Source of the DNA: a phage
Strand: one strand, 5' to 3'
Length of the DNA: 64,000 bases
Sequence record: PZ386972.1
This document shows positions 1-64,000 of this stretch, piece after piece. A model generated the notes under the pieces. The model made no database searches, had not been told where the DNA came from, and saw only the letters and a list, made by a program, of their open reading frames with translations. The translations under genes were made by a program, and so were the position numbers. Numbering within the stretch: the first letter of the stretch is position 1; each line of letters begins with the position of its first letter.

Positions 1-2476
1 GCATCTTATGAAAGAATGCAGCTCTATCATTCGGTTTATCTTTGATATATTGTTCAACATGCTCAACCGTTACATCTTTAATAGACTCAAGATGATAATA
101 GCGAACAAGAAGTAGTTTAGCTTCATACGCATCTGCATGGCGGGGGGCACAATAATCAGGAGTTGAGTACAAAATGGCTTTGATTCGCTCTTCTGTATAC
201 TCTTTACCTGCACCTTCGATAGTTCCCCAGCTTTCACTGAAAATATCAATAGTTGCACCCTGATCAAGCAAGTAATAACGTAAAGTACTAGTATAGTTCC
301 TAGACTCCAGCTCCCTGCGACGTGCGTATAATTGCTGTGCTAACTCCAGCCAACCCTCATCAATGTTATATTGTTCAGAACCTGCGGAAAATCCACTCGT
401 AGATTTATCAATAAAATAATAAATGTTCTGAGCGCCACGGTCGCGCCTGATTGCTTGAAAACGCATGTTTGGCGCTTGGTTACTAGTTCTAGTAATAACG
501 AATACGTTATCAAAATAGTTGAAGTCAACACCACTCGTTACGGATGGACTACATAATAAGCAATCAATTTGTTGGTCAATTAGCTCATTAGTTGTGTAAT
601 CCAGAATACGTCGAATATCCACATCAGACGTAGAGTTTGAGTGGATTTCCTTAACTAACGCACCCGTATTACGACGCAATGCCATGCCCTTCTCATTCAG
701 TTCATCCGGACCACAGTCAGATACTAGGATAGATTTCTCACCCATCTCTAGGGAAGTCTGAAGTGCAACCCAAATACTGGATTCATCAGGGAACTCATAA
801 GCATGAGCTTTTGACAGCATTTTACGATGATGATTATAAAATGCAACCGGTTTATCAAACTCAATCAAAGAACCATATGCTTCAATTGTTTCTGCACTAA
901 TATCCCCATCAGATAATATAATGATTTTTGCAGTTGCAAGAATATCCCGAAGAACCTGAATGCACTCGCGACGTTGTTTAACAACCGGGGCGAATAATAG
1001 GTCATTCATTACTGCATCACATTCATCAATAAAGATTGCATCAATTTGACCAATAAAACTCTTGAACTTATGCAAAGAGTGAATAGTTGTGGACATACGG
1101 TCAATAGCACCACGCTTAAAATTAAGCATATCTACAGACTTATCATATTGTCCTGCGCTAAATTTCTTAGCGTTTGAAGATACCAGCGCTCTAGTATTTG
1201 TAACTGCTAAGAAATTACCTTTAATAACTCCTGAATCTAACCAACGCACAACCGCCGTGGTTTTACCTGTACCTAGACTTGCTTTTACAAAAGTCATATA
1301 ACCTTCTGGCGGTACAGTATTTAATTTCAAAAAGTTATCAGTTTCTAGGGAATTAGTTTCTAGCTTTTTAAGTGGAATACCTTTTAAAACATCAGGTATA
1401 TCACGTTTAGAATTATTAACAAACGCTTTCAGAGCCTGTTTACGACCGTTATTAAAGTAATCTTGAATATTACGACTATTATCTTTAGTTGCAATATATT
1501 CTGATAAGGCTGGACGGATTTCTTTTTCTAGCCATGCAAAATCAACACCATCCTCTAAAGCTCTGTGATAGAGTTTAGGTATGATACGTAGATACACTCC
1601 ATCCTCAGCTTCTTCTAGTTCGCTGATAGTTTCCTCTACTTTATCAGAGGCAGCTTTTTTACCTTTAATTTGATCGAGTAAAGAGTAAAACTCCTCCTTA
1701 AACTCACCTCTAGTTGTTTCATAGTCAACCAGATTATTAGGTAAATTTACTTTAGAACCCTTAACAAATACCAGACGTGAAGCACCCTCCGCCTTAAACG
1801 GATCTACTATACCATCAGTAAATAACGGATCTGCAAAATAATGGAGCTGTACGGAAGAGTAATAAGCTAAGTCGGCAATATCAAAGCCATACTTTTGTCT
1901 ACTACTTTCGTTGATAGATGTAAATAAGAATTTGATTTGACCCTGAGTTACTTTAACATTAGATTCTAGTATTAGGTGCATTCGGATACCTGGTTTTAGC
2001 CCAGCCGAAGACGATGCATGAGCGATAAACCCTGCATCGAGAGGAAACATGTCCTCACTAATACTATTTAACATTCTAATAATATGTCGAGCCATGCCAA
2101 CAAGATCAAACTTGTTACAACCACCTGTATCTACAATACCATCCACGTCCATTGCAATTATATGACTTGGATTAGATACATTAAAGTTGCCCTTCTTACG
2201 CCGCACATTATTTTTAGGTGCAAGACATCGACCTCGTACCGCAACGATATGAGGATCAGACGTTAAACGTCTCATAAGAGGGAGCATTTCTACTAGGGTT
2301 TGAGGATCAACTTCATCAATTACATCAAACTTGAAGGGCATTGAAGCTGGTTTACCTTCAGAATGCTTTGAGGAAAATCTTTTAGCAAAAAGATAGTCTT
2401 CTGCTTTAACTTCTCGCCAAATGCCTGTGGCTAAATCGCGATGAAATCCTGCATGACCTTGTAGGATTGAGAACAC
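1..2476 (-). CDS. SF2-type helicase/ATPase with large N-terminal domain (possible replication initiator or origin-binding helicase); 3' end runs past window start
   Basis: Uninterrupted minus-strand frame from GTG at about 2474-2476 (AGGAG 7 nt upstream) to position 1; translation shows Walker A GTGKTT and Walker B FIDECD; absent from ORF track because no stop lies inside the window. Confidence 0.55.
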   Translation of the reverse strand, partial: MFSILQGHAGFHRDLATGIWREVKAEDYLFAKRFSSKHSEGKPASMPFKFDVIDEVDPQTLVEMLPLMRRLTSDPHIVAVRGRCLAPKNNVRRKKGNFNVSNPSHIIAMDVDGIVDTGGCNKFDLVGMARHIIRMLNSISEDMFPLDAGFIAHASSSAGLKPGIRMHLILESNVKVTQGQIKFLFTSINESSRQKYGFDIADLAYYSSVQLHYFADPLFTDGIVDPFKAEGASRLVFVKGSKVNLPNNLVDYETTRGEFKEEFYSLLDQIKGKKAASDKVEETISELEEAEDGVYLRIIPKLYHRALEDGVDFAWLEKEIRPALSEYIATKDNSRNIQDYFNNGRKQALKAFVNNSKRDIPDVLKGIPLKKLETNSLETDNFLKLNTVPPEGYMTFVKASLGTGKTTAVVRWLDSGVIKGNFLAVTNTRALVSSNAKKFSAGQYDKSVDMLNFKRGAIDRMSTTIHSLHKFKSFIGQIDAIFIDECDAVMNDLLFAPVVKQRRECIQVLRDILATAKIIILSDGDISAETIEAYGSLIEFDKPVAFYNHHRKMLSKAHAYEFPDESSIWVALQTSLEMGEKSILVSDCGPDELNEKGMALRRNTGALVKEIHSNSTSDVDIRRILDYTTNELIDQQIDCLLCSPSVTSGVDFNYFDNVFVITRTSNQAPNMRFQAIRRDRGAQNIYYFIDKSTSGFSAGSEQYNIDEGWLELAQQLYARRRELESRNYTSTLRYYLLDQGATIDIFSESWGTIEGAGKEYTEERIKAILYSTPDYCAPRHADAYEAKLLLVRYYHLESIKDVTVEHVEQYIKDKPNDRAAFFHKM

Positions 2477-3095
2477 AACAATACTCCTGTGTTGGAAATG
2501 AAATAAGTTTTCTTTAGGACTATTCAGAAAGAATAGAACAACTGTTACTGTCAATTTCTCAACAAATTAATTGCAAATACTGAAGTGGGGTGGCAACTTC
2601 CACTTTCACGCTGCGCTGCTGCTTTGCTATATCGCACAAATCCTTGAGGATGGCCGCTAAGCCAGATTTGCTCACCTAATGCTTCATATACTAGCTCATA
2701 CTAGATGCAATATAACTTACAGAATCACGTCTCGGAGTTTTTCACTCCTCCCGTCTCACTTCACAACCACCTCTATCTAGGTTGCTTCGAGGCCTTACCA
2801 GGGTTCCTACGGGACGCAGATCGCTAAGTATTCTATTAACTATTTGTTTAAAAACTAACACGTAACAGTTAAAACAACCCTTAATGTGGCAGCCTAACTG
2901 TTCCGTATCGCGGATTGTAAACAAGAAAAATTAGCAAAATCAATTTTTACTAATGTCTCTCAATTCAATATAAATATTATACCAAGATTTTGGGCATCAT
3001 GCAAGTAAAATTTTCCGGATGGTGCTATCATTGGTCTTAAGTACGGATAAAACCGAGCCAAAATGACTCGGTAATCAGAGTTCAGCTAATAAAAA
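2477..3095. other. about 620 nt non-coding spacer, GC-richer than flanks, no ORF of 60 aa or more
   Basis: Only short ORFs in six-frame track; several local inverted repeats visible. Confidence 0.4.
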
Positions 3096-3488
3096 TCATT
3101 CATCATTTAATCCTGGAACATAGATCCCAACACGATTTAATTGTTCTTTAGCTTCTGCGAGAATATCTGGAGTGTACTCCCAAATATCGTCTTCCACCTG
3201 TAAAAGATGGGAAGAACAACCATCATGCGGCACACGACATATGGCCAAACCACGTGGATGGAACAAAGAGAAATTTAGGGCAACAATTAAACCCATAGCA
3301 GACAACTCATTCCAATCCAACTCCCATTCCCCCGCGTAGCCGGATAGGAAAACACCAACACAGGGATCATCTATTTGCTGCTCCGGAAAAGTGAAGGAGG
3401 CTTGTCTTACCCCCAACCAACGTTGTAGCAGCTTCTCCGCACGTTTCACCAAACTAGGATCAATCTGACGCCAATATACTTGTTCCAT
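3096..3488 (-). CDS. hypothetical protein, paralog of the adjacent 3498..3926 gene
   Basis: ORF track; shares DDP/EAPC-G, MGL-ALN-LF-P and PGL motifs with neighbour. Confidence 0.5.
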   Translation of the reverse strand: MEQVYWRQIDPSLVKRAEKLLQRWLGVRQASFTFPEQQIDDPCVGVFLSGYAGEWELDWNELSAMGLIVALNFSLFHPRGLAICRVPHDGCSSHLLQVEDDIWEYTPDILAEAKEQLNRVGIYVPGLNDE

Positions 3489-3497
3489 TCTGCCTCC

Positions 3498-3926
3498 TTA
3501 AGCAGTTAAACCTGGGATCATATACCCGAAACGTCGAAGTTTCTGAATCCCATCATTTACTTCTTCCGGTGAGTAAGACCAACCGTAACGTTCATTAACC
3601 TGAAAACCAGGAGATTCACTAGTTTTATAGTTAACAACAAGGCGATGCTTAGCAGGCATAAACAGCTTATAGTTTAACGCAAAAACTAAGCCCATTTCAT
3701 CTAACTCTTTCCAGCCGACAATTTCTTCAAGACCCTCCTCTACCTGAACAATTAAACCAATACAGGGAGCCTCATCAATATCATCTTTAAAAGCAAAGGA
3801 GATTTCGTTATTCTCACACCATATTTTCAAAGAGTTAATAGCCTCATTATATAGGCTAGCTGGGAGAGTACGCCAAAAGTTAACCAAAATTGGGTTAGCT
3901 TCTTTAGAGAATACATTATTGAACAT
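3498..3926 (-). CDS. hypothetical protein, paralog of 3096..3488
   Basis: ORF track; tandem arrangement with 10 nt spacing; shared motifs with neighbour. Confidence 0.5.
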   Translation of the reverse strand: MFNNVFSKEANPILVNFWRTLPASLYNEAINSLKIWCENNEISFAFKDDIDEAPCIGLIVQVEEGLEEIVGWKELDEMGLVFALNYKLFMPAKHRLVVNYKTSESPGFQVNERYGWSYSPEEVNDGIQKLRRFGYMIPGLTA

Positions 3927-3928
3927 AT

Positions 3929-4435
3929 TTACACCTTAAATTGCTGTAAGGATTTACACATTTCAAGATCCGGACTAAATTCTAGCATATAGCTAACAGC
4001 TTTTAAATCTTGAAGATTTATCCCAGTCCTACCGTTGACTATAACCGTTGGATACTGATACATCATAGCACCCGCATCATCAAGCACACACCAATGTTTG
4101 AGCTTATGCTTTTCAACGAAGCGAAGAACAGAATTACCCCTAGATAATCCACCTCCAGTAAAATCCGTTGTACCAAGAAAGCGATCGATAAGACCTAATC
4201 CGGTCATAATCTGAACGTTCTCCATCTCATTTCTAACAGAGAACCAAGATGATACCCCAACAATCATTATTGGGGAAGGACGAATAAAGTCCTGAAAAGC
4301 CTTGAGAAGTGGTTTGAAAACCCAGTCACTTCCAAAGAAAATCTTTTCATCATCAGGTGCATGATGGTGGGAGATGCTCGAATTGAGCACCCCATCAATA
4401 TCTAGAAAAATAATTGGAGTATTACTTATTTCCAT
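3929..4435 (-). CDS. HAD-superfamily phosphatase (nucleotidase-like)
   Basis: N-terminal FLDIDGVL motif (DxDxV/T) typical of HAD hydrolases. Confidence 0.5.
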   Translation of the reverse strand: MEISNTPIIFLDIDGVLNSSISHHHAPDDEKIFFGSDWVFKPLLKAFQDFIRPSPIMIVGVSSWFSVRNEMENVQIMTGLGLIDRFLGTTDFTGGGLSRGNSVLRFVEKHKLKHWCVLDDAGAMMYQYPTVIVNGRTGINLQDLKAVSYMLEFSPDLEMCKSLQQFKV

Positions 4436-4604
4436 TTTTGTTCCTTTCTAAGAACGTATCATACTCAACCGTATCAACATATATAACACCATAGTCATCG
4501 GATTTATAGTCCATTTCCCACAGCTCACAGCGATAGCACCAACTACCATCAGCCCATACAAATATATCATCGGGATGTGTATAAACAGATTTAACTATGG
4601 ACAT
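4422..4604 (-). CDS. small hypothetical protein with WCYR motif
   Basis: ORF track; motif DIFVWADGSWCYR shared with next ORF. Confidence 0.35.
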   Translation of the reverse strand: MSIVKSVYTHPDDIFVWADGSWCYRCELWEMDYKSDDYGVIYVDTVEYDTFLERNKNGNK

Positions 4605-4780
4605 ACCTGTTTCTCCTCATCTCCAGAGGAGAACCACATATTATCCGTAGTATAGATAATTTTATATGTGTATCCCAACCGTTTTCTTACACTAGGAAAC
4701 CTGTAGGCAAACCTATAACACCAAGTGCCAGACTCAGTTATAAAAATATCCCATTCATTATTTCTTGCTTCTCGACACAT
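4595..4780 (-). CDS. small hypothetical protein with WCYR motif (paralog of 4422..4604)
   Basis: ORF track; motif DIFITESGTWCYR. Confidence 0.35.
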   Translation of the reverse strand: MCREARNNEWDIFITESGTWCYRFAYRFPSVRKRLGYTYKIIYTTDNMWFSSGDEEKQVCP

Positions 4781-5576
4781 AAGGTCTACCCTCTAAATGA
4801 GCTTCTACACGAGCAATAAAATCAGGATCACTGAAAGCATCTACCGCACCCTTACTCCAATAAGGGATACTACGTTCTTCCAGCTGGTACATCTCACTAC
4901 GAGTCATACCCTGATAGCCTGGCTCCGCTGCTAGGGCACTATCATAGTAGTTAACTACCATAAATTTCGCAGCAGTCCTATTAAGAACAGGAAATAATTC
5001 CCAGTAGAAGTTAATTACTTGGTTAGAGCAACCAACCACAACGATCATATCTTGGCTGGTAATACCATCAAAAACATTGTACATTTCTGCATATGCTGGA
5101 GCATGCTCTCCAAAGAAGATTACATTAGGTTTAACCCATTTATAATCATCTGGATCAATAGAAGTATATCCTACATCAATAACCAGTTTATTGCTACTAT
5201 TGTAGCTATCAGCTACAACAACCTCTTTTAAATATCCGTGAATGTGCAGAATGTCACTATGTGGAACGCCAGCACGCTCAATAAGGTCATCGACGTTGGT
5301 AGTCAAGTTTACTACTTGACCTGGATATTGTTTATACCATTCACCAATACGCAAATGCGCAAGATTGGGTTCAACAGTTTTTAGCTCTTCACGACGCTTG
5401 TTGTAAAACATATGGGTTTTATGATAAAAATTACCACGAAAGGCATGAATATTACATACTTCTTCTAGATCATAATCATCCCACAATGCTTTACCACTAG
5501 CAGTATCAGTACGAAAAGCTCGTACACCACTTTCAACACTCAAACCTGCACCGCTAATAATAATTAATCTACGCAT
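4758..5576 (-). CDS. Sir2-family NAD-dependent deacylase/ADP-ribosyltransferase-like protein
   Basis: N-terminal IISGAGLSVESGVRAFR matches the sirtuin GAGxSxxSGIxxFR NAD-binding signature. Confidence 0.65.
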   Translation of the reverse strand: MRRLIIISGAGLSVESGVRAFRTDTASGKALWDDYDLEEVCNIHAFRGNFYHKTHMFYNKRREELKTVEPNLAHLRIGEWYKQYPGQVVNLTTNVDDLIERAGVPHSDILHIHGYLKEVVVADSYNSSNKLVIDVGYTSIDPDDYKWVKPNVIFFGEHAPAYAEMYNVFDGITSQDMIVVVGCSNQVINFYWELFPVLNRTAAKFMVVNYYDSALAAEPGYQGMTRSEMYQLEERSIPYWSKGAVDAFSDPDFIARVEAHLEGRPYVSRSKK

Positions 5577-5790
5577 TTTTCACCTGTTCTCTGAAGTTTT
5601 GCCCAATACTGTCTAATAGCTCAGCTAATTCTTTATTGCCTTTCTCCGTTAAGGTATTAGCAATAACTTCTAGCATAGTAGCGCAGGATTCAACACCGTC
5701 CTTATAGCCAGCTTCCCATTGCTGCATTAATGCGTTTTCCAAAGCAGCGTTTAAACCCTTATCTGGTAGCATCGGCTTCGAGAATGCCAT
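5569..5790 (-). CDS. hypothetical protein
   Basis: ORF track, overlaps start of Sir2 gene by 8 nt (operon-like). Confidence 0.35.
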   Translation of the reverse strand: MAFSKPMLPDKGLNAALENALMQQWEAGYKDGVESCATMLEVIANTLTEKGNKELAELLDSIGQNFREQVKNA

Positions 5791-5977
5791 AAAGTTTCTC
5801 CTCTAGTTCCATAACACGATTTTCATAAGAGGCACGCAACTTTTCAATTGCCAGCGCACGCACTGTAACCTCATTAGAGTTAATAGCTAATTGGGCCAGA
5901 TCTTCTGTTTCCATACGTCCGTTGTAAATTAAGCGATATTTAAGATGTTTTACATTCTTCATAGTTTCTCCTCTCAA
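5759..5977 (-). CDS. hypothetical protein
   Basis: ORF track, RBS-like GGAGA upstream. Confidence 0.35.
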   Translation of the reverse strand: MRGETMKNVKHLKYRLIYNGRMETEDLAQLAINSNEVTVRALAIEKLRASYENRVMELEEKLYGILEADATR

Positions 5978-6060
5978 ATTTATAAATCAATTATACATAA
6001 GTTTTAGCTCGAAAGCAAATAAAATAAAAGCCAGGTCGACTAGCAACCCGGCTGATTAGC

Positions 6061-7935
6061 TTATTTAGCTCGAATATCCTGATGTTTCACCCTACCCATA
6101 ACTTCATGTTGTTTGCCGGGGTTAAATGGACGAGCACCCGGATTTCCAAGATACCCACAAACTCGACGAGTTACTTCAAGAGTTTCTGGGTCATGATTAC
6201 CACAGATAGGGCACTTAAATCCATCTTCGGATGCTATTGTTTCACCTAAGAATCCACATTTACCACAAGAATCTACTGGAGTATTAATACCGAAGTAATG
6301 AACCTTACTAGCAGCATAATTAATAACCCATTCGAGTGCATCTGGGAATCGTTTCATATCCGGTAGTTCTACATAGGAAATACACCCACCAGAAGCAATC
6401 GGAGTAAAGTTAGATTCATAATCAAATTTCACGTTAGGAGCAACTTTACGTTCTACATCAAGGTGATGCGAGTTAGTATAGTATCCTTTGGACAGAATAT
6501 CTTCATGCTCCGGGAAATATTCACGATCTAGACGACAAAAACGGTCACATAGGGACTCTGATGGTGTAGCATACAGGCTATAACCTAACTTAGTTTCTTC
6601 CTTCTTCTGATCTACCCTATCCCGCATGTACTGCAGTACACGCTGAACAAACTTGATGCAGGTCTCGGACATTGTGTCTATATCTTTGCCAAACATGAAC
6701 TGTAGCATTTCATGGCAACCAATATACCCTAGAGATACAGAAGCACGGTTATAGAAATGATCGAATACGTATTCATCAGGCTCCAAGCGCAGTCCAAAGG
6801 CTCCTGACATATAGAGGATGGGTGCAGCTTTAGCTTGAATGTATTTTAAGCGATCAACTCTCCACTCCAATGCTTTTAACGCTGTATCCACACGTAGCTC
6901 AAGCAAATCAAAGAATAGGTCAATATTTCCTTCAGCTTCGATAGCAATTCTAGGCAAGTTTACAGAAACAACACCTAAGTTATTACGACCGGCAGTTTCA
7001 CCATCTTCTGTAGCAGCTAGGAATGAACGGCAGCCCATAGAAACTTTGTAGTCTCCAGTAACTTCTACAACTTTGTCATAGCTGATATAATCTGGATACA
7101 TACGTTCAGCAGTACATTTCATAGCTAACTTCTTGATGTCATAATTAACATCTCCTGGTTTCATATTTACGCCATCACGAAGCACAAATACCAGTTTCGG
7201 GAAGATAGCTGTACGTTTATTGATACCTAAACCATCCATGCGTACTTTCAGTATTGCTTTCTGTACTAGACGTGCTTCCCAAGAAGTTCCTAGACCAAAA
7301 CCAAAGGTAATAAATGGACTCTGACCATTAGAGTTGAACATCGTATTGATTTCATACTCTAGACCCTGACAAGCATCATAGACTTCTTTTTCAGTCATCT
7401 CCGTAGCCATTACTGATGCTTTGGCTTCATCCTTAGTCCAACGTTTTGCAAAGGCATGATTTTTGTCATAGGATTTACGAACATAAGGAGCTAATACCTC
7501 ATCTAATCGGTCTACAGAAGTACCACCATACTGATGGGAGCTAACCTGTGTGATAATCTGAGCTGTAATAGCCGCCGCAGTAGTAATAGAGTTTGGAGTA
7601 CTAATTTCAGCATTACCAACCTTCATACCATTCTTCAACATATCTTCCAGAGCTACCAGACAACAATTAGTCATGCCTAATGCAGCATAATCAGCATCAT
7701 GGAAATGAATATCCCCAATCATATGAGCATTTCGAATCTGAATTGGCATTTCTTCTAGAATCAGATACTTACTCAATTCACCTGCAAGCATATCCCTCTG
7801 TGTAGGGAAACGTTCTGAGGGTTTATTGGCATTATTAAACAGCAGCTCTTCATCTGCTGACCCTTCGATAATCTCTTTGCAGTTTCTAATTAACGCCTGC
7901 ATTTCTTTATACTTTAGTTCTTCATTGCGATTCAT
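6061..7935 (-). CDS. nrdD: anaerobic ribonucleoside-triphosphate reductase (class III RNR)
   Basis: 624 aa; C-terminal glycyl-radical motif RVCGYLG and Cys-rich CxxC...CxxC zinc ribbon; overall NrdD-like sequence. Confidence 0.85.
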   Translation of the reverse strand: MNRNEELKYKEMQALIRNCKEIIEGSADEELLFNNANKPSERFPTQRDMLAGELSKYLILEEMPIQIRNAHMIGDIHFHDADYAALGMTNCCLVALEDMLKNGMKVGNAEISTPNSITTAAAITAQIITQVSSHQYGGTSVDRLDEVLAPYVRKSYDKNHAFAKRWTKDEAKASVMATEMTEKEVYDACQGLEYEINTMFNSNGQSPFITFGFGLGTSWEARLVQKAILKVRMDGLGINKRTAIFPKLVFVLRDGVNMKPGDVNYDIKKLAMKCTAERMYPDYISYDKVVEVTGDYKVSMGCRSFLAATEDGETAGRNNLGVVSVNLPRIAIEAEGNIDLFFDLLELRVDTALKALEWRVDRLKYIQAKAAPILYMSGAFGLRLEPDEYVFDHFYNRASVSLGYIGCHEMLQFMFGKDIDTMSETCIKFVQRVLQYMRDRVDQKKEETKLGYSLYATPSESLCDRFCRLDREYFPEHEDILSKGYYTNSHHLDVERKVAPNVKFDYESNFTPIASGGCISYVELPDMKRFPDALEWVINYAASKVHYFGINTPVDSCGKCGFLGETIASEDGFKCPICGNHDPETLEVTRRVCGYLGNPGARPFNPGKQHEVMGRVKHQDIRAK

Positions 7936-7964
7936 TATACTCTCCTTCTCTAACTAAGACTACT

Positions 7965-7993
7965 ATTATAACTCATTCGAGGGCGGATGTCAA
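7965..7993 (-). promoter_or_regulatory. sigma70 consensus promoter (TTGACA-17-TATAAT on minus strand) driving nrdD
   Basis: Reverse complement of the plus strand reads TTGACA, 17 nt spacer, TATAAT. Confidence 0.6.
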
Positions 7994-8044
7994 CAATATT
8001 TTACTATAAAGTTCTGTAACATGATCTGAGTCAAAAAATTTTAT

Positions 8045-8073
8045 TTGCCAATTTCTATTAAAAATTGTATAAT
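8045..8073 (+). promoter_or_regulatory. promoter TTGCCA-17-TATAAT followed by palindrome CACGCACTCGTGCACGCG
   Basis: Seen in sequence upstream of phoH. Confidence 0.5.
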
Positions 8074-8186
8074 CACGCACTCGTGCACGCGATATAAAAT
8101 GATTATCTAGTATCACACATCTCACGTTAAAAGCAAGCAAATTTTTTATTTAAATGCAATATCATAGGCTTATTTAAAATTGTAGT

Positions 8187-8214
8187 TGCTTTTTACTGTA
8201 TATATTGGTATAAT
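8187..8214 (+). promoter_or_regulatory. T5-type early promoter (TTGCTT-16-TATAAT)
   Basis: Member of the dispersed promoter module family. Confidence 0.55.
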
Positions 8215-8287
8215 ATATTTGTAAGTTGATAAACAAGATCTTTTTGTTGATCCTCTGTTAGCGAAGTACACTATAGGAGTGTTATTT

Positions 8288-9040
8288 ATGGGAAAAGCAC
8301 GTCAAAAAAGAGAGAACCGCAATGGTTCAAGAAAGCGTGGCAACAAATATGAGAATAACGTAATTCAGGCTGATTTTTCTAATGATTACGCTAACCCAGT
8401 TGCTAAATCCCTAGTAGGTAAAAACCGCGAGCAAAAATCATATATCAATATGATCAAGAACAACACAGTGACTGTGGGTATCGGTGAGCCAGGTACTGGT
8501 AAAACCTTTATTCCGTCCGTTCTTGCAGCTCAGGAACTCGTAGACATTCACTCAGATATTGAGCAAGTGATCCTCGTACGTCCTAATGAACCTCTAGGTA
8601 AGTCTCTTGGTATGCTTCCTGGTGATCTAGCAGAAAAGCTAGAGCCTTGGTTGGAGCCAATAGCTGATGGTATGAAATGGGCCATCGGCGAACATGCCTA
8701 TAAGGGATATGTCGAACGTCAGAAAATTAAATTTTTGGCTATCGAACATGCTCGTGGCAGAACTTTCAACAACTCCTATGTAATTGTCGATGAAGCTCAG
8801 AATATTTCCGTTGAGGCAATGATTTGTCTCCTAACTCGTGTAGGACAAGACTGCCGTTTAATTATCTGCGGAGATATAGCTCAGAAAGACATTAAAGGTG
8901 ACTCAGGTCTAGCACTCCTTATGGAAGTCTATGAGAAATACGAAAATGCCCCATTCTCAATGATCGAATTGATTGATAACGTTCGTTCTGTTGAGTCTAA
9001 AGCATTCTATGACATCTTTAAAGACATGGGGAAGGTGTAA
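8288..9040 (+). CDS. phoH: PhoH-like ATPase
   Basis: Walker A GEPGTGKTF and PhoH-like body; start moved to ATG 8288 with AGGAG RBS (track gives GTG 8279). Confidence 0.8.
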   Translation: MGKARQKRENRNGSRKRGNKYENNVIQADFSNDYANPVAKSLVGKNREQKSYINMIKNNTVTVGIGEPGTGKTFIPSVLAAQELVDIHSDIEQVILVRPNEPLGKSLGMLPGDLAEKLEPWLEPIADGMKWAIGEHAYKGYVERQKIKFLAIEHARGRTFNNSYVIVDEAQNISVEAMICLLTRVGQDCRLIICGDIAQKDIKGDSGLALLMEVYEKYENAPFSMIELIDNVRSVESKAFYDIFKDMGKV

Positions 9041-9041
9041 T

Positions 9042-9263
9042 ATGGGAAACGTCGTTCATCTGAGCCGTAAAACTAAAATACATCGTACTTCACTGAGTGC
9101 TGCTAATATGATTACACGTAAGGAAGGGGAAGAAAGTCCTAAGACAACCCTAGCGTGGAAAATTGTAACCTCAAATCCAAATAAACCATTCAATTATAAC
9201 GAGCTGAGCACCTCCATAGATATTCTATTAAAAGAAGTAGCTAGAGCTAAAGTAATTGAATAA
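9042..9263 (+). CDS. hypothetical protein
   Basis: ORF track 8973..9263; internal ATG 9042 preferred because it avoids overlap with phoH. Confidence 0.35.
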   Translation: MGNVVHLSRKTKIHRTSLSAANMITRKEGEESPKTTLAWKIVTSNPNKPFNYNELSTSIDILLKEVARAKVIE

Positions 9264-9405
9264 GCTAAAAAGCTAGACTGGTAATATACAGGGCCTGGGT
9301 ATGAAAATACTCGGGCCTTTTCTATCAGAAAATTTTATTTGCCTAATGACCGATAATAAAGTAGAATATTCCTTAAATCCTGATAACTATAAAAAGGAAA
9401 GCCAA

Positions 9406-11736
9406 ATGAGCCATCGCATTGAAAAAGTAATTAAACGTGACGGTACTGTAGAAGACTTTGCTCCTGAAAAACTCAATGGTTGGGCAGAGTATGGTTGCAA
9501 AACAGTTGATGTAAGTTGGTCCGCCATTACTATGGCTGCTCAAAAAACGCTACCTAAAGGGGTTGTAGATTCCGACACTCTGATGGACGCATTAATTAAA
9601 GCTGCTGAAAGTCTTATCAAAGATAACCCAGCATACGATGTGCCAGCAAAGGAATTACGTCTTGCGCAAATGCGTAAACGCCTTTATGACTCTTTCGAAC
9701 CGCCTTCTCTACGCTTCTTCCATGACCACATGGTTAGCGTAGGTGCATGGGAAGACATGAGTGCATGGATTACCGATGAGCAATTTGAAGCTCTGAATCA
9801 GGTTATCGACCATGATCGTGACCGTCTTTTTACTAGTGGTGGGCTGAAGCAGTTCTTTGATAAGTATTCCCGTCGTAACATAGCCACTGGTGAAATTTAC
9901 GAAACTCCGCAGTTTGCCTACATGGGTATGGCAATGGCGATGCTATCTCAACCTAACTGGACAATTCTAGATGCAATCGACCTCTACAACGCAATGTCAC
10001 TCCACAAAATCAACGTTCCTACGCCGCCACTGGTTGGTCTGCGCTCTAGTGACCGTGGATTTGCTAGTTGCTGCCTCGTGGATTCCACTGACACGTTGGA
10101 TTCAATCGACACCGCCGAGCACATCGTCTTCAAAATGGTCGCAGCCAGAGCGGGAATCGGGTATCATCTTGAAAGCCGATCAATTGCTGATCCGGTGCGA
10201 AATGGGGCATTCCCGCATTCCGGAAAACTGCCATATTATCGACACATTGACCGCTCAGTAAAGGCCAATACTCAGCAAACTCGTGGTGGTTCTGCTACAG
10301 TATCTTATCCATACTTCGACCCTGAAATCATTCAATTGATGCAGGTTAAGCAACAACGTGCTACAGATGAGAATAAAATCGATAAGATGGATTATTCTCT
10401 GAGCTTTAACAACCTTTTGTTAAAACGTTATCTTAAAAACGAAGATATTACGCTAATGTCATACTTCTATGCTCCAGAAGTTCATGAAGCGTTTTATAGT
10501 GATGACGAGGCTAAATTTGAAGAAATCTACGTGGCAGCGGAGAAACGTGTGGCATCTCTTACAAAGATCGACCACGAAGGAAAAACAGTTCCTGCAGCTC
10601 CTAAAGTCTCTGCAAAAGAAATCCTAGATACTTGGCTACGTATCCGAATGGAAACAGGACGTATGTATGCTCACCACATTGGAGAATCTAATCGTCACGG
10701 TAACTTCCTTGATCCGATCCGTATGACAAACCTTTGTGTTGAAATTACTCAGCCTACACGCCCGTTCCATCACATTACAGAGCTGTACAAGACAAAAGAG
10801 CAGCTTGATCAAATGAAGCCGGAGGATATTGGTGAAGTATCTCTGTGTAACTTAGGTGGTGTTGTACTTGGACGCATGGAATCTCTGGCTGAGTGGGAAA
10901 AAACTTGCTACATCCTTCTGAAATTTGTTGACACAATTATTGAAATTCAGGATTATCCGTTCCCAACTATGGAATATACGGCTAAGAAACGTCGTAATGT
11001 TGGTATTGGCCTGATGAACGCAGCGGGTGCAATGGCAGCAGAAGGTCTGGCTTACGAAGGTATTGAAGCCCGTAACTGGATTCACCGTGAGGCTGAAAAA
11101 CTGTCTTACTTCCTGCATAAAGCCTCTGTACGCCTGGCTAAAGAACAGGGTGCATGTGAGTGGTTTGATCGTACTAAACCATCTAAAGGAATTCTAGTAA
11201 TCGACACGTATAAGAAAACTGTTGATGAACTGGTATCCGTAGGTCTAGAAATGGATTGGGAGTCTCTACGTGCAGATATTCTGAAATATGGTATGCGTAA
11301 CTCTGTTCTGACTGCTCAGATGCCGGGAGAAAGTTCTTCTGTTCTGCTAGGAGTTACTAACTCTATTGAACCGCCTCGTAAGATTGTATCTATCAAGGGT
11401 AGTGCAGTGAATAAAGTAATTGCAATTGCTCCGGGTGCAACCGATTGGGAAACGTTAATGAGCTATAAACTGGCTTATGATGTAGATCGTATCGAGTGGA
11501 TCAAATGGGTAGCAACTATGCAAAAATTCTTCAGTCAGTCTATCAGTACGAATATGTACTATGACTACACCAAGTTTGAGAATGAAATCATTCCTGGCCC
11601 AGTAGTAGTTCGTGATTTCATGACTGCTGTTAAGTATGGGTGGAAAACTTTCTACTATGCAAACTTCAATACCGCAAATGGTGGAGGTGCTGGAGAAGAA
11701 GCAGCCGGTTGTGCATCCGGTGGTTGTACTATTTAA
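9406..11736 (+). CDS. nrdA: ribonucleoside-diphosphate reductase alpha subunit (class Ia)
   Basis: ATP-cone N-terminus, NLCVEI active-site region, C-terminal CASGGC; start at ATG 9406 with AAGGAAAG RBS (track start 9301 probably too early). Confidence 0.9.
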   Translation: MSHRIEKVIKRDGTVEDFAPEKLNGWAEYGCKTVDVSWSAITMAAQKTLPKGVVDSDTLMDALIKAAESLIKDNPAYDVPAKELRLAQMRKRLYDSFEPPSLRFFHDHMVSVGAWEDMSAWITDEQFEALNQVIDHDRDRLFTSGGLKQFFDKYSRRNIATGEIYETPQFAYMGMAMAMLSQPNWTILDAIDLYNAMSLHKINVPTPPLVGLRSSDRGFASCCLVDSTDTLDSIDTAEHIVFKMVAARAGIGYHLESRSIADPVRNGAFPHSGKLPYYRHIDRSVKANTQQTRGGSATVSYPYFDPEIIQLMQVKQQRATDENKIDKMDYSLSFNNLLLKRYLKNEDITLMSYFYAPEVHEAFYSDDEAKFEEIYVAAEKRVASLTKIDHEGKTVPAAPKVSAKEILDTWLRIRMETGRMYAHHIGESNRHGNFLDPIRMTNLCVEITQPTRPFHHITELYKTKEQLDQMKPEDIGEVSLCNLGGVVLGRMESLAEWEKTCYILLKFVDTIIEIQDYPFPTMEYTAKKRRNVGIGLMNAAGAMAAEGLAYEGIEARNWIHREAEKLSYFLHKASVRLAKEQGACEWFDRTKPSKGILVIDTYKKTVDELVSVGLEMDWESLRADILKYGMRNSVLTAQMPGESSSVLLGVTNSIEPPRKIVSIKGSAVNKVIAIAPGATDWETLMSYKLAYDVDRIEWIKWVATMQKFFSQSISTNMYYDYTKFENEIIPGPVVVRDFMTAVKYGWKTFYYANFNTANGGGAGEEAAGCASGGCTI

Positions 11737-11745
11737 TAAAAACAA

Positions 11746-11769
11746 GGAGATCTTCGGGTCTCCTTTTTC
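11746..11769 (+). terminator. rho-independent terminator after nrdA
   Basis: GGAGATC-TTCG-GGTCTCC hairpin followed by TTTTTC. Confidence 0.6.
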
Positions 11770-11782
11770 TTTGAAATTTTAC

Positions 11783-11811
11783 TTGCTAATCGCTACCAGA
11801 TTTGCTATAAT
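11783..11811 (+). promoter_or_regulatory. T5-type promoter (TTGCTA-17-TATAAT) immediately upstream of HNH gene
   Basis: Seen in sequence. Confidence 0.5.
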
Positions 11812-11817
11812 ATTTAT

Positions 11818-12315
11818 ATGAAATTAACACAGAGTAGATTAAAAGAGCTAATCTCCTATGATCCTGAAACTGGTGAATTTACCTGGCTTCCAAGAAAAAA
11901 TTTAGCAAAGCATTTATGGAACGCTAAAGCAGGAACCTACGATAAGCTAGGGTATCTTCGTATAAAAGTGGAAGGAGTTCAATACTTAGCTCATCGCCTA
12001 GCCTTCTTGTATATGACTGGAGAAATACCAGAAGGAAAAATTGACCATAAAGATACTAATCCGTCCAATTGTGCCTGGAATAATCTACGTGAAGCCACGA
12101 GTTCCCAAAATTCTATGAACTCATGCGCAAGAGTGGATAACCAGCTTGGAATGAAAAATATTCGTGTAAAAGGCAATTCATTTCAGGTTAGGATAGGCAA
12201 AGACGGTAAATCTTATACAAAAACTTTAAAAACCATAGAAGAAGCTATAGAGTGGAGAGATACCAAACTACTAGAACTTCATGGGGACTTTGCAAACAAC
12301 GGAGAAGCTAAATGA
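11818..12315 (+). CDS. HNH homing endonuclease inserted between nrdA and nrdB
   Basis: 165 aa; HNH-like KDTNPSNCAWNNLREATSSQNSMN region; overlaps nrdB start by 4 nt. Confidence 0.7.
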   Translation: MKLTQSRLKELISYDPETGEFTWLPRKNLAKHLWNAKAGTYDKLGYLRIKVEGVQYLAHRLAFLYMTGEIPEGKIDHKDTNPSNCAWNNLREATSSQNSMNSCARVDNQLGMKNIRVKGNSFQVRIGKDGKSYTKTLKTIEEAIEWRDTKLLELHGDFANNGEAK

Positions 12316-13457
12316 CTACTTTACTTAACTTAGAATGGGATCATACTAACGCTGATCTTTTCCTCGGTGATTCTTTGGGTATCGCAGATTATGTGCGTGT
12401 GGCACATCCCGAACTGGAGCGATTAGCTCTGTTGCAGCGTTCCCAATTCTGGACTGAAACTGAAATTAGTCTTGAAGCTGATAAAAAGCAGTGGGGTAAT
12501 CTCCCGCGTGAAATTCAGGAAATTACACTCCTGAACTTAGCATGGCAAACTCAAACTGATTCCTTTATCAGTCGTGCCCCTGAAGCAGCTATTATGCCGC
12601 TTGTAAGTCGTCCAGAATTGGAAGGTATGCTCAAGCAGTGGAGCTACTTCGAAGATCTGCATAGCCGTGCATATAGTAATATTATTCGTAATGTGCTGAC
12701 TGATCCAGCAGAATTTATTGATTCTGTAACCAAAAACCAGGAAGCATTCGCACGCATCGCTGATTCTGTTGAACTATTCGATGAACTGTATCAGTTAGGT
12801 CAGTATTTCATCGCAGTACGCGATCATCGTGGTGACAATACATATCCAGAAACTGAGTTCCCTGAAGTTAAACGTGAAACTCAGGCTAAACTATTAGACG
12901 CTTACTTTGCGATCTATGGTCTGGAAGCAATGCAGTTTTACGCATCCTTTGCATGTACCTTTGCATTAGCAGAGAACGATATTCTGCAAGGTATTGCTAA
13001 AAATCTGCAATTAATCGCTAAAGATGAAGCTCTGCACACTCAGATGTCCAAAGCAATCATCCAGATTATGTTCCAGCAGTTTGACAAAGATCTGGTGAAT
13101 GAAGCAGTGGCTAAAGCACCAGCACAGCTCCTGAAAACTCTGAAAACTGAAATTGAATGGGGTCATTTCATTTTCAAAGGTCGTAGTCTGATTGGCTTGA
13201 ATGCAGAACTTCTAGAAGAATATCTGTACTTTGTGGGGCGTAATGCATTTATGCACATCGGTGTAGAATGGCCTAGTCATTTACCAGTAATCACCAAGAA
13301 CCCCATTCCGTGGATCATGAACTGGCTGGATACCACTTCTTTACAGCCTGCTCCACAAGAAATCCAGATTGGTGCAGCATATCGTGTAGGTCAGGTAACT
13401 GAGACCTCTACTGATACTCTGAAAGATCTGGGTAATGAATTTGGAGATTTCTTATGA
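12312..13457 (+). CDS. nrdB: ribonucleoside-diphosphate reductase beta subunit
   Basis: 381 aa ferritin-like R2 protein, position directly after nrdA. Confidence 0.85.
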   Translation: MTTLLNLEWDHTNADLFLGDSLGIADYVRVAHPELERLALLQRSQFWTETEISLEADKKQWGNLPREIQEITLLNLAWQTQTDSFISRAPEAAIMPLVSRPELEGMLKQWSYFEDLHSRAYSNIIRNVLTDPAEFIDSVTKNQEAFARIADSVELFDELYQLGQYFIAVRDHRGDNTYPETEFPEVKRETQAKLLDAYFAIYGLEAMQFYASFACTFALAENDILQGIAKNLQLIAKDEALHTQMSKAIIQIMFQQFDKDLVNEAVAKAPAQLLKTLKTEIEWGHFIFKGRSLIGLNAELLEEYLYFVGRNAFMHIGVEWPSHLPVITKNPIPWIMNWLDTTSLQPAPQEIQIGAAYRVGQVTETSTDTLKDLGNEFGDFL

Positions 13458-13987
13458 TTACAGCAATGTATGCAGTTGGGCCGAATGGAGAGTTCGGCCT
13501 CCGCGGTAAACTTCCCTGGGGTTCCTTCAAAGAAGAACTAGATGCCTTCTATTCTCAACTGGACGTGTTGAATCCAGATAACATCATCATTGGTGCTGGT
13601 ACTTATTTAGCTCTTCCATACGCCGTTAGGGAACGTATGATTGGAGCTTCTGATCTATTTATTCGTGCTGATCGTCCACTGCCAGACGATATTACGCATG
13701 ATATTTACACCCCAATTTCAAAGATTGGGGATACATTACCTACTTTTCTAAAAGATCAGCAAACAGTAGTTCTAGGTGGAGCTAATCTTCTTCTAGAAAT
13801 GTACCAACATGGGCATATAGAAAGTGCTTTTGTATCTACAATCTTTAGCGAACAGAAGCTAGAGGCAGATATACACCTAGATAGTATGATACTGGATTAT
13901 AACTATGAATCCACCCGATTAGTCTATGCAGTTGGCGCAAACAGTGATAACAGCCTGCGATTTGTACAGGAATTGGTTACTTATTAA
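13454..13987 (+). CDS. dihydrofolate reductase
   Basis: 177 aa; N-terminal AVGPNGEFGLRGKLPW matches the DHFR NADPH/folate-binding region. Confidence 0.75.
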   Translation: MITAMYAVGPNGEFGLRGKLPWGSFKEELDAFYSQLDVLNPDNIIIGAGTYLALPYAVRERMIGASDLFIRADRPLPDDITHDIYTPISKIGDTLPTFLKDQQTVVLGGANLLLEMYQHGHIESAFVSTIFSEQKLEADIHLDSMILDYNYESTRLVYAVGANSDNSLRFVQELVTY

Positions 13988-14826
13988 TGCAACAATATTT
14001 AAAAATTTTGACAGATGTAATTTTACTAGGTGAACCCCGTAATGACCGTACAGGAACAGGCACAGTTTCAATTTTTGATTCCTATGCTAAGTTCGACCTA
14101 CGTGAAGGGTTCCCGGCTGTAACTACCAAACGCCTGGCCTGGAAATCAGTAGTAGGAGAACTTTTATGGTTCTTGTCTGGTTCCACAAATCTTCATGATC
14201 TACGTGTATTCACATTCGGTCGTGACGAAGGACAGTGGACCATCTGGACTCCAAATTATGAAGACCAAGCCATAAGTATGGGGTATGATAAGGGTAATCT
14301 AGGACCAGTATATGGTAAACAGTGGCGTAACTTTGGTGGGCGAGATCAGATTCTAGAACTTATTGAAGGACTCAAGAATAATCCTCATGGCCGCAGACAT
14401 CTAGTTTCTGCATGGAACGTAGCTGAACTTGATAAAATGGCATTACCACCCTGTCACTACGGCTTCCAGTGCTATGTAAGTAACGAGGGATACCTAGACC
14501 TTAAATGGACACAACGTTCTGTAGATTGTTTCCTCGGTTTACCTTTCAATATTGCTAGTTATGCTTTATTAACGCATATATTAGCAAAACTGACAGGGTT
14601 AAAACCTCGTTATCTTATCTTTAGTGGCGGTGATACTCATATCTATAATGACCACATGGAACAGGTAGAAGAACAGGTAAAACGTAAACCTCGTGCTTTA
14701 CCTACTCTAGTAATGCCAGAGTTTGTAGATCTTTACGATTTATTAGAAAATAATACAGCAGCTTGGTCCTTCCAGCTTGAAGGATATGATCCGCATCCGG
14801 CTCTTAAAGCTAAAATGTCCTCTTAA
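13987..14826 (+). CDS. thyA: thymidylate synthase
   Basis: 279 aa; ThyA motifs WFLSG and active-site PCHYGFQCYV. Confidence 0.9.
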   Translation: MQQYLKILTDVILLGEPRNDRTGTGTVSIFDSYAKFDLREGFPAVTTKRLAWKSVVGELLWFLSGSTNLHDLRVFTFGRDEGQWTIWTPNYEDQAISMGYDKGNLGPVYGKQWRNFGGRDQILELIEGLKNNPHGRRHLVSAWNVAELDKMALPPCHYGFQCYVSNEGYLDLKWTQRSVDCFLGLPFNIASYALLTHILAKLTGLKPRYLIFSGGDTHIYNDHMEQVEEQVKRKPRALPTLVMPEFVDLYDLLENNTAAWSFQLEGYDPHPALKAKMSS

Positions 14827-14832
14827 CTTAAA

Positions 14833-14856
14833 TAGCCCTTCGGGGCTATTATATTT
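14833..14856 (+). terminator. rho-independent terminator after thyA
   Basis: AGCCC-TTCG-GGGCT hairpin followed by AT-rich run. Confidence 0.55.
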
Positions 14857-14865
14857 AAATTTCAT

Positions 14866-14894
14866 TTGCTTATTTAGTGAAATCTAAATATAAT
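14866..14894 (+). promoter_or_regulatory. T5-type early promoter
   Basis: TTGCTT-17-TATAAT inside conserved module. Confidence 0.6.
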
Positions 14895-14919
14895 ATATTT
14901 TATAAATTGGAGGTATACA

Positions 14920-15201
14920 ATGATTTCAGCCAAAGAAGCTCAAGAACTTGCAGGATTAACAGAAGTACCCGCATTTCTAAAGTTTATAGAAGAAAAGATT
15001 GTAGAAGCTGCTAAGTCTGGAAATACAGAAGTAATTATTCGAGATAATCCTTACGCTAGGTGGCTATATAATCCTAGAGAAATGCCAGGAGCAGCTAAAT
15101 CGGTACTAAAAACCTTATCGGATAAGGGGTATCATCTCTCACAATACTACCGAGAAGCCGCCTTTGTAGACATGGGTCTTAAAATTAGTTGGGAGGTATA
15201 A
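14920..15201 (+). CDS. hypothetical protein
   Basis: ORF track, RBS GGAGG upstream. Confidence 0.45.
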   Translation: MISAKEAQELAGLTEVPAFLKFIEEKIVEAAKSGNTEVIIRDNPYARWLYNPREMPGAAKSVLKTLSDKGYHLSQYYREAAFVDMGLKISWEV

Positions 15202-15677
15202 TGTCGGTTTTCCACATTTATACAGATGGTGCTTGTAAGTCTAATCCAGGTCCAGGTGCTTGGGGTTTTATTGTCTATGATGATAACGACGATCGTTTAG
15301 GTTCTAAATCTGGATATAGTCCTAAAACTACAAATAATGAGATGGAACTCACGGCTATTGTAGAAGCTCTACGTTGGTCTGTTAAAAAAGATAATAGACC
15401 AATTGCTATCTATACTGACTCTGCTTATTGCAAAAATGGCATGGAAAGTTGGATGTTTTCTTGGCAAAGGAAAGGCTGGAAGAAAGCAGATGGTGAAGTC
15501 CCTCTTAATCTAGAACTTTGGCAGGAAGCATTTAAATTAACACAGCAGTATATCAACTTTCACAATACTAATCCTACCTTTATTAAGGTTAAAGGACATT
15601 CTGGTATTAGTGGTAATGAAGCTGTAGATGCATTGTGTAACACAGTTATTACTGAGGCTGAAATGGCCGAGATGTGA
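15201..15677 (+). CDS. rnh: ribonuclease H
   Basis: HIYTDGACKSNPGPGAWGF and later DSAYC/HSG motifs typical of RNase HI; start taken at ATG 15201 with GGAGG RBS. Confidence 0.8.
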   Translation: MSVFHIYTDGACKSNPGPGAWGFIVYDDNDDRLGSKSGYSPKTTNNEMELTAIVEALRWSVKKDNRPIAIYTDSAYCKNGMESWMFSWQRKGWKKADGEVPLNLELWQEAFKLTQQYINFHNTNPTFIKVKGHSGISGNEAVDALCNTVITEAEMAEM

Positions 15678-15697
15678 TAAATAAATTAAAAATTTTC

Positions 15698-15726
15698 TTG
15701 CTTAAAGCCACCTAATTTAGTATAAT
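15698..15726 (+). promoter_or_regulatory. T5-type early promoter
   Basis: TTGCTT-17-TATAAT. Confidence 0.6.
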
Positions 15727-15753
15727 ATTCGTATTGAAAGTGAGGAGGGCTTT

Positions 15754-16038
15754 ATGCGAATTTATAACTCAAATTCATTAGGATTTAAACCATTGAGAAA
15801 ACGTGCACAATCACCTCGTCAAATAAGAAAGGCTAATATTGGTGAGCCAGAAACACGTCTTCCACCTCCTCCAGAACAACGTTTAGTTTATCTGGACGAA
15901 GAATTAGCTGAACGCGAAAGAAAAGCTCAAGAAGAGATTGAGCGTAAGAAAATGTGTACTGCCCCAGCCTACTCCAAAGGGGCTTATCAGTATATCTATA
16001 CAGCCGAAGAGGCCAAAGATGCGGGGCGTAAAAAATGA
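15754..16038 (+). CDS. hypothetical protein
   Basis: ORF track, RBS GAGGAGGG upstream. Confidence 0.45.
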   Translation: MRIYNSNSLGFKPLRKRAQSPRQIRKANIGEPETRLPPPPEQRLVYLDEELAERERKAQEEIERKKMCTAPAYSKGAYQYIYTAEEAKDAGRKK

Positions 16039-16484
16039 AGATTACTGAATTTAAAGGTGCTTATAGTTTCTTATCTAACTTTTATTTATCACCAATTACT
16101 TTCGAATATCTGAATGAAATATGGCATGCTGATACTGTAGAACATGCTTTTCAGGCTATGAAATCCGACCAAAAAGATGATGTAGCTCATGTACTACGCT
16201 CCCTAAATGCAGGAGTTGCTAAACGTAGAGGACGTAAATTAATTCTACGCTCTGACTGGGATAAGGTAAAAGATGATGTAATGTTAGAGCTTTTACGGTT
16301 AAAGTTTGCAATCCCTGATTTGAGAGACAAACTGTTAGCAACAGAAAATGCAACTTTGATTGAAGGAAATACCTGGGGGGATACATATTGGGGTGTTTGC
16401 CGAGGCATCGGGGATAATACTTTAGGAGTTCTTTTGATGCAGGTAAGGTCTGAAATTAAAAGAAGCTTACAGTTAATAAATTAA
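16035..16484 (+). CDS. NADAR-domain (YbiA-like) protein
   Basis: FLSNFY...EHAFQAMK motifs characteristic of the NADAR/DUF1768 fold. Confidence 0.55.
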   Translation: MKITEFKGAYSFLSNFYLSPITFEYLNEIWHADTVEHAFQAMKSDQKDDVAHVLRSLNAGVAKRRGRKLILRSDWDKVKDDVMLELLRLKFAIPDLRDKLLATENATLIEGNTWGDTYWGVCRGIGDNTLGVLLMQVRSEIKRSLQLIN

Positions 16485-16492
16485 AAATTCAT

Positions 16493-16521
16493 TTGCTAAA
16501 CGCTTCAAATTCTCGTATAAT
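16493..16521 (+). promoter_or_regulatory. T5-type early promoter
   Basis: AAAAATTCATTTGCTAAA...TATAAT...CATAAATTGA module. Confidence 0.65.
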
Positions 16522-16559
16522 ATACTTCATAAATTGATAAACAAAAAGGAAAATAAATA

Positions 16560-17075
16560 ATGGCTAAGCAGAAAAACGCAAAAACTCAAGCAGCTCCGGC
16601 AGTTAAAACTTTCCCCCAGACTGAGGCTAACCGCAAAGCTCGTCTGGAACGCCACCTGCGTAAGCATCCTACCGATGCTCAGGCTGCGCAAGCACTGAAT
16701 AATCCGGCTCCGATTCGTCAAAAGCCGAAGGCTAAGAACGCTACTCGTTCTGTAGCCCGCCTTGTGACCTATGTACAGGGTTACGGTCACAAATCTGTTC
16801 CCGTAGCACTGAGTTTCAATGCTGGAGCAGAATTGTTCCCTCGTAATGGCATGGCCATGAAAGATTATGAGAAAGCAGTTAACCAGAAACGCAAACCAAC
16901 GGCAGATGTATTGCGTGATACTCGTGGACAGTTTGGTTCTGTTAAGCCAAATATCTTTGGCGTAGAGTATAGTAAAGATAATGTTCGTGCTCTGTGTTAC
17001 GGTGTAGGCATTAAGTTCACGGGTGATTCTGCTCGTAAATCTGCTAAACCAGCTCGTAAACGTAAAGAGAAGTAA
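16560..17075 (+). CDS. basic hypothetical protein (possible nucleic-acid binding)
   Basis: 171 aa, Lys/Arg-rich termini. Confidence 0.45.
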   Translation: MAKQKNAKTQAAPAVKTFPQTEANRKARLERHLRKHPTDAQAAQALNNPAPIRQKPKAKNATRSVARLVTYVQGYGHKSVPVALSFNAGAELFPRNGMAMKDYEKAVNQKRKPTADVLRDTRGQFGSVKPNIFGVEYSKDNVRALCYGVGIKFTGDSARKSAKPARKRKEK

Positions 17076-17138
17076 TAGATAAATAGGGGCTTCTGCCCCT
17101 AGAATCTACTAATTCTCTAACTAATCAAGGATATTTTT

Positions 17139-17354
17139 ATGTTCTCTAAGAAACCACGTTCTGTTACTGAAATCGTTGCTTCCTTTACCACTATCACTGA
17201 TGAGCTTCAAGCTCGTATTGAGGCTGATCAAAAAATTGCTGCGGATATTCAGAAACAGCAGGAAGAACTCGCTTTAAAGTTGGCTGAAACCAACAAGAGT
17301 GAAAAATCTGCCCAAACTATTATGGAAAATATCCTTAAACTGCTGGGCAAGTGA
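17139..17354 (+). CDS. hypothetical protein
   Basis: ORF track. Confidence 0.4.
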   Translation: MFSKKPRSVTEIVASFTTITDELQARIEADQKIAADIQKQQEELALKLAETNKSEKSAQTIMENILKLLGK

Positions 17355-17363
17355 TTTAAATCA

Positions 17364-17388
17364 GGGGGCGAAAGCCCCTCTTATTTGG
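17364..17388 (+). terminator. rho-independent terminator
   Basis: AGGGGGC-GAAA-GCCCCT hairpin then CTTATTTGG. Confidence 0.55.
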
Positions 17389-17395
17389 AGAAACT

Positions 17396-17632
17396 ATGCG
17401 TAATTTTGTAGCAAAGAATGATTTTAACCGTGCTAGCACCCATAAGTCAGCTAGGGATTATACACGACTTTCTAGTCATGAGGTAATGGATGCCTGTTAT
17501 GAAGAGCTGGAAGGTAGCTGGAATGAATGGCCCGACTTCTCTATGGAAGAGAACTGGGATGTCAGTGAGGATATGCTTCCTGGTTTTAAAGACCCCAAGA
17601 AGTGGGAGTCTATTAAAGAGACAGCTCTTTAA
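17396..17632 (+). CDS. hypothetical acidic protein
   Basis: ORF track. Confidence 0.4.
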   Translation: MRNFVAKNDFNRASTHKSARDYTRLSSHEVMDACYEELEGSWNEWPDFSMEENWDVSEDMLPGFKDPKKWESIKETAL

Positions 17633-17660
17633 TAGTTTTCTACACAATAAAGGATAGATT

Positions 17661-18362
17661 ATGAAAGTAAAACCATTTGGTATGCTAGATATTGAATCTC
17701 TAGGAACTCCAGGAGATTGTGGTACTACTCATATCGCAATGCCTTCTTTCGCTTTTGTGGCTATGCATGGGATTGATAAAGACCCTGACTTAGTATTTGT
17801 TACTTTGGATGTGCAGGATCAGCTTAATTCTGGTGCCAAAGTTACAGCATCTACTCTAGCATTCTGGATGGATCAAGCTAAAAATAGCCCCTCTGCTATT
17901 CACATAATGGAAGCTATGAAGGAACGTAATCCAAAACTGATTGCCTTCCAAAATGGTAAACATCATTGCACTAATAAATTAGGCTCAAACTATGCTGCCT
18001 TCTCTATGGCGCAAAATATTATGGAGTTGGCTCTAGGCGAAAATGCTTTGTATTATGGCAATGGCCCAGAGTTTGATATGACTATCTACTCTGCAAACAC
18101 GTTCCATGCTGGAACCAATGAAGAGGTAGTTCCGTGGAAATTCTGGAATTTAGGCAATGTTCGATCTCTTCGTAATCTCTGGATGCAAGCTGGTTATAGT
18201 TACAAAGATCTAGAGGCTGAAGGTATTAGCTGGGCAAAAGCTAAAATGGAAAAGATGGACACCATTCGTTATGGGATCTATCCGGTTAAGCACGACCCAG
18301 CATTCGATGCCCTAGTTGAGGGCTATTGTGTTGCAGCTATGATCGAAAAAATGAAAATTTGA
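17661..18362 (+). CDS. DEDDh-type 3'-5' exonuclease (DnaQ-like)
   Basis: N-terminal MLDIESLG (DxE) and C-terminal HDPAFDA (H-x4-D) motifs. Confidence 0.5.
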   Translation: MKVKPFGMLDIESLGTPGDCGTTHIAMPSFAFVAMHGIDKDPDLVFVTLDVQDQLNSGAKVTASTLAFWMDQAKNSPSAIHIMEAMKERNPKLIAFQNGKHHCTNKLGSNYAAFSMAQNIMELALGENALYYGNGPEFDMTIYSANTFHAGTNEEVVPWKFWNLGNVRSLRNLWMQAGYSYKDLEAEGISWAKAKMEKMDTIRYGIYPVKHDPAFDALVEGYCVAAMIEKMKI

Positions 18363-18363
18363 T

Positions 18364-18392
18364 TTGCTTCCGGCTCCAAAATTCTGTATAAT
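18364..18392 (+). promoter_or_regulatory. T5-type early promoter
   Basis: TTGCTT-17-TATAAT. Confidence 0.6.
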
Positions 18393-18432
18393 ATATTCAT
18401 AAATTTGAGAAAACAATAAAAGGAAAACAAAT

Positions 18433-18615
18433 ATGCCAGTATCTAAAAATGTTCGTAAAAATGGTAAGAAAGCTACTCGTAATCTTGGTATCCGTCGTAT
18501 GGCTGAACGTCAATCAGGTATCCAGAAAATCTTTGATCTGCTAAATCGTGCTAATCCTAAAATTGATAACAGTAACGATACTGTTCTGCGCACTCTGCTG
18601 GCAATTGGTCTGTAA
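18433..18615 (+). CDS. small basic hypothetical protein
   Basis: ORF track, RBS AAGGAAA. Confidence 0.4.
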   Translation: MPVSKNVRKNGKKATRNLGIRRMAERQSGIQKIFDLLNRANPKIDNSNDTVLRTLLAIGL

Positions 18616-18668
18616 TAGACCAAGTTTAAACAAATTCAAATCTCAAACTTCATATAAGGAAGCAAATA

Positions 18669-19307
18669 ATGACTACTCGTATTTCTAAAACTCGTGCTCT
18701 GGCAACCATCAAATCTCTGGAAGCTAAAATCCGTAAAGCTACTGAACAACAGCTCCTGATCGCTGTTGGTGAAGGTAAGGATAAAAATAAGGTTGTAGTT
18801 GGCGCTGCAATCGAAGTAGACGATCTATCTGCTCGTATTAAGGCAGATTTCCAATCTCTCCTAGATATGATGTCCCAGCGTGATCGTATAAAAGCTGCTC
18901 TGATTAAGAGCAATGCGGAAACAGTAGTTGAGATTGGTTCTCGTAAGATGACTGTTGCGGAAGCAATTGAAGCTAAGCGTTCTATGGAACTTAAAGCTCA
19001 ACTGCTGGCTAACATGCGTAAACAGTTCCATGCCGCTACGGTTAAGTTTAATACGCAGAAAGCACAGTTTGATGCTAAATATGAGCGTCTGCAGGATAGC
19101 ATGGCTACCCGCGATAAGAAAACTTCCGAAGATGAAGTTAAAATGCAGCTCAACCTGCTGGAACTCAAGAATACTCCATTCTTGATTGATCCGCTGGAAC
19201 TGGAAAAGCTGATTAAGCAGCATGACGAGGAATATCAGGACTTTGCAACAAATGTTGACTTTGTTCTGTCCGAGTCTAACGCCTCTACCTTCATTGAAGT
19301 AGAGTAA
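18669..19307 (+). CDS. coiled-coil hypothetical protein
   Basis: ORF track; heptad-rich sequence. Confidence 0.45.
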   Translation: MTTRISKTRALATIKSLEAKIRKATEQQLLIAVGEGKDKNKVVVGAAIEVDDLSARIKADFQSLLDMMSQRDRIKAALIKSNAETVVEIGSRKMTVAEAIEAKRSMELKAQLLANMRKQFHAATVKFNTQKAQFDAKYERLQDSMATRDKKTSEDEVKMQLNLLELKNTPFLIDPLELEKLIKQHDEEYQDFATNVDFVLSESNASTFIEVE

Positions 19308-19690
19308 TAATTTAAAAGCTAGTAAATCGGTAGACGAAAGCCCAAGCATCTTACCTCGCAGCAGCGGTTGAAATACGAGGTTAAATAAGACCGCTGACCA
19401 TACTATAAAGTATAATCTATTGGAGATTATGTTTATTACACCAGCCTTTTAAGCTGACACGTAAGAACAAAGCGTCGTTGATATTACCGACACAACTTCA
19501 AAGATCAACATTTAAGTATGAAAGCTGAAAAGTTTAAAGAACTCAAACTTCTAAACTTCTAAAGCTAAAAGATGCAAAGTATTCGTTGATGATTCAAACC
19601 CTAGATCAAAGGTACATGGCTTATAAGATATGGCCTGTGGCGCCTCTAGGCTGTTTATCGGTTTACTAGTTTCACAATTTAAAAATGTAT

Positions 19691-19719
19691 TTGCTAATTT
19701 ACTAAGTTATTTGTATAAT
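19691..19719 (+). promoter_or_regulatory. T5-type early promoter
   Basis: TTGCTA-17-TATAAT. Confidence 0.6.
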
Positions 19720-19749
19720 ATATTTTTAAATTGATGAAACGAGGCTATT

Positions 19750-20067
19750 ATGACTTTTCATATTTTGATTGATGATGTGCGTAATCTTCACGGAATGGAC
19801 ATTATCATTCGAACCCCAGAAGCCGCTGTAGAGTTTCTGAATAAAACTGATACCACAGGCCACTTCGTTTATATGGATAATGACTTGGCTGTAGATGGTA
19901 TGGAAGGTTATCAAATTCTTCGTTTACTATTAGAATTTGGGCAGAGACCAAAGAAAGTGGTACTAGTAACCTCGAACCCAGTAGCTAAGCAAAATATGCG
20001 TAATGATTTGCTTGACTTAGGGTATAAAGAAAATCCCAATCGTGTTGAATATGATTGGCAGGAGTAA
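19750..20067 (+). CDS. hypothetical protein
   Basis: ORF track. Confidence 0.45.
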   Translation: MTFHILIDDVRNLHGMDIIIRTPEAAVEFLNKTDTTGHFVYMDNDLAVDGMEGYQILRLLLEFGQRPKKVVLVTSNPVAKQNMRNDLLDLGYKENPNRVEYDWQE

Positions 20068-20072
20068 AAAGA

Positions 20073-20522
20073 ATGAAGGCAGCTTTGCTTTTAGTAGCTG
20101 CCCTTACCTTCAGCTTTAGTAGTCAGGCATCGCACGATGCAAAAGAAATAGATTGCATTGCTAAAAATATCTATTTCGAGAGTCGTGGTGAGGGCATAAA
20201 GGGAATGACGGCGATAGCACATGTTACTAAAAACCGTGTAAACTCCGGTAAATTCCCAGATTCCTACTGTAAAGTAGTATATCAGTCTAACCAGTTCTCT
20301 TGGGTATCTAAGAGACCAAAAGTTGATAAAACTGATGAGGCTTGGCAAACCGCTAAGAATTTAGCTAGAGTGATATACTACGTTGATTTACCACAAGATC
20401 CTACACATGGAGCACTATACTTCCATAGTGGTAAAGATAAACCTTACTGGACAAAGAAGTTTAAGAAAACAACTAAGATTAAGGGACATACGTTTTATAA
20501 ACCTGTTGTCACTAAAACTTAA
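20073..20522 (+). CDS. secreted SleB-like cell-wall hydrolase
   Basis: Signal peptide MKAALLLVAALTFSFSSQA and NIYFESRGEG...AIAHVTKNRV resembling the SleB/Hydrolase_2 family. Confidence 0.55.
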   Translation: MKAALLLVAALTFSFSSQASHDAKEIDCIAKNIYFESRGEGIKGMTAIAHVTKNRVNSGKFPDSYCKVVYQSNQFSWVSKRPKVDKTDEAWQTAKNLARVIYYVDLPQDPTHGALYFHSGKDKPYWTKKFKKTTKIKGHTFYKPVVTKT

Positions 20523-20530
20523 AAATTTAC

Positions 20531-20559
20531 TTGCTTAAATACTTAAATTTCTGTATAAT
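20531..20559 (+). promoter_or_regulatory. T5-type early promoter
   Basis: TTGCTT-17-TATAAT. Confidence 0.6.
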
Positions 20560-20590
20560 ACTTTCATAAATTAATGAGAGGAAGCGAATT

Positions 20591-20760
20591 ATGAAATCAG
20601 TTGTAATTATTGGTGTTAACACTCGCGGTATTCGTACTACGAAAACTGTTAAAACTTCTAACGTTGCTGAAATCACTACGAACCCTAAAAAGTTTGATTT
20701 CGCCAAAGTCTCAGCAGTTATGACAGAACAATCTTTTAACCAAGCATTGGGGATGAAATA
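20591..20760 (+). CDS. small hypothetical protein (56 aa)
   Basis: ATG 20591 with GAGGAAG RBS; below ORF-track length cutoff. Confidence 0.3.
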
Positions 20761-21195
20761 ATGGGTACGAATATGCTTCGTGTGCTGCGAGAATTAATTG
20801 AAAAAGCTCGCAAACACGGTGATACTGTGTCAGTCAAGCACCTTAGTACGATTTTAGGCGACTTACAACGAATTGATAAAGATTGCGTATCTAGACTAGA
20901 GTTTACTAACTGGGTTAAATCACAGTTCAAAGCAATTGAGAATACAATGACTTCTGCTGCAAAAGCAAATATCGAATATACTCCAGATGCTGAATATCTC
21001 GACTTGTTAGCAGGTCTAGAGCATGAATATGCTCTGGAGCAGTTAACTGAAGTTCAGATTCGTGAGTATTTTGCAGAACTGGTTAAATTAAACCCAGGTA
21101 TTACCAAAGCTCTATTAATGAAAACTATTAAGGCAGAATTTCCTGGACGTTATGATGGTAAAACAACTGCTTTGATTGCTAGTGAATTTTTCTAA
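20761..21195 (+). CDS. hypothetical protein
   Basis: ORF track. Confidence 0.45.
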   Translation: MGTNMLRVLRELIEKARKHGDTVSVKHLSTILGDLQRIDKDCVSRLEFTNWVKSQFKAIENTMTSAAKANIEYTPDAEYLDLLAGLEHEYALEQLTEVQIREYFAELVKLNPGITKALLMKTIKAEFPGRYDGKTTALIASEFF

Positions 21196-21203
21196 AAATT
21201 CAT

Positions 21204-21232
21204 TTGCTAAATACTTATAAATTCTGTATAAT
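21204..21232 (+). promoter_or_regulatory. T5-type early promoter at head of tRNA region
   Basis: AAAAATTCATTTGCTAAA...TATAAT. Confidence 0.6.
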
Positions 21233-21239
21233 ATATTCA

Positions 21240-22029
21240 TAAATTAGGGAACAGCGAGCCGATTACGCTGAGTGCAGAATCCCAACCGGAGCGCATTGAA
21301 TAGAGTCGGTGGGTTAGTTGTAAAACTAGTACACAGGGGGCGGCAATCCCGGTTAGTGGCTAGAACGTGTAAAATGAGGCGTCTGAAACCTCTCCCCTAA
21401 ACTCTTCTCTGATTTATAAATAGTGGGGTGTGGAAATCACTTATGTAGTAACACTGCCGTCCTAGTATAATTGGTATTATCAAGCCGTAACTGGTGGAAG
21501 ATGTAGGTTCGAATCCTACGGTCGGTAAGAACTGGATAACTGATGCTTTTAACGTAAAAGCTTCCTAGGTTAGTTGCGCACTGCCTAAACCACGCGGTAG
21601 TTGGTTCCAGACTAACCAACCAGTCTGCTGAATAGTTTTATTACGATTTAACTATGTCCAGGCTAAAGAAGAACTTTAGAAGGTATTCTAGGATAGTGAA
21701 GTTCTTTCTCCATATCGGAGTAGTTTTTCAAGCTATCCACAAAGTGGGAAATGCTGACATGAGAGATGTCACTAATGGTGCACAATAGCACAGGTAATTC
21801 GCGATAACTCCTGTTGAGTAGCAGCAAAAGGTGGGAAGTCATGACCCCAAGCCTAACCGAGTCCTCAATATACCGCAGGACATAACCACTAAGTCACCCT
21901 GACTTAAACTGGAAAATAATAGACGTTACTGTATTTTGTCTTGAAATACTTAATGAGTGAGACTTATGACTCTCCCGGTATCGTCTGTATTTTTAAGAGT
22001 TTTTACGAGAGTTCTTAAAAATACTTAAA
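21240..22029 (+). ncRNA. about 790 nt structured non-coding transcript region (candidate stable RNAs)
   Basis: No ORF of 60 aa or more on plus strand; multiple hairpins such as AAGAACTT/AAGTTCTT and TTTTTAAGAGT/GAGTTCTTAAAAA; lies between promoter and first tRNA. Confidence 0.3.
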
Positions 22030-22101
22030 CGGGGTGTAGTCTAAGGGAGAGGCAGGAGTCTTCTAAATTCCTTTATGCAGGTTCGAATCCTGTCACCTCG
22101 G
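22030..22101 (+). tRNA. tRNA-Arg (anticodon TCT)
   Basis: Acceptor CGGGGTG/CACCTCG, anticodon loop CTTCTAA, T-arm GCAGG-TTCGAAT-CCTGT, encoded CCA. Confidence 0.7.
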
Positions 22102-22138
22102 CCAATTTTATTAACTGTAACTAAAACAAAGGAAATAT

Positions 22139-23086
22139 ATGTTTAATACTAAAAATATGAAAGAACTGACTTCTGAGCAGAAAGTAATTCGTACTATTAA
22201 ACGTTGGGGTATTGGTGCTGTAGTTGGTTTAGCAGGCTTGATTCTAGCCTTTAATTCATATACTATTGTTTCTGATGGTACGGTTAAAACTCAAACATTC
22301 CTGGGTAAAGTAGATCCTAATCCAGTATTGCCGGGTTTCCATCTTGTAAACCCGTTTGCATCTTTCGATACTTTTAGTACAAAAGATATTGCTGTAAAAT
22401 TAGATAAACTTCAGGTTCCTAGTCAGGATAAGTTTAAATCCACTGTTGACCTGACTGTTATGTTGCAATTTGATGGTTCTAAGGCACCGATTAACCGTAT
22501 TAACGCAGGTACTCAGGATCAGGCACTAGACAAGTATGTAACTGAAAAATTACTGTCTACTATTCGTGAGTTTGGTAAGTCTGTACCTAAAGCACAAGAT
22601 TTGTTTGATGCTAAAATTCAGGCTCAATTGCAAACTGCAATTCAACAGGAAGTTGAAGAGTATGCGCGCCCATATGGTTACACAGTTAAGCAGGTATTCC
22701 TTCAGGATATTACCTTGCCGCCAGTAATCATGGAACAGGTACAGAATACCAAAGTTCGTGAAGAGCAAGTTAATGCTGCGAAAGCTGAACTTGCTCGCGT
22801 TGAACAGGAAGCACAGCAAAAAGTTAAACAAGCAGAAGCAGATCGTGAAGCTCGTAACAACCAAGCTATTGCTAATGAACGTGACGCAGATGCTAAACTG
22901 TACGCAGCTAAGAAAGAAGCTGAAGCTAACGCCGCATTGCAACGTACCATTACTCCTGAAATGATTCGTTGGAAACAACTGGAAGTTGAAATGATCCGTG
23001 CTCAGAAGTATCAAGGTGGTGTACCTCAGACTGTGGTAGGTACTGGCTACGATGGTCAAATGATCATGGATATGCGTAATAAATAA
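22139..23086 (+). CDS. SPFH/band-7 (HflC/prohibitin-like) membrane protein
   Basis: N-terminal TM helix, SPFH-like core, C-terminal Ala/Glu-rich coiled coil. Confidence 0.55.
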   Translation: MFNTKNMKELTSEQKVIRTIKRWGIGAVVGLAGLILAFNSYTIVSDGTVKTQTFLGKVDPNPVLPGFHLVNPFASFDTFSTKDIAVKLDKLQVPSQDKFKSTVDLTVMLQFDGSKAPINRINAGTQDQALDKYVTEKLLSTIREFGKSVPKAQDLFDAKIQAQLQTAIQQEVEEYARPYGYTVKQVFLQDITLPPVIMEQVQNTKVREEQVNAAKAELARVEQEAQQKVKQAEADREARNNQAIANERDADAKLYAAKKEAEANAALQRTITPEMIRWKQLEVEMIRAQKYQGGVPQTVVGTGYDGQMIMDMRNK

Positions 23087-23110
23087 TACCCGCATGTAAC
23101 ATCTGAAGTA

Positions 23111-23146
23111 AGCCCTGCGTTTCCTGGAGAGCGCAGGGCTTTTCTA
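23111..23146 (+). terminator. rho-independent terminator
   Basis: AGCCCTGCG...CGCAGGGCT hairpin followed by TTTTC. Confidence 0.6.
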
Positions 23147-23182
23147 TATAATGTAATTATAAAACTAACTAGGAGATTAAAC

Positions 23183-23701
23183 ATGGGTGTTGATGAATTA
23201 ACACAGCATCTTCTATCTAGAGGATTTGATGCGGATAAATATCATTGCTGGTTAAGTCCGGAAGGATGGCTAACAGTCCCGTTGTATGATTTCTCTGGGA
23301 TGTTGAGGGGCTATCAAACTTATAATCCTTCTGCTCCAAAAGGTCATGGTAAGTGTCCCTTTGAAGCTAAATATTTTACCTATTCTACTACCCAGTGTGT
23401 ATGGGGATTAGAAACTCTCAATGGAGATGAAAAAGTAGTATTGATCGCTGAATCTGTATTTAAGGCAGTTGCGTTACATAATGCTGGTTATCCAGCCCTA
23501 GCAATGTTGGGTTCTTCTCCAGGAAAAGCGTTATTAAAGCAACTGAAATTATTACCTTTTAAATTGGTAGCTGTCGGGGATAACGATCCTGCGGGTGAAA
23601 AATTTGCTAGAAAATTAAACGGCTTTGTTTCTCCTGTAGATGTGGATGAGATGTCTACAGAAAACTTGAAAAATTTTCTTGCTATGAAGCTAAATTTCTA
23701 A
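23183..23701 (+). CDS. Toprim-domain protein
   Basis: Conserved acidic residues LIAESVFKA and VGDNDPAGEKFA resemble the Toprim E and DxD motifs. Confidence 0.4.
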   Translation: MGVDELTQHLLSRGFDADKYHCWLSPEGWLTVPLYDFSGMLRGYQTYNPSAPKGHGKCPFEAKYFTYSTTQCVWGLETLNGDEKVVLIAESVFKAVALHNAGYPALAMLGSSPGKALLKQLKLLPFKLVAVGDNDPAGEKFARKLNGFVSPVDVDEMSTENLKNFLAMKLNF

Positions 23702-23707
23702 TATAAT
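23679..23707 (+). promoter_or_regulatory. T5-type promoter overlapping the 3' end of the upstream CDS
   Basis: TTGCTA-17-TATAAT ending about 15 nt before tRNA-Ser. Confidence 0.5.
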
Positions 23708-23722
23708 ATATCTTATAAATTC

Positions 23723-23808
23723 GGAAGAATAGCATAACGGTATTGCAGCAGATTGCTAATCTGTCGGTTTGAAATATAGCCTTGTGGGTTCGATTCCCAC
23801 TTCTTCCA
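23723..23808 (+). tRNA. tRNA-Ser (anticodon GCT), class II
   Basis: Acceptor GGAAGAA/TTCTTCC, anticodon loop TTGCTAA, long variable arm, T-arm GTGGG-TTCGATT-CCCAC, CCA encoded. Confidence 0.8.
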
Positions 23809-23817
23809 CCAAATTCT

Positions 23818-23892
23818 GGTTCTCAAGCTCATATGGTATGAGCACCCGGCTCATAACCGGAAGGTACGTAGGTTCGAATCCTCGGGGAGCCA
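23818..23892 (+). tRNA. tRNA with CAT anticodon (Met or Ile2)
   Basis: Acceptor GGTTCTC/GGGAGCC with wobbles, D-arm GCTC...GAGC, anticodon loop CTCATAA, TTCGAAT T-loop (imperfect T stem), CCA encoded. Confidence 0.6.
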
Positions 23893-23914
23893 CCAAATTA
23901 AATAAGGACAACTA

Positions 23915-24103
23915 ATGGAATTATTCATAGTTTCTGTTAAATTTGCACAAGATAGAGAACGTTCGGATGAGTTTAAACAAGGGTACAGACTAGTAAAGGC
24001 TACATCTGAACTCCATGCTATGGACAAAGTAGTAGACTATATGTATAATGTAGAAGATGTTTACTACGTCAATGCTTTAGAAGCCTCAAAAGTAATTAAC
24101 TAG
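23915..24103 (+). CDS. hypothetical protein
   Basis: ORF track. Confidence 0.4.
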   Translation: MELFIVSVKFAQDRERSDEFKQGYRLVKATSELHAMDKVVDYMYNVEDVYYVNALEASKVIN

Positions 24104-24112
24104 GGAGACTAT

Positions 24113-24289
24113 ATGTCTAAGTTTCAAGAACTCAAGCAAGAGCTAGAAGAGTGTGCCTGCCCTGAGTGTAGGGGAATTGGTGAAAGTTCTGATGCAGAAG
24201 CAGGAGATACTTTTTGCAATATCTGGGTTTGCCCAAATTGCAGTGGTACAGGTATTAATCCTAACTGCGGTATTTCCCCTAGATATTGA
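24113..24289 (+). CDS. small Cys-rich (zinc-ribbon-like) protein, 58 aa
   Basis: ATG 24113; CxxC...CxxC pairs (CPECRG, CPNCSG); below track cutoff. Confidence 0.35.
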   Translation: MSKFQELKQELEECACPECRGIGESSDAEAGDTFCNIWVCPNCSGTGINPNCGISPRY

Positions 24290-24400
24290 ACGAGGGTAAC
24301 ACCTGTGAAACTAAAAGATTATTATATTGGTTGGTTTGTGGGACTAGTAGTAGGATTTTCACTAGGCTATAATATGTATCAACTAATAAACTGATTACAT

Positions 24401-24474
24401 GGGGGTGTAATCGAATTGGCATAGGTACTGGACTTAAAATTCAGGTTTTGTGGGTTCGAATCCCACCACCCCTA
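24401..24474 (+). tRNA. tRNA with TAA anticodon (Leu by anticodon) but class I architecture
   Basis: Acceptor GGGGGTG/CACCCCT, anticodon stem CTGGA/TTCAG, loop CTTAAAA, 5-nt variable loop, T-arm GTGGG-TTCGAAT-CCCAC, CCA encoded; weak D stem. Confidence 0.5.
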
Positions 24475-24652
24475 CCAACTTAAGGAAATAAGATGTATAG
24501 ACATCCACCTCCGCCAACACGTCGTTCTAGAGAAGTTATCCTCATGGAATTGACGAAAAACTTCAAGGCAACTCTTGAAGATAGAGATCTAGGCACGGAT
24601 GAAGACATTGATTTTATTTGTAGACTATTAAAGATGAAACTGGAGAAACAAC

Positions 24653-24859
24653 ATGGCTAATCCTGAAATTACCGCACAACGTTTCATGCTTAAAGGCATG
24701 ATTGCTGAGGCAGGTATGACCCAAGAGGTTGCAGACTTTCATAAGCAATTTCTTGATATTATAACTCTAGCTAAAGAGACAGGAGAAAGAGAACACGGAG
24801 CAGCAATTATGGCTATATCTCTTATTAGCCTAGACTTAGCTGAAGAATCTGGAGTTTAG
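24653..24859 (+). CDS. hypothetical protein
   Basis: ORF track. Confidence 0.4.
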   Translation: MANPEITAQRFMLKGMIAEAGMTQEVADFHKQFLDIITLAKETGEREHGAAIMAISLISLDLAEESGV

Positions 24860-24889
24860 CTCCTCCAAACAGAATTTTTAAAAATGTAC

Positions 24890-24919
24890 TTGCCTTTTGC
24901 TTTAAATTTCTGGTATAAT
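24890..24919 (+). promoter_or_regulatory. T5-type early promoter
   Basis: TTGCCT-18-TATAAT. Confidence 0.55.
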
Positions 24920-24949
24920 AGTTATATAAATTGATGAAGGAGTTAACGA

Positions 24950-25225
24950 ATGCAAAATCGTGTTATAGCAACTGGTATTGAAAGTGCAATCTGTAAATCC
25001 TGGGAAGGCTGGGAAGGTGAGATTGAATGGCTTTATTTCTACGATGTAGAACTTCTGCCGGAAGTTAAAGCTAAATGTGTTGAAGCTGGCATGGCTCCAG
25101 ATGCAAAAGCTGATATTGATATTTCAATGTCTGAACTTAAAGGTCGTGTAATTACTGTTAGTGATGAGGGCGAAGAAGTTTTCGAACTTCCATTCTCCTT
25201 AACTGTCGCTCCTAAGTTCGACTAA
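24950..25225 (+). CDS. hypothetical acidic protein
   Basis: ORF track. Confidence 0.4.
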   Translation: MQNRVIATGIESAICKSWEGWEGEIEWLYFYDVELLPEVKAKCVEAGMAPDAKADIDISMSELKGRVITVSDEGEEVFELPFSLTVAPKFD

Positions 25226-25261
25226 CTAATACAGCACTGAGCAAGTTCTTTAAAATTTGAC

Positions 25262-25290
25262 TTGCTCAGTGCCATAAAACTTGATATAAT
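25262..25290 (+). promoter_or_regulatory. T5-type promoter; its -35 lies in the 3' arm of a long terminator-like inverted repeat
   Basis: CAGCACTGAGCAAG...CTTGCTCAGTGC inverted repeat at about 25232-25273, then TTGCTC-17-TATAAT. Confidence 0.55.
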
Positions 25291-25353
25291 AGTTATCTAA
25301 TTTGGAAACATATCTAAAAGTGTTTAAACTAGTATTTGAATACTTTTAAATAT

Positions 25354-25438
25354 GGGCGTTTATTCCGTAGATGGTAGCGGAGGGGATTGTAAATCCCTGG
25401 TCATTGCGACTCGAGTGGTTCGACTCCATTAACGCCCA
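25354..25438 (+). tRNA. tRNA-Tyr (anticodon GTA), class II
   Basis: Acceptor GGGCGTT/AACGCCC, anticodon loop TTGTAAA, long variable arm, T-arm GTGG-TTCGACT-CCAT, CCA encoded. Confidence 0.8.
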
Positions 25439-25459
25439 CCAAATTTAAAGGTAAAATAT

Positions 25460-25942
25460 ATGTACACTGATAGAATTGTTCAAGAAGCTGCAAACAGAGG
25501 TCTTATTGATCTGGGATCACCAGTTGATATAACTAAAGAGCTAATAACAGAGAGCCTTACGTTTGGCACAGCTAACTTTGGCCGAGATAGTAACCGTCGG
25601 TATAGCTTGAAACTATCAGCATTATCTTTTATTAAGTACAATAAGAGTATTGGAGAAAAATCAAGTTGTGGTTTTATCTACGCGATAACTAATCCAGCTT
25701 GGACTGATTATGTAAAAATTGGCATGTCTTCTGACCCAAAAACAAGATTAGCCAATTACCAGACATATTCTCCACTACGTGACTATAAGTTAATACATTG
25801 GTCATTTTGGTTTAATGCTAGAGAAGCAGAGAAAATGCTTCATAATAGCTTTCCAAAAAGAATTAATGAATGGGTAGTTTTGGACAGAAGTGTAGATGAA
25901 ACACTTGCTGATTTTAATAAACTATCTAATAAACAATTTTAA
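25460..25942 (+). CDS. T5orf172/GIY-YIG-like domain protein (homing-endonuclease-like) embedded in tRNA cluster
   Basis: GFIYAITNPAWTDYVKIGMSSDPKTRLANYQT matches the GIY-YIG-related T5orf172 signature. Confidence 0.5.
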   Translation: MYTDRIVQEAANRGLIDLGSPVDITKELITESLTFGTANFGRDSNRRYSLKLSALSFIKYNKSIGEKSSCGFIYAITNPAWTDYVKIGMSSDPKTRLANYQTYSPLRDYKLIHWSFWFNAREAEKMLHNSFPKRINEWVVLDRSVDETLADFNKLSNKQF

Positions 25943-25943
25943 T

Positions 25944-26015
25944 GCACCTATCATCTATCGGTTAGGACATCAGGTTTTCAACCTGAGAAGCTTGGTTCGA
26001 TTCCGTGTGGGTGTA
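25944..26015 (+). tRNA. tRNA-Glu (anticodon TTC)
   Basis: Acceptor GCACCTA/TGGGTGT, anticodon stem TCAGG/CCTGA, loop TTTTCAA, TTCGATT T-loop, CCA encoded. Confidence 0.7.
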
Positions 26016-26026
26016 CCAAATTCTGC

Positions 26027-26100
26027 ATTCCTAGAGTGTTACTGGACAGCATGTCGGTCTCCAAAACCGTACGGTCTAGGTTCGAGTCCTAGTAGGTTTG
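26027..26100 (+). tRNA. tRNA-Trp (anticodon CCA)
   Basis: Anticodon loop CTCCAAA, T-arm CTAGG-TTCGAGT-CCTAG, CCA encoded; acceptor stem has two U-U mismatches. Confidence 0.55.
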
Positions 26101-26109
26101 CCAAAATTT

Positions 26110-26181
26110 GCACCTTTAGCTGAGATGGATTAGCGCTTGCCTGAAGAGCTTGAGAGGTTCGTTCGATACGAACAGGGTGCA
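26110..26181 (+). tRNA. tRNA-Phe (anticodon GAA), tentative
   Basis: Acceptor GCACCTT/AGGGTGC, loop CTGAAGA, T-arm GTTCG-TTCGATA-CGAAC, CCA encoded; anticodon stem weak. Confidence 0.5.
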
Positions 26182-26201
26182 CCAAATTGAGGGAGCTGCT
26201 G

Positions 26202-26474
26202 ATGCATCCTGAAAACTTCTTTATTTACTGCGCGGATAAGTTGCTGAAACGTAGAATTAACAAAGTCTATCATTATCGTGCTAGTCAACAGCCTTATGTA
26301 TACGCTTTTGACGGTGATCACATCCCATTAGAACAACTATCTTGTGATTACATGATATTGAAGAACTTTGACGAGACAAAGATCTCAAGCGTTCATAATC
26401 GACAGAATCCCTTAACGTGGAAATATAAGAAGAAAAAGAAAGGCATCAAATTCTTAAAAAATGTAGTTGCTTAG
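26202..26474 (+). CDS. hypothetical protein
   Basis: ORF track (TTG 26187); ATG 26202 with GAGGGAG RBS preferred. Confidence 0.4.
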   Translation: MHPENFFIYCADKLLKRRINKVYHYRASQQPYVYAFDGDHIPLEQLSCDYMILKNFDETKISSVHNRQNPLTWKYKKKKKGIKFLKNVVA

Positions 26475-26495
26475 TTTCCAAAAGTTCTGTATAAT
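26467..26495 (+). promoter_or_regulatory. T5-type early promoter
   Basis: TTGCTT-17-TATAAT. Confidence 0.6.
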
Positions 26496-26523
26496 AATTA
26501 CATAAATTGAACTGGAGAAGCAA

Positions 26524-26811
26524 ATGAAACGATTAGTTAGATTTAAGTGTTGTGGTTCTGAACATATTTTCACACATCTTCGTGAATTTAAAATGTGTGA
26601 TTGTGGTAAATCAGGCTATGACTCAGGAGATGGGTTCTACACCCGTACTCTAGGGAACTTCAATGATCTAGAATTTGAAGATCTCGAAAAACAAGAAAAA
26701 GAATTATGTATCTGTTATGAATGTGGTGATCAAGATTACTACTCTAAAACAGGTAAGAAAGTGTGTAGCAATTGTGGTTCCGATCATGTAGCTACACATT
26801 ATGAAAGATAA
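26524..26811 (+). CDS. zinc-ribbon protein with four CxxC pairs
   Basis: CCGSEH, CDCG, CICYECG, CSNCG motifs. Confidence 0.45.
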   Translation: MKRLVRFKCCGSEHIFTHLREFKMCDCGKSGYDSGDGFYTRTLGNFNDLEFEDLEKQEKELCICYECGDQDYYSKTGKKVCSNCGSDHVATHYER

Positions 26812-26816
26812 TAAAC

Positions 26817-26889
26817 CGACCGTTGGCTGAATGGCTTAGGCGAAGGATTGCAAATCCTTTTTATGTGAGTTCAAATCTCATGCGGTCGT
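26817..26889 (+). tRNA. tRNA-Cys (anticodon GCA)
   Basis: Acceptor CGACCGT/GCGGTCG, anticodon stem AAGGA/TCCTT, loop TTGCAAA, T-arm GTGAG-TTCAAAT-CTCAT, CCA encoded. Confidence 0.75.
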
Positions 26890-26892
26890 CCA

Positions 26893-27044
26893 ATTTGCTG
26901 AAAGAATTGTTAAATCAATTCAGGCACGCGTAGGAACACTGTCTCCGTAATTGAAAGATGAGACACGGTTTGGAGAGGTATGCCGCTACACGCTACGGTG
27001 CTAACTCCGTCTAGGTGAAAATCCTAGTCAGCAATATAAATTTA
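26893..27044 (+). ncRNA. about 150 nt structured spacer between tRNA-Cys and tRNA-Asn (candidate small RNA)
   Basis: Hairpins such as GTCTC...GAGAC; no ORF. Confidence 0.25.
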
Positions 27045-27124
27045 GGGTCGTTAGCCAAGCGGTTTGGCGGTGGACTGTTAATCCATGTCGAAAGACAACG
27101 TAGGTTCGAATCCTACACGGCCCG
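27045..27124 (+). tRNA. tRNA with GTT anticodon (Asn) and unusually long 13-nt variable arm
   Basis: Acceptor GGGTCGT/ACGGCCC, D-arm GCCA...TGGC, anticodon stem GTGGA/TCCAT, loop CTGTTAA, variable GTCGAAAGACAAC, TTCGAAT T-loop, CCA encoded. Confidence 0.65.
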
Positions 27125-27229
27125 CCAAATTCTGTGTAGAGTTAAGTAAACCGGTAGCCAACCAGCTATCATTGCTGACATCGAATTCAGCCACAGATAC
27201 CATTTTCATTAATAACTGAGGAAACAAGC

Positions 27230-27415
27230 ATGTCCAAGAATGTAATTGCACAGTTAGAAGTTCATCGTGATAACACAGCTAATAACATTAAGTGCCGACA
27301 AAAAGATATTGAAGCTCAAAAGGCTGATCTTTTAATGAGTATTCGAGAGCTTAATGTACGAAAAGAGTTTCTTAAAGAACTTAATGCAGCTATTGAAAAA
27401 CTCAAAGCTGAGTAA
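27230..27415 (+). CDS. small coiled-coil protein
   Basis: ORF track. Confidence 0.35.
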   Translation: MSKNVIAQLEVHRDNTANNIKCRQKDIEAQKADLLMSIRELNVRKEFLKELNAAIEKLKAE

Positions 27416-27424
27416 ATGAATTAT

Positions 27425-27498
27425 GCGACCGGGGCTGGCTTGGTAATGGTACTCCCCTGTCACGGGAGGGAATGTGGGTTCGAATCCCATCGGTCGCG
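27425..27498 (+). tRNA. tRNA-Asp (anticodon GTC)
   Basis: Acceptor GCGACCG/CGGTCGC, anticodon stem CTCCC/GGGAG, loop CTGTCAC, T-arm GTGGG-TTCGAAT-CCCAT, CCA encoded. Confidence 0.8.
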
Positions 27499-27678
27499 CC
27501 AAATAAGGTAGGTTAGCTATGGAACGTAGGGAGTTTACTCCGGAAGAGATAGAGCAGATAAAAGAATCTGCTATGAAAAATGCTAGAATATCTCTGTCAC
27601 TGGAAGGTATCATTATAAGTGATGTAAACTTTGAAAAAATCAAAGCCATAGCTGATGAACTGGAAAAAGTAATTTAAT

Positions 27679-27751
27679 ACATCCATAGCTCAATGGTTAG
27701 AGCTACCGCCTCTTAAGCGGAGGGTTCTAGGTTCAAGTCCTAGTGGGTGTA
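27679..27751 (+). tRNA. tRNA-Lys (anticodon CTT)
   Basis: Acceptor ACATCCA/TGGGTGT, D-arm GCTC...GAGC, loop CTCTTAA, T-arm CTAGG-TTCAAGT-CCTAG, CCA encoded. Confidence 0.65.
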
Positions 27752-27780
27752 CCAAACTAAACTAGCACGAGAAATATGCT

Positions 27781-28128
27781 ATGATTAATGCTAAAGAAGA
27801 GTTGTTACTTGCCCTAAAGAATACTAAGTCTGAAGTTAAGTGTATTAAGATAGAATTCGGTTATTATGGGAACAAAGAAGTTTGGATATTACCCGTAGGT
27901 TATACAGAAAAAGATATTGAAGATTTTCTAAATAATCTAGACTTCAAATATGATTCTGGTTTCGGTGGACAATTGCTTTACGGTAACGTATGGTTTACTG
28001 ATGGAACTTGGTTAGAGCGTGGTGAATATGATGGTTCTGAATGGTGGGAGTATAAGACTACACCAGCAATCCCAGAAGAATGCCGAACAATTAATGGTGA
28101 AGTAGATCGTACTTTACTATTAAATTAA
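27781..28128 (+). CDS. hypothetical protein
   Basis: ORF track. Confidence 0.45.
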   Translation: MINAKEELLLALKNTKSEVKCIKIEFGYYGNKEVWILPVGYTEKDIEDFLNNLDFKYDSGFGGQLLYGNVWFTDGTWLERGEYDGSEWWEYKTTPAIPEECRTINGEVDRTLLLN

Positions 28129-28250
28129 CAAAATTTCAGTGCAGAACACGGAGCTAGCAATTCGGAAGTGCTGACTCATGATAGGCTGCCTATGTACTTG
28201 CGAAGCGGTCGTGTCCAAGACTCGGACTCTTGCACTGAAAACAATCAAAC

Positions 28251-28368
28251 ATTCTAGCGTGGTTGATGGGGAAACCAGCTTGGCTAGGGCAGAAGCTCGT
28301 TCGATTCGAGTGAAAGAATGGTTCTCGTAAGTCCGCACAAGTGATAACAGGTTCGAGTCCTGTCTAGA
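28251..28368 (+). ncRNA. 118-nt tRNA-like RNA: perfect 7-bp acceptor-like stem and canonical T-arm, no encoded CCA
   Basis: 5' ATTCTAG pairs with 3' CTAGAAT; T-arm ACAGG-TTCGAGT-CCTGT; internal second TTCGATT hairpin. Confidence 0.35.
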
Positions 28369-28383
28369 ATGACACTATAAAGT

Positions 28384-28494
28384 TTACTTATTATGTAGGT
28401 TCCGATAGATCGGCGGGTCTATTCTGGCATTTAAGAGAGGTCTCGCAAACTTCTTTGTCAGCCGTGGGGTTGATAGCCTCCAGGTGGCCTACAC
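28384..28494 (+). ncRNA. about 110-nt structured RNA closed by terminal helix
   Basis: 5' TGTAGGT pairs with 3' GCCTACA; internal hairpins; no ORF. Confidence 0.3.
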
Positions 28495-28520
28495 AATAAG
28501 TAAATTTATTAAAAATTCAT

Positions 28521-28549
28521 TTGCTATTCTGCTTAATTATCTGTATAAT
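28521..28549 (+). promoter_or_regulatory. T5-type early promoter
   Basis: TTGCTA-17-TATAAT. Confidence 0.6.
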
Positions 28550-28579
28550 ATATTTTATAAAGTGAGTTAACAAAATTAA

Positions 28580-28652
28580 CAGTGCGTAGCGCAGTTGGTA
28601 GCGTGGGAGCCTTGGATGCTTCGGGTCGCAGGTTCGAGTCCTGCCGCACTGA
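28580..28652 (+). tRNA. tRNA-Pro (anticodon TGG)
   Basis: Acceptor CAGTGCG/CGCACTG, D-arm GCGC...GCGT, loop CTTGGAT, T-arm GCAGG-TTCGAGT-CCTGC, CCA encoded. Confidence 0.75.
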
Positions 28653-28661
28653 CCAAACAAT

Positions 28662-28736
28662 TGCGGGTTAGATCTCTGGTAGAGATCGCTAGTCTCATAA
28701 GCTAGAAAGAGGTAGGTTCGATTCCTGCACCCGCTT
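28662..28736 (+). tRNA. tRNA with CAT anticodon (Met or Ile2)
   Basis: D-arm GATC...GATC, anticodon stem CTAGT/GCTAG, loop CTCATAA, TTCGATT T-loop, CCA encoded; 1-72 U-U mismatch. Confidence 0.6.
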
Positions 28737-28759
28737 CCATTTTAATAGAGGATTTCGAA

Positions 28760-28927
28760 ATGAAAGTATTTCGATTAGTAGTAAGTGACAAACGTTTAGG
28801 TAAGAATACCTCAAAATCCTTACTTGCTCATTATGGAAAAGATGAGAAAGAAGTAATGGCGGAGTTTGGGATTAATCACCCTTACTTGAAAGTTCACTCT
28901 ATTAAAGAAGTATATAATGGTTACTAA
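28760..28927 (+). CDS. small hypothetical protein (55 aa)
   Basis: ATG with GAGGA RBS between two tRNAs; below track cutoff. Confidence 0.3.
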   Translation: MKVFRLVVSDKRLGKNTSKSLLAHYGKDEKEVMAEFGINHPYLKVHSIKEVYNGY

Positions 28928-28928
28928 T

Positions 28929-29004
28929 AGATCGCTAGCTCAATAGGTTTAGTAGCATCCGACTTTTAATCGGAAGGTTCTGGGTTCGAGTCCCAGGCGA
29001 TCTA
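28929..29004 (+). tRNA. tRNA-Lys (anticodon TTT)
   Basis: Acceptor AGATCGC/GCGATCT, anticodon stem TCCGA/TCGGA, loop CTTTTAA, T-arm CTGGG-TTCGAGT-CCCAG, CCA encoded. Confidence 0.8.
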
Positions 29005-29026
29005 CCAATTTCAAGAAAAACGCAGT

Positions 29027-29054
29027 TGCTTGATGCTTAATTTCTTGTTATAAT
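29027..29054 (+). promoter_or_regulatory. T5-type early promoter
   Basis: TTGCTT-16-TATAAT. Confidence 0.55.
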
Positions 29055-29104
29055 ATTTATATAAATTGATGAGGATTTCTCCTCATCATAGTTCACTAAG
29101 GTAT

Positions 29105-29268
29105 TAGCTCGACCTAGGACTGGCTGCCAAAAAGCACGATCCCTACGATTCGGGAGAAGTTCTAGATTAGTCCACTAGATTCAGCGGCAACTGAATAGTG
29201 TATCGGGTTTGCGAGATGACGCGGTTCCTTCCGCTCGAAGCGAAGGTGCTGTAGTTACGCCGAGCTAA
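29105..29268 (+). ncRNA. about 165-nt structured RNA closed by TAGCTCG/CGAGCTA helix
   Basis: Long-range complementary 7-mers plus internal hairpins; no ORF. Confidence 0.3.
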
Positions 29269-29292
29269 TAGCCTTAGTAAACTAAAGAATTT

Positions 29293-29368
29293 GGGGAATG
29301 GGTCTGCATGGAGTGGACACCTCGCTTGCACCGAGGACATCAGAACGGTTCGATTCCGTTATTCTCCA
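29293..29368 (+). tRNA. tRNA-Ala (anticodon TGC)
   Basis: Acceptor GGGGAAT/ATTCTCC with G3-U70 wobble, anticodon stem CCTCG/CGAGG, loop CTTGCAC, T-arm AACGG-TTCGATT-CCGTT, CCA encoded. Confidence 0.75.
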
Positions 29369-29376
29369 CCAAATAC

Positions 29377-29450
29377 GCGTGATTGATGGAATTGGCATAC
29401 ATACCGTCCTTAGAAGTCGGGTTTTGAGGGTTCGAATCCCTTGTCACGCA
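29377..29450 (+). tRNA. tRNA with TAG anticodon (Leu by anticodon) but class I architecture
   Basis: Acceptor GCGTGAT/GTCACGC, loop CTTAGAA, 5-nt variable loop, T-arm GAGGG-TTCGAAT-CCCTT, discriminator A, CCA encoded; weak D stem. Confidence 0.5.
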
Positions 29451-29453
29451 CCA

Positions 29454-29565
29454 AATTTGATGGTCAGAGTAAATTAAACCTACTATCTCGGTTGAGCTGT
29501 TTTAATGGGTTCGAATCCCAGCGAGGCGTAACTGCCTGGCGTGATAGAGGCATCATCTTATTATT
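29454..29565 (+). ncRNA. about 110-nt segment containing an orphan T-arm-like hairpin (tRNA-like fragment or small RNA)
   Basis: TGGG-TTCGAAT-CCCA hairpin with no matching acceptor stem or CCA; AGGCGTAACTGCCT hairpin. Confidence 0.25.
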
Positions 29566-29653
29566 GGAAGAGCAAATCGAATTGGCGACGAAAACCGCTT
29601 GGAAAGTGGCTGACTGGTAAAACGGCTTGAGAGTTCAAATCTCTCCTCTTCCG
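29566..29653 (+). tRNA. tRNA-Ser (anticodon GGA), class II
   Basis: Acceptor GGAAGAG/CTCTTCC, loop TTGGAAA, long variable arm, T-arm GAGAG-TTCAAAT-CTCTC, CCA encoded. Confidence 0.7.
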
Positions 29654-29668
29654 CCAAACAATTTATAT

Positions 29669-29760
29669 GGTAGGTCAATCCAATGGCTGGCGCTGGACTC
29701 CGACTTGAAATCGGTTGATCGTAGTGATACGGTGTAAGGGTTCGATCCCCTTACCTACCT
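29669..29760 (+). tRNA. tRNA-Ser (anticodon TGA), class II
   Basis: Acceptor GGTAGGT/ACCTACC, loop CTTGAAA, long variable arm, T-arm AAGGG-TTCGATC-CCCTT, CCA encoded. Confidence 0.7.
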
Positions 29761-29764
29761 CCAA

Positions 29765-29910
29765 GTCTTGAAGTATGCCGGAATCGGTAGACGGGGCTGC
29801 CTAAAAGGTTTATAGGGAACATCCACTCCCTACAACATACCTCATAAAGCGGCTGAGATAAATGGTCTATCTCGTGAAGGTTCAAGTCCTTCTGCTTCTT
29901 GATACATCTA
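29765..29910 (+). ncRNA. about 145-nt structured segment with D-arm-like and T-arm-like hairpins but no complete cloverleaf
   Basis: GAGATA-AATGGTC-TATCTC and GAAGG-TTCAAGT-CCTTC hairpins; no CCA. Confidence 0.25.
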
Positions 29911-30014
29911 TGGCTCAAAGTGTAACGGTGCTATTTGATGCTCTTAGTAAGACTTTCCCGACATGCGTTCGGGAGTAAGCTGCTAAGGCTAGAATAGAAG
30001 AGTTTCTGAGAGCC

Positions 30015-30134
30015 GCCACAATTGAAAATTCGTACTCGTCTTGAGCTGCGTGCAATAGGAGATAACTTGATTAGTATTCTAGAACATGCTAATTGAGGAT
30101 GGTTTCGCTAACCCTGCGAGTTTTCAATTGTGGC
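30015..30134 (+). ncRNA. structured element closed by a perfect 14-bp helix whose 3' strand overlaps the 5' end of tRNA-His
   Basis: GCCACAATTGAAAA at about 30015-30028 is the exact reverse complement of TTTTCAATTGTGGC at about 30121-30134. Confidence 0.4.
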
Positions 30135-30203
30135 TATATCATAATTGGTTAATGATCCTGATTGTGAATCAGGCCTATGTGGATTCGAATTCCACTAGCC
30201 ACC
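30130..30203 (+). tRNA. tRNA-His (anticodon GTG)
   Basis: Acceptor GTGGCTA/TAGCCAC, anticodon stem CCTGA/TCAGG, loop TTGTGAA, T-arm GTGGA-TTCGAAT-TCCAC, discriminator C, CCA encoded. Confidence 0.8.
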
Positions 30204-30231
30204 CCAAATTAACTTAAATAGGAAATAAAAT

Positions 30232-30429
30232 ATGGCTGATTTCTGCAAACAATGCTCCATTGATATGTGGGGCAGAGATACTGGTGATCTTTCTGGTTTG
30301 ATTACAGAAGCTGAGGTCAAAGAAGGTTATGGTGCAGTTGTGATTTGCGAAGGATGCGGAGTTATTCGAGTAGATCATGAAGGCAAACGTTTAGAAGAAC
30401 AGGAAAACTTAGGAGAAACAAATGAGTAA
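30232..30429 (+). CDS. small Cys-containing protein
   Basis: ORF track. Confidence 0.4.
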   Translation: MADFCKQCSIDMWGRDTGDLSGLITEAEVKEGYGAVVICEGCGVIRVDHEGKRLEEQENLGETNE

Positions 30430-30658
30430 TGCTTTAATTAGTGAAATTATGTTAACACGTCTTGCAGAACTGCAAACTCTTCGAGATGAATCTCAGAATA
30501 ACTTAGCCTACCATAAACAGATGGTAGATACTCTTACTACTCGTATTGATACTTACGAGCGTGATATTGCAGCATTACAAGCTCTTTTCTCTGTATCAGC
30601 ACCAGATACGTTAGAACAGCCTGCTGTATCTCAGCCAGTAGAAACAGCATCTAGCTAA
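30422..30658 (+). CDS. hypothetical coiled-coil protein
   Basis: ORF track; overlaps upstream stop. Confidence 0.4.
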   Translation: MSNALISEIMLTRLAELQTLRDESQNNLAYHKQMVDTLTTRIDTYERDIAALQALFSVSAPDTLEQPAVSQPVETASS

Positions 30659-30667
30659 TAGCATTCT

Positions 30668-30740
30668 TGGGATGTAGATCAATTGGCAGATCGTCGGCCT
30701 CTGACTCCGAAGGTTCCACGTTCGATCCGTGGCATCCCAG
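30668..30740 (+). tRNA. tRNA-Gln (anticodon CTG)
   Basis: Acceptor TGGGATG/CATCCCA, D-arm GATC...GATC, loop CTCTGAC, T-arm CCACG-TTCGATC-CGTGG, discriminator G, CCA encoded. Confidence 0.7.
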
Positions 30741-30749
30741 CCAAACAAT

Positions 30750-30822
30750 TGGAGAGTAGTGTAACGGTTAGCACAACGGCCTTTGACTCCGTTAATGGTA
30801 GGTTCGATTCCTCCTTCTCCAG
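30750..30822 (+). tRNA. tRNA-Gln (anticodon TTG)
   Basis: Acceptor TGGAGAG/TTCTCCA, loop CTTTGAC, TTCGATT T-loop, discriminator G, CCA encoded. Confidence 0.65.
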
Positions 30823-30833
30823 CCAAGTAATAA

Positions 30834-30906
30834 GCGGTTAAGCACACGGGTTGTGTCGCAGGCCTTCCAAGCCTCGCTGAGTAGGGTTCGATTCCCTCTA
30901 GCCGCT
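30834..30906 (+). tRNA. tRNA-Gly (anticodon TCC)
   Basis: Acceptor GCGGTTA/TAGCCGC, loop CTTCCAA, TTCGATT T-loop, CCA encoded. Confidence 0.6.
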
Positions 30907-30925
30907 CCAACTTTAAGGAAACATT

Positions 30926-31177
30926 ATGCACGTTTTTGAGTTTCGTAATAAAAGTACCGATAAACGAGTTATTGTTATTGGAGAAACATACCGAGCATAC
31001 GAACAAACTGACGGCTCTGTTATCCTAAACGATGAGAAAGGAGGTTTTAGCTTTTATCCAGAAGAACCTTATGAAGAGTTTCGAAAACAATTTAACCTAG
31101 ACTGGAGAAAGCATTTAAACACTGTTGCTTCATCTGTAGTATTGCCAACTACCAGTACTGTACTCTCTAATGGCTGA
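30926..31177 (+). CDS. hypothetical protein
   Basis: ORF track. Confidence 0.4.
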   Translation: MHVFEFRNKSTDKRVIVIGETYRAYEQTDGSVILNDEKGGFSFYPEEPYEEFRKQFNLDWRKHLNTVASSVVLPTTSTVLSNG

Positions 31178-31342
31178 TAACCTAAAAGTCAAGATCGATA
31201 AACAAAAGAAACGTGTAGAAGTAGAGATTGGTGAAGAACGTGTAGCCTTCACCTTTGAATTTCTACAACAAATGGCAATGGCGGTTATGACTGATAAGTC
31301 TCCTGTTATTGAAAAAGAAATCCCGTTGAAATAACGGGTTCT

Positions 31343-31426
31343 GCTGGGTTGGCAGAATGGTTGAATGCACCTGATTTGTAATCAGGAGGAGTAATCCCGT
31401 TGCAGGTTCGAATCCTGTGCCCAGCA
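31343..31426 (+). tRNA. tRNA with TGT anticodon (Thr) and long 15-nt variable arm
   Basis: Acceptor GCTGGGT/GCCCAGC, anticodon stem CCTGA/TCAGG, loop TTTGTAA, T-arm GCAGG-TTCGAAT-CCTGT, CCA encoded. Confidence 0.55.
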
Positions 31427-31611
31427 CCAACTTAAGGACTATTATGTTTAAATTATTAGTAGTTATCTGGTATAGTCAATCAAATAGAGCGAATACCTCC
31501 CACGTTATAGACTTTAATACTAAAAATGAAGCTGAAAAAGCATATTCTAATTTAATAGAACGTAATAAAGAATCTCGTAGTATAGTTTATGAAGTGACTA
31601 AACTTTATTAA
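31417..31611 (+). CDS. small hypothetical protein (track start overlaps tRNA 3' end; true start probably the internal ATG)
   Basis: ORF track. Confidence 0.3.
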   Translation: MPSTNLRTIMFKLLVVIWYSQSNRANTSHVIDFNTKNEAEKAYSNLIERNKESRSIVYEVTKLY

Positions 31612-31619
31612 AAATTCAT

Positions 31620-31648
31620 TTGCTTTCTCTCTTATTTATTGTTATAAT
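31620..31648 (+). promoter_or_regulatory. T5-type early promoter
   Basis: TTGCTT-17-TATAAT. Confidence 0.6.
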
Positions 31649-31678
31649 ATTTATATAAATTAATGAGAGGGAAGCCAA

Positions 31679-31972
31679 ATGAAACGTTATCTTTCTGTTG
31701 TGTTCCAAACTGGTGGTCAACGCTATACCTATGAATTTCCTGGCTCTTGGAAGATCAAAGAGGGTGATCAAGTAGTAGTGTTAACACCGCGTGAGGGTTT
31801 CAAGGTAGTAACGGTTAAGCAAGTATTTCCAAAAGAGCATGAACCAGCTAAAGGCATTCGCTATAAGATGATTCATGGTGTAGTTCGTCAAGTACCACGA
31901 GCGGAAGTCGAAATCAAAGTAGATAAAGATGGTAGACTTAAATATACCTCTTGCTTAGATGAGCTGCTATAA
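31679..31972 (+). CDS. hypothetical protein
   Basis: ORF track, GAGGGAAG RBS. Confidence 0.45.
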   Translation: MKRYLSVVFQTGGQRYTYEFPGSWKIKEGDQVVVLTPREGFKVVTVKQVFPKEHEPAKGIRYKMIHGVVRQVPRAEVEIKVDKDGRLKYTSCLDELL

Positions 31973-32178
31973 TGAGGATTACTTTCACAGAAAAGATCAT
32001 GAGTAATGGTGTTATGATCATTACTGCATGGGATGGCAATCAGTGGTGTAGTGTTTCAGGTATTAAGCCTGAAGAACAAACACTAGAAAATATCTCAAAG
32101 ATTAAGCGAAGAATGGCAGAACGTGCACGACTTCCAGGTGCACCTAGAAATGGCAAACGTTCTGCTGCAAAATGTTAA
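31972..32178 (+). CDS. hypothetical protein
   Basis: ORF track, ATGA start-stop overlap with upstream gene. Confidence 0.4.
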   Translation: MRITFTEKIMSNGVMIITAWDGNQWCSVSGIKPEEQTLENISKIKRRMAERARLPGAPRNGKRSAAKC

Positions 32179-32179
32179 T

Positions 32180-32253
32180 GCTTCGGTAGCTTAGCGATCT
32201 AAAGCACTCGGCTGATAACCGAGAGATCGGGGGTTTAAATCCCTCCCGGAGTA
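32180..32253 (+). tRNA. tRNA-Ile (anticodon GAT) with atypical TTTAAAT T-loop
   Basis: Acceptor GCTTCGG/CCGGAGT, anticodon stem CTCGG/CCGAG, loop CTGATAA, T-arm GGGGG-TTTAAAT-CCCTC, CCA encoded. Confidence 0.7.
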
Positions 32254-32352
32254 CCAAATTTAGGAATTAAGACTATGCGTCCAGGAAAGTTTAAAAAAGC
32301 TAATTGGTCTAAAGAGTATAAAGAATACTTACTTAGTCTAGTAAAACATAAC

Positions 32353-32425
32353 AGTTAGTTGGCAGAGTGGTTATGCACCTCCTTCATACGGAGCGACTAC
32401 AGTGGTTCAAATCCACTACTAACTA
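32353..32425 (+). tRNA. tRNA with CAT anticodon (Met or Ile2)
   Basis: Acceptor AGTTAGT/ACTAACT, loop TTCATAC, T-arm AGTGG-TTCAAAT-CCACT, CCA encoded. Confidence 0.65.
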
Positions 32426-32465
32426 CCATTAAAAGAGCTAGAGATAGCTAAATTTAGGAGCAGCT

Positions 32466-32660
32466 ATGTTAACAATTAAAATAATGTCAGCCAAGAATGG
32501 TGAACATATCCATACAGGCAAAAGTGTGAGCTTTAATCCTAGAAATAAAAGATTGGCTATAGTTGGAGTAGACCAAGCCATCTTTTTAAAAGAAGATGAA
32601 GTAGCATATGTCATGAACCAAACTGGTAAGACAGTTTCCGTATACTATGGAAAAGTATAA
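32466..32660 (+). CDS. hypothetical protein
   Basis: ORF track. Confidence 0.4.
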   Translation: MLTIKIMSAKNGEHIHTGKSVSFNPRNKRLAIVGVDQAIFLKEDEVAYVMNQTGKTVSVYYGKV

Positions 32661-32702
32661 AGAATAAATAGCTGAGCCAAATTCTAACATCTGGGAGATC
32701 TA

Positions 32703-33071
32703 ATGAAAGCATATCAAAATCTTAAATCTGGCGTAATTAACCTTGTTCATGAAAATCAGATTATTCAGCTATACTCCGACAACGGTGAACTTAAACAGAA
32801 AGTTCTAGTTGAAGATCTAGAAGGTATCACACCACAATTCGATCCCGAAGCCTTCCGTGAAGTCAAAGTGGAAGTCGCCCCTCAAATCGAAGGTGGTCAG
32901 CACCTAAATGTCAATGTGTTAAGCCGTGATCAGCTTTTGGATGCGCAGAAACATCCTGAAAAATATCCTCAGTTGACCATCCGTGTCTCTGGCTACGCTG
33001 TTCGATTTAACGCACTGACTCGTGAACAACAGAACGACGTTATTAGTCGTACATTTACTCAGGCGATGTAA
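32703..33071 (+). CDS. autonomous glycyl-radical cofactor protein (GrcA/YfiD-like)
   Basis: C-terminal [27 protein letters not shown] matches the glycyl-radical domain signature of PFL/GrcA. Confidence 0.6.
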
Positions 33072-33152
33072 TGGGGTTTGGGTACGATTTCTCCGAACTA
33101 CGTGAGGTAGTCGAGCAAACTCCATTTATCTCCCAAGTTTTAGGAGAAATGT

Positions 33153-33467
33153 GTGGATCGAGCATTAAGACGCCATCACCGGCAACGTGTGAAGAACAAC
33201 CGCAGGAAGTATTGGACAGTCTTCCCACATGAAGAAAGCCCTAAGCGGTTAGGTATTATCACTACTACTCCTTGCATCTGTTCTTGTTGGATGTGTGGGA
33301 ACCCTCGCAAATACTATAAGAATAGTAAAGCAGGCATGAAAATTTCGGAGATTAGAAAAATGGAAGCAATGATTATGGGCATCTCAAATGATGAATTTGA
33401 TGGCTTTGTAGGATTCGGAGAAGGAATCAGCTCAAGCTGTTTCGAAGATGAACGCCCCGATCTGTGA
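33153..33467 (+). CDS. hypothetical Arg-rich/Cys-rich protein (alternative overlapping small ORFs exist in the other two frames)
   Basis: ORF track (GTG start); see findings for the overlapping coupled ORFs. Confidence 0.3.
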   Translation: MDRALRRHHRQRVKNNRRKYWTVFPHEESPKRLGIITTTPCICSCWMCGNPRKYYKNSKAGMKISEIRKMEAMIMGISNDEFDGFVGFGEGISSSCFEDERPDL

Positions 33468-33476
33468 TTAATAACA

Positions 33477-33512
33477 AACCCCAGCTATTGAATAAGTAGT
33501 CTGGGGTTTTTC
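33477..33512 (+). terminator. rho-independent terminator
   Basis: AAACCCCAG...CTGGGGTTTTT hairpin. Confidence 0.65.
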
Positions 33513-33588
33513 TGTATATAGGTAAATAATTTATGTATAACAAAATTCATCCACATTAGGTTAATTTAAAAGACTTAATGGAGGTAAT

Positions 33589-33936
33589 ATGAGCCGTACT
33601 TATCGTAAACAATCTGGTGATCAGTGGTGGAAGTCTAAAGAACAATTCTCTCAAGAATATTCTTTCTTCAAAGAAAATGGCTACTGGATTCGTGTTATTT
33701 ATGCTAAATCCTGGGATGATATAAGACAGGAAATGAAGGAAGCAACCATTCGTAATGAGAAAAAGGATGGTTATAACTGGAATTCTATTAGTAAGAATGT
33801 TAAGTGGCATTCTAATAAAATGGTTCGTCAAGGGAATCGTCAAGAACTCCACCGCGTGATGAAAGATCCAGAAAATTACGACTATAATCGCGATCATGAC
33901 ATGCGTAAGCGTGGATTATGGTGGTGCTATGACTAA
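33589..33936 (+). CDS. hypothetical protein
   Basis: ORF track, GGAGG RBS. Confidence 0.45.
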   Translation: MSRTYRKQSGDQWWKSKEQFSQEYSFFKENGYWIRVIYAKSWDDIRQEMKEATIRNEKKDGYNWNSISKNVKWHSNKMVRQGNRQELHRVMKDPENYDYNRDHDMRKRGLWWCYD

Positions 33937-33953
33937 ATTCTGAAATAATTCAT

Positions 33954-33982
33954 TTGCTAAACCTCTCTTTTCTTGATATAAT
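33954..33982 (+). promoter_or_regulatory. T5-type early promoter
   Basis: TTGCTA-17-TATAAT. Confidence 0.6.
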
Positions 33983-34012
33983 ATATTTATAAATTGATGA
34001 GAGAGGTTTGAA

Positions 34013-34294
34013 ATGAAAAATCGCCTAGACTGTGCTGTTCATGTTCTTGAACATGATGTTGTGGGAACCTGTATGTCTTACCATGAAGCAGGTCGTTTAA
34101 TTAAAGAACGTGTGGCAGATGTGTGCGGGTTGAAGATTACTGCTGAGGAAGCTGATGATCTCTTAGGTCAAGCACTGGAGAAAACCGAAATGTTCCTCTG
34201 CGATTCTTGTTCTTGGTGGTGTGAAGCTCACGAACGTTCTTTCAACGATTATGATGTATGTCGTGATTGTAGCGGGGAGGATGAAGATGAATAA
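34013..34294 (+). CDS. Cys-rich hypothetical protein
   Basis: ORF track. Confidence 0.45.
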   Translation: MKNRLDCAVHVLEHDVVGTCMSYHEAGRLIKERVADVCGLKITAEEADDLLGQALEKTEMFLCDSCSWWCEAHERSFNDYDVCRDCSGEDEDE

Positions 34295-34586
34295 GTTTAT
34301 TATTGCACTGATGATCTCCGCAGTTAGTTTCGGTTCTCTGGCATCTACCAAAGTTTCTATGAAAAATGGTAATGTTAAAGTCCAACAGAACGGCATTATT
34401 ACTGAATATGGTAAAGTTCGTGATGTTAAGGAACGTAATGGTAAAGTAGAAATATATACTAATAAAAACTTCTCTACTCCAGCCGTTACTATTAGCAAAC
34501 GCGGTGAAATAACCACTCAACGTACTAATAGCTCTAGTTCTTTTACTTGTCGTTATGATTGCGACTTTGAAGGTGAAGATGAATAA
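34287..34586 (+). CDS. secreted small protein with signal peptide
   Basis: MNKFIIALMISAVSFGSLAST signal sequence; ATG 34287 with GGAGG RBS preferred over track start 34221. Confidence 0.45.
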   Translation: MNKFIIALMISAVSFGSLASTKVSMKNGNVKVQQNGIITEYGKVRDVKERNGKVEIYTNKNFSTPAVTISKRGEITTQRTNSSSSFTCRYDCDFEGEDE

Positions 34587-34998
34587 TTTAGACCCTAGAA
34601 TTAAATTTGCAATTACAGAAATCCAAGATCAAATTGATGAGGACTTCACTGTTTGGTCAAGGTCTGGTAATGGAGAATATTGCCAGCTTTATAGCATGAA
34701 AATGGGTATCTCAATTGAGCTTAATATCAACTCTGAAGGTAGAGTAGAAGCCCAACCCATGTTCAGTGTTCCAGGCTTCTCTGGATTTGTTTCAGGTATA
34801 AAATTGTGTCTACCAAATAACCATCTTCATCGAGTTATTTGTCAGCTAGAGACTATCAAGCATTTCTTGCCAGAAGATAACATTAATGACTACTACCACG
34901 AAGTTATAGCAGCTCATATGATGAAAGAATGTAAACGTCGGAGAGAAGAACGTGAAAAGGCTAAACATCAACAGCACGGTGCAGATTCCAGCAACTAA
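34555..34998 (+). CDS. hypothetical protein
   Basis: ORF track. Confidence 0.45.
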   Translation: MIATLKVKMNNLDPRIKFAITEIQDQIDEDFTVWSRSGNGEYCQLYSMKMGISIELNINSEGRVEAQPMFSVPGFSGFVSGIKLCLPNNHLHRVICQLETIKHFLPEDNINDYYHEVIAAHMMKECKRRREEREKAKHQQHGADSSN

Positions 34999-35248
34999 GG
35001 ATATTTTAACATTCCTACGTAGTGAGAATACCCAGTTTTGGCATGACTATATTCAGGAAAATAAAAATAATCCAGATATAGTTGCTTTTGCCAAGAAACG
35101 TATTGGGGAGTATAAAGATCCAGAGATTAAAGATGGGATGATTACTATGCAGTTATGGATAGCTATGAAAACCTTTGGACCCACTATGAGTCTAGGATTT
35201 ACTCCACTGTTTACTGATATTCTAATTAATGAAAAGGATCTGAAATGA
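34952..35248 (+). CDS. hypothetical protein
   Basis: ORF track. Confidence 0.4.
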   Translation: MKRLNINSTVQIPATKDILTFLRSENTQFWHDYIQENKNNPDIVAFAKKRIGEYKDPEIKDGMITMQLWIAMKTFGPTMSLGFTPLFTDILINEKDLK

Positions 35249-35529
35249 TTATCTCTCCCTTTGCTCTTTGGTTCGTCATCGGGTCTGTGGTTGCTATTTA
35301 CAGCTTGATTGATGATCTATATATTTCTAAGAATAAAGATGTAATATTATACGTTATACATAAAACCCGACCATTAGACCTACCACCTCTTGATGATAAA
35401 ACATTACTCAGGTGTGCTAGATCTATGATATTTATTATGGATATTCTTTTAGGGCCAGCATCTGTACTTTTCTTTTATAGAAAAACTCGTAATATGAAAA
35501 AGTTTAAAGCTGAAATGCGGAATATTTAA
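35245..35529 (+). CDS. small membrane protein
   Basis: ORF track; hydrophobic N-terminal helix. Confidence 0.4.
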   Translation: MIISPFALWFVIGSVVAIYSLIDDLYISKNKDVILYVIHKTRPLDLPPLDDKTLLRCARSMIFIMDILLGPASVLFFYRKTRNMKKFKAEMRNI

Positions 35530-35603
35530 AGAACTCGCGTAGGACCGAGTTGCGTCACCTGCAACTGTTACGGATAAGGGAGTCGTGCCCCTTAGTGCGG
35601 TAA

Positions 35604-35984
35604 GTGGTGAGGTGGCTGCTAGCCATAACTGGAGATGATATGACTATATTACTAATTCTTGTTACAACTTGGTTTTTAATTGGTGCTGGATATGCGATAG
35701 CTATTATTAGACATTTGGACGAATATTCTGCTGAATGGTTTGTTAAGTATCTACGTATTGATGATCAGGAACATGAATTTAAGGATGAAAAGCAGAAAAA
35801 GGCAGTAGAGAAAATGACAGGCAAAGAATGTTTATTCTACATGCGTATTGTAGGATTCTTTGGGTTATTAATTGCTGGCCCAATTGGTTCTACTATTGCT
35901 CCGTACAAAGAAACAGTTGCTGACATCAAATTATGGAGAAATGCAGGGGTACTACGCAAAGCTAGAGAAACTAATATCACATAA
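35604..35984 (+). CDS. membrane protein (2-3 TM helices)
   Basis: ORF track; hydrophobic segments. Confidence 0.4.
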   Translation: MVRWLLAITGDDMTILLILVTTWFLIGAGYAIAIIRHLDEYSAEWFVKYLRIDDQEHEFKDEKQKKAVEKMTGKECLFYMRIVGFFGLLIAGPIGSTIAPYKETVADIKLWRNAGVLRKARETNIT

Positions 35985-36028
35985 GATTGACACTAAGTCA
36001 ACTTACTAGCAAAAGCAAATAATGACAA

Positions 36029-36064
36029 AGCCCAGCCTGCACTTTTGCGACTGGGCTATTTTTG
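36029..36064 (+). terminator. rho-independent terminator
   Basis: AAGCCCAG...CTGGGCT hairpin then ATTTTTG. Confidence 0.6.
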
Positions 36065-36078
36065 TAATAAAATTTTAG

Positions 36079-36107
36079 TTGCATAGATGCCCGAACTTTT
36101 GTATAAT
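36079..36107 (+). promoter_or_regulatory. T5-type early promoter
   Basis: TTGCAT-17-TATAAT. Confidence 0.55.
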
Positions 36108-36138
36108 ATATTCATAGATTGAGGCAAGAGGATTAAAT

Positions 36139-36837
36139 ATGAGGATTATTTCTAAATTCGCAGATGTATATGATTTGCAGAACAGTTTGTTTGATCCCGA
36201 TCGTGTTTGGGAGCGTAAAACTGAAGAGTTACTGGTTAAAGTAACTGATGATGCAGAAAAGAACATCGTGCATAGTCGCCAGGTATTTCGTGAAGATTCA
36301 CTATCTTTCCGTGGAGACTTCGAATACTTTGTAAATCCATTGTTCGTTGCAGGTGAAGTTTACTGGTTACACGAGCTGTACTGCTGGCATCCAGAGTTTA
36401 GCTTCAAAACGTTCGACCTCGACACTATGTTCGATAAAATGGAAGAGATGGGATTGCATGCTCGCTCTTACTTAATGGATAAGAGTCGTGGAGATGTTCG
36501 TGAAACAATGCGTGATTTGCTCGTTGAAGCAAAACCTAAAGCAGAACGTATCTTGTCCGAACTGCGTGTACCGATTGCATATGTGAAAGGTATCAAGAAG
36601 AACGATAACGATGATGTTCGTAACTTCGTGATTCAGACTAACATTCGTTTCCATCAGTCAGGTATTCCGTGGCAGGAAATTGAAAGTAACTTATACCGTT
36701 TACACCAAGTTCTCGAACAGTATATCTTCGGTGTACTAGGAACTGGTGAGCCTGATATGATTAAAGTATCAGATAAAGATAGGTTAGCAGCGCATGGATT
36801 TGATACAAAAACTTCTTTCAGGAATATGGCATGGTAA
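36139..36837 (+). CDS. hypothetical protein
   Basis: ORF track. Confidence 0.5.
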   Translation: MRIISKFADVYDLQNSLFDPDRVWERKTEELLVKVTDDAEKNIVHSRQVFREDSLSFRGDFEYFVNPLFVAGEVYWLHELYCWHPEFSFKTFDLDTMFDKMEEMGLHARSYLMDKSRGDVRETMRDLLVEAKPKAERILSELRVPIAYVKGIKKNDNDDVRNFVIQTNIRFHQSGIPWQEIESNLYRLHQVLEQYIFGVLGTGEPDMIKVSDKDRLAAHGFDTKTSFRNMAW

Positions 36838-37243
36838 GTGGTATATCCTGGGAGCAGGTCTAGCGATAGGCATCGGATTCGGTGCTTATCACTTAGTAGA
36901 TAAAGTGGAGACTTTAGCGGGAGATCTTGCAGTAGCTACTAAAAAGATCTCTTCTCTAGAGACTTCCCTTAATAAGGTGAAAGCTGAAAGCGAACTTCGT
37001 GAGACTAGAATGAATCAGTATTTCACGATGAATAATATTTCTCAAGCAGATCTAGACAAAAAGATTAAGCAGCTAGATAAAGCTCTTAGTCGTCAAGATG
37101 TTATCGCTGCAAAACCTGGATTGGTAACATTAATTGCTAAAAAGCAGAATAAAGAGTTCGAGGAAAGATTAGCGTGTTTAACTGGAAACTTGGAGTACTG
37201 CTCGCAGCCACAATCACAATCACAGGCTGTGCAGAAGAAATAA
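36794..37243 (+). CDS. i-spanin-like protein (N-terminal TM helix plus periplasmic coiled coil)
   Basis: TM segment WYILGAGLAIGIGFGAY followed by heptad-rich region; 3' end overlapped by lipoprotein gene in another frame. Confidence 0.4.
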   Translation: MDLIQKLLSGIWHGKWYILGAGLAIGIGFGAYHLVDKVETLAGDLAVATKKISSLETSLNKVKAESELRETRMNQYFTMNNISQADLDKKIKQLDKALSRQDVIAAKPGLVTLIAKKQNKEFEERLACLTGNLEYCSQPQSQSQAVQKK

Positions 37244-37527
37244 AACCAGAGCCATCTCATGAGTTAAAGCAAGCTCATGTAGATTGGCCTAAAGGACTTC
37301 AACCTTGTAGCTTTGACTTTAAATTTGAAAAGAAATTAGCTACAAATGGGGAAGATGGCGTAGTAGTTGTTATACCATACAAAGATTGGAATGCAAAAGC
37401 AAAATGTGAGGAAGCAGTTTACTCTTACATTTCACGACTGACTGGTATGGTCTGCTTTTATCGTCAAGATTTACAAGAAAAACGTTGCTTAGTTTACTAT
37501 CCACCAATTAACAATAGGAAAGATTAA
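37174..37527 (+). CDS. outer-membrane lipoprotein (o-spanin-like), start embedded in the previous gene
   Basis: Signal peptide with lipobox LLAATITITGC; embedded/overlapping arrangement typical of Rz/Rz1 pairs. Confidence 0.4.
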   Translation: MFNWKLGVLLAATITITGCAEEIKPEPSHELKQAHVDWPKGLQPCSFDFKFEKKLATNGEDGVVVVIPYKDWNAKAKCEEAVYSYISRLTGMVCFYRQDLQEKRCLVYYPPINNRKD

Positions 37528-38279
37528 TGTCAGTATTAGTCGGTTTACATGGTGAAGCTGGTTCGGGAAAAGATACCGTTGCAAAATTAATTATCGATTG
37601 GTGTAATGACACGTATCCAACGTGTTTATCTCGTCGTTATAGTTTTGCTAAGCCCGTTTATGAACTTGCATCCGTAATCCTCGGTGTAACTCCAGAGTTT
37701 CTAGGAGAGCGCAGGGGGAAAGAGATTGACCAATGGTTTACGGTCACACAATCTCAGTTGGAACGAGCCAGGGATGTGTGGTTTAAGTACGGTATCGATA
37801 AGTTTGAAGACTTCTCGTACGTTTGGCCTATTTTTGAGGAAAAATATCTTAATCCTCAACAACTTATCTCAGAGAATAAAGAAGACGGACTTTATAGTTT
37901 ATTTATTTCTCCGAGAAAAATGTTACAGCTCGTAGGGACAGAGCTAGGAAGGCAGCTGGTGCATGAACGCATTTGGCTCATAATTCTGGAGCAATCCATC
38001 GCTAAAGACGACCCAGACGTCGCCGTAATAACAGATGTTAGATTCCCCAATGAAGGAGAGCTACTCAGAGAAACAAACCATTTAGATATGGATTCTTTGA
38101 TAGTAAATGTAGTACCCGCTGAGCAGAAGTTTACTATTAAATCAGATCATCCATCTGAAAGTGGTATTCCTGCAAAATATATTACCCACGAATTAGTTAA
38201 TAAATTCGATGGTATCAATAACCTTAAACTAGAAGTTTATAACTTCTGTGACTTAGAGCTAGAACCACTAGTTGAATAA
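37527..38279 (+). CDS. deoxynucleoside monophosphate kinase
   Basis: 250 aa; P-loop GLHGEAGSGKDT at N-terminus; T5-type dNMP kinase size and position. Confidence 0.6.
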   Translation: MSVLVGLHGEAGSGKDTVAKLIIDWCNDTYPTCLSRRYSFAKPVYELASVILGVTPEFLGERRGKEIDQWFTVTQSQLERARDVWFKYGIDKFEDFSYVWPIFEEKYLNPQQLISENKEDGLYSLFISPRKMLQLVGTELGRQLVHERIWLIILEQSIAKDDPDVAVITDVRFPNEGELLRETNHLDMDSLIVNVVPAEQKFTIKSDHPSESGIPAKYITHELVNKFDGINNLKLEVYNFCDLELEPLVE

Positions 38280-38291
38280 TCAAGGATCGCT

Positions 38292-38891
38292 ATGACTAAT
38301 AAAAAAGAAGAAAAGACTAACCTGTTTCACTCCATTCGCCAATCTAATGAGTATACCTTTTTCTTTGATGAAGAATTAGGCCCGCCGGATGAATACCGTG
38401 ATTTATCAATGGTACTTATGCAGGCAAATGAGGACGACGAAATTAATCTGATGATTAATGGCCCGGGTGGTTATGTTGATACTGCTGCACAGTTATCTAA
38501 CTTAATTGCTAATTGCCGTGGAACAGTTATAGGACATCTGGTTGGTCCTAGTGCTTCTGCTTACTGCACAATTTTCCTATCCTGTCATGGATGGGTGGTA
38601 CATCCACATGCTACGCTAATGGGACACACGTTCTCTGGCGGATTCTGTGAGAAAGGTCAAGAAATCAAGAAAGCCTATGAATCTTACAACAAGTTCGTAG
38701 AAGATATGATGCTAGATGTCTACTATCCGTTCTTCTCAATAGATGAAATCGACGAGATGGTAAAAGACAACAAAAATATCTATCTAGATAGCAAGGAAAT
38801 CCATAAGCGTATTGAAATCTTGGCAAAATATCGATCTGAGCAATATAATAAAGCCCATTTACCTAAATCCGAGAAGCACAACGAAGAGTAA
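38292..38891 (+). CDS. ClpP-like serine peptidase
   Basis: MINGPGGYVDTAAQL resembles the ClpP INSPGG motif; GPSASAY and MGHTFSGG around candidate Ser/His. Confidence 0.5.
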   Translation: MTNKKEEKTNLFHSIRQSNEYTFFFDEELGPPDEYRDLSMVLMQANEDDEINLMINGPGGYVDTAAQLSNLIANCRGTVIGHLVGPSASAYCTIFLSCHGWVVHPHATLMGHTFSGGFCEKGQEIKKAYESYNKFVEDMMLDVYYPFFSIDEIDEMVKDNKNIYLDSKEIHKRIEILAKYRSEQYNKAHLPKSEKHNEE

Positions 38892-38900
38892 GTAATTTTA

Positions 38901-38934
38901 AGCCAGGGTTTAACGACCCTGGCTTTTCTTTTAT
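38901..38934 (+). terminator. rho-independent terminator
   Basis: AGCCAGGG...CCCTGGCT hairpin then TTTCTTTT. Confidence 0.65.
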
Positions 38935-38994
38935 CTAAAATTCTTCTTGACAACGACAAAATTTTATGCTCCAGAAGTGATCTTTAAAAACACA

Positions 38995-39023
38995 TTGTAA
39001 TTTTCCTCCAAAATTAGTATAAT
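38995..39023 (+). promoter_or_regulatory. candidate promoter upstream of holin (TTGTAA-17-TATAAT)
   Basis: Seen in sequence; weaker -35. Confidence 0.35.
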
Positions 39024-39047
39024 GGTAATGGTTAGAGGAGGTTACAA

Positions 39048-39704
39048 TTGGAAAAGTTCTTACAATTATTAACAGTACTGCTCCAAGAAGCGAAAGATCC
39101 AGCATCGCTTCTTAAACGTCTGCTAACTATCTTAGTTGCTGTCATTATTTTCTTATTTGTTAGTAATACTAGCGAGGTGATGTCATTCTTAAAGACTTTC
39201 TCCACGTCTGCGGTTCTACAGGATGTTCAAACTCAAAGGATAGATAACTTTCCCAATGTAGCTAGAGAAAAGAGCATGGTACTCTTTTCTCAAACGGGTG
39301 CGGATGCTGTTTTTGTCGTCAAGTATAAACCCGATGCCATTAATGATTATTCTAACATTATTGCATGGGAAAGCAATGCGCAATTAGATAGGGCTGACTT
39401 GGCCGATAAAGCGGTAAATAAAACGTCTGAGCTATATAGACGTCACTTGGAAGGCTTTAACTACGCATCGGATTTAAGTGTAAAAGTAAATAAATACATG
39501 GGGTTAAATATACCTGCGTTTAAGAACGTTACTTTTAATTACATATACACTTGTCCGTATTTCAATCTAAACAATATCTATGCTGGATATATTGGTATTG
39601 CTTGGAAAGATAATCCTGTAGATGCGGCCGATTCTGAGAAATTTAACGAGTATTTAACAAAGCTCTGTTCTCCACAACAGAGATCTTTAGGTAGATCAAT
39701 ATGA
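39048..39704 (+). CDS. putative holin
   Basis: TTG start with GAGGAGG RBS; TM segment LLTILVAVIIFLFV; immediately upstream of and overlapping the endolysin start. Confidence 0.5.
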   Translation: MEKFLQLLTVLLQEAKDPASLLKRLLTILVAVIIFLFVSNTSEVMSFLKTFSTSAVLQDVQTQRIDNFPNVAREKSMVLFSQTGADAVFVVKYKPDAINDYSNIIAWESNAQLDRADLADKAVNKTSELYRRHLEGFNYASDLSVKVNKYMGLNIPAFKNVTFNYIYTCPYFNLNNIYAGYIGIAWKDNPVDAADSEKFNEYLTKLCSPQQRSLGRSI

Positions 39705-40114
39705 GTTTTAAATTTGGTAAAAATAGCGAAAAACAATTAGCTACCGTTAAGCCAGAGCTACAAAAAGTAGCTCGTAGAGCTTTAGAATTATCTCCATATG
39801 ATTTCACGATCGTACAGGGTATTCGTACAGTAGCACAAAGTGCCCAGAATATTGCTAATGGTACTTCATTTTTAAAAGATCCTAGTAAAAGCAAGCATAT
39901 TACTGGGGATGCCCTTGATTTTGCTCCATACATTAATGGCAAAATTGATTGGAATGATTTAGAAGCATTTTGGGCAGTTAAAAAGGCTTTTGAACAAGCT
40001 GGTAAAGAACTGGGCATTAAACTTCGTTTTGGTGCTGATTGGAATGCTTCGGGAGATTATCACGACGAAATAAAACGTGGTACCTATGATGGTGGTCATG
40101 TCGAACTAGTTTAA
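39701..40114 (+). CDS. lys: endolysin, M15-family L-alanyl-D-glutamate peptidase
   Basis: 137 aa; VanY/M15-like H...D...H zinc-binding pattern (SKHITGDALDF, DGGHVE); matches T5-type endolysin size. Confidence 0.75.
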   Translation: MSFKFGKNSEKQLATVKPELQKVARRALELSPYDFTIVQGIRTVAQSAQNIANGTSFLKDPSKSKHITGDALDFAPYINGKIDWNDLEAFWAVKKAFEQAGKELGIKLRFGADWNASGDYHDEIKRGTYDGGHVELV

Positions 40115-40124
40115 TTAATAACTG

Positions 40125-40148
40125 AGGCGGGGATATTCCCGCCTTTTT
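40125..40148 (+). terminator. rho-independent terminator after endolysin
   Basis: AGGCGGGG...CCCGCCT hairpin then TTTTT. Confidence 0.65.
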
Positions 40149-40191
40149 AGGCAAAGGGGGCTTTAATAATTTTTGAAGATAGGAGAAAGCC

Positions 40192-40608
40192 ATGTTTGCA
40201 GAACTATTCACTATGATGCTGCTAGGTATCTGGAAAATAAGTCTAGTAGTATTCGTTTTAATGATAGTCTTTACTATCATTGCATTAACTACCCGAAATA
40301 GCTTATTAATAAAGGTTATTCACGGACTAGAGTATATAATTATGGGTTCATTCGGCGTTTGTAAATGCAATTGCCATAGAGATACGAAATATTGTTGGTT
40401 ATGGATGGAACTAGAGAATCCTATATCCATAGCTTTGGCTGTTTCATTCGGTATGATTCTTATGGCCCTTACTCTAGCATTAATACCTTTGATGTTAGCT
40501 GGGGGAGTTACAGCGTATTTCACCCTTTTCTCCCCGATACTTATGTACTCAATTTACCCAATAACTATGTATCTAGTTAGGAAAAAATTTATACATACAG
40601 TAGATTAA
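40192..40608 (+). CDS. multi-pass membrane protein
   Basis: ORF track; 3-4 hydrophobic helices. Confidence 0.45.
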   Translation: MFAELFTMMLLGIWKISLVVFVLMIVFTIIALTTRNSLLIKVIHGLEYIIMGSFGVCKCNCHRDTKYCWLWMELENPISIALAVSFGMILMALTLALIPLMLAGGVTAYFTLFSPILMYSIYPITMYLVRKKFIHTVD

Positions 40609-40621
40609 GATAAAAAAGTAG

Positions 40622-40650
40622 TTGACTTTTAGCCCTAGTTATTATATAAT
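40622..40650 (+). promoter_or_regulatory. promoter TTGACT-17-TATAAT
   Basis: Seen in sequence. Confidence 0.55.
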
Positions 40651-40683
40651 ATATACATAAATTAGTTAAGAGAGGTATATATT

Positions 40684-41115
40684 ATGTCTGATCGTTTCTA
40701 TACTCAAATGGCGGAACATTTTCGTATACCACATTACGAGCTAAACATTGCACTCCGTGATCATGACTCTCCTGAGTACAAAAAGCTCGAAAAGAAAGCG
40801 GAAAAATCTATTGATACAAAGGTAGGTGCATCTATGTCTAAGGGCAAAAAGTTAACTCGTCTTGATCTTAATAAAATTTTAACTGAACTTTTGGGTACTG
40901 ATATTGAAGGTGCTAAATTACCGCTTCTTGTATTAGAGACTATGATTAAAAAGGTCAAAAATAAAGAATATAAGAAGGTAGAAGTGCCAGAAGGCAGATT
41001 AAAGGCTCCTTATCAGGAAGCATTAACCGAGTGTTTGGGTGTAAATCTTGATCTGAGCACCGCAACCGTAAAAACTATGAAAAACTTCTTAGAGGCCATT
41101 AATAACTATGAGTAA
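40684..41115 (+). CDS. hypothetical protein
   Basis: ORF track. Confidence 0.45.
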   Translation: MSDRFYTQMAEHFRIPHYELNIALRDHDSPEYKKLEKKAEKSIDTKVGASMSKGKKLTRLDLNKILTELLGTDIEGAKLPLLVLETMIKKVKNKEYKKVEVPEGRLKAPYQEALTECLGVNLDLSTATVKTMKNFLEAINNYE

Positions 41116-41398
41116 ACTAGTATATCTATTGAAAGGTTCCACTTGCAATCCTTGCAAAATGTTTGAGCCAGTATTTGATAAAGTAGTCAATGACTATAAT
41201 TTGGAAATCCATAAAGAGACTGATAACACAGAATTAATGCAGAAATTTGGTGTGCGCCAAGTTCCTGTAGTAGTTCTGGCGGATCGCTTACCTAATGGTC
41301 GAGTAGAAGCTAATCATATTCTGATTGGACGTCAGCTTCGTAAAGAAACTATGCACGAAGCTATTAAAAATTTCCTGGATGATAATCCAGAGGACTAA
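41108..41398 (+). CDS. thioredoxin/glutaredoxin-like redoxin
   Basis: CNPC active-site-like CxxC motif near N-terminus, about 96 aa. Confidence 0.5.
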   Translation: MSKLVYLLKGSTCNPCKMFEPVFDKVVNDYNLEIHKETDNTELMQKFGVRQVPVVVLADRLPNGRVEANHILIGRQLRKETMHEAIKNFLDDNPED

Positions 41399-41403
41399 TA
41401 AAC

Positions 41404-41437
41404 AAAGCCTGATCTTAGCGGATCAGGCTTTTATTTT
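41404..41437 (+). terminator. rho-independent terminator
   Basis: AAGCCTGATC...GATCAGGCTT hairpin then TTATTTT. Confidence 0.65.
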
Positions 41438-41439
41438 AC

Positions 41440-41468
41440 TTGCTTTTTGCTAAAAATTTTGGTATAAT
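41440..41468 (+). promoter_or_regulatory. T5-type early promoter
   Basis: TTGCTT-17-TATAAT. Confidence 0.6.
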
Positions 41469-41495
41469 ATTTATATAAATTGACCGGAGGATTAA

Positions 41496-41741
41496 ATGTT
41501 AGCGGAACAGGCAAAACGTTTAGCCAGAATAAATAGAGCTGCACTTCTTAAAAGCAGAAAGAAACAATATAAGTATGTTAAAAAGAGAATAGTTTCTTCT
41601 GTGGGGATTGGAGGTTCTTTTGTACAGTTTAATCGTGATGAAATTAGTTATGAAGCTATAAAAGCCCTCTATAAAGAGGGTTATACCCTCCAACTATCTA
41701 ATGATTATGGTACAACTATTTTAACTGTTATTTGGGAATAA
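41496..41741 (+). CDS. hypothetical protein
   Basis: ORF track. Confidence 0.4.
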   Translation: MLAEQAKRLARINRAALLKSRKKQYKYVKKRIVSSVGIGGSFVQFNRDEISYEAIKALYKEGYTLQLSNDYGTTILTVIWE

Positions 41742-42607
41742 TTATGAAAAAAGAATTTAATGTACATAAAACTCTAGTAGTGCCGGATGATGCCAACTTG
41801 TTTTTCGTTGGTGATATTCATGGATGCAACGATTTGCTAGAAGATGCGTTGAAATTAGCTGGGTATAATAGCAAAAAAGATTGCGTAGTATGTGTTGGTG
41901 ATTTAATTGACCGAGGCACGCAAAACCTACAAGTTTTAGCCAAATTCCTGTATAATCCACGCTTTATCAGTGTCCGTGGTAATCATGACCAATTTATGAT
42001 TGTGGGAGATTGGGCTAATTGGATGTATAATGGCGGTATGTGGGCCATGAATGAACTAGATGCAGACACCATTAAAAATATTGCCGAAGATATGGCTGAA
42101 AAAATGCCAGTATTCCTAACTGTTAGACATCGTGGTAAGAAGTTTGGTGTTGTTCATGGTGGTGTACCTTTTACATACAAAGAATGTGGTAATGAAGTAG
42201 AAACCCCAGTATGGGATAATCTTATTGCACAAGTAGAAGCAACTAAGGAAGACCCACATGACCATCCGGGATACCATGTTGAACCATATTTATGGGATCG
42301 AGATGTAATCCAAGAAATAGGCTTCTACTTGTCCAAAAATGGTGAGGAACACCCATATTTCCAGCGTTATGCAGGATTTAAAGAAAAATACATGGTAGAA
42401 GTGCCAGAAGTTAAAGGGGTAGATTTCGTATTTCACGGGCATACTGGGGTCCCTTACCCGCTTCTTTATAAAAACCGTGTTTATCTTGATACTGGCGGTG
42501 TTTTCAACGGGCAGTTGACGGTTGCGCAGGTTAATGATGAAACGGGCAAAATCACCACATTTACTACACTCCGGGAAGATAGCTGTGGTGTACAGAGGAT
42601 TCTTTAA
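41732..42607 (+). CDS. Ser/Thr protein phosphatase-like metallophosphoesterase
   Basis: GDIHG, GDLIDRG and GNHD motifs of the calcineurin-like phosphoesterase fold. Confidence 0.65.
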   Translation: MGIIMKKEFNVHKTLVVPDDANLFFVGDIHGCNDLLEDALKLAGYNSKKDCVVCVGDLIDRGTQNLQVLAKFLYNPRFISVRGNHDQFMIVGDWANWMYNGGMWAMNELDADTIKNIAEDMAEKMPVFLTVRHRGKKFGVVHGGVPFTYKECGNEVETPVWDNLIAQVEATKEDPHDHPGYHVEPYLWDRDVIQEIGFYLSKNGEEHPYFQRYAGFKEKYMVEVPEVKGVDFVFHGHTGVPYPLLYKNRVYLDTGGVFNGQLTVAQVNDETGKITTFTTLREDSCGVQRIL

Positions 42608-42906
42608 TGAATGATAGAATGAAAGAAGTACGAGAAGAATTACGAGCAATGCGTATTGATGCCCTTCGTTGGAGGGCATTAGTTAATGCTTTCGTCAAAG
42701 GAGATACTGGGGTAATATATTCTGGGATAGCAGTCAATTTTTGTTTTAATTCTCCTACTGAAATAGAGGTAGAAACAAGGCTTACTACCTATCTTAATGA
42801 GGTAGACCTTAAGGAAGGAGAGACTTCCGAGGAGTTTAAAACCAAAGTGTTAACCTCTTGGGTTGATAGTTTAATACAGAATAAGGAAAAGAGTAATGAA
42901 AGTTAA
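42607..42906 (+). CDS. hypothetical protein
   Basis: ORF track. Confidence 0.4.
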   Translation: MNDRMKEVREELRAMRIDALRWRALVNAFVKGDTGVIYSGIAVNFCFNSPTEIEVETRLTTYLNEVDLKEGETSEEFKTKVLTSWVDSLIQNKEKSNES

Positions 42907-43486
42907 ATTCTGGTCAGACTTGCACCTAGACCACCCTGGAGCGTTACGTTTCCGTCCGTGGTTTAAGAACATGAAGGAGCACGATGAGTATATTCTAGAC
43001 ACTTTGTCCAAGCATATTGGTAAACGAACAAAACTTATTTTGCTAGGGGATATTGCAGTAGGTCGTGAAGGTCTGGCCAAATTAAAGTCGGTTATCCACA
43101 ATGTTCCTAACCAACTTATAATGGGCAACCACGATGCGGAACGTCAAGGACTGAGTATTAGGGACTTAGCAGAAGTTTATGACGATATTCAGGCTCTAGG
43201 TAAACAGACTGGAGGCGGCAAAAAGTTTTGGCTATCTCACTGCCCTTTGCACCATAATGAACTTCGTGGCAAACTAAATATTCACGGACACGTACATACT
43301 ACTTCTCTACGTGATCCACGTTATATCAATGTCTCATTTGAAATGAGTAAAACTCCAATTCCACTAGAAGATATTGTGTCTGGTAAGTTTACTAGTTATG
43401 ATAGAGTAGTTAATTGTACTACCGGCGAGGTATTACAAATAGGGGAAGACGTAGCTGCTGTATTGCGTGGTGATATAAATGTCTGA
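42896..43486 (+). CDS. second calcineurin-like metallophosphoesterase
   Basis: SDLHLD, GDIAVG, GNHD and GHVH motifs. Confidence 0.55.
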   Translation: MKVKFWSDLHLDHPGALRFRPWFKNMKEHDEYILDTLSKHIGKRTKLILLGDIAVGREGLAKLKSVIHNVPNQLIMGNHDAERQGLSIRDLAEVYDDIQALGKQTGGGKKFWLSHCPLHHNELRGKLNIHGHVHTTSLRDPRYINVSFEMSKTPIPLEDIVSGKFTSYDRVVNCTTGEVLQIGEDVAAVLRGDINV

Positions 43487-43594
43487 GTATATAGCTGAGG
43501 CTATTATTAAACGAATTATACAAGCGGTAGCAATACTTATAATCATTTGTATTGCTATTGGCACAGGATTAGGCATTTTAATTAAAAGTTTTAT

Positions 43595-43623
43595 TTGCTA
43601 AAATGCTTAAGTTTCTGTATAAT
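43595..43623 (+). promoter_or_regulatory. T5-type early promoter
   Basis: TTGCTA-17-TATAAT. Confidence 0.6.
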
Positions 43624-43653
43624 TACTTTATAAATTGATGAGAAGGAATCAAA

Positions 43654-44082
43654 ATGAACAAAGTTGATAAAGCTCTAGTTTTCGCAGCAGCAGATAAGTT
43701 TGAACAAGTTAAGGCAACTTTCCGAACCTTGTTCCAGTCTTACGTTCAGGATAAGTCTAACCCTATCTCTGAACGTTTGATGGTCTGGGAATGTTACGCA
43801 ACTGATGCCCTATTAATGGCAGATTACAGAGGTGAGGCAGACGAAGAGATCGAAGAACTCTTTGCTGAAGAAGCACCACGTTACCAGGCAGTTTATTTCC
43901 AGGATCTAGCTGAACGCATCATTCCTGATGATCTTTGGGACAAATACTATGGCAATCCTGAAGATGATGGAATGACACCAGAAGCGTGTATTGAGCTGAT
44001 CTGCAAAGATCATCCTGAAATCGCAGAAAAATTTGAGCAAGTATTGGCTTCTGAGTTTTCAGGTTTCGTTAACGATTGGTAA
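43654..44082 (+). CDS. acidic hypothetical protein
   Basis: ORF track. Confidence 0.45.
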   Translation: MNKVDKALVFAAADKFEQVKATFRTLFQSYVQDKSNPISERLMVWECYATDALLMADYRGEADEEIEELFAEEAPRYQAVYFQDLAERIIPDDLWDKYYGNPEDDGMTPEACIELICKDHPEIAEKFEQVLASEFSGFVNDW

Positions 44083-44099
44083 GTAATTAAAAAATTCAG

Positions 44100-44128
44100 T
44101 TGCTTTAAGCCTTAAAATTCTGTATAAT
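44100..44128 (+). promoter_or_regulatory. T5-type early promoter
   Basis: TTGCTT-17-TATAAT. Confidence 0.6.
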
Positions 44129-44142
44129 AAGTTCATAAATTA

Positions 44143-44412
44143 ATGAGAGAGGAAATTCTAATGGAAAACATGACTAAAAATGAAATGGCTAACGTTCTGG
44201 CAATTCTCCTCGACATGCAGGGTTTTGAGGGCCAGCTCATGAAGATGTCTATTCCGGCAATGAAAAAGATGTATGATTCCCTGAATAAGAATGCTATGGC
44301 GTTCAACCTCGCAAAACAGGAAGCACGTTTTGCGAAAGAACATCAGGCGACTGCCGAACGCCGTGCAGCATCTTTTGAGCGTGAAGTTAAGCAACTGAAA
44401 GGTAAGAAATAA
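44143..44412 (+). CDS. hypothetical protein
   Basis: ORF track. Confidence 0.4.
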   Translation: MREEILMENMTKNEMANVLAILLDMQGFEGQLMKMSIPAMKKMYDSLNKNAMAFNLAKQEARFAKEHQATAERRAASFEREVKQLKGKK

Positions 44413-44575
44413 TGGAAAGAGTATCAATTTCAATACTGTCATTCCTTATAGGAGTACTAATATATAATATGGTTGCTCTTAACATACACTTAACTGAAGT
44501 AGACAAGTCTCTTCATGAGCTAAATGTAGAGATTTGCAAAGTAACTCCAAATAACGAAAAATGTAAGGGTATTTA

Positions 44576-44857
44576 ATGTTAATTGAAATTCTTATTGGAC
44601 TGCTAGTGCTTATGACACTAGCAGCGATTGGTGGAATTATTGGTATTGTAAGCATACGAAAAAATATGGAAGGTATGCTCATTACTAACAGCGGATTGCA
44701 CCACCGTTTACTAGAGCAAGAACAAGATATTGAACTGGCCCAAAGACGCTCAGATATTCTTAAAGAAAAGTTAAATAATATTGAAGTAATAGTTGGAAAT
44801 AATAAATTACCTGCTAAAGTAATGCGTGCGCAGATAATTACGGAGATTAAAAAATGA
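44576..44857 (+). CDS. membrane-anchored coiled-coil protein
   Basis: ORF track; N-terminal TM helix. Confidence 0.4.
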   Translation: MLIEILIGLLVLMTLAAIGGIIGIVSIRKNMEGMLITNSGLHHRLLEQEQDIELAQRRSDILKEKLNNIEVIVGNNKLPAKVMRAQIITEIKK

Positions 44858-45099
44858 TGATGTTTATTCTCGCATTTTATTTAGTTGTGGTTGGTGTACT
44901 AGTTACTAAATACCACACATGGACACCAAAGAATGTAGCTAAGGTAGCTTTATTTGTTATTCCAGTACCTTTTATTATCTTCTCTATGTTACTGGTAATG
45001 CTAATTGGTAAAGTAACAAAAACCGATGTTAAACGTATTGCTGATGAATTGCAACAGTCTTGTGATATGGTAGAGGATATTATTAAAGATGAAGCTTAA
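44854..45099 (+). CDS. small membrane protein (2 TM)
   Basis: ORF track. Confidence 0.4.
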   Translation: MMMFILAFYLVVVGVLVTKYHTWTPKNVAKVALFVIPVPFIIFSMLLVMLIGKVTKTDVKRIADELQQSCDMVEDIIKDEA

Positions 45100-45415
45100 T
45101 TTTAATGAATTAAATACCTTACATGAGATATTACAGTTTGTGAATAATAATATTAGTATTCCGGATGATACAGTAGAAGTTCTCAAGATAATTGAGAAAA
45201 AAGTAGGAATTGAGATTGAGGACTCCTGGAAGCCACTTTCTGTATTAACACCTCTTAATATGAAAGTGATAGTTAAAAATATTGATACTGGTGAAGAATG
45301 TGAAATGATTCGTAAAGAACTAGCTGATAGCTATTCACCAAAGTCTGTAGTAATGTACCATGATGATACCGCTAAGATTCTACAGACAGCTAATTACGTA
45401 TGGCGTCTCCCATGA
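45089..45415 (+). CDS. hypothetical protein
   Basis: ORF track. Confidence 0.4.
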   Translation: MKLNFNELNTLHEILQFVNNNISIPDDTVEVLKIIEKKVGIEIEDSWKPLSVLTPLNMKVIVKNIDTGEECEMIRKELADSYSPKSVVMYHDDTAKILQTANYVWRLP

Positions 45416-45514
45416 TTGATTTAGTACCAATTACTGCGGGGCTAATAGCACTATTAGTGCTCGCAGTTTTTATTATTGTGGAGCAGGCCAAAGTAATAAG
45501 GAGACTTAAAAACA

Positions 45515-45715
45515 ATGATTGATTTTTATAACCCTAACATTCCCACAGCAGCAACAGAGTATTGTGTATTGCTCCCTTTTGCCGCTCTGTTAGCAGCACT
45601 CTTTAATATAGTTTTTAAAACAATAGGTCTAGATGTTCCTCCATATTATATTTCTGACCTCATTCCTTATATGTATGAGATGCTTCCAGTAGCGTTTAAT
45701 GGAGTTCGTAAATGA
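45515..45715 (+). CDS. small membrane protein
   Basis: ORF track. Confidence 0.35.
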   Translation: MIDFYNPNIPTAATEYCVLLPFAALLAALFNIVFKTIGLDVPPYYISDLIPYMYEMLPVAFNGVRK

Positions 45716-46173
45716 CAGCACTACAACAACTACAGAATTACTGGTTTGATAATCAATTTAACGATCTCTTTATCCAGTTATTTGTCGAAACGAACGGACG
45801 CTTCAACTACCGATTCTTTAATAAGTTTCACGAAACAAAATTCTCTCATACAGAAATTAATGCAGCGATCCAAGACCTAACGGGTTCTAAAGTAATTCAG
45901 TATCGTGAAGTAGACTTCACACCAGATTGTTTTGGGTTTGAATTGTTTAAGAAAGCGTATAAATTTGGTAAGTTTGAGGATGCTCGTCAATGGGTTCACG
46001 ATTTCTGGTACAACACTGATATTGTTCCTAGTCGTGTACTGATTCTTAACTGGATTGCTAAACAACATCCACCTAAAATGCAGTCATCCTTCTTACCAAC
46101 TGACACAGGAAACCTCTACCATGACAGAAAAGAAAAATCCATTGCTGGAGCAGATGAAGGAATGGGAGAGTAA
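45712..46173 (+). CDS. hypothetical protein
   Basis: ORF track. Confidence 0.45.
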   Translation: MTALQQLQNYWFDNQFNDLFIQLFVETNGRFNYRFFNKFHETKFSHTEINAAIQDLTGSKVIQYREVDFTPDCFGFELFKKAYKFGKFEDARQWVHDFWYNTDIVPSRVLILNWIAKQHPPKMQSSFLPTDTGNLYHDRKEKSIAGADEGMGE

Positions 46174-46492
46174 TATTGAATCTGGTCTAGTAGACGGAGA
46201 AGATATTGTTAACTCTATGCTAGAAATAACAATAGATAATGTTAACCCTATCTTGGCCAGTGAAACCTCAGATCTTATAGGACTTTCTAGTACTTTCGAT
46301 TCTTTAGCTAAATTAGCTTTAGATAATGAAGAGATAACCAAAGAAGATCTCGCCTCAGCTATGAATATGGCTATTAACGCTTACATTGGCAAACGTACCG
46401 ATGAACTTGACAAACAAATCAAAAAGCGTGATACAACGTTAAATCTTATGGAAACGGCCACTATTTTAAGAAGTGGTAAACAACTTCATTAA
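46121..46492 (+). CDS. acidic hypothetical protein
   Basis: ORF track 46055..46492; internal ATG 46121 preferred. Confidence 0.4.
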   Translation: MTEKKNPLLEQMKEWESNIESGLVDGEDIVNSMLEITIDNVNPILASETSDLIGLSSTFDSLAKLALDNEEITKEDLASAMNMAINAYIGKRTDELDKQIKKRDTTLNLMETATILRSGKQLH

Positions 46493-46498
46493 TTTTAG

Positions 46499-46530
46499 AG
46501 GCCAGGACTTAATTGTTCTGGCCTTTTGTG
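46499..46530 (+). terminator. rho-independent terminator
   Basis: AGGCCAGGA...TCTGGCC hairpin then TTTTGTG. Confidence 0.6.
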
Positions 46531-46750
46531 TTTCAAGGAACTTCAAATGCAAGTATATGTCCTTACTAGAGATATAAATGAGTATAATCAGGATGGTGAG
46601 TATTTTGTAAAAGTATTCGCTGAAAAGCCAAGTAAACAACAATTATTAGATGCTGGAGTACCAGAAGACCAGGCTAAGTGTATACTACAAGATAAAGAGT
46701 TTACTGGTGATGCTTACGAATGTTTCTACCTTAGCTGTGAGAATATCTAA
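46526..46750 (+). CDS. hypothetical protein
   Basis: ORF track. Confidence 0.4.
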   Translation: MCFKELQMQVYVLTRDINEYNQDGEYFVKVFAEKPSKQQLLDAGVPEDQAKCILQDKEFTGDAYECFYLSCENI

Positions 46751-47192
46751 TATGAGAGAAAAAGTAAATGAATTACTAATCAAGGAAGCTAACAACTTTC
46801 CAATAAATAGATTCATCAAATCGGATGGATCTATTAATAGAACTAAGATTAAGCAGCTACATCCCGACTTTCAACAAGAAGCACTAAACCTTATATTTAT
46901 CAAGAAAGCTGTTGCAGCTCATGGAGCTTTCTTTGGGTATGAGCGTGTAAATTACAAAACAATGCAACAGCAAGTAGAAATCTATTGTCCAGATCATGAA
47001 GGATATTACTGGCAAACTGCTAGATCTCATTTAGAAGGGCACGGTTGTCGACTGTGTGCACACAAGGTTGTGCAGCGTGTCACGGATTATGGAACTTATA
47101 CCGTACCAGCATGTTATCATAAATTTGTAATTGACGATAATCACATAGTTTGGTATAATAAGTTTTCAAAGTTAAGAATGGAGATAAAATAA
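46751..47192 (+). CDS. hypothetical Cys/His-rich protein (possible nuclease or DNA-binding)
   Basis: Internal start of track ORF 46650..47192; CPDHEG...HGCRLCAH cluster. Confidence 0.35.
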
Positions 47193-47377
47193 TGGAAACT
47201 CTTTTTATTTTAATGCTAGTAGGTTCCTTGCTAGTTATACTAGCACTTCTATTTATTTGCAGTCTTCTTAATAAAGAGAACCTAGAGTTAAAGTGTGAGA
47301 ACCAAATCCTTAATCGTGAACTTGAACAATATAACCTAGCAGCCCATAAACTGTTAGACAAACTGGAGAATAAATAA
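47192..47377 (+). CDS. small membrane protein
   Basis: ORF track. Confidence 0.4.
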   Translation: METLFILMLVGSLLVILALLFICSLLNKENLELKCENQILNRELEQYNLAAHKLLDKLENK

Positions 47378-47982
47378 TGACTTTTAATGCACAACAATCT
47401 ATTCAAGTAGTACCGGATCATGAATTGAATACGTGGGATTATAGCTTTAAAGATTTAACTGCTACTGTACAATTCAAATCTATGAAGCTAACATTTGCAC
47501 ACGCTGACATTAGCGCCTGTAAAGATCTTGAAAGTAAGCTCGAAGATGCTCGTAAGATTTTTGGTACGGCTCGCATCCCCGCTGATAACCTGATTAATGC
47601 ACTGATCGATGCAGGGTACAAACTCGTGAAGACCGAGGTGAACCGCCCTAGTACTCCAGTGACTATTAGAGATCCGTGGCAATCAGGGTCAATCGCACTG
47701 TTAAATAAATCATCGGATTTGCACAATATTCCATGCGGTGGTACGCTGTCATCTAACCAATCCTATCGAGTTGGGGAAGATTATGGCCCTTCTGTACAGT
47801 TGAAACATACTCAAGAAGCTTTTGAATCTGATATGCGAAGCGTAGCACCTGCGGATGCTGGAGTTTCTAGGAGTTCTGTTTGTACTATTCATTTTAATAA
47901 TCCTGGTAAACATGGAAGTTTAGAGGATGCTATTATGGAGGCGTTGGGAGCTGCTATTAACGAGAGTAAAAAAGATCAATAA
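47377..47982 (+). CDS. hypothetical protein
   Basis: ORF track. Confidence 0.45.
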   Translation: MTFNAQQSIQVVPDHELNTWDYSFKDLTATVQFKSMKLTFAHADISACKDLESKLEDARKIFGTARIPADNLINALIDAGYKLVKTEVNRPSTPVTIRDPWQSGSIALLNKSSDLHNIPCGGTLSSNQSYRVGEDYGPSVQLKHTQEAFESDMRSVAPADAGVSRSSVCTIHFNNPGKHGSLEDAIMEALGAAINESKKDQ

Positions 47983-48054
47983 AGATCGTTAACTAATTTA
48001 TAGGTCTACGCCTCTCCAGACCTTTTATTAGGGGAGGCACATTAGGAGAATAAT

Positions 48055-48438
48055 ATGTTACATTACACAATCGCATTAAATCGTCAAATAACTAGTCAAA
48101 CTCGTGTTATCATTCGTGAGCTGGATGCAAATAGAGTCCATCCAGAAGAGGAGGGAATAATCATAGAAGTATCTTTAGTTACTAATGGAGTGGATGAAGT
48201 AATCTATGAATCTCAAGCCTTAGCTGTACATCAGGTTGAAGATGCAAAAAAGATCCTAGAGATTTTGGTAGAAGAAATCATAAAGCTCAAACCTAATCGT
48301 AAGATCTTCAAAGAGTCTTTTATTAATGAACTGCGTTATATCCAGAATACTGCTGATTACTTAAGTTTTGAGTTCTTTACTGCTCACTACAATTCACTAG
48401 AAGATTTCTATCCGGCAGACAAAGTTCAGGAGGCTTAA
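48055..48438 (+). CDS. hypothetical protein
   Basis: ORF track. Confidence 0.45.
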   Translation: MLHYTIALNRQITSQTRVIIRELDANRVHPEEEGIIIEVSLVTNGVDEVIYESQALAVHQVEDAKKILEILVEEIIKLKPNRKIFKESFINELRYIQNTADYLSFEFFTAHYNSLEDFYPADKVQEA

Positions 48439-48439
48439 T

Positions 48440-49171
48440 ATGAGTATTAGTGAGAATTTAAAGACTATTATTAAGCTGGCTAAGAATGCAGACGGCAAAT
48501 GTGTTTCTGAACTAACTCCTGATGAAGCTCATGCAGTAGCATTCTGTTCTGAGTTTCATCCCGCAGCTTATACAGAAGCTGGAATTGTTAAATATAATAA
48601 AGAAGAAAAATTCGTAACTCTATCTCCTTCTTATATTGCAATGAGAAAGATCATCAATTCTGTTGGTGATAAGATTGTAGGGTTCAAGGCAGATTCATAT
48701 CATGTCTTTGCAGATCAGGAACTTCCAGTATTTAAAGAAGGAAATGTTAGAGTTGCACTAGAATTATATCCCGAGGAAAAGTTCATTCCACCTAAACGTT
48801 GTGAATATGATCATCTTCCTAGACTCCAAAGAAAAGATACTGGATTCCCTTATACAAAAGATGAAGTGTTGCTAGGGATTGCTTCTACGATTGCGCAGGT
48901 TCATCTATGTCTCGAAAAGAACCTAGAGATGCCATTAATCTTACAGTCTGCACATAAAGCAATGTTAAATGACTGGGATCAATTCTTTAAGATTATAGGA
49001 GCTGTCGGATTAGCACGTTTACTTCCTGCATTTGAGAACTCTGAAGTATTTGGCGAAGGTTCTTTCGGAACTGTAGATTATGATGCGCTAAAATCCCCAC
49101 ACTCCTATCTTGCAACTTTTCTCTTCATGGTCTCGAAGGGTATCGTTCTCAAATACAAGCGGAAGGAATAA
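48440..49171 (+). CDS. hypothetical protein
   Basis: ORF track. Confidence 0.45.
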   Translation: MSISENLKTIIKLAKNADGKCVSELTPDEAHAVAFCSEFHPAAYTEAGIVKYNKEEKFVTLSPSYIAMRKIINSVGDKIVGFKADSYHVFADQELPVFKEGNVRVALELYPEEKFIPPKRCEYDHLPRLQRKDTGFPYTKDEVLLGIASTIAQVHLCLEKNLEMPLILQSAHKAMLNDWDQFFKIIGAVGLARLLPAFENSEVFGEGSFGTVDYDALKSPHSYLATFLFMVSKGIVLKYKRKE

Positions 49172-49188
49172 ACGTTAACAAAATCTTC

Positions 49189-49218
49189 TTGACAACTCAT
49201 TAAGGTACATGTTATAAT
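49189..49218 (+). promoter_or_regulatory. promoter TTGACA-18-TATAAT directed into the gene-poor repeat locus
   Basis: Consensus hexamers; downstream 1.3 kb has no convincing plus-strand ORF. Confidence 0.5.
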
Positions 49219-49254
49219 AATCTCATAGATTAAAAACAACTTCTGTTTTTAGCT

Positions 49255-49536
49255 CTAGGCAACAAGATTATTGCTATCCCAACTCGAAGAGTACACCAGA
49301 GCCCCTGGCGCTAGGATGTATTCTGCAGCAGTTTTCACGGGATTAGCATACAGATCTTGAACGCCTAGAGCAGCAGACTTACGAGATTGGGGGATCTTAT
49401 ATTTAAAATAAAAGTAAAACTTTTGACCACATAATTTACATTCAAGATGATACACCTGTTGCCGCTCATCTGCTAGGATGGCACAACACTTTCCTAGAAA
49501 CTCCAGAGTTCTCACGAAATAATCACGAGATACCAC
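49255..49536 (-). CDS. small hypothetical protein (possible Zn-binding regulator), doubtful
   Basis: ORF track; CKLCGQKF motif; sits antisense to a promoter-driven region, so may be spurious. Confidence 0.3.
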   Translation of the reverse strand: MVSRDYFVRTLEFLGKCCAILADERQQVYHLECKLCGQKFYFYFKYKIPQSRKSAALGVQDLYANPVKTAAEYILAPGALVYSSSWDSNNLVA

Positions 49537-49544
49537 TCTTTCTA

Positions 49545-49625
49545 GGGCGGTTCTCCTAAGTTTCTAGGAACATATACTAGGCGGTTTAATACAGGGCGGT
49601 TATTGGGAGGGCGGTTATTTCTAGG
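49545..49625 (+). repeat. short direct repeats GGGCGGTT (x4) interleaved with TTTCTAGG(A) (x3)
   Basis: Seen in sequence. Confidence 0.6.
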
Positions 49626-49660
49626 AGACATTTTTTGAAAACACATTTCCAGAAATTACT

Positions 49661-50260
49661 GTCGGATTTGCACATTGTGTTTCTAGAAATTTATGGTCGG
49701 ATTTGCACAATCGCCTAAGTTTTTAGGAACATATAATCTCTTGAAAATGGCAGCATTATTTCGGGCCGAAGGCCCATGATTGCCTGAGTTTTTAGAGCCA
49801 CAAGAATTTTCACTTGTCAAGCTATTTTGCCCCATTTTGCTAATAAAATTTTACTTTATCTGCACTTATCTCAAATTAACCCAAATCTTCTCAACTCTTC
49901 TCCAAAATCCCCGCAAATCAGGTGCTCCGCACCAAACATGCGCCCCTCCCGCAGTTCCCCCAAATTTCTCTCGCTCTCTCAACTTCTCCCCAAACTCACA
50001 CAATCACACACCCTCTAATCGAAGTCACAAAAATCTTGTCGGATTCGCACATCTTAATCCTAGAAAAACCATGTCGGATTTGCACATACCCCACAGGATT
50101 CGAACGCAGTTCGTGATTGCTGGAGTTTTTAGGAAAATTCATTGTCGGATTTGCACACTATAAAAATTTTTCGGGTCGGATTTGCACACTACCAAAAATT
50201 GTCGGATTTGCACATACACGCCCCCGCGTAATCCATGGGGGCAAATGTCGGTTTTGCACA
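49661..50260 (+). repeat. array of 8 direct copies of the 14-mer GTCGGATTTGCACA (two with single substitutions), irregular spacing
   Basis: Copies at about 49661, 49696, 50038, 50073, 50144, 50175, 50201, 50247. Confidence 0.8.
49800..50035 (+). other. G-depleted, C/A-rich low-complexity tract on the plus strand
   Basis: About 235 nt with almost no G on the plus strand. Confidence 0.6.
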
Positions 50261-50285
50261 AAAGCGCAGGGCAATTGCCCTGCCC

Positions 50286-50450
50286 ACCTGAATGCAAATA
50301 AAAATGAGAATCGTTTGCATTTAAAAAGTGAAATGAGAATGATAATGATTCGCATTTAGAAAGTGAAATGATTCTCATTTAGAAAGTGGAATGATTCTCA
50401 TTTAGATAGTGAAATACAAATGATAATGATTCGCATTTAAGAACGGAAGT
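50286..50450 (+). repeat. iteron-like repeat cluster (ATGATTCTCATTTAGAAAGTG and GATAATGATTCGCATTTA units)
   Basis: Three to four tandem or inverted copies of about 20-bp units rich in AATGAGAAT/ATTCTCATT. Confidence 0.7.
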
Positions 50451-50470
50451 GAGAAACACTATTATTTAAG

Positions 50471-50479
50471 TTATCCACA
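50471..50479 (+). promoter_or_regulatory. DnaA box TTATCCACA
   Basis: Exact consensus 9-mer. Confidence 0.6.
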
Positions 50480-50543
50480 GACTTATTAACAGCACGATTT
50501 GACTTGACAGAATCCTAGCCATTTTGAGGCGTTATTAACAGAC

Positions 50544-50552
50544 TTATCCACA
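50544..50552 (+). promoter_or_regulatory. DnaA box TTATCCACA
   Basis: Exact consensus 9-mer; adjacent CTTATCCTA variant. Confidence 0.6.
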
Positions 50553-50945
50553 GCTTATCCTACTGTATAAATATACAGTATTCCTACGCAGTGAATAATT
50601 CTAATATAGCGTTAAAACGTCCTAGATCGCATTCTAACGCGTTTAATTTTGGTGGGGATACTAAAACAAGGGCAAAATTGGAGGAGGCTTGAAAATTAGT
50701 TAGCTCGCTAACGATCACACAAGGCGACACGTAACATCCTAATCATTAGCAGGCTAACCATCGCGGGCGCGGTCAAATAAGAATGATTCTCATTTGAGAA
50801 TTGGGGCACTTCCTGATAGTTGCGCCCCGTGATTATTACAGTAGTGGGCAACCGTTACGCTTTGCCCATTCCCGCCACTCATCTTGATGTCTAGACTTGC
50901 GACGGCGTACTAAAAACCGTTTATACCAGTGATTAAACCATCGTT

Positions 50946-51179
50946 TCATAAATCCTCCTCCGGTAGTCGATGCGTGATTTTTTCCTCCTCCCCATAGGAA
51001 TCCGCCAAATGCTGATAATAACCCTCGTGATCATAAATCACTTTATCATACTCGCCACGCTCGACCGCTTGCCGATTCTCTGGCGTATCGGGCACGTAAA
51101 AAACGTCTACCATCGTAGTAGTTTTGGTCACAATAATTTTATTGCTCATAGTAACTCCTAGTAAATATATTTTTGCCAA
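50946..51179 (-). CDS. hypothetical acidic protein
   Basis: ORF track; GGAGG RBS. Confidence 0.4.
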   Translation of the reverse strand: MAKIYLLGVTMSNKIIVTKTTTMVDVFYVPDTPENRQAVERGEYDKVIYDHEGYYQHLADSYGEEEKITHRLPEEDL

Positions 51180-51249
51180 TAGTGGCGAACGTTATCGCCA
51201 CCAGCGGAATCATTAGCTGCCTCAACATTACCAACGAAAATATATAATT

Positions 51250-51609
51250 TCATTGCGCCACCTTTCGAAACGCTGTTTCAATACTATCAGCCGTGGATTG
51301 AATATACGCGCCTTTCATTATCAGGCGCTCGGTGCATACCTTGCGGAAAATATTAATAAAATCCTCTTCATTTTCTGCAATCAATGCTTCCCCCATGACC
51401 TGAATATCACAAGATGCAAAGGTCAAAAATTGAAATGCTAGTTCACGGGCAACGACCGCATTGATTTTATAATGCGCCTTGCCCTCATAAATATTAATAA
51501 CGCCCTTGTAAGCTGGGGAAAGCTGATTTAAGTAATTTGCTAGTAATGCCGGACGGCAATTAGCAACAAAGCGATTGCCTTCATAAATTATCATTTGCAT
51601 AGCTCCCAA
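51250..51609 (-). CDS. hypothetical protein
   Basis: ORF track. Confidence 0.4.
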   Translation of the reverse strand: MGAMQMIIYEGNRFVANCRPALLANYLNQLSPAYKGVINIYEGKAHYKINAVVARELAFQFLTFASCDIQVMGEALIAENEEDFINIFRKVCTERLIMKGAYIQSTADSIETAFRKVAQ

Positions 51610-51836
51610 ATAGTTCCGCCGATGATCATTAGCTGACTAATAATTATCAGAATAAAACCAATTGAAGGCAGGACGCCCCAATATTGGAACGCCCTTTTAA
51701 TTTGTTGAATCATTTGTTAGCCTCCCAATCAGATAGCCAGATAAAAGCATAAAAATCCCCAATGAAAGGGGATCATTTTTAAATAAGGTGGCGGTAAAAC
51801 CGCCAACCATTGCAAGGATAATAATAATAACGCTTT

Positions 51837-52049
51837 TCATAGTACCCCACGAAAGGCCGCGTAAAAGGTGGCAAAGTGTTTAACCGTTTCAGCGATAACG
51901 TTGCCGCGCTTATCAAATTTCTTTTCTGTAACACGGAAGGCGTTTTTATTCCGCGCTACATATTCGATTTTACAATCAGGACGCTCAAACGTGTTTACAT
52001 CCACCAGCTTAAAGCCTTTCGAACGTGCAAGGGAAACGTTGCGAATCAT
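51837..52049 (-). CDS. hypothetical basic protein
   Basis: ORF track. Confidence 0.35.
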   Translation of the reverse strand: MIRNVSLARSKGFKLVDVNTFERPDCKIEYVARNKNAFRVTEKKFDKRGNVIAETVKHFATFYAAFRGVL

Positions 52050-52248
52050 TTTTTATTCTCCTTTACTAGTCATGCAGCCCAGCAGATAAGAAAATGCAGC
52101 GATACCCGCGCCAATAATAACCGCGTGGACACCGAAAGCTATTGCAAAAAGGGATAAAATAGCGCCCAAGATACCTGCTAGAATAGCTCGAAAAATAACC
52201 ATTTTCATTCTCCTAGTTAGTGGGGCGAAAGTAACGCCCCGTTATTAA

Positions 52249-52557
52249 TTACATTAAAACAATTTTAGCGGCTTGTTTTTTAGTACAGTGTTCCGCTTTC
52301 AGGGTATCCAGCAAAAAGCCCGCCGTTTGCTGATCGATTTTATCGGCATTATATAGTTCCTGAATGGTGTTATAGGTTTTAGCAATGCCGAACTCCTGCA
52401 CCATTTCATGAATGATGACGCGATTAGATACCCAACCTTGCGCGGTGAACAGATGACTAGCAGAAGAATAAGCAACCATTTTAAGCCTCCAAATTTTTGG
52501 GAAAATTTTTAATCCACCGTTTTGGTGTAAAGGCATTATAACAAAAAAGGCCACCAT
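52249..52557 (-). CDS. hypothetical protein (start uncertain, may be an internal ATG)
   Basis: ORF track; hairpin GGGGCG...CGCCCC just downstream. Confidence 0.35.
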   Translation of the reverse strand: MVAFFVIMPLHQNGGLKIFPKIWRLKMVAYSSASHLFTAQGWVSNRVIIHEMVQEFGIAKTYNTIQELYNADKIDQQTAGFLLDTLKAEHCTKKQAAKIVLM

Positions 52558-52584
52558 AAAAGGCGACCTTTACAAAACTTTACA

Positions 52585-53079
52585 TTAAACTACCTGTAAG
52601 GATTCAATATTGAAACATCGTTTCAATTCGTCATGCAAAACAGCATATTCCTCCCATCGGGTACTATCAGGAATATAAACAAGCTGTTTTAATCGGTTTG
52701 CATATATTACCGCTTTGTTATCGACTATCTCGACGCCGCCATATTTAATAATTAATTTCATGACGGAATTAATAGGATCTCCGCCGTTTACATATGTGCC
52801 GGATTTACTTAGCTGATAATGATAAAGGCTTGCATATACGTTTTCATTTTCATACCATTCGCCAGTTTCTTCGTCTTCATAGCCATCGCTACCAAAACGA
52901 GAAGCATTATCAACAGCCATTTCATGAGCAAAAGCGTCCAGATCCGTACCAGCAGGAACAAAATATTCCTCGGTATTCCCTTCCCCGCAATAGCCAGTAT
53001 GACAATCGACCAAAATGATCATATCATGTTTTGCCGTGCTCACTTCCCCTAGCGAGAAGCCGTATTTTTCCTCAGCCAT
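52585..53079 (-). CDS. hypothetical acidic protein
   Basis: ORF track, AGGAGG RBS. Confidence 0.45.
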   Translation of the reverse strand: MAEEKYGFSLGEVSTAKHDMIILVDCHTGYCGEGNTEEYFVPAGTDLDAFAHEMAVDNASRFGSDGYEDEETGEWYENENVYASLYHYQLSKSGTYVNGGDPINSVMKLIIKYGGVEIVDNKAVIYANRLKQLVYIPDSTRWEEYAVLHDELKRCFNIESLQVV

Positions 53080-53144
53080 TTATTAGCCTCCTATTAGTTA
53101 ACAAGGGAATAGTAGAGCGGGGAAATAATCCCCGCTAGTTATTA

Positions 53145-54155
53145 TTACTCGCTTTCGGTGCTAGTGGTAAAAGTAGAAATATCAATACCTTTTACCATTT
53201 CATCAATCATTTCAGCGATGTTAAAACTTTGCACCATTTCTAGCATTGCCGCCTCCATAGCTGCACCTGCCACCGCTTTCGCCTTTTGGTTAGTCGGGGC
53301 GTACTGGTCAACCGCTACACTTAGCAGGTTAGCGATCACTACACGACCAATCGGCGTATCAATATAACCTTTAATCATGAACGGCGCTTTTTTAGCCGCT
53401 ACTTTCGTGATTTGAGTCAGTGCAATTTTACCCGCTTCCAGTTTTGCAGCATTTACAACAGCGGATTTATTGGCGGCAACGATGTTAGCAATCTTGGTCA
53501 TGGTATTTTTTCCTTTGTTTTCAGTAGTTTGAGTGTTAACGCTTTGAGTGTTAGAATTTACATCATGTTTTTCTATATTGTCAATAGGCTGATTTTCATC
53601 TTTCCAGAAAGAAAAACCAGCGCTTTCAATATCTCCGTCATAAATATACGAGTATAGTTCCGAGGGTAACAAAAAATTACCATCGCCATCAAAAGCCATT
53701 ACAGCGGTATATTGAGATCCGTCATCATCCGGCTTATGCCACCCAGCGGGTAAATACTTCCAGATAACATTTAAAAATCCCTCAATACTAGAAAGTCCAT
53801 TTATCAGATCAAGTCCAATAAGCTCAAAACCATTTATATTAAATGATTGACGGCCTGAATTGCTATGATACGCAACAATATTATTGCCCTGCGCAATAAT
53901 AAAATCGGCATCCGGCCCCGCTCCCCTGCCTGTAAAGATATGGCAATCCCGATTATATAAAACTAACGTTGCCCCTTGCTTATATAGTGGTAGAAAACTA
54001 TCAATATCATAAGCGTCATAATCATCAAAAAAGTTTTGATGAATAGTTTCAGCCTTGTTAATAAAATGTTTAATACTGGTTGTCCTGCTACCGTCCAGCA
54101 GGTTGCGCAATGCACCTTTTAAAACGGTGGCATTATCAGGTTTATAAAGCCTCAT
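53145..54155 (-). CDS. hypothetical protein (336 aa), first gene of the minus-strand pre-early block
   Basis: ORF track, GAGGGAGG RBS; terminator-like hairpin GCGGGGA...TCCCCGC downstream. Confidence 0.5.
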   Translation of the reverse strand: MRLYKPDNATVLKGALRNLLDGSRTTSIKHFINKAETIHQNFFDDYDAYDIDSFLPLYKQGATLVLYNRDCHIFTGRGAGPDADFIIAQGNNIVAYHSNSGRQSFNINGFELIGLDLINGLSSIEGFLNVIWKYLPAGWHKPDDDGSQYTAVMAFDGDGNFLLPSELYSYIYDGDIESAGFSFWKDENQPIDNIEKHDVNSNTQSVNTQTTENKGKNTMTKIANIVAANKSAVVNAAKLEAGKIALTQITKVAAKKAPFMIKGYIDTPIGRVVIANLLSVAVDQYAPTNQKAKAVAGAAMEAAMLEMVQSFNIAEMIDEMVKGIDISTFTTSTESE

Positions 54156-54456
54156 TTGTTCGGCCTCCCTCGTTAATCGGTGAGTGAATGATATAGATAT
54201 TTTCTTTCTAGGGGCAAATATTATTTTACCTTTTTACCTTTTTATTTTCCTTGCCTAGCGCCTAGTTTTATGCTAACCGCGCAGCGGTGCAATAAAGAGC
54301 AAAACACGGCGAAGCCACCAGGGCGACGGGTGAAGGCTTTACTTTAATATTACTCCACCGCATTTAGCTCGTTAGAAAGCGTTTTAGGCCGCTTAAAATT
54401 GATTGCAGTTGTTAACACTACCTTTCTACCCTGTATATTTATACAGTAGAATAACC

Positions 54457-54465
54457 TGTGGATAA
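54457..54465 (-). promoter_or_regulatory. DnaA box (TGTGGATAA on plus strand)
   Basis: Exact consensus. Confidence 0.6.
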
Positions 54466-54468
54466 GTC

Positions 54469-54477
54469 TGTGGATAA
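54469..54477 (-). promoter_or_regulatory. DnaA box (TGTGGATAA on plus strand)
   Basis: Exact consensus, 12 nt from the previous box. Confidence 0.6.
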
Positions 54478-54529
54478 GTCTTTATATCGCCGCCTATCGT
54501 GTCAAATCATTTTGTGCTGTTAATAAACT

Positions 54530-54538
54530 TGTGGATAA
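54530..54538 (-). promoter_or_regulatory. DnaA box (TGTGGATAA on plus strand)
   Basis: Exact consensus. Confidence 0.6.
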
Positions 54539-54649
54539 CTTAAATGATAGTGGTTCTCACTTAGGCCGATAGTTTCTTATAGTTATTATTTCTCATTAAT
54601 TTATATGTATATTATATATCATGAAATAGTTAGTTGGCTAATGAGATTT

Positions 54650-54830
54650 TCCGTGATTAATAGTCTGCTAATAGTTTAAGCCGTTACAATCCACCAGCAT
54701 GATTATCATCCTAGCAATTATTAGTCTGCTATCTTTCCGATGCATACTAACAAATAAAAGTCAATTAATTTATTTCATAAAATAAGTAGTTATCCACTGG
54801 AAAATAAAAGTCAAGTGGATAACTAGGAAA
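54650..54830 (+). repeat. AT-rich control region with direct repeats (ATTAnTAGTCTGCTA x2, AATAAAAGTCAA x2) and two convergent DnaA-like boxes
   Basis: TTATCCACT at about 54790 and its inverse AGTGGATAA at about 54814. Confidence 0.55.
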
Positions 54831-55280
54831 ATTTCATTTTTGCTTTTGGGGATAAGTTATCAACAAGGCTAGAATGCGCCTAAAACGCCCTAGAATGCGA
54901 TGAAAGTTTTAGTCATGCCATTGCATTGCCTACCCTCGTTTATCGCTACCACGAGCTTTTTAGGTTTTGTCAAGTAGGGCAAAGCAAATATAAATGAAAA
55001 AATTACTTGCCTATCTGCTATGTTTTGTGGTATTCGCGCGCCCGTTTCTTTTAATTTTAGTGCGCCGCGCCCAGGTCGCCGCACGCCGTCCGGTGGATCG
55101 TGTCTTTACATTTCTTTACAAAATTAAGGTTGCGCCCTTTTCGGGAATCCCCTATTATTTATCACGTAGGGCGGCAATGACGAACTACACGGCGGGAAGT
55201 TTACCGCCGCGCTCTTTAAAAATTGGGTACATCTTAAAGCCTATCGGCGGTAAACTTATACATTATAAGGAATCGACGAT

Positions 55281-55484
55281 ATGAAACAAACTTTATTGAT
55301 CACTGGTAAACCTAGCAAGGCACTGGACAGCAAAACAAAAAATTTGTTGACAGTAGCGCAAAGATCGGTAAAATATCGATTTAAGCAGTACAAGAAAGGT
55401 CGCCAGCAAGGTCTGGAAATGATCTGGCGAAATATTATGATTGACCTGAAAGAAAATCATAAAAAATCTCAAAAAATTGTTTGA
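55281..55484 (+). CDS. small basic protein
   Basis: ORF track. Confidence 0.4.
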   Translation: MKQTLLITGKPSKALDSKTKNLLTVAQRSVKYRFKQYKKGRQQGLEMIWRNIMIDLKENHKKSQKIV

Positions 55485-55711
55485 CAACCTAGCCGATAGG
55501 TTTTAAGATGTACTCAGTTCGATAAGAGCGATAACTTGATAAAATTTGACGGTCGGTGCTTACCATAATGCATCCCGCCCCCTAACTGGGATATAGCGGC
55601 CTACGTGGAGTTCTTTAAATTGAATATACTGGCGAGCGGATTGTTACTTATTACCTGCTACTTTCTAGCAGGTAATGCGGAACAATCCCCAAATAACTAG
55701 GAGTTTATATT

Positions 55712-55963
55712 ATGCAAAACGTTATCACCGCGCCGAAAGTTGGTCAGTCTGTTTTTATTCCTTTCGTTACTAAAACGGATGAACTAACCGGAAAAGCCGA
55801 ACGTATTAAAGGTGCGGCGCTTATGCCGTTTGATACAATCGACGCGGTATATGCTGAAAATGAACGCAGTAACAACGGCAAAACCGTTTTTAGCGTTCGG
55901 GTTAAATCCGGCGATGTTGTAAAGGTTGTTCAACGCAACGAAAAATGGGAAGCTGTTTTATAA
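55712..55963 (+). CDS. hypothetical protein
   Basis: ORF track, AGGAG RBS. Confidence 0.45.
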   Translation: MQNVITAPKVGQSVFIPFVTKTDELTGKAERIKGAALMPFDTIDAVYAENERSNNGKTVFSVRVKSGDVVKVVQRNEKWEAVL

Positions 55964-56061
55964 TTTAGTGTTAACTTTATATACCCCAGTAGTTAGGGGT
56001 ATATAACGATTAACATTATGTTAATCTTATCCCTTAAATTAAACTAATAGGAGTTTTTACC

Positions 56062-56469
56062 ATGACTAACGTTAAAACCGCAAAATTCGCTTGGAATGAA
56101 GAAAACACCCAGAAAGCTGTTTCTATGTACCAGCAGTTAATCAATGAAAACGGTTTAGATTTCGCAAATAGTGACGGGCTGAAAGAGATTGCAAAAGCAG
56201 TAGGCGCGGCTTCTCCCGTGTCAGTTCGCTCAAAATTGACCAGTGCAAAAGCCTACCAAAAAAGCGATAAGCCTCGTAAAGTTGGCGGCGGTAGTTCTGT
56301 ACGCAAGGCGCATTATGTGCGCGTTATCGCTAAACACGCCATTGATTCCGGCATTATCAAAGACGCTGATGATCTGGCAAGTCTGGAAAGTGCAAAACTT
56401 GAAACGCTGGATGCGGTAGCGCAACTGTTAGGCGTTGCTGATGAAGTGAAACAAGCCGCAGGAGAATAA
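56062..56469 (+). CDS. hypothetical protein
   Basis: ORF track, AGGAG RBS. Confidence 0.45.
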   Translation: MTNVKTAKFAWNEENTQKAVSMYQQLINENGLDFANSDGLKEIAKAVGAASPVSVRSKLTSAKAYQKSDKPRKVGGGSSVRKAHYVRVIAKHAIDSGIIKDADDLASLESAKLETLDAVAQLLGVADEVKQAAGE

Positions 56470-56477
56470 TTATATAC

Positions 56478-56508
56478 CTTGCCCCCTTCTAGTGAGGGGG
56501 CAATAATA
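56478..56508 (+). terminator. rho-independent terminator
   Basis: CTTGCCCCC...GGGGGCAA hairpin. Confidence 0.55.
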
Positions 56509-56558
56509 TAACTGTTTAGCGATAGTTATTTTCTTCCCTTAAATCAGGAGTTTTAAAA

Positions 56559-56756
56559 ATGATTTTCTTTCCTACTGAATCCTTAATTCTAGGCTTGTTT
56601 ATTATGGCGGCCTCGTTATTGTTCGCTTATTTTCAAAATGATTTAGATTCGTATTATTTTAAACGTAAATCTAAGTTAGCAAAACGTTTGGGCTTGCTTT
56701 GTTTTATCGCTGCCGTTGCTTGTGGTGTTAGTTCTAGCCTTATGCCTTTAAATTAA
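56559..56756 (+). CDS. small membrane protein (2 TM)
   Basis: ORF track. Confidence 0.4.
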   Translation: MIFFPTESLILGLFIMAASLLFAYFQNDLDSYYFKRKSKLAKRLGLLCFIAAVACGVSSSLMPLN

Positions 56757-56846
56757 TGTTGCAAATTATAACGCCTATTATTCGAGGCGTTATATTTGGC
56801 AATATTGCCGTTATTAATCTAATCCCTTTAATGGAGTTTTATTATT

Positions 56847-58511
56847 ATGATTATTTCCGCAGAAAAACAAACCGTTATCCTGAAAATGGCCGCTGACTTT
56901 AATTTCTATGGTAAACGTCTGCGCGCCACTAAACTGGAGGTCTGCGACGATATATCAAAAGCGGTATATGATACTACAAAACACTCGACCGCTATCTGCG
57001 ACTGGCTGGAAGCAAATAAACCAGTTAAACCGAAAGCGGCGAAAGTAGCAAAAGCCATTAAAAACGATGAGCGTCCAGAAGCGGCGGGGATTGTTTCTAG
57101 CACGGTTGAACAGTGGGAAGTAAAACAAGGCAAACGCTTTATTATTACGTCGATTCAGAATAATACTTTCCCGCATAAAAACTTTTTAGCCTCATTGGAA
57201 AAATTCGCTGAATATATCGGTGCTGATTTGCTTGTTTCTAAGTATATTTATAATAAAAACGGCTTCCAAAATGGCGAGGGTGCGGATGGAATCAAATATG
57301 ATTCCGCGTTCGATAAATATATTTGCAGCAAAAACGTGTTTTTAAATAACCGCCGTTTTGCTTTCATGGCTGAAATTAACGTGTTACCAACCGCAGACTA
57401 TCCGCTTTCTGGATTCGCTGAAACTGCAACGGCGCTTAATCTGGAAGGTCTGGCAATCGGTCACGCTAAAATCACCGCTGAAAGCGTGCCAGCTCTCAAA
57501 GGTGAAGTAGTACGCCGTATGTATTCAACGGGCACGGCAACGCTCAAAAACTACATTCAGCAAAAAGCAGGGCAAAAAGCGGAGGCGCTTCATAACTTTG
57601 GTGCGCTGATTGTCGAGTTCGATGATGATGGTGAGTTTTTTGTGCGCCAGCTTGAAACAATGGATGAAAGCGGGGTGTTTTATGATCTGAATGTTTGCGC
57701 TACTCCCGCAGGATGCTATGAAACATCGGGGCATGTGCTAGGCTTGCAATATGGTGACATACACGCCGAAAAACTGGATGATGATTGTGCCGTTGCGTCA
57801 TGGGCTGGCGAAAATAGCTTGCTTGATATTCTTAAACCAAAATATCAGTTTATCCATGACGTGCATGATTTTACATCCCGCAATCATCATAATCGTGCAT
57901 CCGGTGTATTCCTAGCTAAACAATACGCCGCCGGACGTGATAAAGTTCTGGATGATCTTATCGATACTGGTCGCGTGCTGGAATCGATGGAACGTGATTT
58001 TAGTCAAACGATTATTGTGGAATCTAACCATGATTTAGCGTTATCCCGCTGGTTGGATGATCGTAATGCTAACATTAAAGACGATCCAGCAAACGCGGAA
58101 CTATATCACCGCCTGAATGCCGCGATTTACGGAGCTATTGCAGAAAAAGACGATACTTTCAACGTGCTAGATTATGCATTGCGCAAGGTTGCAGGTTGTG
58201 AGTTTAACGCCATTTTCCTAACAACTGACCAATCATTTAAAATTGCAGGCATCGAGTGTGGCGTACACGGTCACAACGGCATTAACGGCAGCCGTGGCAA
58301 TCCTAAACAATTTAAGAAATTGGGCAAATTGAACACCGGACACACTCACACCGCCAGCATTTACGGCGGGGTATATACCGCTGGCGTTGCTGGTAGTCTC
58401 GATATGGGTTACAACGTTGGCGCGTCAAGCTGGACGCAAACGCATTTAATTACCTATGCAAACGGGCAGCGCACTTTGATCGATTTTAAGAATGGTAAAT
58501 TCTTTGCGTAA
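56847..58511 (+). CDS. A1: A1-like pre-early protein, metallophosphoesterase-fold nuclease
   Basis: 554 aa; calcineurin-like motifs GDIHAE, ESNHD, GHTHT; size and placement beside dmp-like gene match T5 A1 (from memory). Confidence 0.6.
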   Translation: MIISAEKQTVILKMAADFNFYGKRLRATKLEVCDDISKAVYDTTKHSTAICDWLEANKPVKPKAAKVAKAIKNDERPEAAGIVSSTVEQWEVKQGKRFIITSIQNNTFPHKNFLASLEKFAEYIGADLLVSKYIYNKNGFQNGEGADGIKYDSAFDKYICSKNVFLNNRRFAFMAEINVLPTADYPLSGFAETATALNLEGLAIGHAKITAESVPALKGEVVRRMYSTGTATLKNYIQQKAGQKAEALHNFGALIVEFDDDGEFFVRQLETMDESGVFYDLNVCATPAGCYETSGHVLGLQYGDIHAEKLDDDCAVASWAGENSLLDILKPKYQFIHDVHDFTSRNHHNRASGVFLAKQYAAGRDKVLDDLIDTGRVLESMERDFSQTIIVESNHDLALSRWLDDRNANIKDDPANAELYHRLNAAIYGAIAEKDDTFNVLDYALRKVAGCEFNAIFLTTDQSFKIAGIECGVHGHNGINGSRGNPKQFKKLGKLNTGHTHTASIYGGVYTAGVAGSLDMGYNVGASSWTQTHLITYANGQRTLIDFKNGKFFA

Positions 58512-58564
58512 TTAAATTATTCCCTAGCGGCTTGAAATATAGCCGCTATCACAGGAGTCAAAAA

Positions 58565-58822
58565 ATGAAAGTTACATTACCCAAAACATTGGACGAAAAA
58601 GTATTCATTTCACCGGATGAAATGGAATCTGATAAAGTTTACAGCTTCGGGCCTATCCTAGCCGCCAAAACTAATACGGATGGTATTATTTCCGTCGATT
58701 CCCGTGATAACGATATTGTCCCTTTTGATGATGATGGTGCTTTTTATGAGTGGCTAAGCGATAATAATTTACCCGTAAACGGTGAATTAACGCCATACCA
58801 GATGCAGATTATTATCAAATAA
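58565..58822 (+). CDS. hypothetical acidic protein
   Basis: Internal ATG of track ORF 58532..58822 with GGAG RBS. Confidence 0.4.
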   Translation: MKVTLPKTLDEKVFISPDEMESDKVYSFGPILAAKTNTDGIISVDSRDNDIVPFDDDGAFYEWLSDNNLPVNGELTPYQMQIIIK

Positions 58823-58860
58823 ATTAAATCCATTATCAAACTAACTGGAGTTTTATAAAT

Positions 58861-59259
58861 ATGAAAAAGCAAAATATCCCATTCGATCGCGCTCAGTCCT
58901 CAATTGTTCTGGTTTATTCTAATGGCGAACGTTACCACGTCGAGGCGGGGCACGTTATTGATGACCTATTAGATTTCAATGACGCTTTGCAGGTTACTAC
59001 CTTTGCCTATACGCAAGGCAAACTAACCAGCCATATTAAGGCAAAAGGCGTTTATGTTGACACGGTGAAACAAGAAACGGTTATCATCGATGCCGTAAAA
59101 TCCGGCCTAGCCTTTGCAGTTGTCGCGCCTTGCCTCGCTTGCCTTGATGATCAATTGATTAGTGCAAAGGTCTACACATGTGCGGGGATTCGTTCTAGCG
59201 TATCCGGTGAGGATGTTAGTTTTATCGCTGATGCTCTCGCTTTTGGTCTGGCGTTCTAA
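58861..59259 (+). CDS. hypothetical protein (132 aa; possibly A2-like)
   Basis: ORF track; position between A1-like and dmp-like genes. Confidence 0.35.
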   Translation: MKKQNIPFDRAQSSIVLVYSNGERYHVEAGHVIDDLLDFNDALQVTTFAYTQGKLTSHIKAKGVYVDTVKQETVIIDAVKSGLAFAVVAPCLACLDDQLISAKVYTCAGIRSSVSGEDVSFIADALAFGLAF

Positions 59260-59273
59260 TAGTTAATTGAACA

Positions 59274-59306
59274 TAGCCCACTAATAAAATATAATTAGTG
59301 GGCTAG
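59274..59306 (+). terminator. hairpin, possible terminator
   Basis: AGCCCACTAAT...ATTAGTGGGCT inverted repeat, no clear U-run. Confidence 0.35.
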
Positions 59307-59346
59307 ATTGAATTAATCTAATCCCTTAAATGGAGAACGTAACAAA

Positions 59347-60081
59347 ATGAATCAAGTTAAAACGAATATTACCCGTAATTTCCCGCATATTTCCCGCGTC
59401 ATGATTTGGGATTTAGACGGCACTATCGTTAATTCCTTCCATCGTGTAGCGCCTTGCTTTGATAGCGAGGGCAATTTAGATTTAAATAAGTATAAAAATG
59501 AAGCCTGCAAACATCATTTAATAATGCAAGATACTTTATTGCCATTAGTTGAATATATGCGCCAGTGCATGAATGACGCAAATACTTTAAACATTATTTG
59601 CACCGCTCGACTAATGAGCAAGTCGGACTATTATTATTTGCGCAAACAAGGCTTGCGCGGTCGTGGTAATAGTAATATTCGCGTGTTTTCCCGTGATACA
59701 CTGCATAAATATTTTGAGGCTGATAAAGTTAGCGAAATATACCACAGCAAGGACGCAGTATATAAATCTTATTATTTTGAATTATTTAAACAACTATATC
59801 CGAACGCTGATTTTACAATGATTGATGATCATAAAGGCGTGCTATCAGCGGCAGCATCATACGGATTTAAAACGCTGGACGCGCAAGCCGTTAACGATAT
59901 TCTATCAATCGGCGTGACATTAATAGGTGAAACCTTTATTGATGAATCTCTCGACGATGATAATGATTATCAATTCCTAGCTGACCGCTTAAAGCTATGC
60001 TGGGAAGGTATGACCGAGGAAGAACGCGCAGAATATAGTTGCAGCCCGCAACAATATATCGAGAAATTAAAAGTTGCGTAA
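59347..60081 (+). CDS. dmp: HAD-type 5'-deoxyribonucleotidase (dmp-like)
   Basis: 244 aa with WDLDGTI HAD motif; size matches T5 dmp (from memory). Confidence 0.6.
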   Translation: MNQVKTNITRNFPHISRVMIWDLDGTIVNSFHRVAPCFDSEGNLDLNKYKNEACKHHLIMQDTLLPLVEYMRQCMNDANTLNIICTARLMSKSDYYYLRKQGLRGRGNSNIRVFSRDTLHKYFEADKVSEIYHSKDAVYKSYYFELFKQLYPNADFTMIDDHKGVLSAAASYGFKTLDAQAVNDILSIGVTLIGETFIDESLDDDNDYQFLADRLKLCWEGMTEEERAEYSCSPQQYIEKLKVA

Positions 60082-60099
60082 TAATTAAAGTTGAAATAG

Positions 60100-60136
60100 T
60101 TTCATCCTGCAATTAAAATGATTGCAGGATGAAACA
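60100..60136. terminator. bidirectional terminator hairpin between convergent gene blocks
   Basis: GTTTCATCCTGCAAT...ATTGCAGGATGAAAC perfect 15-bp inverted repeat. Confidence 0.65.
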
Positions 60137-60245
60137 ATTACCCTGCTAATAGTAACGGGGGTGGCGGTTAGCAGACTAAGTATTTTCGCCGGAGGCAGTG
60201 GACACACCTCCATGTGTAATCTTATGAAATTTGGCAAAAGTCAGA

Positions 60246-60491
60246 TTAGCGCATAGAAGGGTCATCAAACCGATGTTCAGGTCTAAACTCACGAAATCTC
60301 TTCCGCGACGCCCGAGATCCATCCGACCACTCCCGCTCAAACTCCACACGTTTCTCGTCAAACTTCCGCTCCCTTTCCGCAATCTCCCGCGTCACTCCCG
60401 CAATATATTCCCGATGTTTATTGATTGCCGCAGTTGTCCCGAAAACTCCCGCGAGTATCCCGATAATAAAAGCAATTATAATACTAAACAT
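60246..60491 (-). CDS. small single-pass membrane protein
   Basis: ORF track; N-terminal TM helix. Confidence 0.4.
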   Translation of the reverse strand: MFSIIIAFIIGILAGVFGTTAAINKHREYIAGVTREIAERERKFDEKRVEFEREWSDGSRASRKRFREFRPEHRFDDPSMR

Positions 60492-60681
60492 CTAATTCCT
60501 TCTCAATTTGCAGAATACGGGTGCTATCACAACGTTGCAGTAGTACTAGCTTTTCTAGAATAACTTGTTGTTGTTGTTTCACCTGAGCTTCTAGAGTTTT
60601 TAGGCGGAGATACACGACACGAGAGACAATGAGGATTACCCATACTAATATTACTATTAGTGTAACTGCCGCTTCCATCAT
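60484..60681 (-). CDS. small single-pass membrane protein (paralog family)
   Basis: ORF track; TM helix plus coiled-coil tail. Confidence 0.4.
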   Translation of the reverse strand: MMEAAVTLIVILVWVILIVSRVVYLRLKTLEAQVKQQQQVILEKLVLLQRCDSTRILQIEKELDV

Positions 60682-60784
60682 TTACGTTTCCCCGATAGTA
60701 AGGTTTCGATTCTAGCTAAGTGATTATCTAAAATACACTGCCCAATAATCACAATCCCCAGTAGTGCAATAATTACCCATTCCA

Positions 60785-60970
60785 TTATTTACGCTCCTCT
60801 AATAAAGTTTCAATTCTAGATAGTCTATTGCTCAACTGCATTAATTTAATTTCTGTTTGGGTTACAGAGGTATCTATTACACGTAAGCCTATAAAGAGAA
60901 GTATCAATAAGACGAATATGCCAATAATTACCCATTCCATTAAATCCACCCCGCCATAGCTGCTAACCAA
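60785..60970 (-). CDS. small single-pass membrane protein (paralog family, MEWVII N-terminus)
   Basis: ORF track; an unlisted 34-aa sibling MEWVIIALLGIVIIG... lies at about 60690-60790. Confidence 0.4.
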   Translation of the reverse strand: MVSSYGGVDLMEWVIIGIFVLLILLFIGLRVIDTSVTQTEIKLMQLSNRLSRIETLLEERK

Positions 60971-61015
60971 AAACCTACGAAAATTAGGAATAATACAAAA
61001 CCAAATCCGTAAATA

Positions 61016-61348
61016 TTAATCCACGCTTCGTACACTTCTCCGCGCCTGTTCTTTCTTTTGTTTGACATATCTTTCATGCTCCCGTAAATGTGGTATTTGG
61101 AATATTCTAGCAATTGCACGAACCATTATAACTGTTCCTATGAGATCCATCATTTCATCAAATCCAGATTCTTCTAGAAGAAATGATGTTCCCATTACAT
61201 CTTCCATAGTGTCTTGTATGACGTCCTGAATGATTTCATTAACTGCATTGTGAACCGCTTTTGCTCTAGGAGTCATCTCAAGTGGCATAGGTTCCTGGAA
61301 GGGCTTCTCATTTTCTTGCATAGTGTTTTCTGCCAGTACACCATCCAA
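61016..61348 (-). CDS. hypothetical protein
   Basis: ORF track. Confidence 0.4.
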   Translation of the reverse strand: MDGVLAENTMQENEKPFQEPMPLEMTPRAKAVHNAVNEIIQDVIQDTMEDVMGTSFLLEESGFDEMMDLIGTVIMVRAIARIFQIPHLREHERYVKQKKEQARRSVRSVD

Positions 61349-61395
61349 GAAATAAAAAATTTAGTTTACTTGGATGTCTTTTTGTTTTATACTAA

Positions 61396-61662
61396 TTACA
61401 GGTAATTAGATTGTTCTAGTTTAAATTTACAATTACCATATTTAAGGTCAAACTGACTGAGATCCCACCATCCAAACTTAGTACGGAGCTGTACTACTGG
61501 AAAGCGATCTCCCTTAATACGAACTTTTTGAACCTTGAGACCGTAATGTTCTTCTCCCGCACCACCAAAAGATTTTACAAATCCCGTACAAAATGGTTTG
61601 GGAGCAGGTGCACAACCAGATAACATAACTGCGGCAACTAGTGCAATCACAAACTTTTTCAT
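61396..61662 (-). CDS. llp: Llp-like lipoprotein (candidate receptor-blocking superinfection-exclusion protein)
   Basis: Signal peptide with lipobox LSGC; small size; divergent from the adjacent receptor-binding-protein-like gene, as for T5 llp/oad. Confidence 0.5.
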   Translation of the reverse strand: MKKFVIALVAAVMLSGCAPAPKPFCTGFVKSFGGAGEEHYGLKVQKVRIKGDRFPVVQLRTKFGWWDLSQFDLKYGNCKFKLEQSNYL

Positions 61663-61747
61663 ATTTATCTCTCCATTTCTAATTTATGAATCTATTATAG
61701 CAAAATAGAGGGATGAAAGCAAATACATTTTTATAATAGGAGATTAT

Positions 61748-63508
61748 ATGGGTTTTTTCGCTGGAAAATATAGTGATGGTAAAACTGTATTATCACTAAA
61801 TACTGCTAGTGGTGGAGATATTAATGCTCATAAAAACCCTAGTACTAATACTATTTTTCATTCTGATATGCCCTTCGTATTAGTAGAAAGCACTTATGAG
61901 AGTGCATTAAGTAGTGCTGGGAATGGTTTCTATGTATGCCAGATGCCTTCTGCAATAGCTAACTTAAAGAGTAATGATCCTGGTAGAGTTATACTAACAG
62001 CTATAGAAGTTAATGGTACTCATCGTGGTTTTTTGAATGGTACTCAATCTCAAGTTGGGCAGTTTCTTTCTTCTACTCAGGCCGATCCTTTTAGATCATT
62101 TGCTAGCTTAAGTCAAACTGCTGGATTTGCTTTTGGTAATAGTCTAGCTTCAGGTACTTATTCCTATAATAGTTCTCTAGGGCATGAAGAATCTATAGCT
62201 AGAAGTGGTACTGGCGGTACTGTACTACATAGTACTTATCATGGTGTTGTAAGACCAGGTGGTGGTGCACCTGTAGGTGCTACTGTAGCTGAAACTTTCA
62301 AACAACTAGGGTATCCTATAGGAAGTACTTCTGTTCCTATATCTTCAGGTGATACGTACTATTGGGATCCTAACTGGATGGCTCCAATGGGGGCTGGTAA
62401 ACGTGGCCATAACTGGTTTTATGTATGTAATTCTAATATTAGGGGGTATGCTGGATACAAACAAACAATCCCTAGCAATATAGTACAGCACTTTAGTGAT
62501 GGGGGGTATAGATATGTTTGTAGAGGTTCTACTACTAAGTTAGTAAGTCAATCAGCTAATACAAAAATAGTTCAAGATGGCTACGGAGTAACCCCTACAA
62601 AAGTTATATGGTATGTACTAAACCTAAGGTATTCTAATGGTGGTATGTCTGTTTCTAGCAATCCCTTTACAGGTTCTGACATAATAATTTCTCCGTCCAA
62701 CTTTACTATTAAGGGAGTTAAGTTATCTACTACTGGTTGGAAGTTTATTAATCAGAATGCTCTAGGGAATCTAAGTTCTCGTGCTGATATGGAGTATATT
62801 GGAGTAAACGCTGCGCATGGTGGAGTGTTTGGGGATACTACTGGAAGATGTGAATTTGTATGCTCTAACAAAGGATCTATATGGGCACCAGTCAACTATA
62901 GTGGTACAAGAGCACAACTTAGTATTTATAAGTTCTCTGCTAGTAAGACCTGGTATGTAAACTCTAATAATAATACTATTGGTAATGAGAATGGTGTTGT
63001 CTGGGGACCTTCATCAATACCTTTACGCCTATTATCCGGTAATGTGGCTAGTGCCTATATTGGTAATGATATTACTCCGACCTATCCGGGCACTGGTAAT
63101 GTTTATAAATCCCTAGCAACAGTTGGATTAGGCCTACCCAATAATAACTCTACTGTTATACTAACTAGTGAAATATTATCGGGTAACCTTAATGTTGCTG
63201 GGTTACCAGTAAATACGTGGAATGGTAGTGTTTTTCAGGTGCAAGGAAGAAAATCACAAAGTTATACAGGAGGAGATGCTATATTTCACCAAATTTTAGT
63301 TCTTCCTCCCGGAAAGTTAGTACCTTTCCACACTACCTCCGCCTATAAATATACTCCAGATAGCGGAGCTTTTAGTAGAAACAGTTTTATATATACAATA
63401 AAAAATCTTGGTAATGGTAATGCAGAATTAGGTGTTATACTACACGTTAGTTTAGGTTCCGCAGTTTTCTTACCGAGACTACGAGTAACAGTTCAACGCC
63501 TTACCTAA
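61748..63508 (+). CDS. receptor-binding tail protein (pb5/Oad-like), by synteny
   Basis: 586 aa, Gly/Ser/Thr/Asn-rich; adjacent and divergent to llp-like gene. Confidence 0.45.
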
Positions 63509-63518
63509 AGGAGGAAAT

Positions 63519-64000
63519 ATGGCAAATGATGTATTAGTACCAGATCTTATGTCCCCTGAAGGGATGGATGTGATTGAAGCTTATTTACAGTGTGGCAGCG
63601 ATGTGCCTTCTGCCGCACGTAGTCTTGGAATGTCCGAAATTGCTTTCCGAGATATTATGAATCGTAGTGAAGTTAAGAACTACTTAAACGATATTTTTAT
63701 GGAAAGTGGTTTCCGTAACAGAGACCGTTTGTTCGGTGTTCTAGATGAAGTTATTAAACGTAAGCTGGAGGAACTGGAAGAAACTGGCATGGGTTCTGAC
63801 CAGGATATTATGGATATTCTCTGGAAGGCACATAAAATGAAGATGGAAGAGATGAAAATGATGGTGGAGCTAGAAAAAGCTAAAGCTGCTGTCCGAGCTC
63901 CTGCTAGTCAGACCAATATCCAGAATAATATTATTGCTGGAGCTGGGGATCAAAACTACATGGACTTAATTACTTCCCTAGCTACTGGAGGTAAGAAGTA
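63519..64000 (+). CDS. HTH-containing protein (possible terminase small subunit or DNA-binding protein), 3' end beyond window
   Basis: Reading frame from ATG 63519 with GGAGG RBS runs to window end; [16 protein letters not shown] helix-turn-helix-like segment. Confidence 0.35.

What the first reader, a model, noticed from the sequence alone, without database searches (positions are those of the whole stretch)
28251..28368. 118-nt tRNA-like RNA with perfect acceptor-like stem and T-arm but no CCA and no recognisable anticodon arm
5' ATTCTAG pairs perfectly with 3' CTAGAAT, immediately preceded by ACAGG-TTCGAGT-CCTGT (canonical T-arm), with a second TTCGATT hairpin inside. This looks like a tRNA-derived or tRNA-mimicking RNA (tmRNA-like tRNA domain, intron-containing or permuted tRNA, or a processing decoy) rather than a standard tRNA.
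Basis: seen in the sequence. Interest (0 to 1): 0.6.

Follow-up and report, generated by a model that had tools for sequence, protein, structure and literature searches.

The report
Phage T5 "RNA 2": two-headed tRNA-like RNA
This is a Salmonella-phage copy of phage T5's long-annotated but still unexplained stable "RNA 2": a genuine tRNA cloverleaf whose anticodon loop is replaced by a highly conserved 55-nt folded domain, and the same RNA turns up in tRNA gene clusters of several unrelated phage families.

Summary
Window 28251-28371 (+) has a perfect 7-bp acceptor stem abutting a canonical T-arm, an internal TTCGATT hairpin and no CCA; chance expectation is 0.003 per window. It is the orthologue of the gene annotated as misc_RNA "rna2" in phage T5 (AY692264), so it is already known as an entity; its function is not known. 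A covariance model finds 34 copies at 80-136 bits, against 36 bits or less for ordinary tRNAs. They occur in T5-like phages, Klebsiella Sugarlandvirus, T4-like Acinetobacter phages (Acj9, 133), other large viral contigs and a 47-tRNA array. Covariation supports all the helices. Between lineages the frame keeps only its pairing (26-38% identity), while the insert keeps its sequence (73%). The insert extends the anticodon stem as a 4+3+5-bp stack capped by a T-loop, which resembles a second tRNA "top half". It is not a tmRNA, not a permuted or intron-containing tRNA, and not a detectable relative of T4 rnaC/rnaD. Most likely it is a non-decoding tRNA-derived RNA: the frame gives tRNA-type processing and stability, and the insert is the working part, probably binding a factor that reads tRNA top halves. 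That last step is inference.

The parts
28251..28371 (+). Whole RNA gene: orthologue of T5 misc_RNA 'rna2' (the T5 annotation maps to 28250-28374)
   Evidence: Alignment to AY692264; covariance-model hit of 134-135 bits
28251..28257 (+). Acceptor stem, 5' strand (ATTCTAG)
   Evidence: Pairs 7/7 with 28364-28370. The 6 acceptor pairs included in the model (positions 2-7) all show changes on both sides across the family
28260..28277 (+). D-arm: stem 28260-28263 / 28274-28277, loop containing GGGG
   Evidence: 4/4 pairs show changes on both sides. Reduced to a GG-containing loop in the Acinetobacter T4-like members
28278..28282 (+). Anticodon-stem equivalent, 5' strand (GCTTG)
   Evidence: Pairs with 28338-28342; 5/5 pairs covary and 100% of cells are paired
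28283..28337 (+). Conserved 55-nt insert that replaces the anticodon loop
   Evidence: 21 of 55 positions invariant in 20 lineages; mean pairwise identity 0.73 against 0.26-0.43 for the frame stems
28287..28290 (+). Helix Pa, 5' strand (GGGC); pairs with 28331-28334 (GTCC). The third pair, G39.U82, is a G.U wobble in 33 of 34 copies
   Evidence: Y40-R81 covaries (C-G 17, U-A 11). Helices Pa+Pc score 0.221 against 0.076 in shuffles, 0/500. Present in both the free and the constrained MFE folds
28292..28294 (+). Helix Pc, 5' strand (GAA); pairs with 28324-28326 (CTC)
   Evidence: G42-C76 is invariant. Pair 43-75 shows all four Watson-Crick combinations (A-U 22, U-A 7, C-G 2, G-C 2). Pair 44-74 is G-C in only 8 of 34 copies (A.C in this window)
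28295..28311 (+). Internal T-arm (T1): stem 28295-28299 / 28307-28311, loop TTCGATT at 28300-28306
   Evidence: 4/5 pairs covary; the loop is nearly invariant. The single-sequence MFE fold missed it
28312..28323 (+). 12-nt purine-rich strand GAAAGAATGGTT joining T1 to Pc; GG at 28320-28321 is invariant
   Evidence: Invariant positions. Docking of the GG on the T1 loop, as a D-loop docks on a T-loop, is an inference
28327..28330 (+). Internal loop R-T-A-A opposite A41 (28291)
   Evidence: T78, A79 and A80 are invariant
28338..28342 (+). Anticodon-stem equivalent, 3' strand (CAAGT)
28347..28363 (+). Canonical 3' T-arm (T2): ACAGG TTCGAGT CCTGT
   Evidence: 3/5 pairs covary and the other two are invariant G-C
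28364..28371 (+). Acceptor 3' strand CTAGAAT plus discriminator G; followed by ACA, not CCA
   Evidence: By eye, the discriminator differs between lineages (G, U or A)

Best explanation
Shown: the element is the orthologue of phage T5's stable 'RNA 2'. It belongs to a conserved family of tRNA-derived RNAs found in tRNA gene clusters. It has a bona fide tRNA frame: 7-bp acceptor stem, D-arm, 5-bp anticodon stem and T-arm. In place of the anticodon loop it carries a 55-nt domain that extends the anticodon stem coaxially: internal loop, 4-bp Pa, internal loop, 3-bp Pc, then a 5-bp T-arm with a canonical T-loop. Pc's third pair is A.C in this copy. A 12-nt GG-containing strand emerges at the 7/5 junction. 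In dimensions this is a second copy of a tRNA acceptor/T-arm 'top half'. Inferred: (1) it does not decode, because it has no anticodon loop. It is probably not charged, because it has no encoded CCA although every tRNA called in the window has one, and the discriminator varies between lineages. (2) The frame is there for biogenesis and stability: RNase P and 3' trimming excise it from the polycistronic tRNA transcript. In lineages without an acceptor stem, flanking tRNA genes appear to supply that processing (both flanks in phage 133, upstream in Acj9 and L051). (3) The working part is the sequence-conserved insert. Most likely it binds a protein or RNP that reads the tRNA elbow or acceptor-T helix, acting as a non-consumable competitor or adaptor in the phage-host conflict over tRNAs. 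The target is unknown.
For: Identity: 94% mean column identity to T5 across 28100-28580, with T5 'rna2' mapping to 28250-28374. Family: 34 copies at 80-136 bits against 36 bits or less for real tRNAs. Members occur in Demerecviridae, Sugarlandvirus, Straboviridae (Acj9, 133), other viral contigs and a 47-tRNA array. Structure: 93.2% of cells paired against 69.2% in shuffles; covariation 0.620 against 0.176 (0/500) and 0.144 or less for slid registers. RNAalifold independently recovers five helices. The interior helices Pa/Pc are supported by covariation and by energy. Frame is a real cloverleaf: with the insert swapped for a 7-nt loop, ARAGORN calls a standard 73-nt tRNA. Division of labour: insert 73% identical with 21/55 positions invariant, stems 26-38% identical; for L033 only the insert matches other phages. 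No CCA here against 22/22 tRNAs in the window. No promoter directly upstream; a strong promoter lies downstream at 28521-28549. The copy in phage 133 is flanked on both sides by tRNA genes.
Against: No expression, end-mapping or binding data were available to me, so stability and the ends rest on the T5 GenBank annotation. The single-sequence folding energy is not significant. The interior model is not unique: RNAalifold prefers an invariant UGG/CCR pairing. The alignments were fitted to models, which inflates pair counts. No protein gene is consistently linked to the RNA, so no partner is indicated. The host CCA-adding enzyme could still add CCA, so charging is not excluded. The decoy or adaptor role is inferred from shape alone.
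Confidence: 0.5

Rival explanations
1. The tRNA frame is a carrier, as in the best explanation, but the insert is an aptamer-like or catalytic module. On this view it binds a small molecule or another RNA rather than imitating a tRNA top half.
For: The insert is compact and conserved in sequence, with conserved internal loops and an invariant single-stranded GG/TAA. It has no Rfam match, so it would be an undescribed motif.
Against: It contains a textbook T-arm with a canonical T-loop and a 7+5-bp stack of tRNA dimensions. No conserved gene lies downstream for it to regulate. There is no self-cleavage signature.
Confidence: 0.15
2. It is a cis-acting punctuation element of the tRNA operon. On this view a tRNA-shaped handle recruits RNase P or RNase E to process or stabilise the neighbouring ORF mRNA and tRNAs, with no function of its own in trans.
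For: It sits at the end of a transcription unit between an ORF (27781-28128) and the next promoter, among other structured elements. In phage 133 it lies directly between two tRNA genes.
Against: Punctuation would need only the frame, yet the frame sequence drifts freely while the insert is 73% conserved across phage families. T5 annotates it as a discrete RNA species.
Confidence: 0.12
3. It is a functional, chargeable special tRNA. Either it is used as it stands after CCA addition, or a short unconventional intron is removed to give a decoder.
For: The acceptor, D and T arms are perfect. The frame is called as a tRNA once the insert is removed, and ARAGORN at a relaxed threshold calls an intron-containing tRNA.
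Against: No anticodon loop. The residue at the U33-equivalent position is C in most lineages (by eye). The 'intron' is the most conserved part. No CCA against 22/22 tRNAs in the window. The discriminator varies between lineages, and the Acinetobacter-phage members lack a good acceptor stem. From general knowledge, no bacterial mechanism is known that splices a 55-nt tRNA intron.
Confidence: 0.08
4. It is a decaying tRNA pseudogene disrupted by an insertion.
For: tRNA detectors do not call it.
Against: Compensatory changes maintain every helix across distant phage families, and the insert sequence is conserved.
Confidence: 0.02
5. It is protein-coding (several GenBank records place hypothetical-protein CDSs over it), or it is a tmRNA-like tag-encoding RNA.
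For: ORFs of 50 aa (+) and 72 aa (-) overlap it. CDSs are annotated over it in PP735124 and Acj9. By eye, the window sequence has a mini-ORF running from GCA to TAA.
Against: Near-identical phages differ by 1-nt indels in the D-loop (L029, L077, L001, L031), and the changes preserve base pairs. By eye, the mini-ORF is broken in UTK0010. ARAGORN finds no tmRNA.
Confidence: 0.02

Closest known systems
Phage T5 stable RNA 'RNA 2' (misc_RNA rna2, GenBank AY692264, 32962-33086)
   Same: Same gene: syntenic (tRNA-Asp ... ORF ... rna2 - rnaIV - promoter P13a - tRNA-Pro/tRNA-fMet), and only 5 substitutions across the 121-nt RNA.
   Different: Nothing of substance differs. The window's closest genome (Salmonella phage SCF) annotates hypothetical proteins here instead. 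I could not retrieve a published function or structure for RNA 2.
Phage T4 species 1 and species 2 RNAs (rnaC, rnaD)
   Same: Small stable RNAs encoded in a phage tRNA cluster and abutting tRNA genes. rnaC has a 3' T-arm and, by eye, an acceptor-like closing stem with two U.U mismatches. Their roles are still described as unknown.
   Different: Not detectably homologous: the 3' part of rnaC scores 15.8 bits (E about 0.35) and rnaD gives no hit (also not found with R2). The resemblance at the 5' end of rnaC (UCGAUUCGAG...CGUAAG) falls in rnaC's apparent acceptor strand, not in a T-loop (by eye).
Engineered 'tRNA scaffolds' for expressing recombinant RNA in E. coli (Ponchon and Dardel; from my own knowledge)
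   Same: A structured RNA replaces the anticodon loop of a tRNA. The tRNA body then confers processing and resistance to nucleases. This is the same architecture as found here.
   Different: Those are man-made. Here the arrangement is natural and conserved, and the cargo is itself tRNA-like.
tRNA-like domain of tmRNA
   Same: An acceptor-like helix with G.U at the third pair, a T-arm, and a stem-less GG-containing D-loop analogue. These resemble features of the insert.
   Different: No tag reading frame and no pseudoknots, and ARAGORN is negative. In the insert the helix is interrupted on the 3' strand rather than the 5' strand, and the insert has no free ends.
Bacterial Y RNA YrlA, and the mascRNA and TMER type of tRNA-like modules (from my own knowledge)
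   Same: Non-decoding tRNA mimics that use tRNA-processing or tRNA-binding machinery.
   Different: No Rfam hit even at E up to 10. In YrlA the ends lie on the anticodon-stem side. mascRNA and TMER are eukaryotic or herpesviral and serve as 3'-end or processing signals.

Membership tests
T5 'RNA 2' (misc_RNA rna2) orthologue group | Sequence identity and synteny with the annotated T5 gene | tested here: met
   T5 rna2 maps to 28250-28374 by alignment A1. The flanking rnaIV and promoter P13a are conserved.
Canonical tRNA (Rfam RF00005 / ARAGORN) | 7-bp acceptor stem, D-arm with GG, and T-arm with a TTCRA loop abutting the acceptor stem | tested here: met
   The frame is called as a 73-nt tRNA when the insert is replaced by 7 nt.
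Canonical tRNA (Rfam RF00005 / ARAGORN) | 5-bp anticodon stem closed by a 7-nt loop with U33 and an anticodon | tested here: not met
   The stem is present but encloses 55 nt. There is no Rfam tRNA hit even at E up to 10, and ARAGORN is negative.
Canonical tRNA (Rfam RF00005 / ARAGORN) | 3' CCA (encoded by all tRNA genes called in this window) | tested here: not met
   G-ACA here against CCA in 22/22 tRNAs. Post-transcriptional CCA addition cannot be tested with these tools.
Intron-containing tRNA | Removing the insert leaves a canonical anticodon loop; the intron is of a known self-splicing or enzyme-spliced type | tested here: not met
   ARAGORN -i is negative at the default threshold and gives only a sub-threshold call at 80%. 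The U33-equivalent is C in most lineages (by eye). At 55 nt with no Rfam hit, it is not a group I intron. The insert is more conserved than the 'exons'.
Permuted or split tRNA | The 3' half is encoded upstream of the 5' half | tested here: not met
   The element order is the normal one.
tmRNA | tRNA-like domain plus a conserved tag reading frame with a resume codon, plus pseudoknots | tested here: not met
   ARAGORN finds no tmRNA and Rfam has no hit. By eye, the mini-ORF is not conserved. The covariation is explained without a pseudoknot.
T4 rnaC / rnaD | Detectable sequence and structure homology | tested here: not met
   15.8 bits (E about 0.35) for the 3' part of rnaC and nothing for rnaD. 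No hit below E = 1e-6 with model R2.
Any curated Rfam family (including YrlA, mascRNA, tRNA-Sec and ribozymes) | Covariance-model match | tested here: not met
   Only one chance-level miRNA hit in 28100-28560, and it lies on the neighbouring element.
tRNA-Ala / AlaRS-type acceptor mimic (applies to the insert) | G.U wobble at the third pair of an acceptor-like helix that begins G-C, G-C, followed by a purine 'discriminator' | tested here: inconclusive
   G37-C84 in 29 of 34 copies, G38-C83 in 34 of 34, G39.U82 in 33 of 34, followed by R85. But the helix has no free 3' end, and AlaRS binding cannot be tested here.

The most novel reading that the evidence does not exclude
The insert is a deliberate mimic of a tRNA 'top half': a 7+5-bp acceptor/T-arm stack with an elbow. 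It carries a G.U at its third pair in 33 of 34 copies, like the G3.U70 identity element of tRNA-Ala and tmRNA. Because it has no free end, it would be a dead-end ligand. It could titrate or recruit a reader of tRNA top halves: AlaRS, RNase P, the CCA-adding enzyme, or a host toxin or defence enzyme that attacks tRNA acceptor ends. That would define a widespread, undescribed class of phage RNA effectors that travels with tRNA gene arrays across phage families.
Probability: 0.15. Interest if true: 0.8.

Novelty: already known. Interest (0 to 1): 0.5.

Why it matters
T5, like T4, has long been annotated as encoding small stable RNAs beside its tRNAs, and for T4's RNAC/RNAD the role is still described as unknown. 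The T5 tRNA region is currently of interest because single phage tRNAs there neutralise host tRNA-cleaving defences such as PARIS. This work shows that 'RNA 2' is not peculiar to T5. It is a family shared by Demerecviridae, T4-like Acinetobacter phages, other large phages and a bacterial-size tRNA array. Its tRNA frame drifts while its insert stays fixed. This gives a concrete structural model and specific mutations with which to test function. The family is absent from Rfam, and several GenBank records annotate protein genes over it, so a curated model would also improve phage annotation.

Tried and rejected
- **Single-sequence MFE fold.** It gives a cloverleaf but mis-pairs the interior and misses T-arm 1, with z = -0.47. 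Energy alone is uninformative here.
- **'Anticodon-arm-like hairpin' P5 (69-73/81-85, loop CNCRUAA) plus a pseudoknot to J1.** This was my first reading of the 43-75 covariation. I rejected it because P5 shows no covariation above shuffles (118/500) and is energetically worse than no pairing at all. The nested Pa/Pc helices explain the same covariation.
- **Covariation between positions 77 and 86.** It is probably a single clade effect.
- **tmRNA-like mini-ORF AEARSIRVKEWFS (my reading of the sequence).** By eye it is not conserved.
- **Homology to T4 rnaC, suggested by UCGAUUCGAG...CGUAAG.** The covariance model does not support it.
- **Alternative acceptor pairing of AGAAU (28316-28320) with the 5' end.** By eye it is not conserved in Sugarland.
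- **A conserved neighbouring protein gene.** None is universal. A YqeY-domain gene occurs in only two lineages.
- **A second pattern scan.** It returned 108 stretches; of the 56 new loci listed and screened with R2, only one was a new member.
- **Host copies.** No copy exists in 5,426 complete E. coli genomes. Most hits in the bacterial genome collection were chance matches inside coding sequence.
- **Literature searches.** They found no open-access description of T5 RNA 2's structure or function.

Full report
**What is in the sequence**

The window is the tRNA-gene region of a T5-like phage. It is 100% identical over 28100-28560 to Salmonella phage SCF and carries 22 ARAGORN-called tRNA genes on the + strand.

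At the reported site:
- ATTCTAG lies at 28251-28257 and pairs perfectly with CTAGAAT at 28364-28370.
- The 3' strand is directly preceded by ACAGG-TTCGAGT-CCTGT (28347-28363).
- A second hairpin, (G)CTCG-TTCGATT-CGAG(T), lies at 28295-28311.
- The next bases are G-ACA.

Otherwise the description is accurate. All 22 tRNA genes called in the window encode CCA, so the missing CCA is a real departure from this phage's own tRNAs.

The strict motif (perfect 7-bp stem + abutting perfect 5-bp T-stem + TTCRANN loop) occurs nine times in the window. Eight occurrences are tRNAs or tRNA-like genes and the ninth is this element. Simulated windows give 0.003. ARAGORN and Rfam call nothing here, even at E up to 10. 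Folding energy alone is not significant (z = -0.47).

**Identity**

The curated T5 record AY692264 annotates several misc_RNA genes in its tRNA region. Aligning that stretch to the window gives 94% mean column identity. It places T5 'rna2' (32962-33086) on window 28250-28374 and T5 'rnaIV' on 28393-28495. Promoter P13a follows.

The finding is therefore the orthologue of T5's 'RNA 2'. No open-access paper I could search describes its structure or function. The T5 tRNA region tolerates large deletions in viable mutants.

**A family that crosses phage families**

BLAST finds the element in about 480 phage records, down to 76-78% identity in Klebsiella Sugarlandvirus.

Pattern scans of the viral, genome and metagenome collections, followed by covariance-model searches, give 34 copies scoring 80-136 bits. 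There is then a clean gap to ordinary tRNAs at 36 bits or less. Those match only the outer frame, with the insert deleted.

Members include:
- T5-like Demerecviridae;
- Sugarlandvirus;
- the T4-like Straboviridae phages Acj9 and 133, with relatives in ZZ1 and Henu6;
- viral contigs of 28, 86, 164 and 167 kb, and a 248-kb metagenomic contig;
- a copy inside an array of 47 tRNA genes on a 1.46-Mb metagenomic contig.

Most copies sit in or next to tRNA gene clusters; L033 has no tRNA gene on the 10 kb of DNA held, and L040 has one about 1.4 kb away. None is present in 5,426 complete E. coli genomes.

**Structure**

On the model-fitted alignment of all 34 copies:
- 93.2% of cells form standard pairs, against 69.2% in shuffles.
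- The covariation score is 0.620, against 0.176 in shuffles (0/500) and 0.144 or less for slid registers.

Double-sided changes occur in all 6 modelled acceptor pairs, 4/4 D-stem pairs, 5/5 pairs of the anticodon-stem equivalent, 4/5 pairs of the internal T-arm and 3/5 pairs of the 3' T-arm. The acceptor stems of different lineages are unrelated in sequence (ATTCTAG, TACGGGG, GACTTTG, GATTGAA, ACTGACC, GGGCGGG). RNAalifold independently recovers these five helices.

These alignments were fitted to the models, which favours the modelled pairs. However, the same compensations were visible in plain MAFFT alignments.

When positions 33-87 are replaced by a 7-nt loop, ARAGORN calls a standard 73-nt tRNA at default settings. 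On the native sequence it finds nothing with introns allowed, and only at an 80% threshold does it report a tRNA with a 48-nt 'intron'. So the frame is a true cloverleaf, and the anomaly is confined to the anticodon loop.

**The insert**

An unbiased scan of all column pairs found that position 43 (28293) covaries with position 75 (28325) through all four Watson-Crick combinations. These are flanked by the invariant pair G42-C76.

I first read this as a pseudoknot onto a hairpin (69-73/81-85). That hairpin shows no covariation above shuffles (118/500) and is energetically worse than no pairing.

The nested alternative is Pa (37-40/81-84) plus Pc (42-44/74-76):
- Its covariation score is 0.221, against 0.076 in shuffles (0/500).
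- This held on an alignment fitted to the rival model.
- Pa appears both in the free MFE fold and in the MFE fold constrained to the five proven helices (-30.2 kcal/mol).
- RNAalifold instead prefers an invariant UGG/CCR pairing, so the interior model is favoured but not proven.

In the favoured model the anticodon stem continues as follows:
1. an internal loop;
2. Pa, 4 bp;
3. an internal loop (A41 opposite R-U-A-A);
4. Pc, 3 bp (the third pair, 44-74, is G-C in only 8 of 34 copies and A.C in this window);
5. T-arm 1, 5 bp, with an almost invariant UUCGAUU loop.

A 12-nt strand with an invariant GG joins T-arm 1 back to Pc. Seven plus five stacked pairs capped by a T-loop, with a GG-bearing strand leaving at the 7/5 junction, match the dimensions of a tRNA acceptor/T-arm 'top half'. 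The third pair of Pa is G.U in 33 of 34 copies, after G-C and G-C, and the helix is followed by a purine.

**Division of labour**

Across 20 lineages:

| Region | Mean pairwise identity |
|---|---|
| Insert (21 of 55 positions invariant) | 0.73 |
| Acceptor strands | 0.26-0.28 |
| Anticodon-stem strands | 0.38 |
| D-arm | 0.43 |

(All.)

For L033, only the insert matches anything in the phage collection. The Acinetobacter T4-like members reduce the D-arm to a GG loop and have a weak or absent acceptor stem. The phage 133 copy is flanked on both sides by tRNA genes, and the Acj9 and L051 copies directly follow one. By eye, the discriminator varies (G, U, A), and of the copies I inspected only Sugarland's is followed directly by CCA.

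**Mechanism**

Shown: this is a conserved, structured, tRNA-derived RNA without an anticodon loop.

Inferred:
- It does not decode and is probably not charged.
- The frame provides tRNA-type excision from the polycistronic transcript and stability. There is no promoter directly upstream, and the strong one lies downstream at 28521-28549.
- The insert is the effector. It most likely engages something that reads tRNA elbows or acceptor-T helices, as a competitor or adaptor that is not consumed.

No protein gene is consistently linked to the RNA. A YqeY/GatB-tail-like gene, which from general knowledge is a tRNA-binding domain, lies just upstream in two lineages only.

Rivals:
- an aptamer or ribozyme cargo on a tRNA carrier;
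- a purely cis-acting processing signal;
- a chargeable special or intron-containing tRNA;
- a pseudogene;
- a coding region or tmRNA.

The last three are contradicted by the covariation, by 1-nt indels between near-identical phages, by the ARAGORN results, and by the insert being the most conserved part.

**Comparison with known RNAs, and verdict**

It is T5 RNA 2. The nearest analogues are T4's RNAC and RNAD, which also sit in a tRNA cluster and whose roles are still described as unknown. The model does not detect them as relatives (15.8 bits with E about 0.35 for the 3' part of rnaC; nothing for rnaD). Architecturally it matches the engineered 'tRNA scaffold' idea, and its insert shares some features with the tRNA-like domain of tmRNA.

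As an entity it is already known. What this work adds:
- the breadth of the family;
- the covariation-supported structure;
- the drift of the frame against the constancy of the insert;
- a testable 'second top half' reading.

Interest is moderate (0.5). It is an old orphan RNA in a genome region of current interest, and it now has specific experiments attached.

Noticed in passing
window 28133-28243: Another structured element lies directly upstream of RNA 2. It has a long closing stem (TTTCAGTGCAG / CTTGCACTGAAA) and a hairpin GTCC-AAGACTC-GGAC in the T-arm position; fold z = -2.1. It is nearly identical in T5 but is not annotated in AY692264. It is absent in mar003J3-type phages, where tRNA-Lys abuts RNA 2.
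   Followed up: partly
window 28393-28495 (extended stem 28380-28506): Homologue of T5 'rnaIV'. It is a very stable long-stem structure (-49.4 kcal/mol, z = -5.1). A strong promoter-like site, TTGCTA-17-TATAAT at 28521-28549, follows it and corresponds to T5 P13a.
   Followed up: partly
window 29566-29652 and 29669-29759: Two tRNA-like genes with a perfect 7-bp acceptor stem and an abutting canonical T-arm; 29669-29759 ends in an encoded CCA. Neither ARAGORN nor Rfam calls them. By eye they look like class II (long variable arm) tRNAs with Ser-type loops. The second has no counterpart in the aligned stretch of T5 st0.
   Followed up: partly
window 29770-29900 and 29900-30129: Homologues of T5 RNA1, RNAI and RNAIII. 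RNA1 also has a tRNA-like frame (T-arm GAAGG-TTCAAGT-CCTTC) and gives a weak full-length hit to the RNA 2 model (14.5 bits). T5-like phages may therefore carry several 'tRNA frame plus insert' RNAs.
   Followed up: partly
L033:3068-3508 and L040:10551-11000 (also L060:247-696): A YqeY/GatB-tail-like protein gene (PF09424, E = 6e-16 and 3e-18) lies 200-470 nt upstream of the RNA in two unrelated lineages. T5-likes have no equivalent next to the RNA.
   Followed up: partly
L058 (1.46-Mb metagenomic contig Ga0308158_10000004): 47 tRNA genes lie within 8.3 kb, with a copy of the RNA inside the array at 6021-6141. The family is therefore not confined to recognisable phage genomes.
   Followed up: no
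L051:7053-7127, L009:5451-5523, L038:6751-6823: ARAGORN calls 'tRNA-Pyl(cta)', that is, amber-suppressor-like tRNAs, in the tRNA clusters of the T4-like members. In L051 it directly abuts the element.
   Followed up: no
GenBank PP735124 (the window's genome) and HM004124 Acj9p148 (L165:469-699): Hypothetical-protein CDSs are annotated over the RNA, and in Acj9 also over the 3' end of tRNA-Gly. These are probably mis-annotations.
   Followed up: partly
window 25460-25942: An ORF with T5orf172/MUG113 domains lies among the tRNA genes (E about 1e-8). It is related to the gene just downstream of the RNA in Klebsiella phage Sugarland.
   Followed up: no

What the first reader, a model, noticed from the sequence alone, without database searches (positions are those of the whole stretch)
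28384..28494. Second structured RNA candidate closed by a 7-bp terminal helix
TGTAGGT at the 5' end pairs with GCCTACA at the 3' end around about 100 nt containing GC-rich hairpins, directly upstream of a promoter. Together with the preceding tRNA-like element it forms a 370-nt ORF-free stretch.
Basis: seen in the sequence. Interest (0 to 1): 0.4.

Follow-up and report, generated by a model that had tools for sequence, protein, structure and literature searches.

The report
Phage T5 stable RNA IV gene
The flagged stretch is the gene for "RNA IV", a small stable non-coding RNA of T5-like phages that GenBank already annotates with unknown function; comparison across phages shows it folds into a conserved cloverleaf on a long stem.

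Summary
TGTAGGT (28394-28400) pairs with GCCTACA (28487-28493), just upstream of a strong promoter (TTGCTA-17-TATAAT, 28521-28549). The window is a T5-like phage (Demerecviridae), and the element lies in its tRNA cluster. It aligns without gaps to the GenBank feature rnaIV, "stable RNA with unknown functions", of T5 and BF23, which corresponds to window 28393-28495. The gene is therefore already known.

The structure is strongly supported. The 7-bp helix is the inner part of a roughly 24-bp closing stem (28380-28403 / 28483-28507). That stem carries three arms: P2, P3a/P3 and P4. Across 36 distinct sequences, 97% of pair cells are paired, against 38-53% in slid controls. Compensatory double changes occur at 31 of 48 pairs, against about 7 in shuffles.

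My covariance model found diverged homologues in Pectobacterium phages DU_PP_V and My1. Their stems are rewritten, but two loops stay invariant: cGGCGg and CUCGCA.

No Rfam family matches, including tRNA, and phage T4's rnaC and rnaD do not match the model.

Likely mechanism (inferred): the RNA is cut out of early tRNA-operon transcripts within its long stem, possibly by RNase III. It then acts through the invariant loops on an unknown partner. It is dispensable in the laboratory.

The parts
28393..28495 (+). Mature RNA IV, 103 nt, as annotated in T5 (T5s05, NC_005859 32838-32940) and BF23 (AJ604530 5371-5473), transferred to the window by a gap-free alignment.
   Evidence: Identity to T5 is 97% over 138 nt.
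28380..28392 (+). P1 outer extension, 5' arm (AAGUUUACUUAUU). It pairs with 28495-28507 and lies outside the annotated mature 5' end.
   Evidence: Inverted repeat I1. Cells are 92-100% paired. DU_PP_V keeps pairing through U.G wobbles, and My1 shows C-G to U-A and U-A to C-G changes.
28393..28393 (+). A28393 opposite C28494: the internal mismatch in P1, sitting exactly at the annotated 5' and 3' ends. In other clades the mismatch moves by one pair or closes (G-C or A-U).
   Evidence: Columns 15/116 and 16/115. The variants are listed.
28394..28403 (+).
   Evidence: G-C becomes A-U at column 20/111 in the 1-29 clade.
28404..28423 (+). P2 hairpin: 8 bp (GAUAGAUC / GGUCUAUU) with an invariant GGCG loop at 28412-28415.
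   Evidence: 99.3-99.6% paired. Six of 8 pairs show double changes. The stem sequence is entirely different in DU_PP_V (AACUUUAC / GUAAGGUU) while the loop is the same.
28424..28428 (+). P3a 5' strand (CUGGC), pairing with 28457-28461 (GUCAG). This helix carries the P3 hairpin.
   Evidence: 100% paired on the MAFFT alignment. The 1-29 clade has CUAGU / GCUAG.
28435..28455 (+). P3 hairpin: 7 bp with a 7-nt loop CUCGCAA at 28442-28448, which has the layout of an anticodon loop (Y-U-NNN-R-N). The loop is invariant in the T5-like set and in My1; DU_PP_V has CUCGCAC.
   Evidence: All 7 pairs show double changes somewhere in the set. The loop columns are invariant. CUCGCA is retained in DU_PP_V and My1.
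28457..28461 (+). P3a 3' strand (GUCAG).
28466..28480 (+). P4 hairpin: 4 bp (GGGG / CCUC) with a 7-nt loop UUGAUAG. The stem sequence differs between clades (GCGG/CCGU, GCG/CGU, UGAG/CUCG).
   Evidence: All 4 pairs show double changes on the model-guided alignments. RNAalifold did not predict P4 on the MAFFT alignment, which is misaligned in this region.
28483..28493 (+).
28495..28507 (+). P1 outer extension, 3' arm (AAUAAGUAAAUUU). Apart from its first base (A28495, the annotated 3' terminal nucleotide) it lies outside the annotated mature 3' end and overlaps the A/T-rich region upstream of the -35 box of P13a.
   Evidence: It is deleted in Salmonella phage vaffelhjerte while the core is intact.
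28521..28549 (+). Context: early promoter P13a (TTGCTA-17-TATAAT), which drives tRNA-Pro and tRNA-fMet. It is not part of the RNA.
   Evidence: Annotated in T5 and BF23.
28251..28375 (+). Context: the preceding tRNA-like element, which is T5/BF23 rna2 (tRNA-like stable RNA, unknown function).

Best explanation
The element is the gene for RNA IV, a stable non-coding RNA of T5-like phages (identity about 0.97; shown). It is transcribed on the + strand within the early tRNA cluster, as the last gene before promoter P13a. The transcript folds into a four-way junction (structure about 0.95; shown by covariation). A long closing stem P1 carries a short hairpin P2 with a GGCG loop, a long arm P3a/P3 ending in an anticodon-loop-like heptaloop CUCGCAA, and a small hairpin P4. 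The ends annotated in T5 and BF23 lie opposite each other inside P1, at its conserved mismatch. The conserved outer 13 bp of P1 are therefore absent from the mature RNA. This is the layout of a processing stem. I infer that the 103-nt RNA is cut out of the polycistronic tRNA transcript by a staggered double-strand cut. RNase III is the most likely enzyme (about 0.45); the alternative is RNase P or RNase E cleavage followed by 3' exonuclease trimming. The two loops (cGGCGg and CUCGCA) stay unchanged between phage subfamilies whose stems have been completely rewritten. I therefore infer that the released RNA acts in trans through these loops on a specific partner, either a protein or RNA ligand or each other through a GCG:CGC kissing contact (about 0.35). 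On this reading it is more than a spacer. It is an accessory function and is not needed for growth on laboratory hosts.
For: Identity: gap-free alignment to BF23 rnaIV and T5 rnaIV, with the same neighbours rna2, P13a and tRNA-Pro. Strand: nine G.U pairs exist only on the + strand; the model scores 150 bits on + and 29 on -; fold z-scores are -2.0 and -5.5 on +, -0.66 on -. Structure: on a MAFFT alignment made without any structure, 97.0% of cells are paired against 38-52% when slid, with 10 pairs changed on both sides. RNAalifold independently returns P1, P2, P3a and P3. With DU_PP_V and My1 added, 97.2% are paired and 31 of 48 pairs have double changes, against 7.1+-1.8 in shuffles (0 of 500 reach it) and at most 10 when slid. 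The DU_PP_V and My1 sequences fold on their own with significant stability: DU_PP_V's minimum-energy fold reproduces the whole architecture (z=-4.25); My1's (z=-4.55) reproduces only P1 and P2. Processing stem: the annotated ends map to alignment columns 15 and 117, at the P1 mismatch. The outer helix is kept by wobble and compensatory changes in DU_PP_V and My1. Loops: the GGCG and CUCGCA columns are invariant. Dispensable: the block is absent from DT57C and from most Klebsiella T5-like phages. T5Mos, which lacks an 8-kb tRNA-region fragment, is viable (PMC11464382). From my own knowledge, not tested here: RNase III takes part in T4 tRNA-operon processing and cleaves T4 species 1 RNA in vitro (McClain 1979, which appears in the reference list seen; Paddock et al. 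1976).
Against: The mature ends come from database annotation; I could not read the primary RNA-sequencing papers. As annotated, the ends give a 1-nt 3' overhang, not the 2 nt typical of RNase III. In My1 the outermost 6 nt of the 3' arm belong to the acceptor stem of the next tRNA-Lys. There, RNase P at that tRNA would set the 3' boundary and the outer helix may not form. Phage vaffelhjerte lacks the 3' outer arm but keeps the core. No partner of the loops is known. The loops never vary, so the kissing idea cannot be tested by covariation. Most of the double changes trace to three lineages (the 1-29 clade, DU_PP_V and My1), so they represent few independent events. Alignments A4 and A6 were fitted to the model.
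Confidence: 0.55

Rival explanations
1. It is a cis-acting punctuation or stability module only. The structured block at the end of the transcription unit serves as a processing site and a barrier to 3'-exonucleases for the upstream tRNA and tRNA-like genes. The stable 103-nt RNA is a by-product with no function of its own.
For: It is the last gene before promoter P13a, and no intrinsic terminator occurs on the + strand between 27000 and 29500. It has a long closing stem. It is dispensable. T4 likewise has stable RNAs rnaC and rnaD at the distal end of its tRNA operon.
Against: A barrier or processing site would not need a four-way junction kept by covariation in every arm. It would also not need two loop sequences to stay invariant across subfamilies whose stems are rewritten. 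The position next to a promoter is not conserved: in DU_PP_V an ORF region follows, and in My1 and Eos a tRNA follows directly.
Confidence: 0.27
2. It is a base-pairing regulatory small RNA that uses the exposed CUCGCAA loop as a seed against a phage or host transcript.
For: The heptaloop is invariant. A 10-nt complement, GTTTGCGAGA, lies at 29207-29216 in the neighbouring RNA2H homologue on the same strand.
Against: That complement occurs at chance frequency (13 matches against 11.2 expected) and partly requires opening P3. The RNA has no terminator-type 3' end or U-tail typical of Hfq-dependent small RNAs. No target shows covariation.
Confidence: 0.08
3. It is a degenerate tRNA gene (pseudo-tRNA) that keeps a cloverleaf outline by descent and is otherwise functionless.
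For: It lies in a tRNA cluster. It has a 7-bp inner helix, three arms, two 7-nt loops and a 4-nt linker before P4. Its neighbours rna2 and rna3 are annotated as tRNA-like.
Against: ARAGORN and the Rfam tRNA model give no match, even at E<=10 on the isolated element. The arm lengths are wrong for a tRNA: an 8-bp 'D arm' with a 4-nt loop, a 5+7-bp 'anticodon arm', and a T-arm position separated from the closing helix. The pervasive compensatory changes show ongoing selection on this particular fold.
Confidence: 0.04
4. It is a DNA-level element: an inverted-repeat-bounded mobile element, a recombination or protein-binding palindrome, or part of the upstream element of promoter P13a.
For: A 20-nt inverted repeat flanks the core. 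The 3' arm overlaps the A/T-rich region upstream of the -35 box. The tRNA region is mosaic: BF23 has an extra tRNA-Gly block ending exactly at the 5' arm.
Against: Pairing is maintained through G.U and U.G states that would be A.C mismatches in DNA or on the other strand. The element is single-copy in the window. None was found in 185,579 bacterial and archaeal genomes. The internal arms covary as well. DU_PP_V and My1 keep the stem without a promoter downstream.
Confidence: 0.02
5. It is a non-canonical transcription terminator or insulator ahead of P13a.
For: The position directly upstream of a strong promoter, and a stable stem followed by AAAUUUAUU.
Against: The consensus scan finds no terminator-like site on the + strand. 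The base of the stem is AU-rich rather than GC-rich. A simple hairpin would suffice. The arrangement is not conserved outside Markadamsvirinae.
Confidence: 0.04

Closest known systems
rnaIV (RNA IV) of Escherichia phages T5 (NC_005859, T5s05) and BF23 (AJ604530), annotated 'stable RNA with unknown functions'
   Same: It is the same gene. The identity is 97% with no gaps. The neighbours are the same (rna2 upstream; P13a and tRNA-Pro downstream), and so are strand and length.
   Different: Nothing essential differs. The window has a few substitutions, for example G.U instead of A-U at one P3 pair. Like T5, it lacks BF23's tRNA-Gly insertion upstream.
Phage T4 rnaC and rnaD (species 1 and species 2 RNAs)
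   Same: They are small stable RNAs of unknown function, co-transcribed with phage tRNAs and placed at the distal end of the tRNA operon. By my recollection, species 1 is an RNase III substrate.
   Different: They are not homologous. Model R1 with filters off gives no match over rnaC or rnaD. rnaC carries a canonical tRNA T-arm, which RNA IV lacks.
tRNA and the tRNA-like RNAs rna2 and rna3 of T5 and BF23
   Same: Location in the cluster, a cloverleaf-like four-way junction, a 7-bp inner closing helix, and a 7-nt loop with the Y-U-NNN-R-N layout of an anticodon loop.
   Different: No match to the tRNA model or to ARAGORN. There is no GTTCRA T-loop and no CCA end. The arm lengths are non-canonical, and the closing stem is extended to about 24 bp.
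RNase III processing stems (16S and 23S rRNA precursors; phage T7 R1.1-type signals)
   Same: A conserved long helix formed by sequences flanking the mature RNA, with the mature ends facing each other inside it. An internal mismatch sits at the cut site, with about 11-13 bp on each side.
   Different: Cleavage by RNase III has not been shown. The annotated ends give a 1-nt rather than a 2-nt 3' overhang. The stem encloses a small cloverleaf rather than an rRNA or an mRNA junction.
Bacterial Y-RNA-like RNAs (YrlA)
   Same: A long stem formed by the 5' and 3' ends, carrying a compact multi-helix tRNA-like head. Size is about 100-130 nt.
   Different: No Rfam Y-RNA or YrlA match, even at E<=10. 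No Ro/Rsr gene was sought in the window. The resemblance is one of outline only.

Membership tests
T5/BF23 rnaIV stable RNA (GenBank-annotated gene) | Sequence homology over the full length of the annotated RNA | tested here: met
   Gap-free alignment to BF23. Identity to T5 NC_005859 rnaIV is 97.1% over 138 nt.
T5/BF23 rnaIV stable RNA (GenBank-annotated gene) | Synteny: same strand as the tRNAs, downstream of rna2 (or of tRNA-Gly), upstream of promoter P13a and tRNA-Pro/tRNA-fMet | tested here: met
T5/BF23 rnaIV stable RNA (GenBank-annotated gene) | Accumulates as a discrete stable RNA of about 103 nt in infected cells | not testable with these tools
   Only the database note 'stable RNA' is available. 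The primary papers are not held in the library.
tRNA (Rfam RF00005 / ARAGORN) | Match to the tRNA covariance model or cloverleaf detector | tested here: not met
   ARAGORN lists no gene here. There is no RF00005 hit at E<=1 in the region or at E<=10 on the isolated 146 nt.
tRNA (Rfam RF00005 / ARAGORN) | Canonical arm dimensions and a T-loop adjoining the acceptor stem | tested here: not met
   P2 is 8 bp with a 4-nt loop. P3a plus P3 is 5+7 bp. P4 is separated from the inner 7-bp helix by 6 nt (28481-28486), four of which (28483, 28484, 28486) extend P1; only CA (28481-28482) is unpaired at the junction. There is no GTTCRA motif.
Any curated Rfam 15 family | Score at or near a family's gathering threshold | tested here: not met
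   The best matches are MIR6135 (16.8 bits, threshold 99) and cow-rumen-2 (14.6 bits, threshold 66), both at E>1.
RNase III processing stem | Double-stranded RNA of about two helical turns formed by the flanks of the mature RNA | tested here: met
   P1 is 13 bp, a mismatch, then about 10 bp. It is conserved and covarying.
RNase III processing stem | Staggered cut leaving a 2-nt 3' overhang | tested here: inconclusive
   The annotated ends (columns 15 and 117) give a 1-nt overhang. The precision of the annotation is unknown.
RNase III processing stem | Maturation depends on host rnc | not testable with these tools
   This requires RNA end-mapping in rnc mutant hosts.
T4 rnaC / rnaD | Sequence and structure homology | tested here: not met
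   Model R1 with filters off on the T4 tRNA region gives no hit overlapping rnaC or rnaD at E<=10.
Intrinsic terminator | GC-rich hairpin directly followed by a U-tract | tested here: not met
   No + strand site between 27000 and 29500.
Inverted-repeat mobile element (MITE-like) | Multiple copies, with terminal inverted repeats conserved as DNA | tested here: not met
   Single copy in the window. Pairing is kept through G.U states that are specific to one RNA strand.

The most novel reading that the evidence does not exclude
RNA IV is the founding member of an uncurated family of phage cloverleaf RNAs that are released from tRNA operons by a processing stem. Its invariant anticodon-loop-like heptaloop (CUCGCAA), together with the GGCG loop, would make it a molecular mimic or decoy. 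It might titrate a host tRNA-directed enzyme or a tRNA-cleaving defence nuclease, so that it belongs to the counter-defence role recently shown for T5's own tRNAs.
Probability: 0.15. Interest if true: 0.7.

Novelty: already known. Interest (0 to 1): 0.3.

Why it matters
The gene is not new. It is annotated in the T5 and BF23 reference records, and by my recollection it goes back to the stable-RNA gel species of the 1970s and 1980s. Its function has stayed unknown since then, and it has no Rfam family.

- A secondary structure supported by covariation.
- Evidence that the conserved outer stem lies outside the annotated mature ends, which suggests a processing signal.
- Two loop sequences that survive complete rewriting of the stems between phage subfamilies.
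- A distribution: about 92% of Salmonella and Escherichia T5-like genomes have it, as do Pectobacterium phages My1 and DU_PP_V. It is absent from DT57C, Sugarland and Proteus phage PL1.

These points turn "stable RNA, function unknown" into testable predictions: end-mapping in an rnc host, loop mutants, and pull-downs. T5 tRNAs are now known to neutralise tRNA-targeting defences (PARIS, retron Eco7), so the non-tRNA RNAs of the same cluster are reasonable candidates for related roles.

Tried and rejected
- **Rfam.** I scanned 21-34 kb at E<=1 and the isolated element at E<=10. Nothing relevant matched, tRNA included.
- **Single-sequence fold of the 3' half.** The minimum-energy fold pairs GGC with GCC and UGUCAGCC with GGUUGAUA. 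It is paired in only 83% of cells and broken in the divergent clades, so I rejected it in favour of P3a plus P4. An earlier attempt used a mis-registered structure string and is void.
- **Pattern scans.** The 14-mer AAAGTTTACTTATT in viral contigs returned mostly chance hits. Gapped patterns in viral, metagenome and genome collections also returned many chance matches. After screening with nhmmer and the covariance model, only T5-like sequences remained, and none came from bacterial or archaeal genomes.
- **Paralogues in the window.** None. The other stable-RNA genes of the cluster do not match model R1.
- **Homology to T4 rnaC and rnaD.** None.
- **Klebsiella phage Sugarland, Proteus phage PL1 and E. 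coli phage DT57C.** No hit at E<=10 with default filters.
- **Trans-pairing with the RNA2H homologue.** The 10-nt complement at 29207-29216 is at chance frequency.
- **Literature.** Six full-text searches found no open-access paper describing RNA IV itself. Glukhov et al. 2018 on T5 tRNA-region deletions is not held.
- **Arms as a dispersed repeat.** The arm sequence is not enriched in the window.

Full report
**1. What the window is**

ARAGORN finds 22 tRNA genes on the + strand between 22.0 and 32.4 kb, and Rfam confirms them and adds a few more. Megablast of 28100-28600 hits 421 phage records, nearly all T5-like phages of Salmonella and Escherichia. The best is Salmonella phage L6jm at 99.2%. 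The finding therefore lies inside the early tRNA gene cluster of a Demerecviridae phage.

**2. The observation**

TGTAGGT is at 28394-28400 and GCCTACA at 28487-28493. That repeat is 28380-28399 / 28488-28507, 20 nt, 90% complementary.

The 111-nt stretch folds with z=-2.0 on the + strand and z=-0.66 on the - strand. The 129-nt element that includes the whole repeat gives -48.7 kcal/mol and z=-5.48. A consensus promoter, TTGCTA-17-TATAAT, lies at 28521-28549, and no + strand terminator is found nearby. No ORF of 30 aa or more overlaps the element.

**3. Identity**

BF23 record AJ604530 annotates a misc_RNA named rnaIV, "stable RNA with unknown functions". It is followed by "promoter P13a" and tRNA-Pro, and preceded by rna2, "tRNA-like RNA with unknown functions". 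The T5 reference genome carries the same features: rnaIV is T5s05 at 32838-32940, and rna2 is T5s06.

The window aligns to BF23 without a single gap across the element. This places RNA IV at window 28393-28495 and rna2 at 28251-28375. BF23 additionally has tRNA-Gly(GCC) plus about 147 nt between rna2 and rnaIV; the window, like T5, lacks this. No Rfam family covers it, even at E<=10 on the isolated sequence, and neither the tRNA model nor ARAGORN recognises it.

**4. Structure from comparison**

I collected 26 distinct sequences from GenBank phages and IMG/VR and aligned them with MAFFT, giving alignment A3.

Reading the substitutions suggested this model, in window coordinates:

| Element | 5' strand | 3' strand | Notes |
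|---|---|---|---|
| P1 outer | 28380-28392 | 28495-28507 | AU-rich extension |
| Mismatch | A28393 | C28494 | at the annotated ends |
| P1 inner | 28394-28403 | 28483-28493 | U28485 bulged |
| P2 | 28404-28411 | 28416-28423 | loop GGCG |
| P3a | 28424-28428 | 28457-28461 | carries P3 |
| P3 | 28435-28441 | 28449-28455 | loop CUCGCAA |
| P4 | 28466-28469 | 28477-28480 | loop UUGAUAG |

On A3, which was made without reference to any structure, 97.0% of pair cells are standard pairs. When the 3' partners are slid by 1-3 columns the figure is 38-52%. Ten pairs carry changes on both sides, against 5.4+-1.3 in shuffles. RNAalifold independently returns P1, P2, P3a and P3. The single-sequence minimum-energy fold of the 3' half fails in the divergent clades, with 83% paired, and I rejected it.

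Nine G.U pairs, and changes such as U.G to C-G or U-A, fit only a + strand RNA.

**5. Distant homologues**

I built covariance model R1 from A3. It finds the element once in the window on the + strand at 150 bits, against 29 bits on the - strand, and finds no paralogue.

It also finds a diverged copy in Pectobacterium phage DU_PP_V, subfamily Mccorquodalevirinae, at 44 bits and E about 1e-8. A third copy is in Pectobacterium phage My1 at 47 bits and E about 2e-10. Both lie in the tRNA clusters and on the tRNA strand.

Both fold on their own with significant stability. DU_PP_V's minimum-energy fold reproduces the long stem and the three arms (z=-4.25). My1's minimum-energy fold (z=-4.55) reproduces the long stem and P2; its P3 and P4 rest on the covariance-model alignment. 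Their stems are almost entirely rewritten; for example, P2 is AACUUUAC/GUAAGGUU in DU_PP_V against GAUAGAUC/GGUCUAUU here. The P2 loop with its closing pair (cGGCGg) and the CUCGCA of the P3 loop are unchanged.

With these added (alignment A6, 36 distinct sequences), 97.2% of cells are paired. Double changes occur at 31 of 48 pairs, against 7.1+-1.8 in shuffles (0 of 500 reach the observed value) and at most 10 in slid controls. Every pair of P3 and P4 covaries.

Two caveats apply. A6 is fitted to the model. Most double changes derive from three lineages, so they are few independent events.

**6. Distribution**

| Search | Result |
|---|---|
| blastn, phage collection | RNA IV in 407 records |
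| blastn, conserved A1 gene | 536 T5-like records |
| Salmonella + Escherichia phages | about 92% carry RNA IV |
| Klebsiella phages | 3 of 81 carry it |
| R1 on Sugarland, Proteus PL1, DT57C | no hit |
| Metagenome scan | 9 further copies, all close T5-like variants |
| 185,579 bacterial and archaeal genomes | none |

In DT57C the whole block (rna2, rnaIV, P13a) is missing, and the T5.067 homologue is followed directly by tRNA-Pro. A viable T5 variant, T5Mos, lacks an 8-kb fragment of the tRNA region (PMC11464382). If the paper's coordinates (30661-38625) are those of NC_005859, the deletion includes rnaIV. The RNA is therefore an accessory function.

**7. How it is probably made (inferred)**

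The annotated ends map to alignment columns 15 and 117. They face each other inside P1, at the single mismatch that interrupts the helix. About 13 bp lie below the mismatch and about 10 bp above it. In other clades the mismatch shifts by one pair or closes (columns 15/116 and 16/115).

The outer 13 bp are conserved. In DU_PP_V they are kept through U.G wobbles, and in My1 through C-G to U-A and U-A to C-G exchanges. Yet they are absent from the mature RNA. A conserved helix formed by the flanks of a mature RNA is the signature of a processing stem. The classical enzyme for such stems is RNase III.

From memory, RNase III takes part in T4 tRNA-operon processing and cleaves T4 species 1 RNA. McClain 1979 appears in the reference list seen.

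Several points count against this. The annotated 3' overhang is 1 nt, not 2. In My1 the outermost 6 nt of the 3' arm are the start of the next tRNA-Lys. Phage vaffelhjerte lacks the 3' outer arm. RNase P or RNase E cleavage followed by exonuclease trimming to the duplex is the alternative.

**8. What it probably does (inferred)**

A mere barrier or processing site would not need a four-way junction preserved arm by arm. It would also not need two loops frozen while the stems turn over. That pattern points to specific recognition of the loops.

Two features of the loops stand out. CUCGCAA has the layout of an anticodon loop: pyrimidine, U, three bases, purine, N. GGCG and CUCGCAA also contain complementary GCG and CGC, so an intramolecular kissing contact is possible. 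Neither idea can be tested by covariation, because the loops never vary.

I therefore favour a trans-acting structured ligand or mimic (about 0.35) over a purely cis-acting module (about 0.27). Base-pairing small RNA, terminator, tRNA relic and DNA element follow well behind.

**9. Comparison with known systems**

- The element is a member of the annotated rnaIV gene family of T5 and BF23. Homology and synteny were tested and met.
- It is not a tRNA. The model match and the arm dimensions were tested and not met.
- It is not related to T4 rnaC or rnaD. R1 with filters off gives no hit. Those are its closest functional analogues: stable RNAs of unknown role at the end of a phage tRNA operon.
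- Its outline recalls bacterial Y-like RNAs (a long stem with a compact head), but no such Rfam model matches.

**10. Verdict**

The thing itself is already known and annotated, so novelty is "already known" and interest is modest at 0.3. The new material is the covariation-supported fold, the processing-stem reading, the invariant loops, and the extension to Pectobacterium phages. None of it is curated in Rfam, and together it makes the unknown function of RNA IV testable.

Noticed in passing
window 28134-28240 (+): A third structured element in the same ORF-free stretch: 107 nt closed by a perfect 10-bp helix (TTTCAGTGCA / TGCACTGAAA). It lies between ORF 27781-28128 and rna2 and is identical in BF23, but it is not annotated in the T5 or BF23 records. 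Its single-sequence fold gives only z=-1.28.
   Followed up: partly
window 28251-28375 (+): The homologue of T5/BF23 rna2. It folds as a cloverleaf with a 7-bp acceptor stem, a canonical T-arm (CAGGTTCGAGTCCTG) and a very long 'anticodon' arm. Both ARAGORN and the Rfam tRNA model miss it.
   Followed up: partly
L001 (BF23) 1977-2002; also Epseptimavirus loci L005-L010 and L155 (DU_PP_V) about 18542-18565: Upstream of RNA IV, many phages have a hairpin TAAGTAAAC-GAAA-GTTTACTTA. Its 3' half is the 5' arm of P1, so the hairpin and the outer P1 helix are mutually exclusive. The upstream and downstream partners are direct repeats of TAAGTAAA. The hairpin is absent from the window and from T5.
   Followed up: partly
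window 29207-29216 (+), inside the RNA2H homologue: GTTTGCGAGA is a perfect 10-nt complement of the RNA IV P3 apex (28441-28450), on the same transcribed strand and in another annotated stable RNA. The count of such matches is at chance level.
   Followed up: partly
window 21456-21527, 23818-23892, 29669-29759, 30833-30906 (+): Rfam tRNA or tRNA-Sec-model hits (31-40 bits) that ARAGORN did not call. They are probably additional tRNA or tRNA-like genes of the cluster; for example, the DT57C record annotates a tRNA-Ile(CAU) directly after its tRNA-Ser(GCU), the position that corresponds to 23818-23892 here.
   Followed up: no
L333 (Pectobacterium phage My1) 19552-19675 (-): The My1 homologue of RNA IV overlaps the 5' end of the next tRNA-Lys gene by 6 nt, and tRNA-Gly lies about 210 nt upstream. 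This echoes the tRNA-Gly then RNA IV order of BF23 and Epseptimavirus.
   Followed up: partly
L153 (Escherichia phage DT57C) 1645-2076: DT57C lacks the whole block of unannotated element, rna2, rnaIV and promoter P13a. The T5.067 homologue is followed directly by tRNA-Pro, giving a natural presence/absence polymorphism.
   Followed up: no
window 55197-55258 (-): A hairpin TAAGTTTACCGCCG...CGGCGGTAAACTT reuses the AAGTTTAC / GTAAACTT arm motif and a CGGCGG stem. It was a weak model hit (13 bits, E about 1) and is probably an unrelated terminator-like hairpin.
   Followed up: no
L001 (BF23) 1856-1976: The BF23-specific spacer between tRNA-Gly and RNA IV folds stably (z=-2.84 for 1856-2002), including a helix CUACC...GGUAG. 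It may hold yet another small structured RNA.
   Followed up: no
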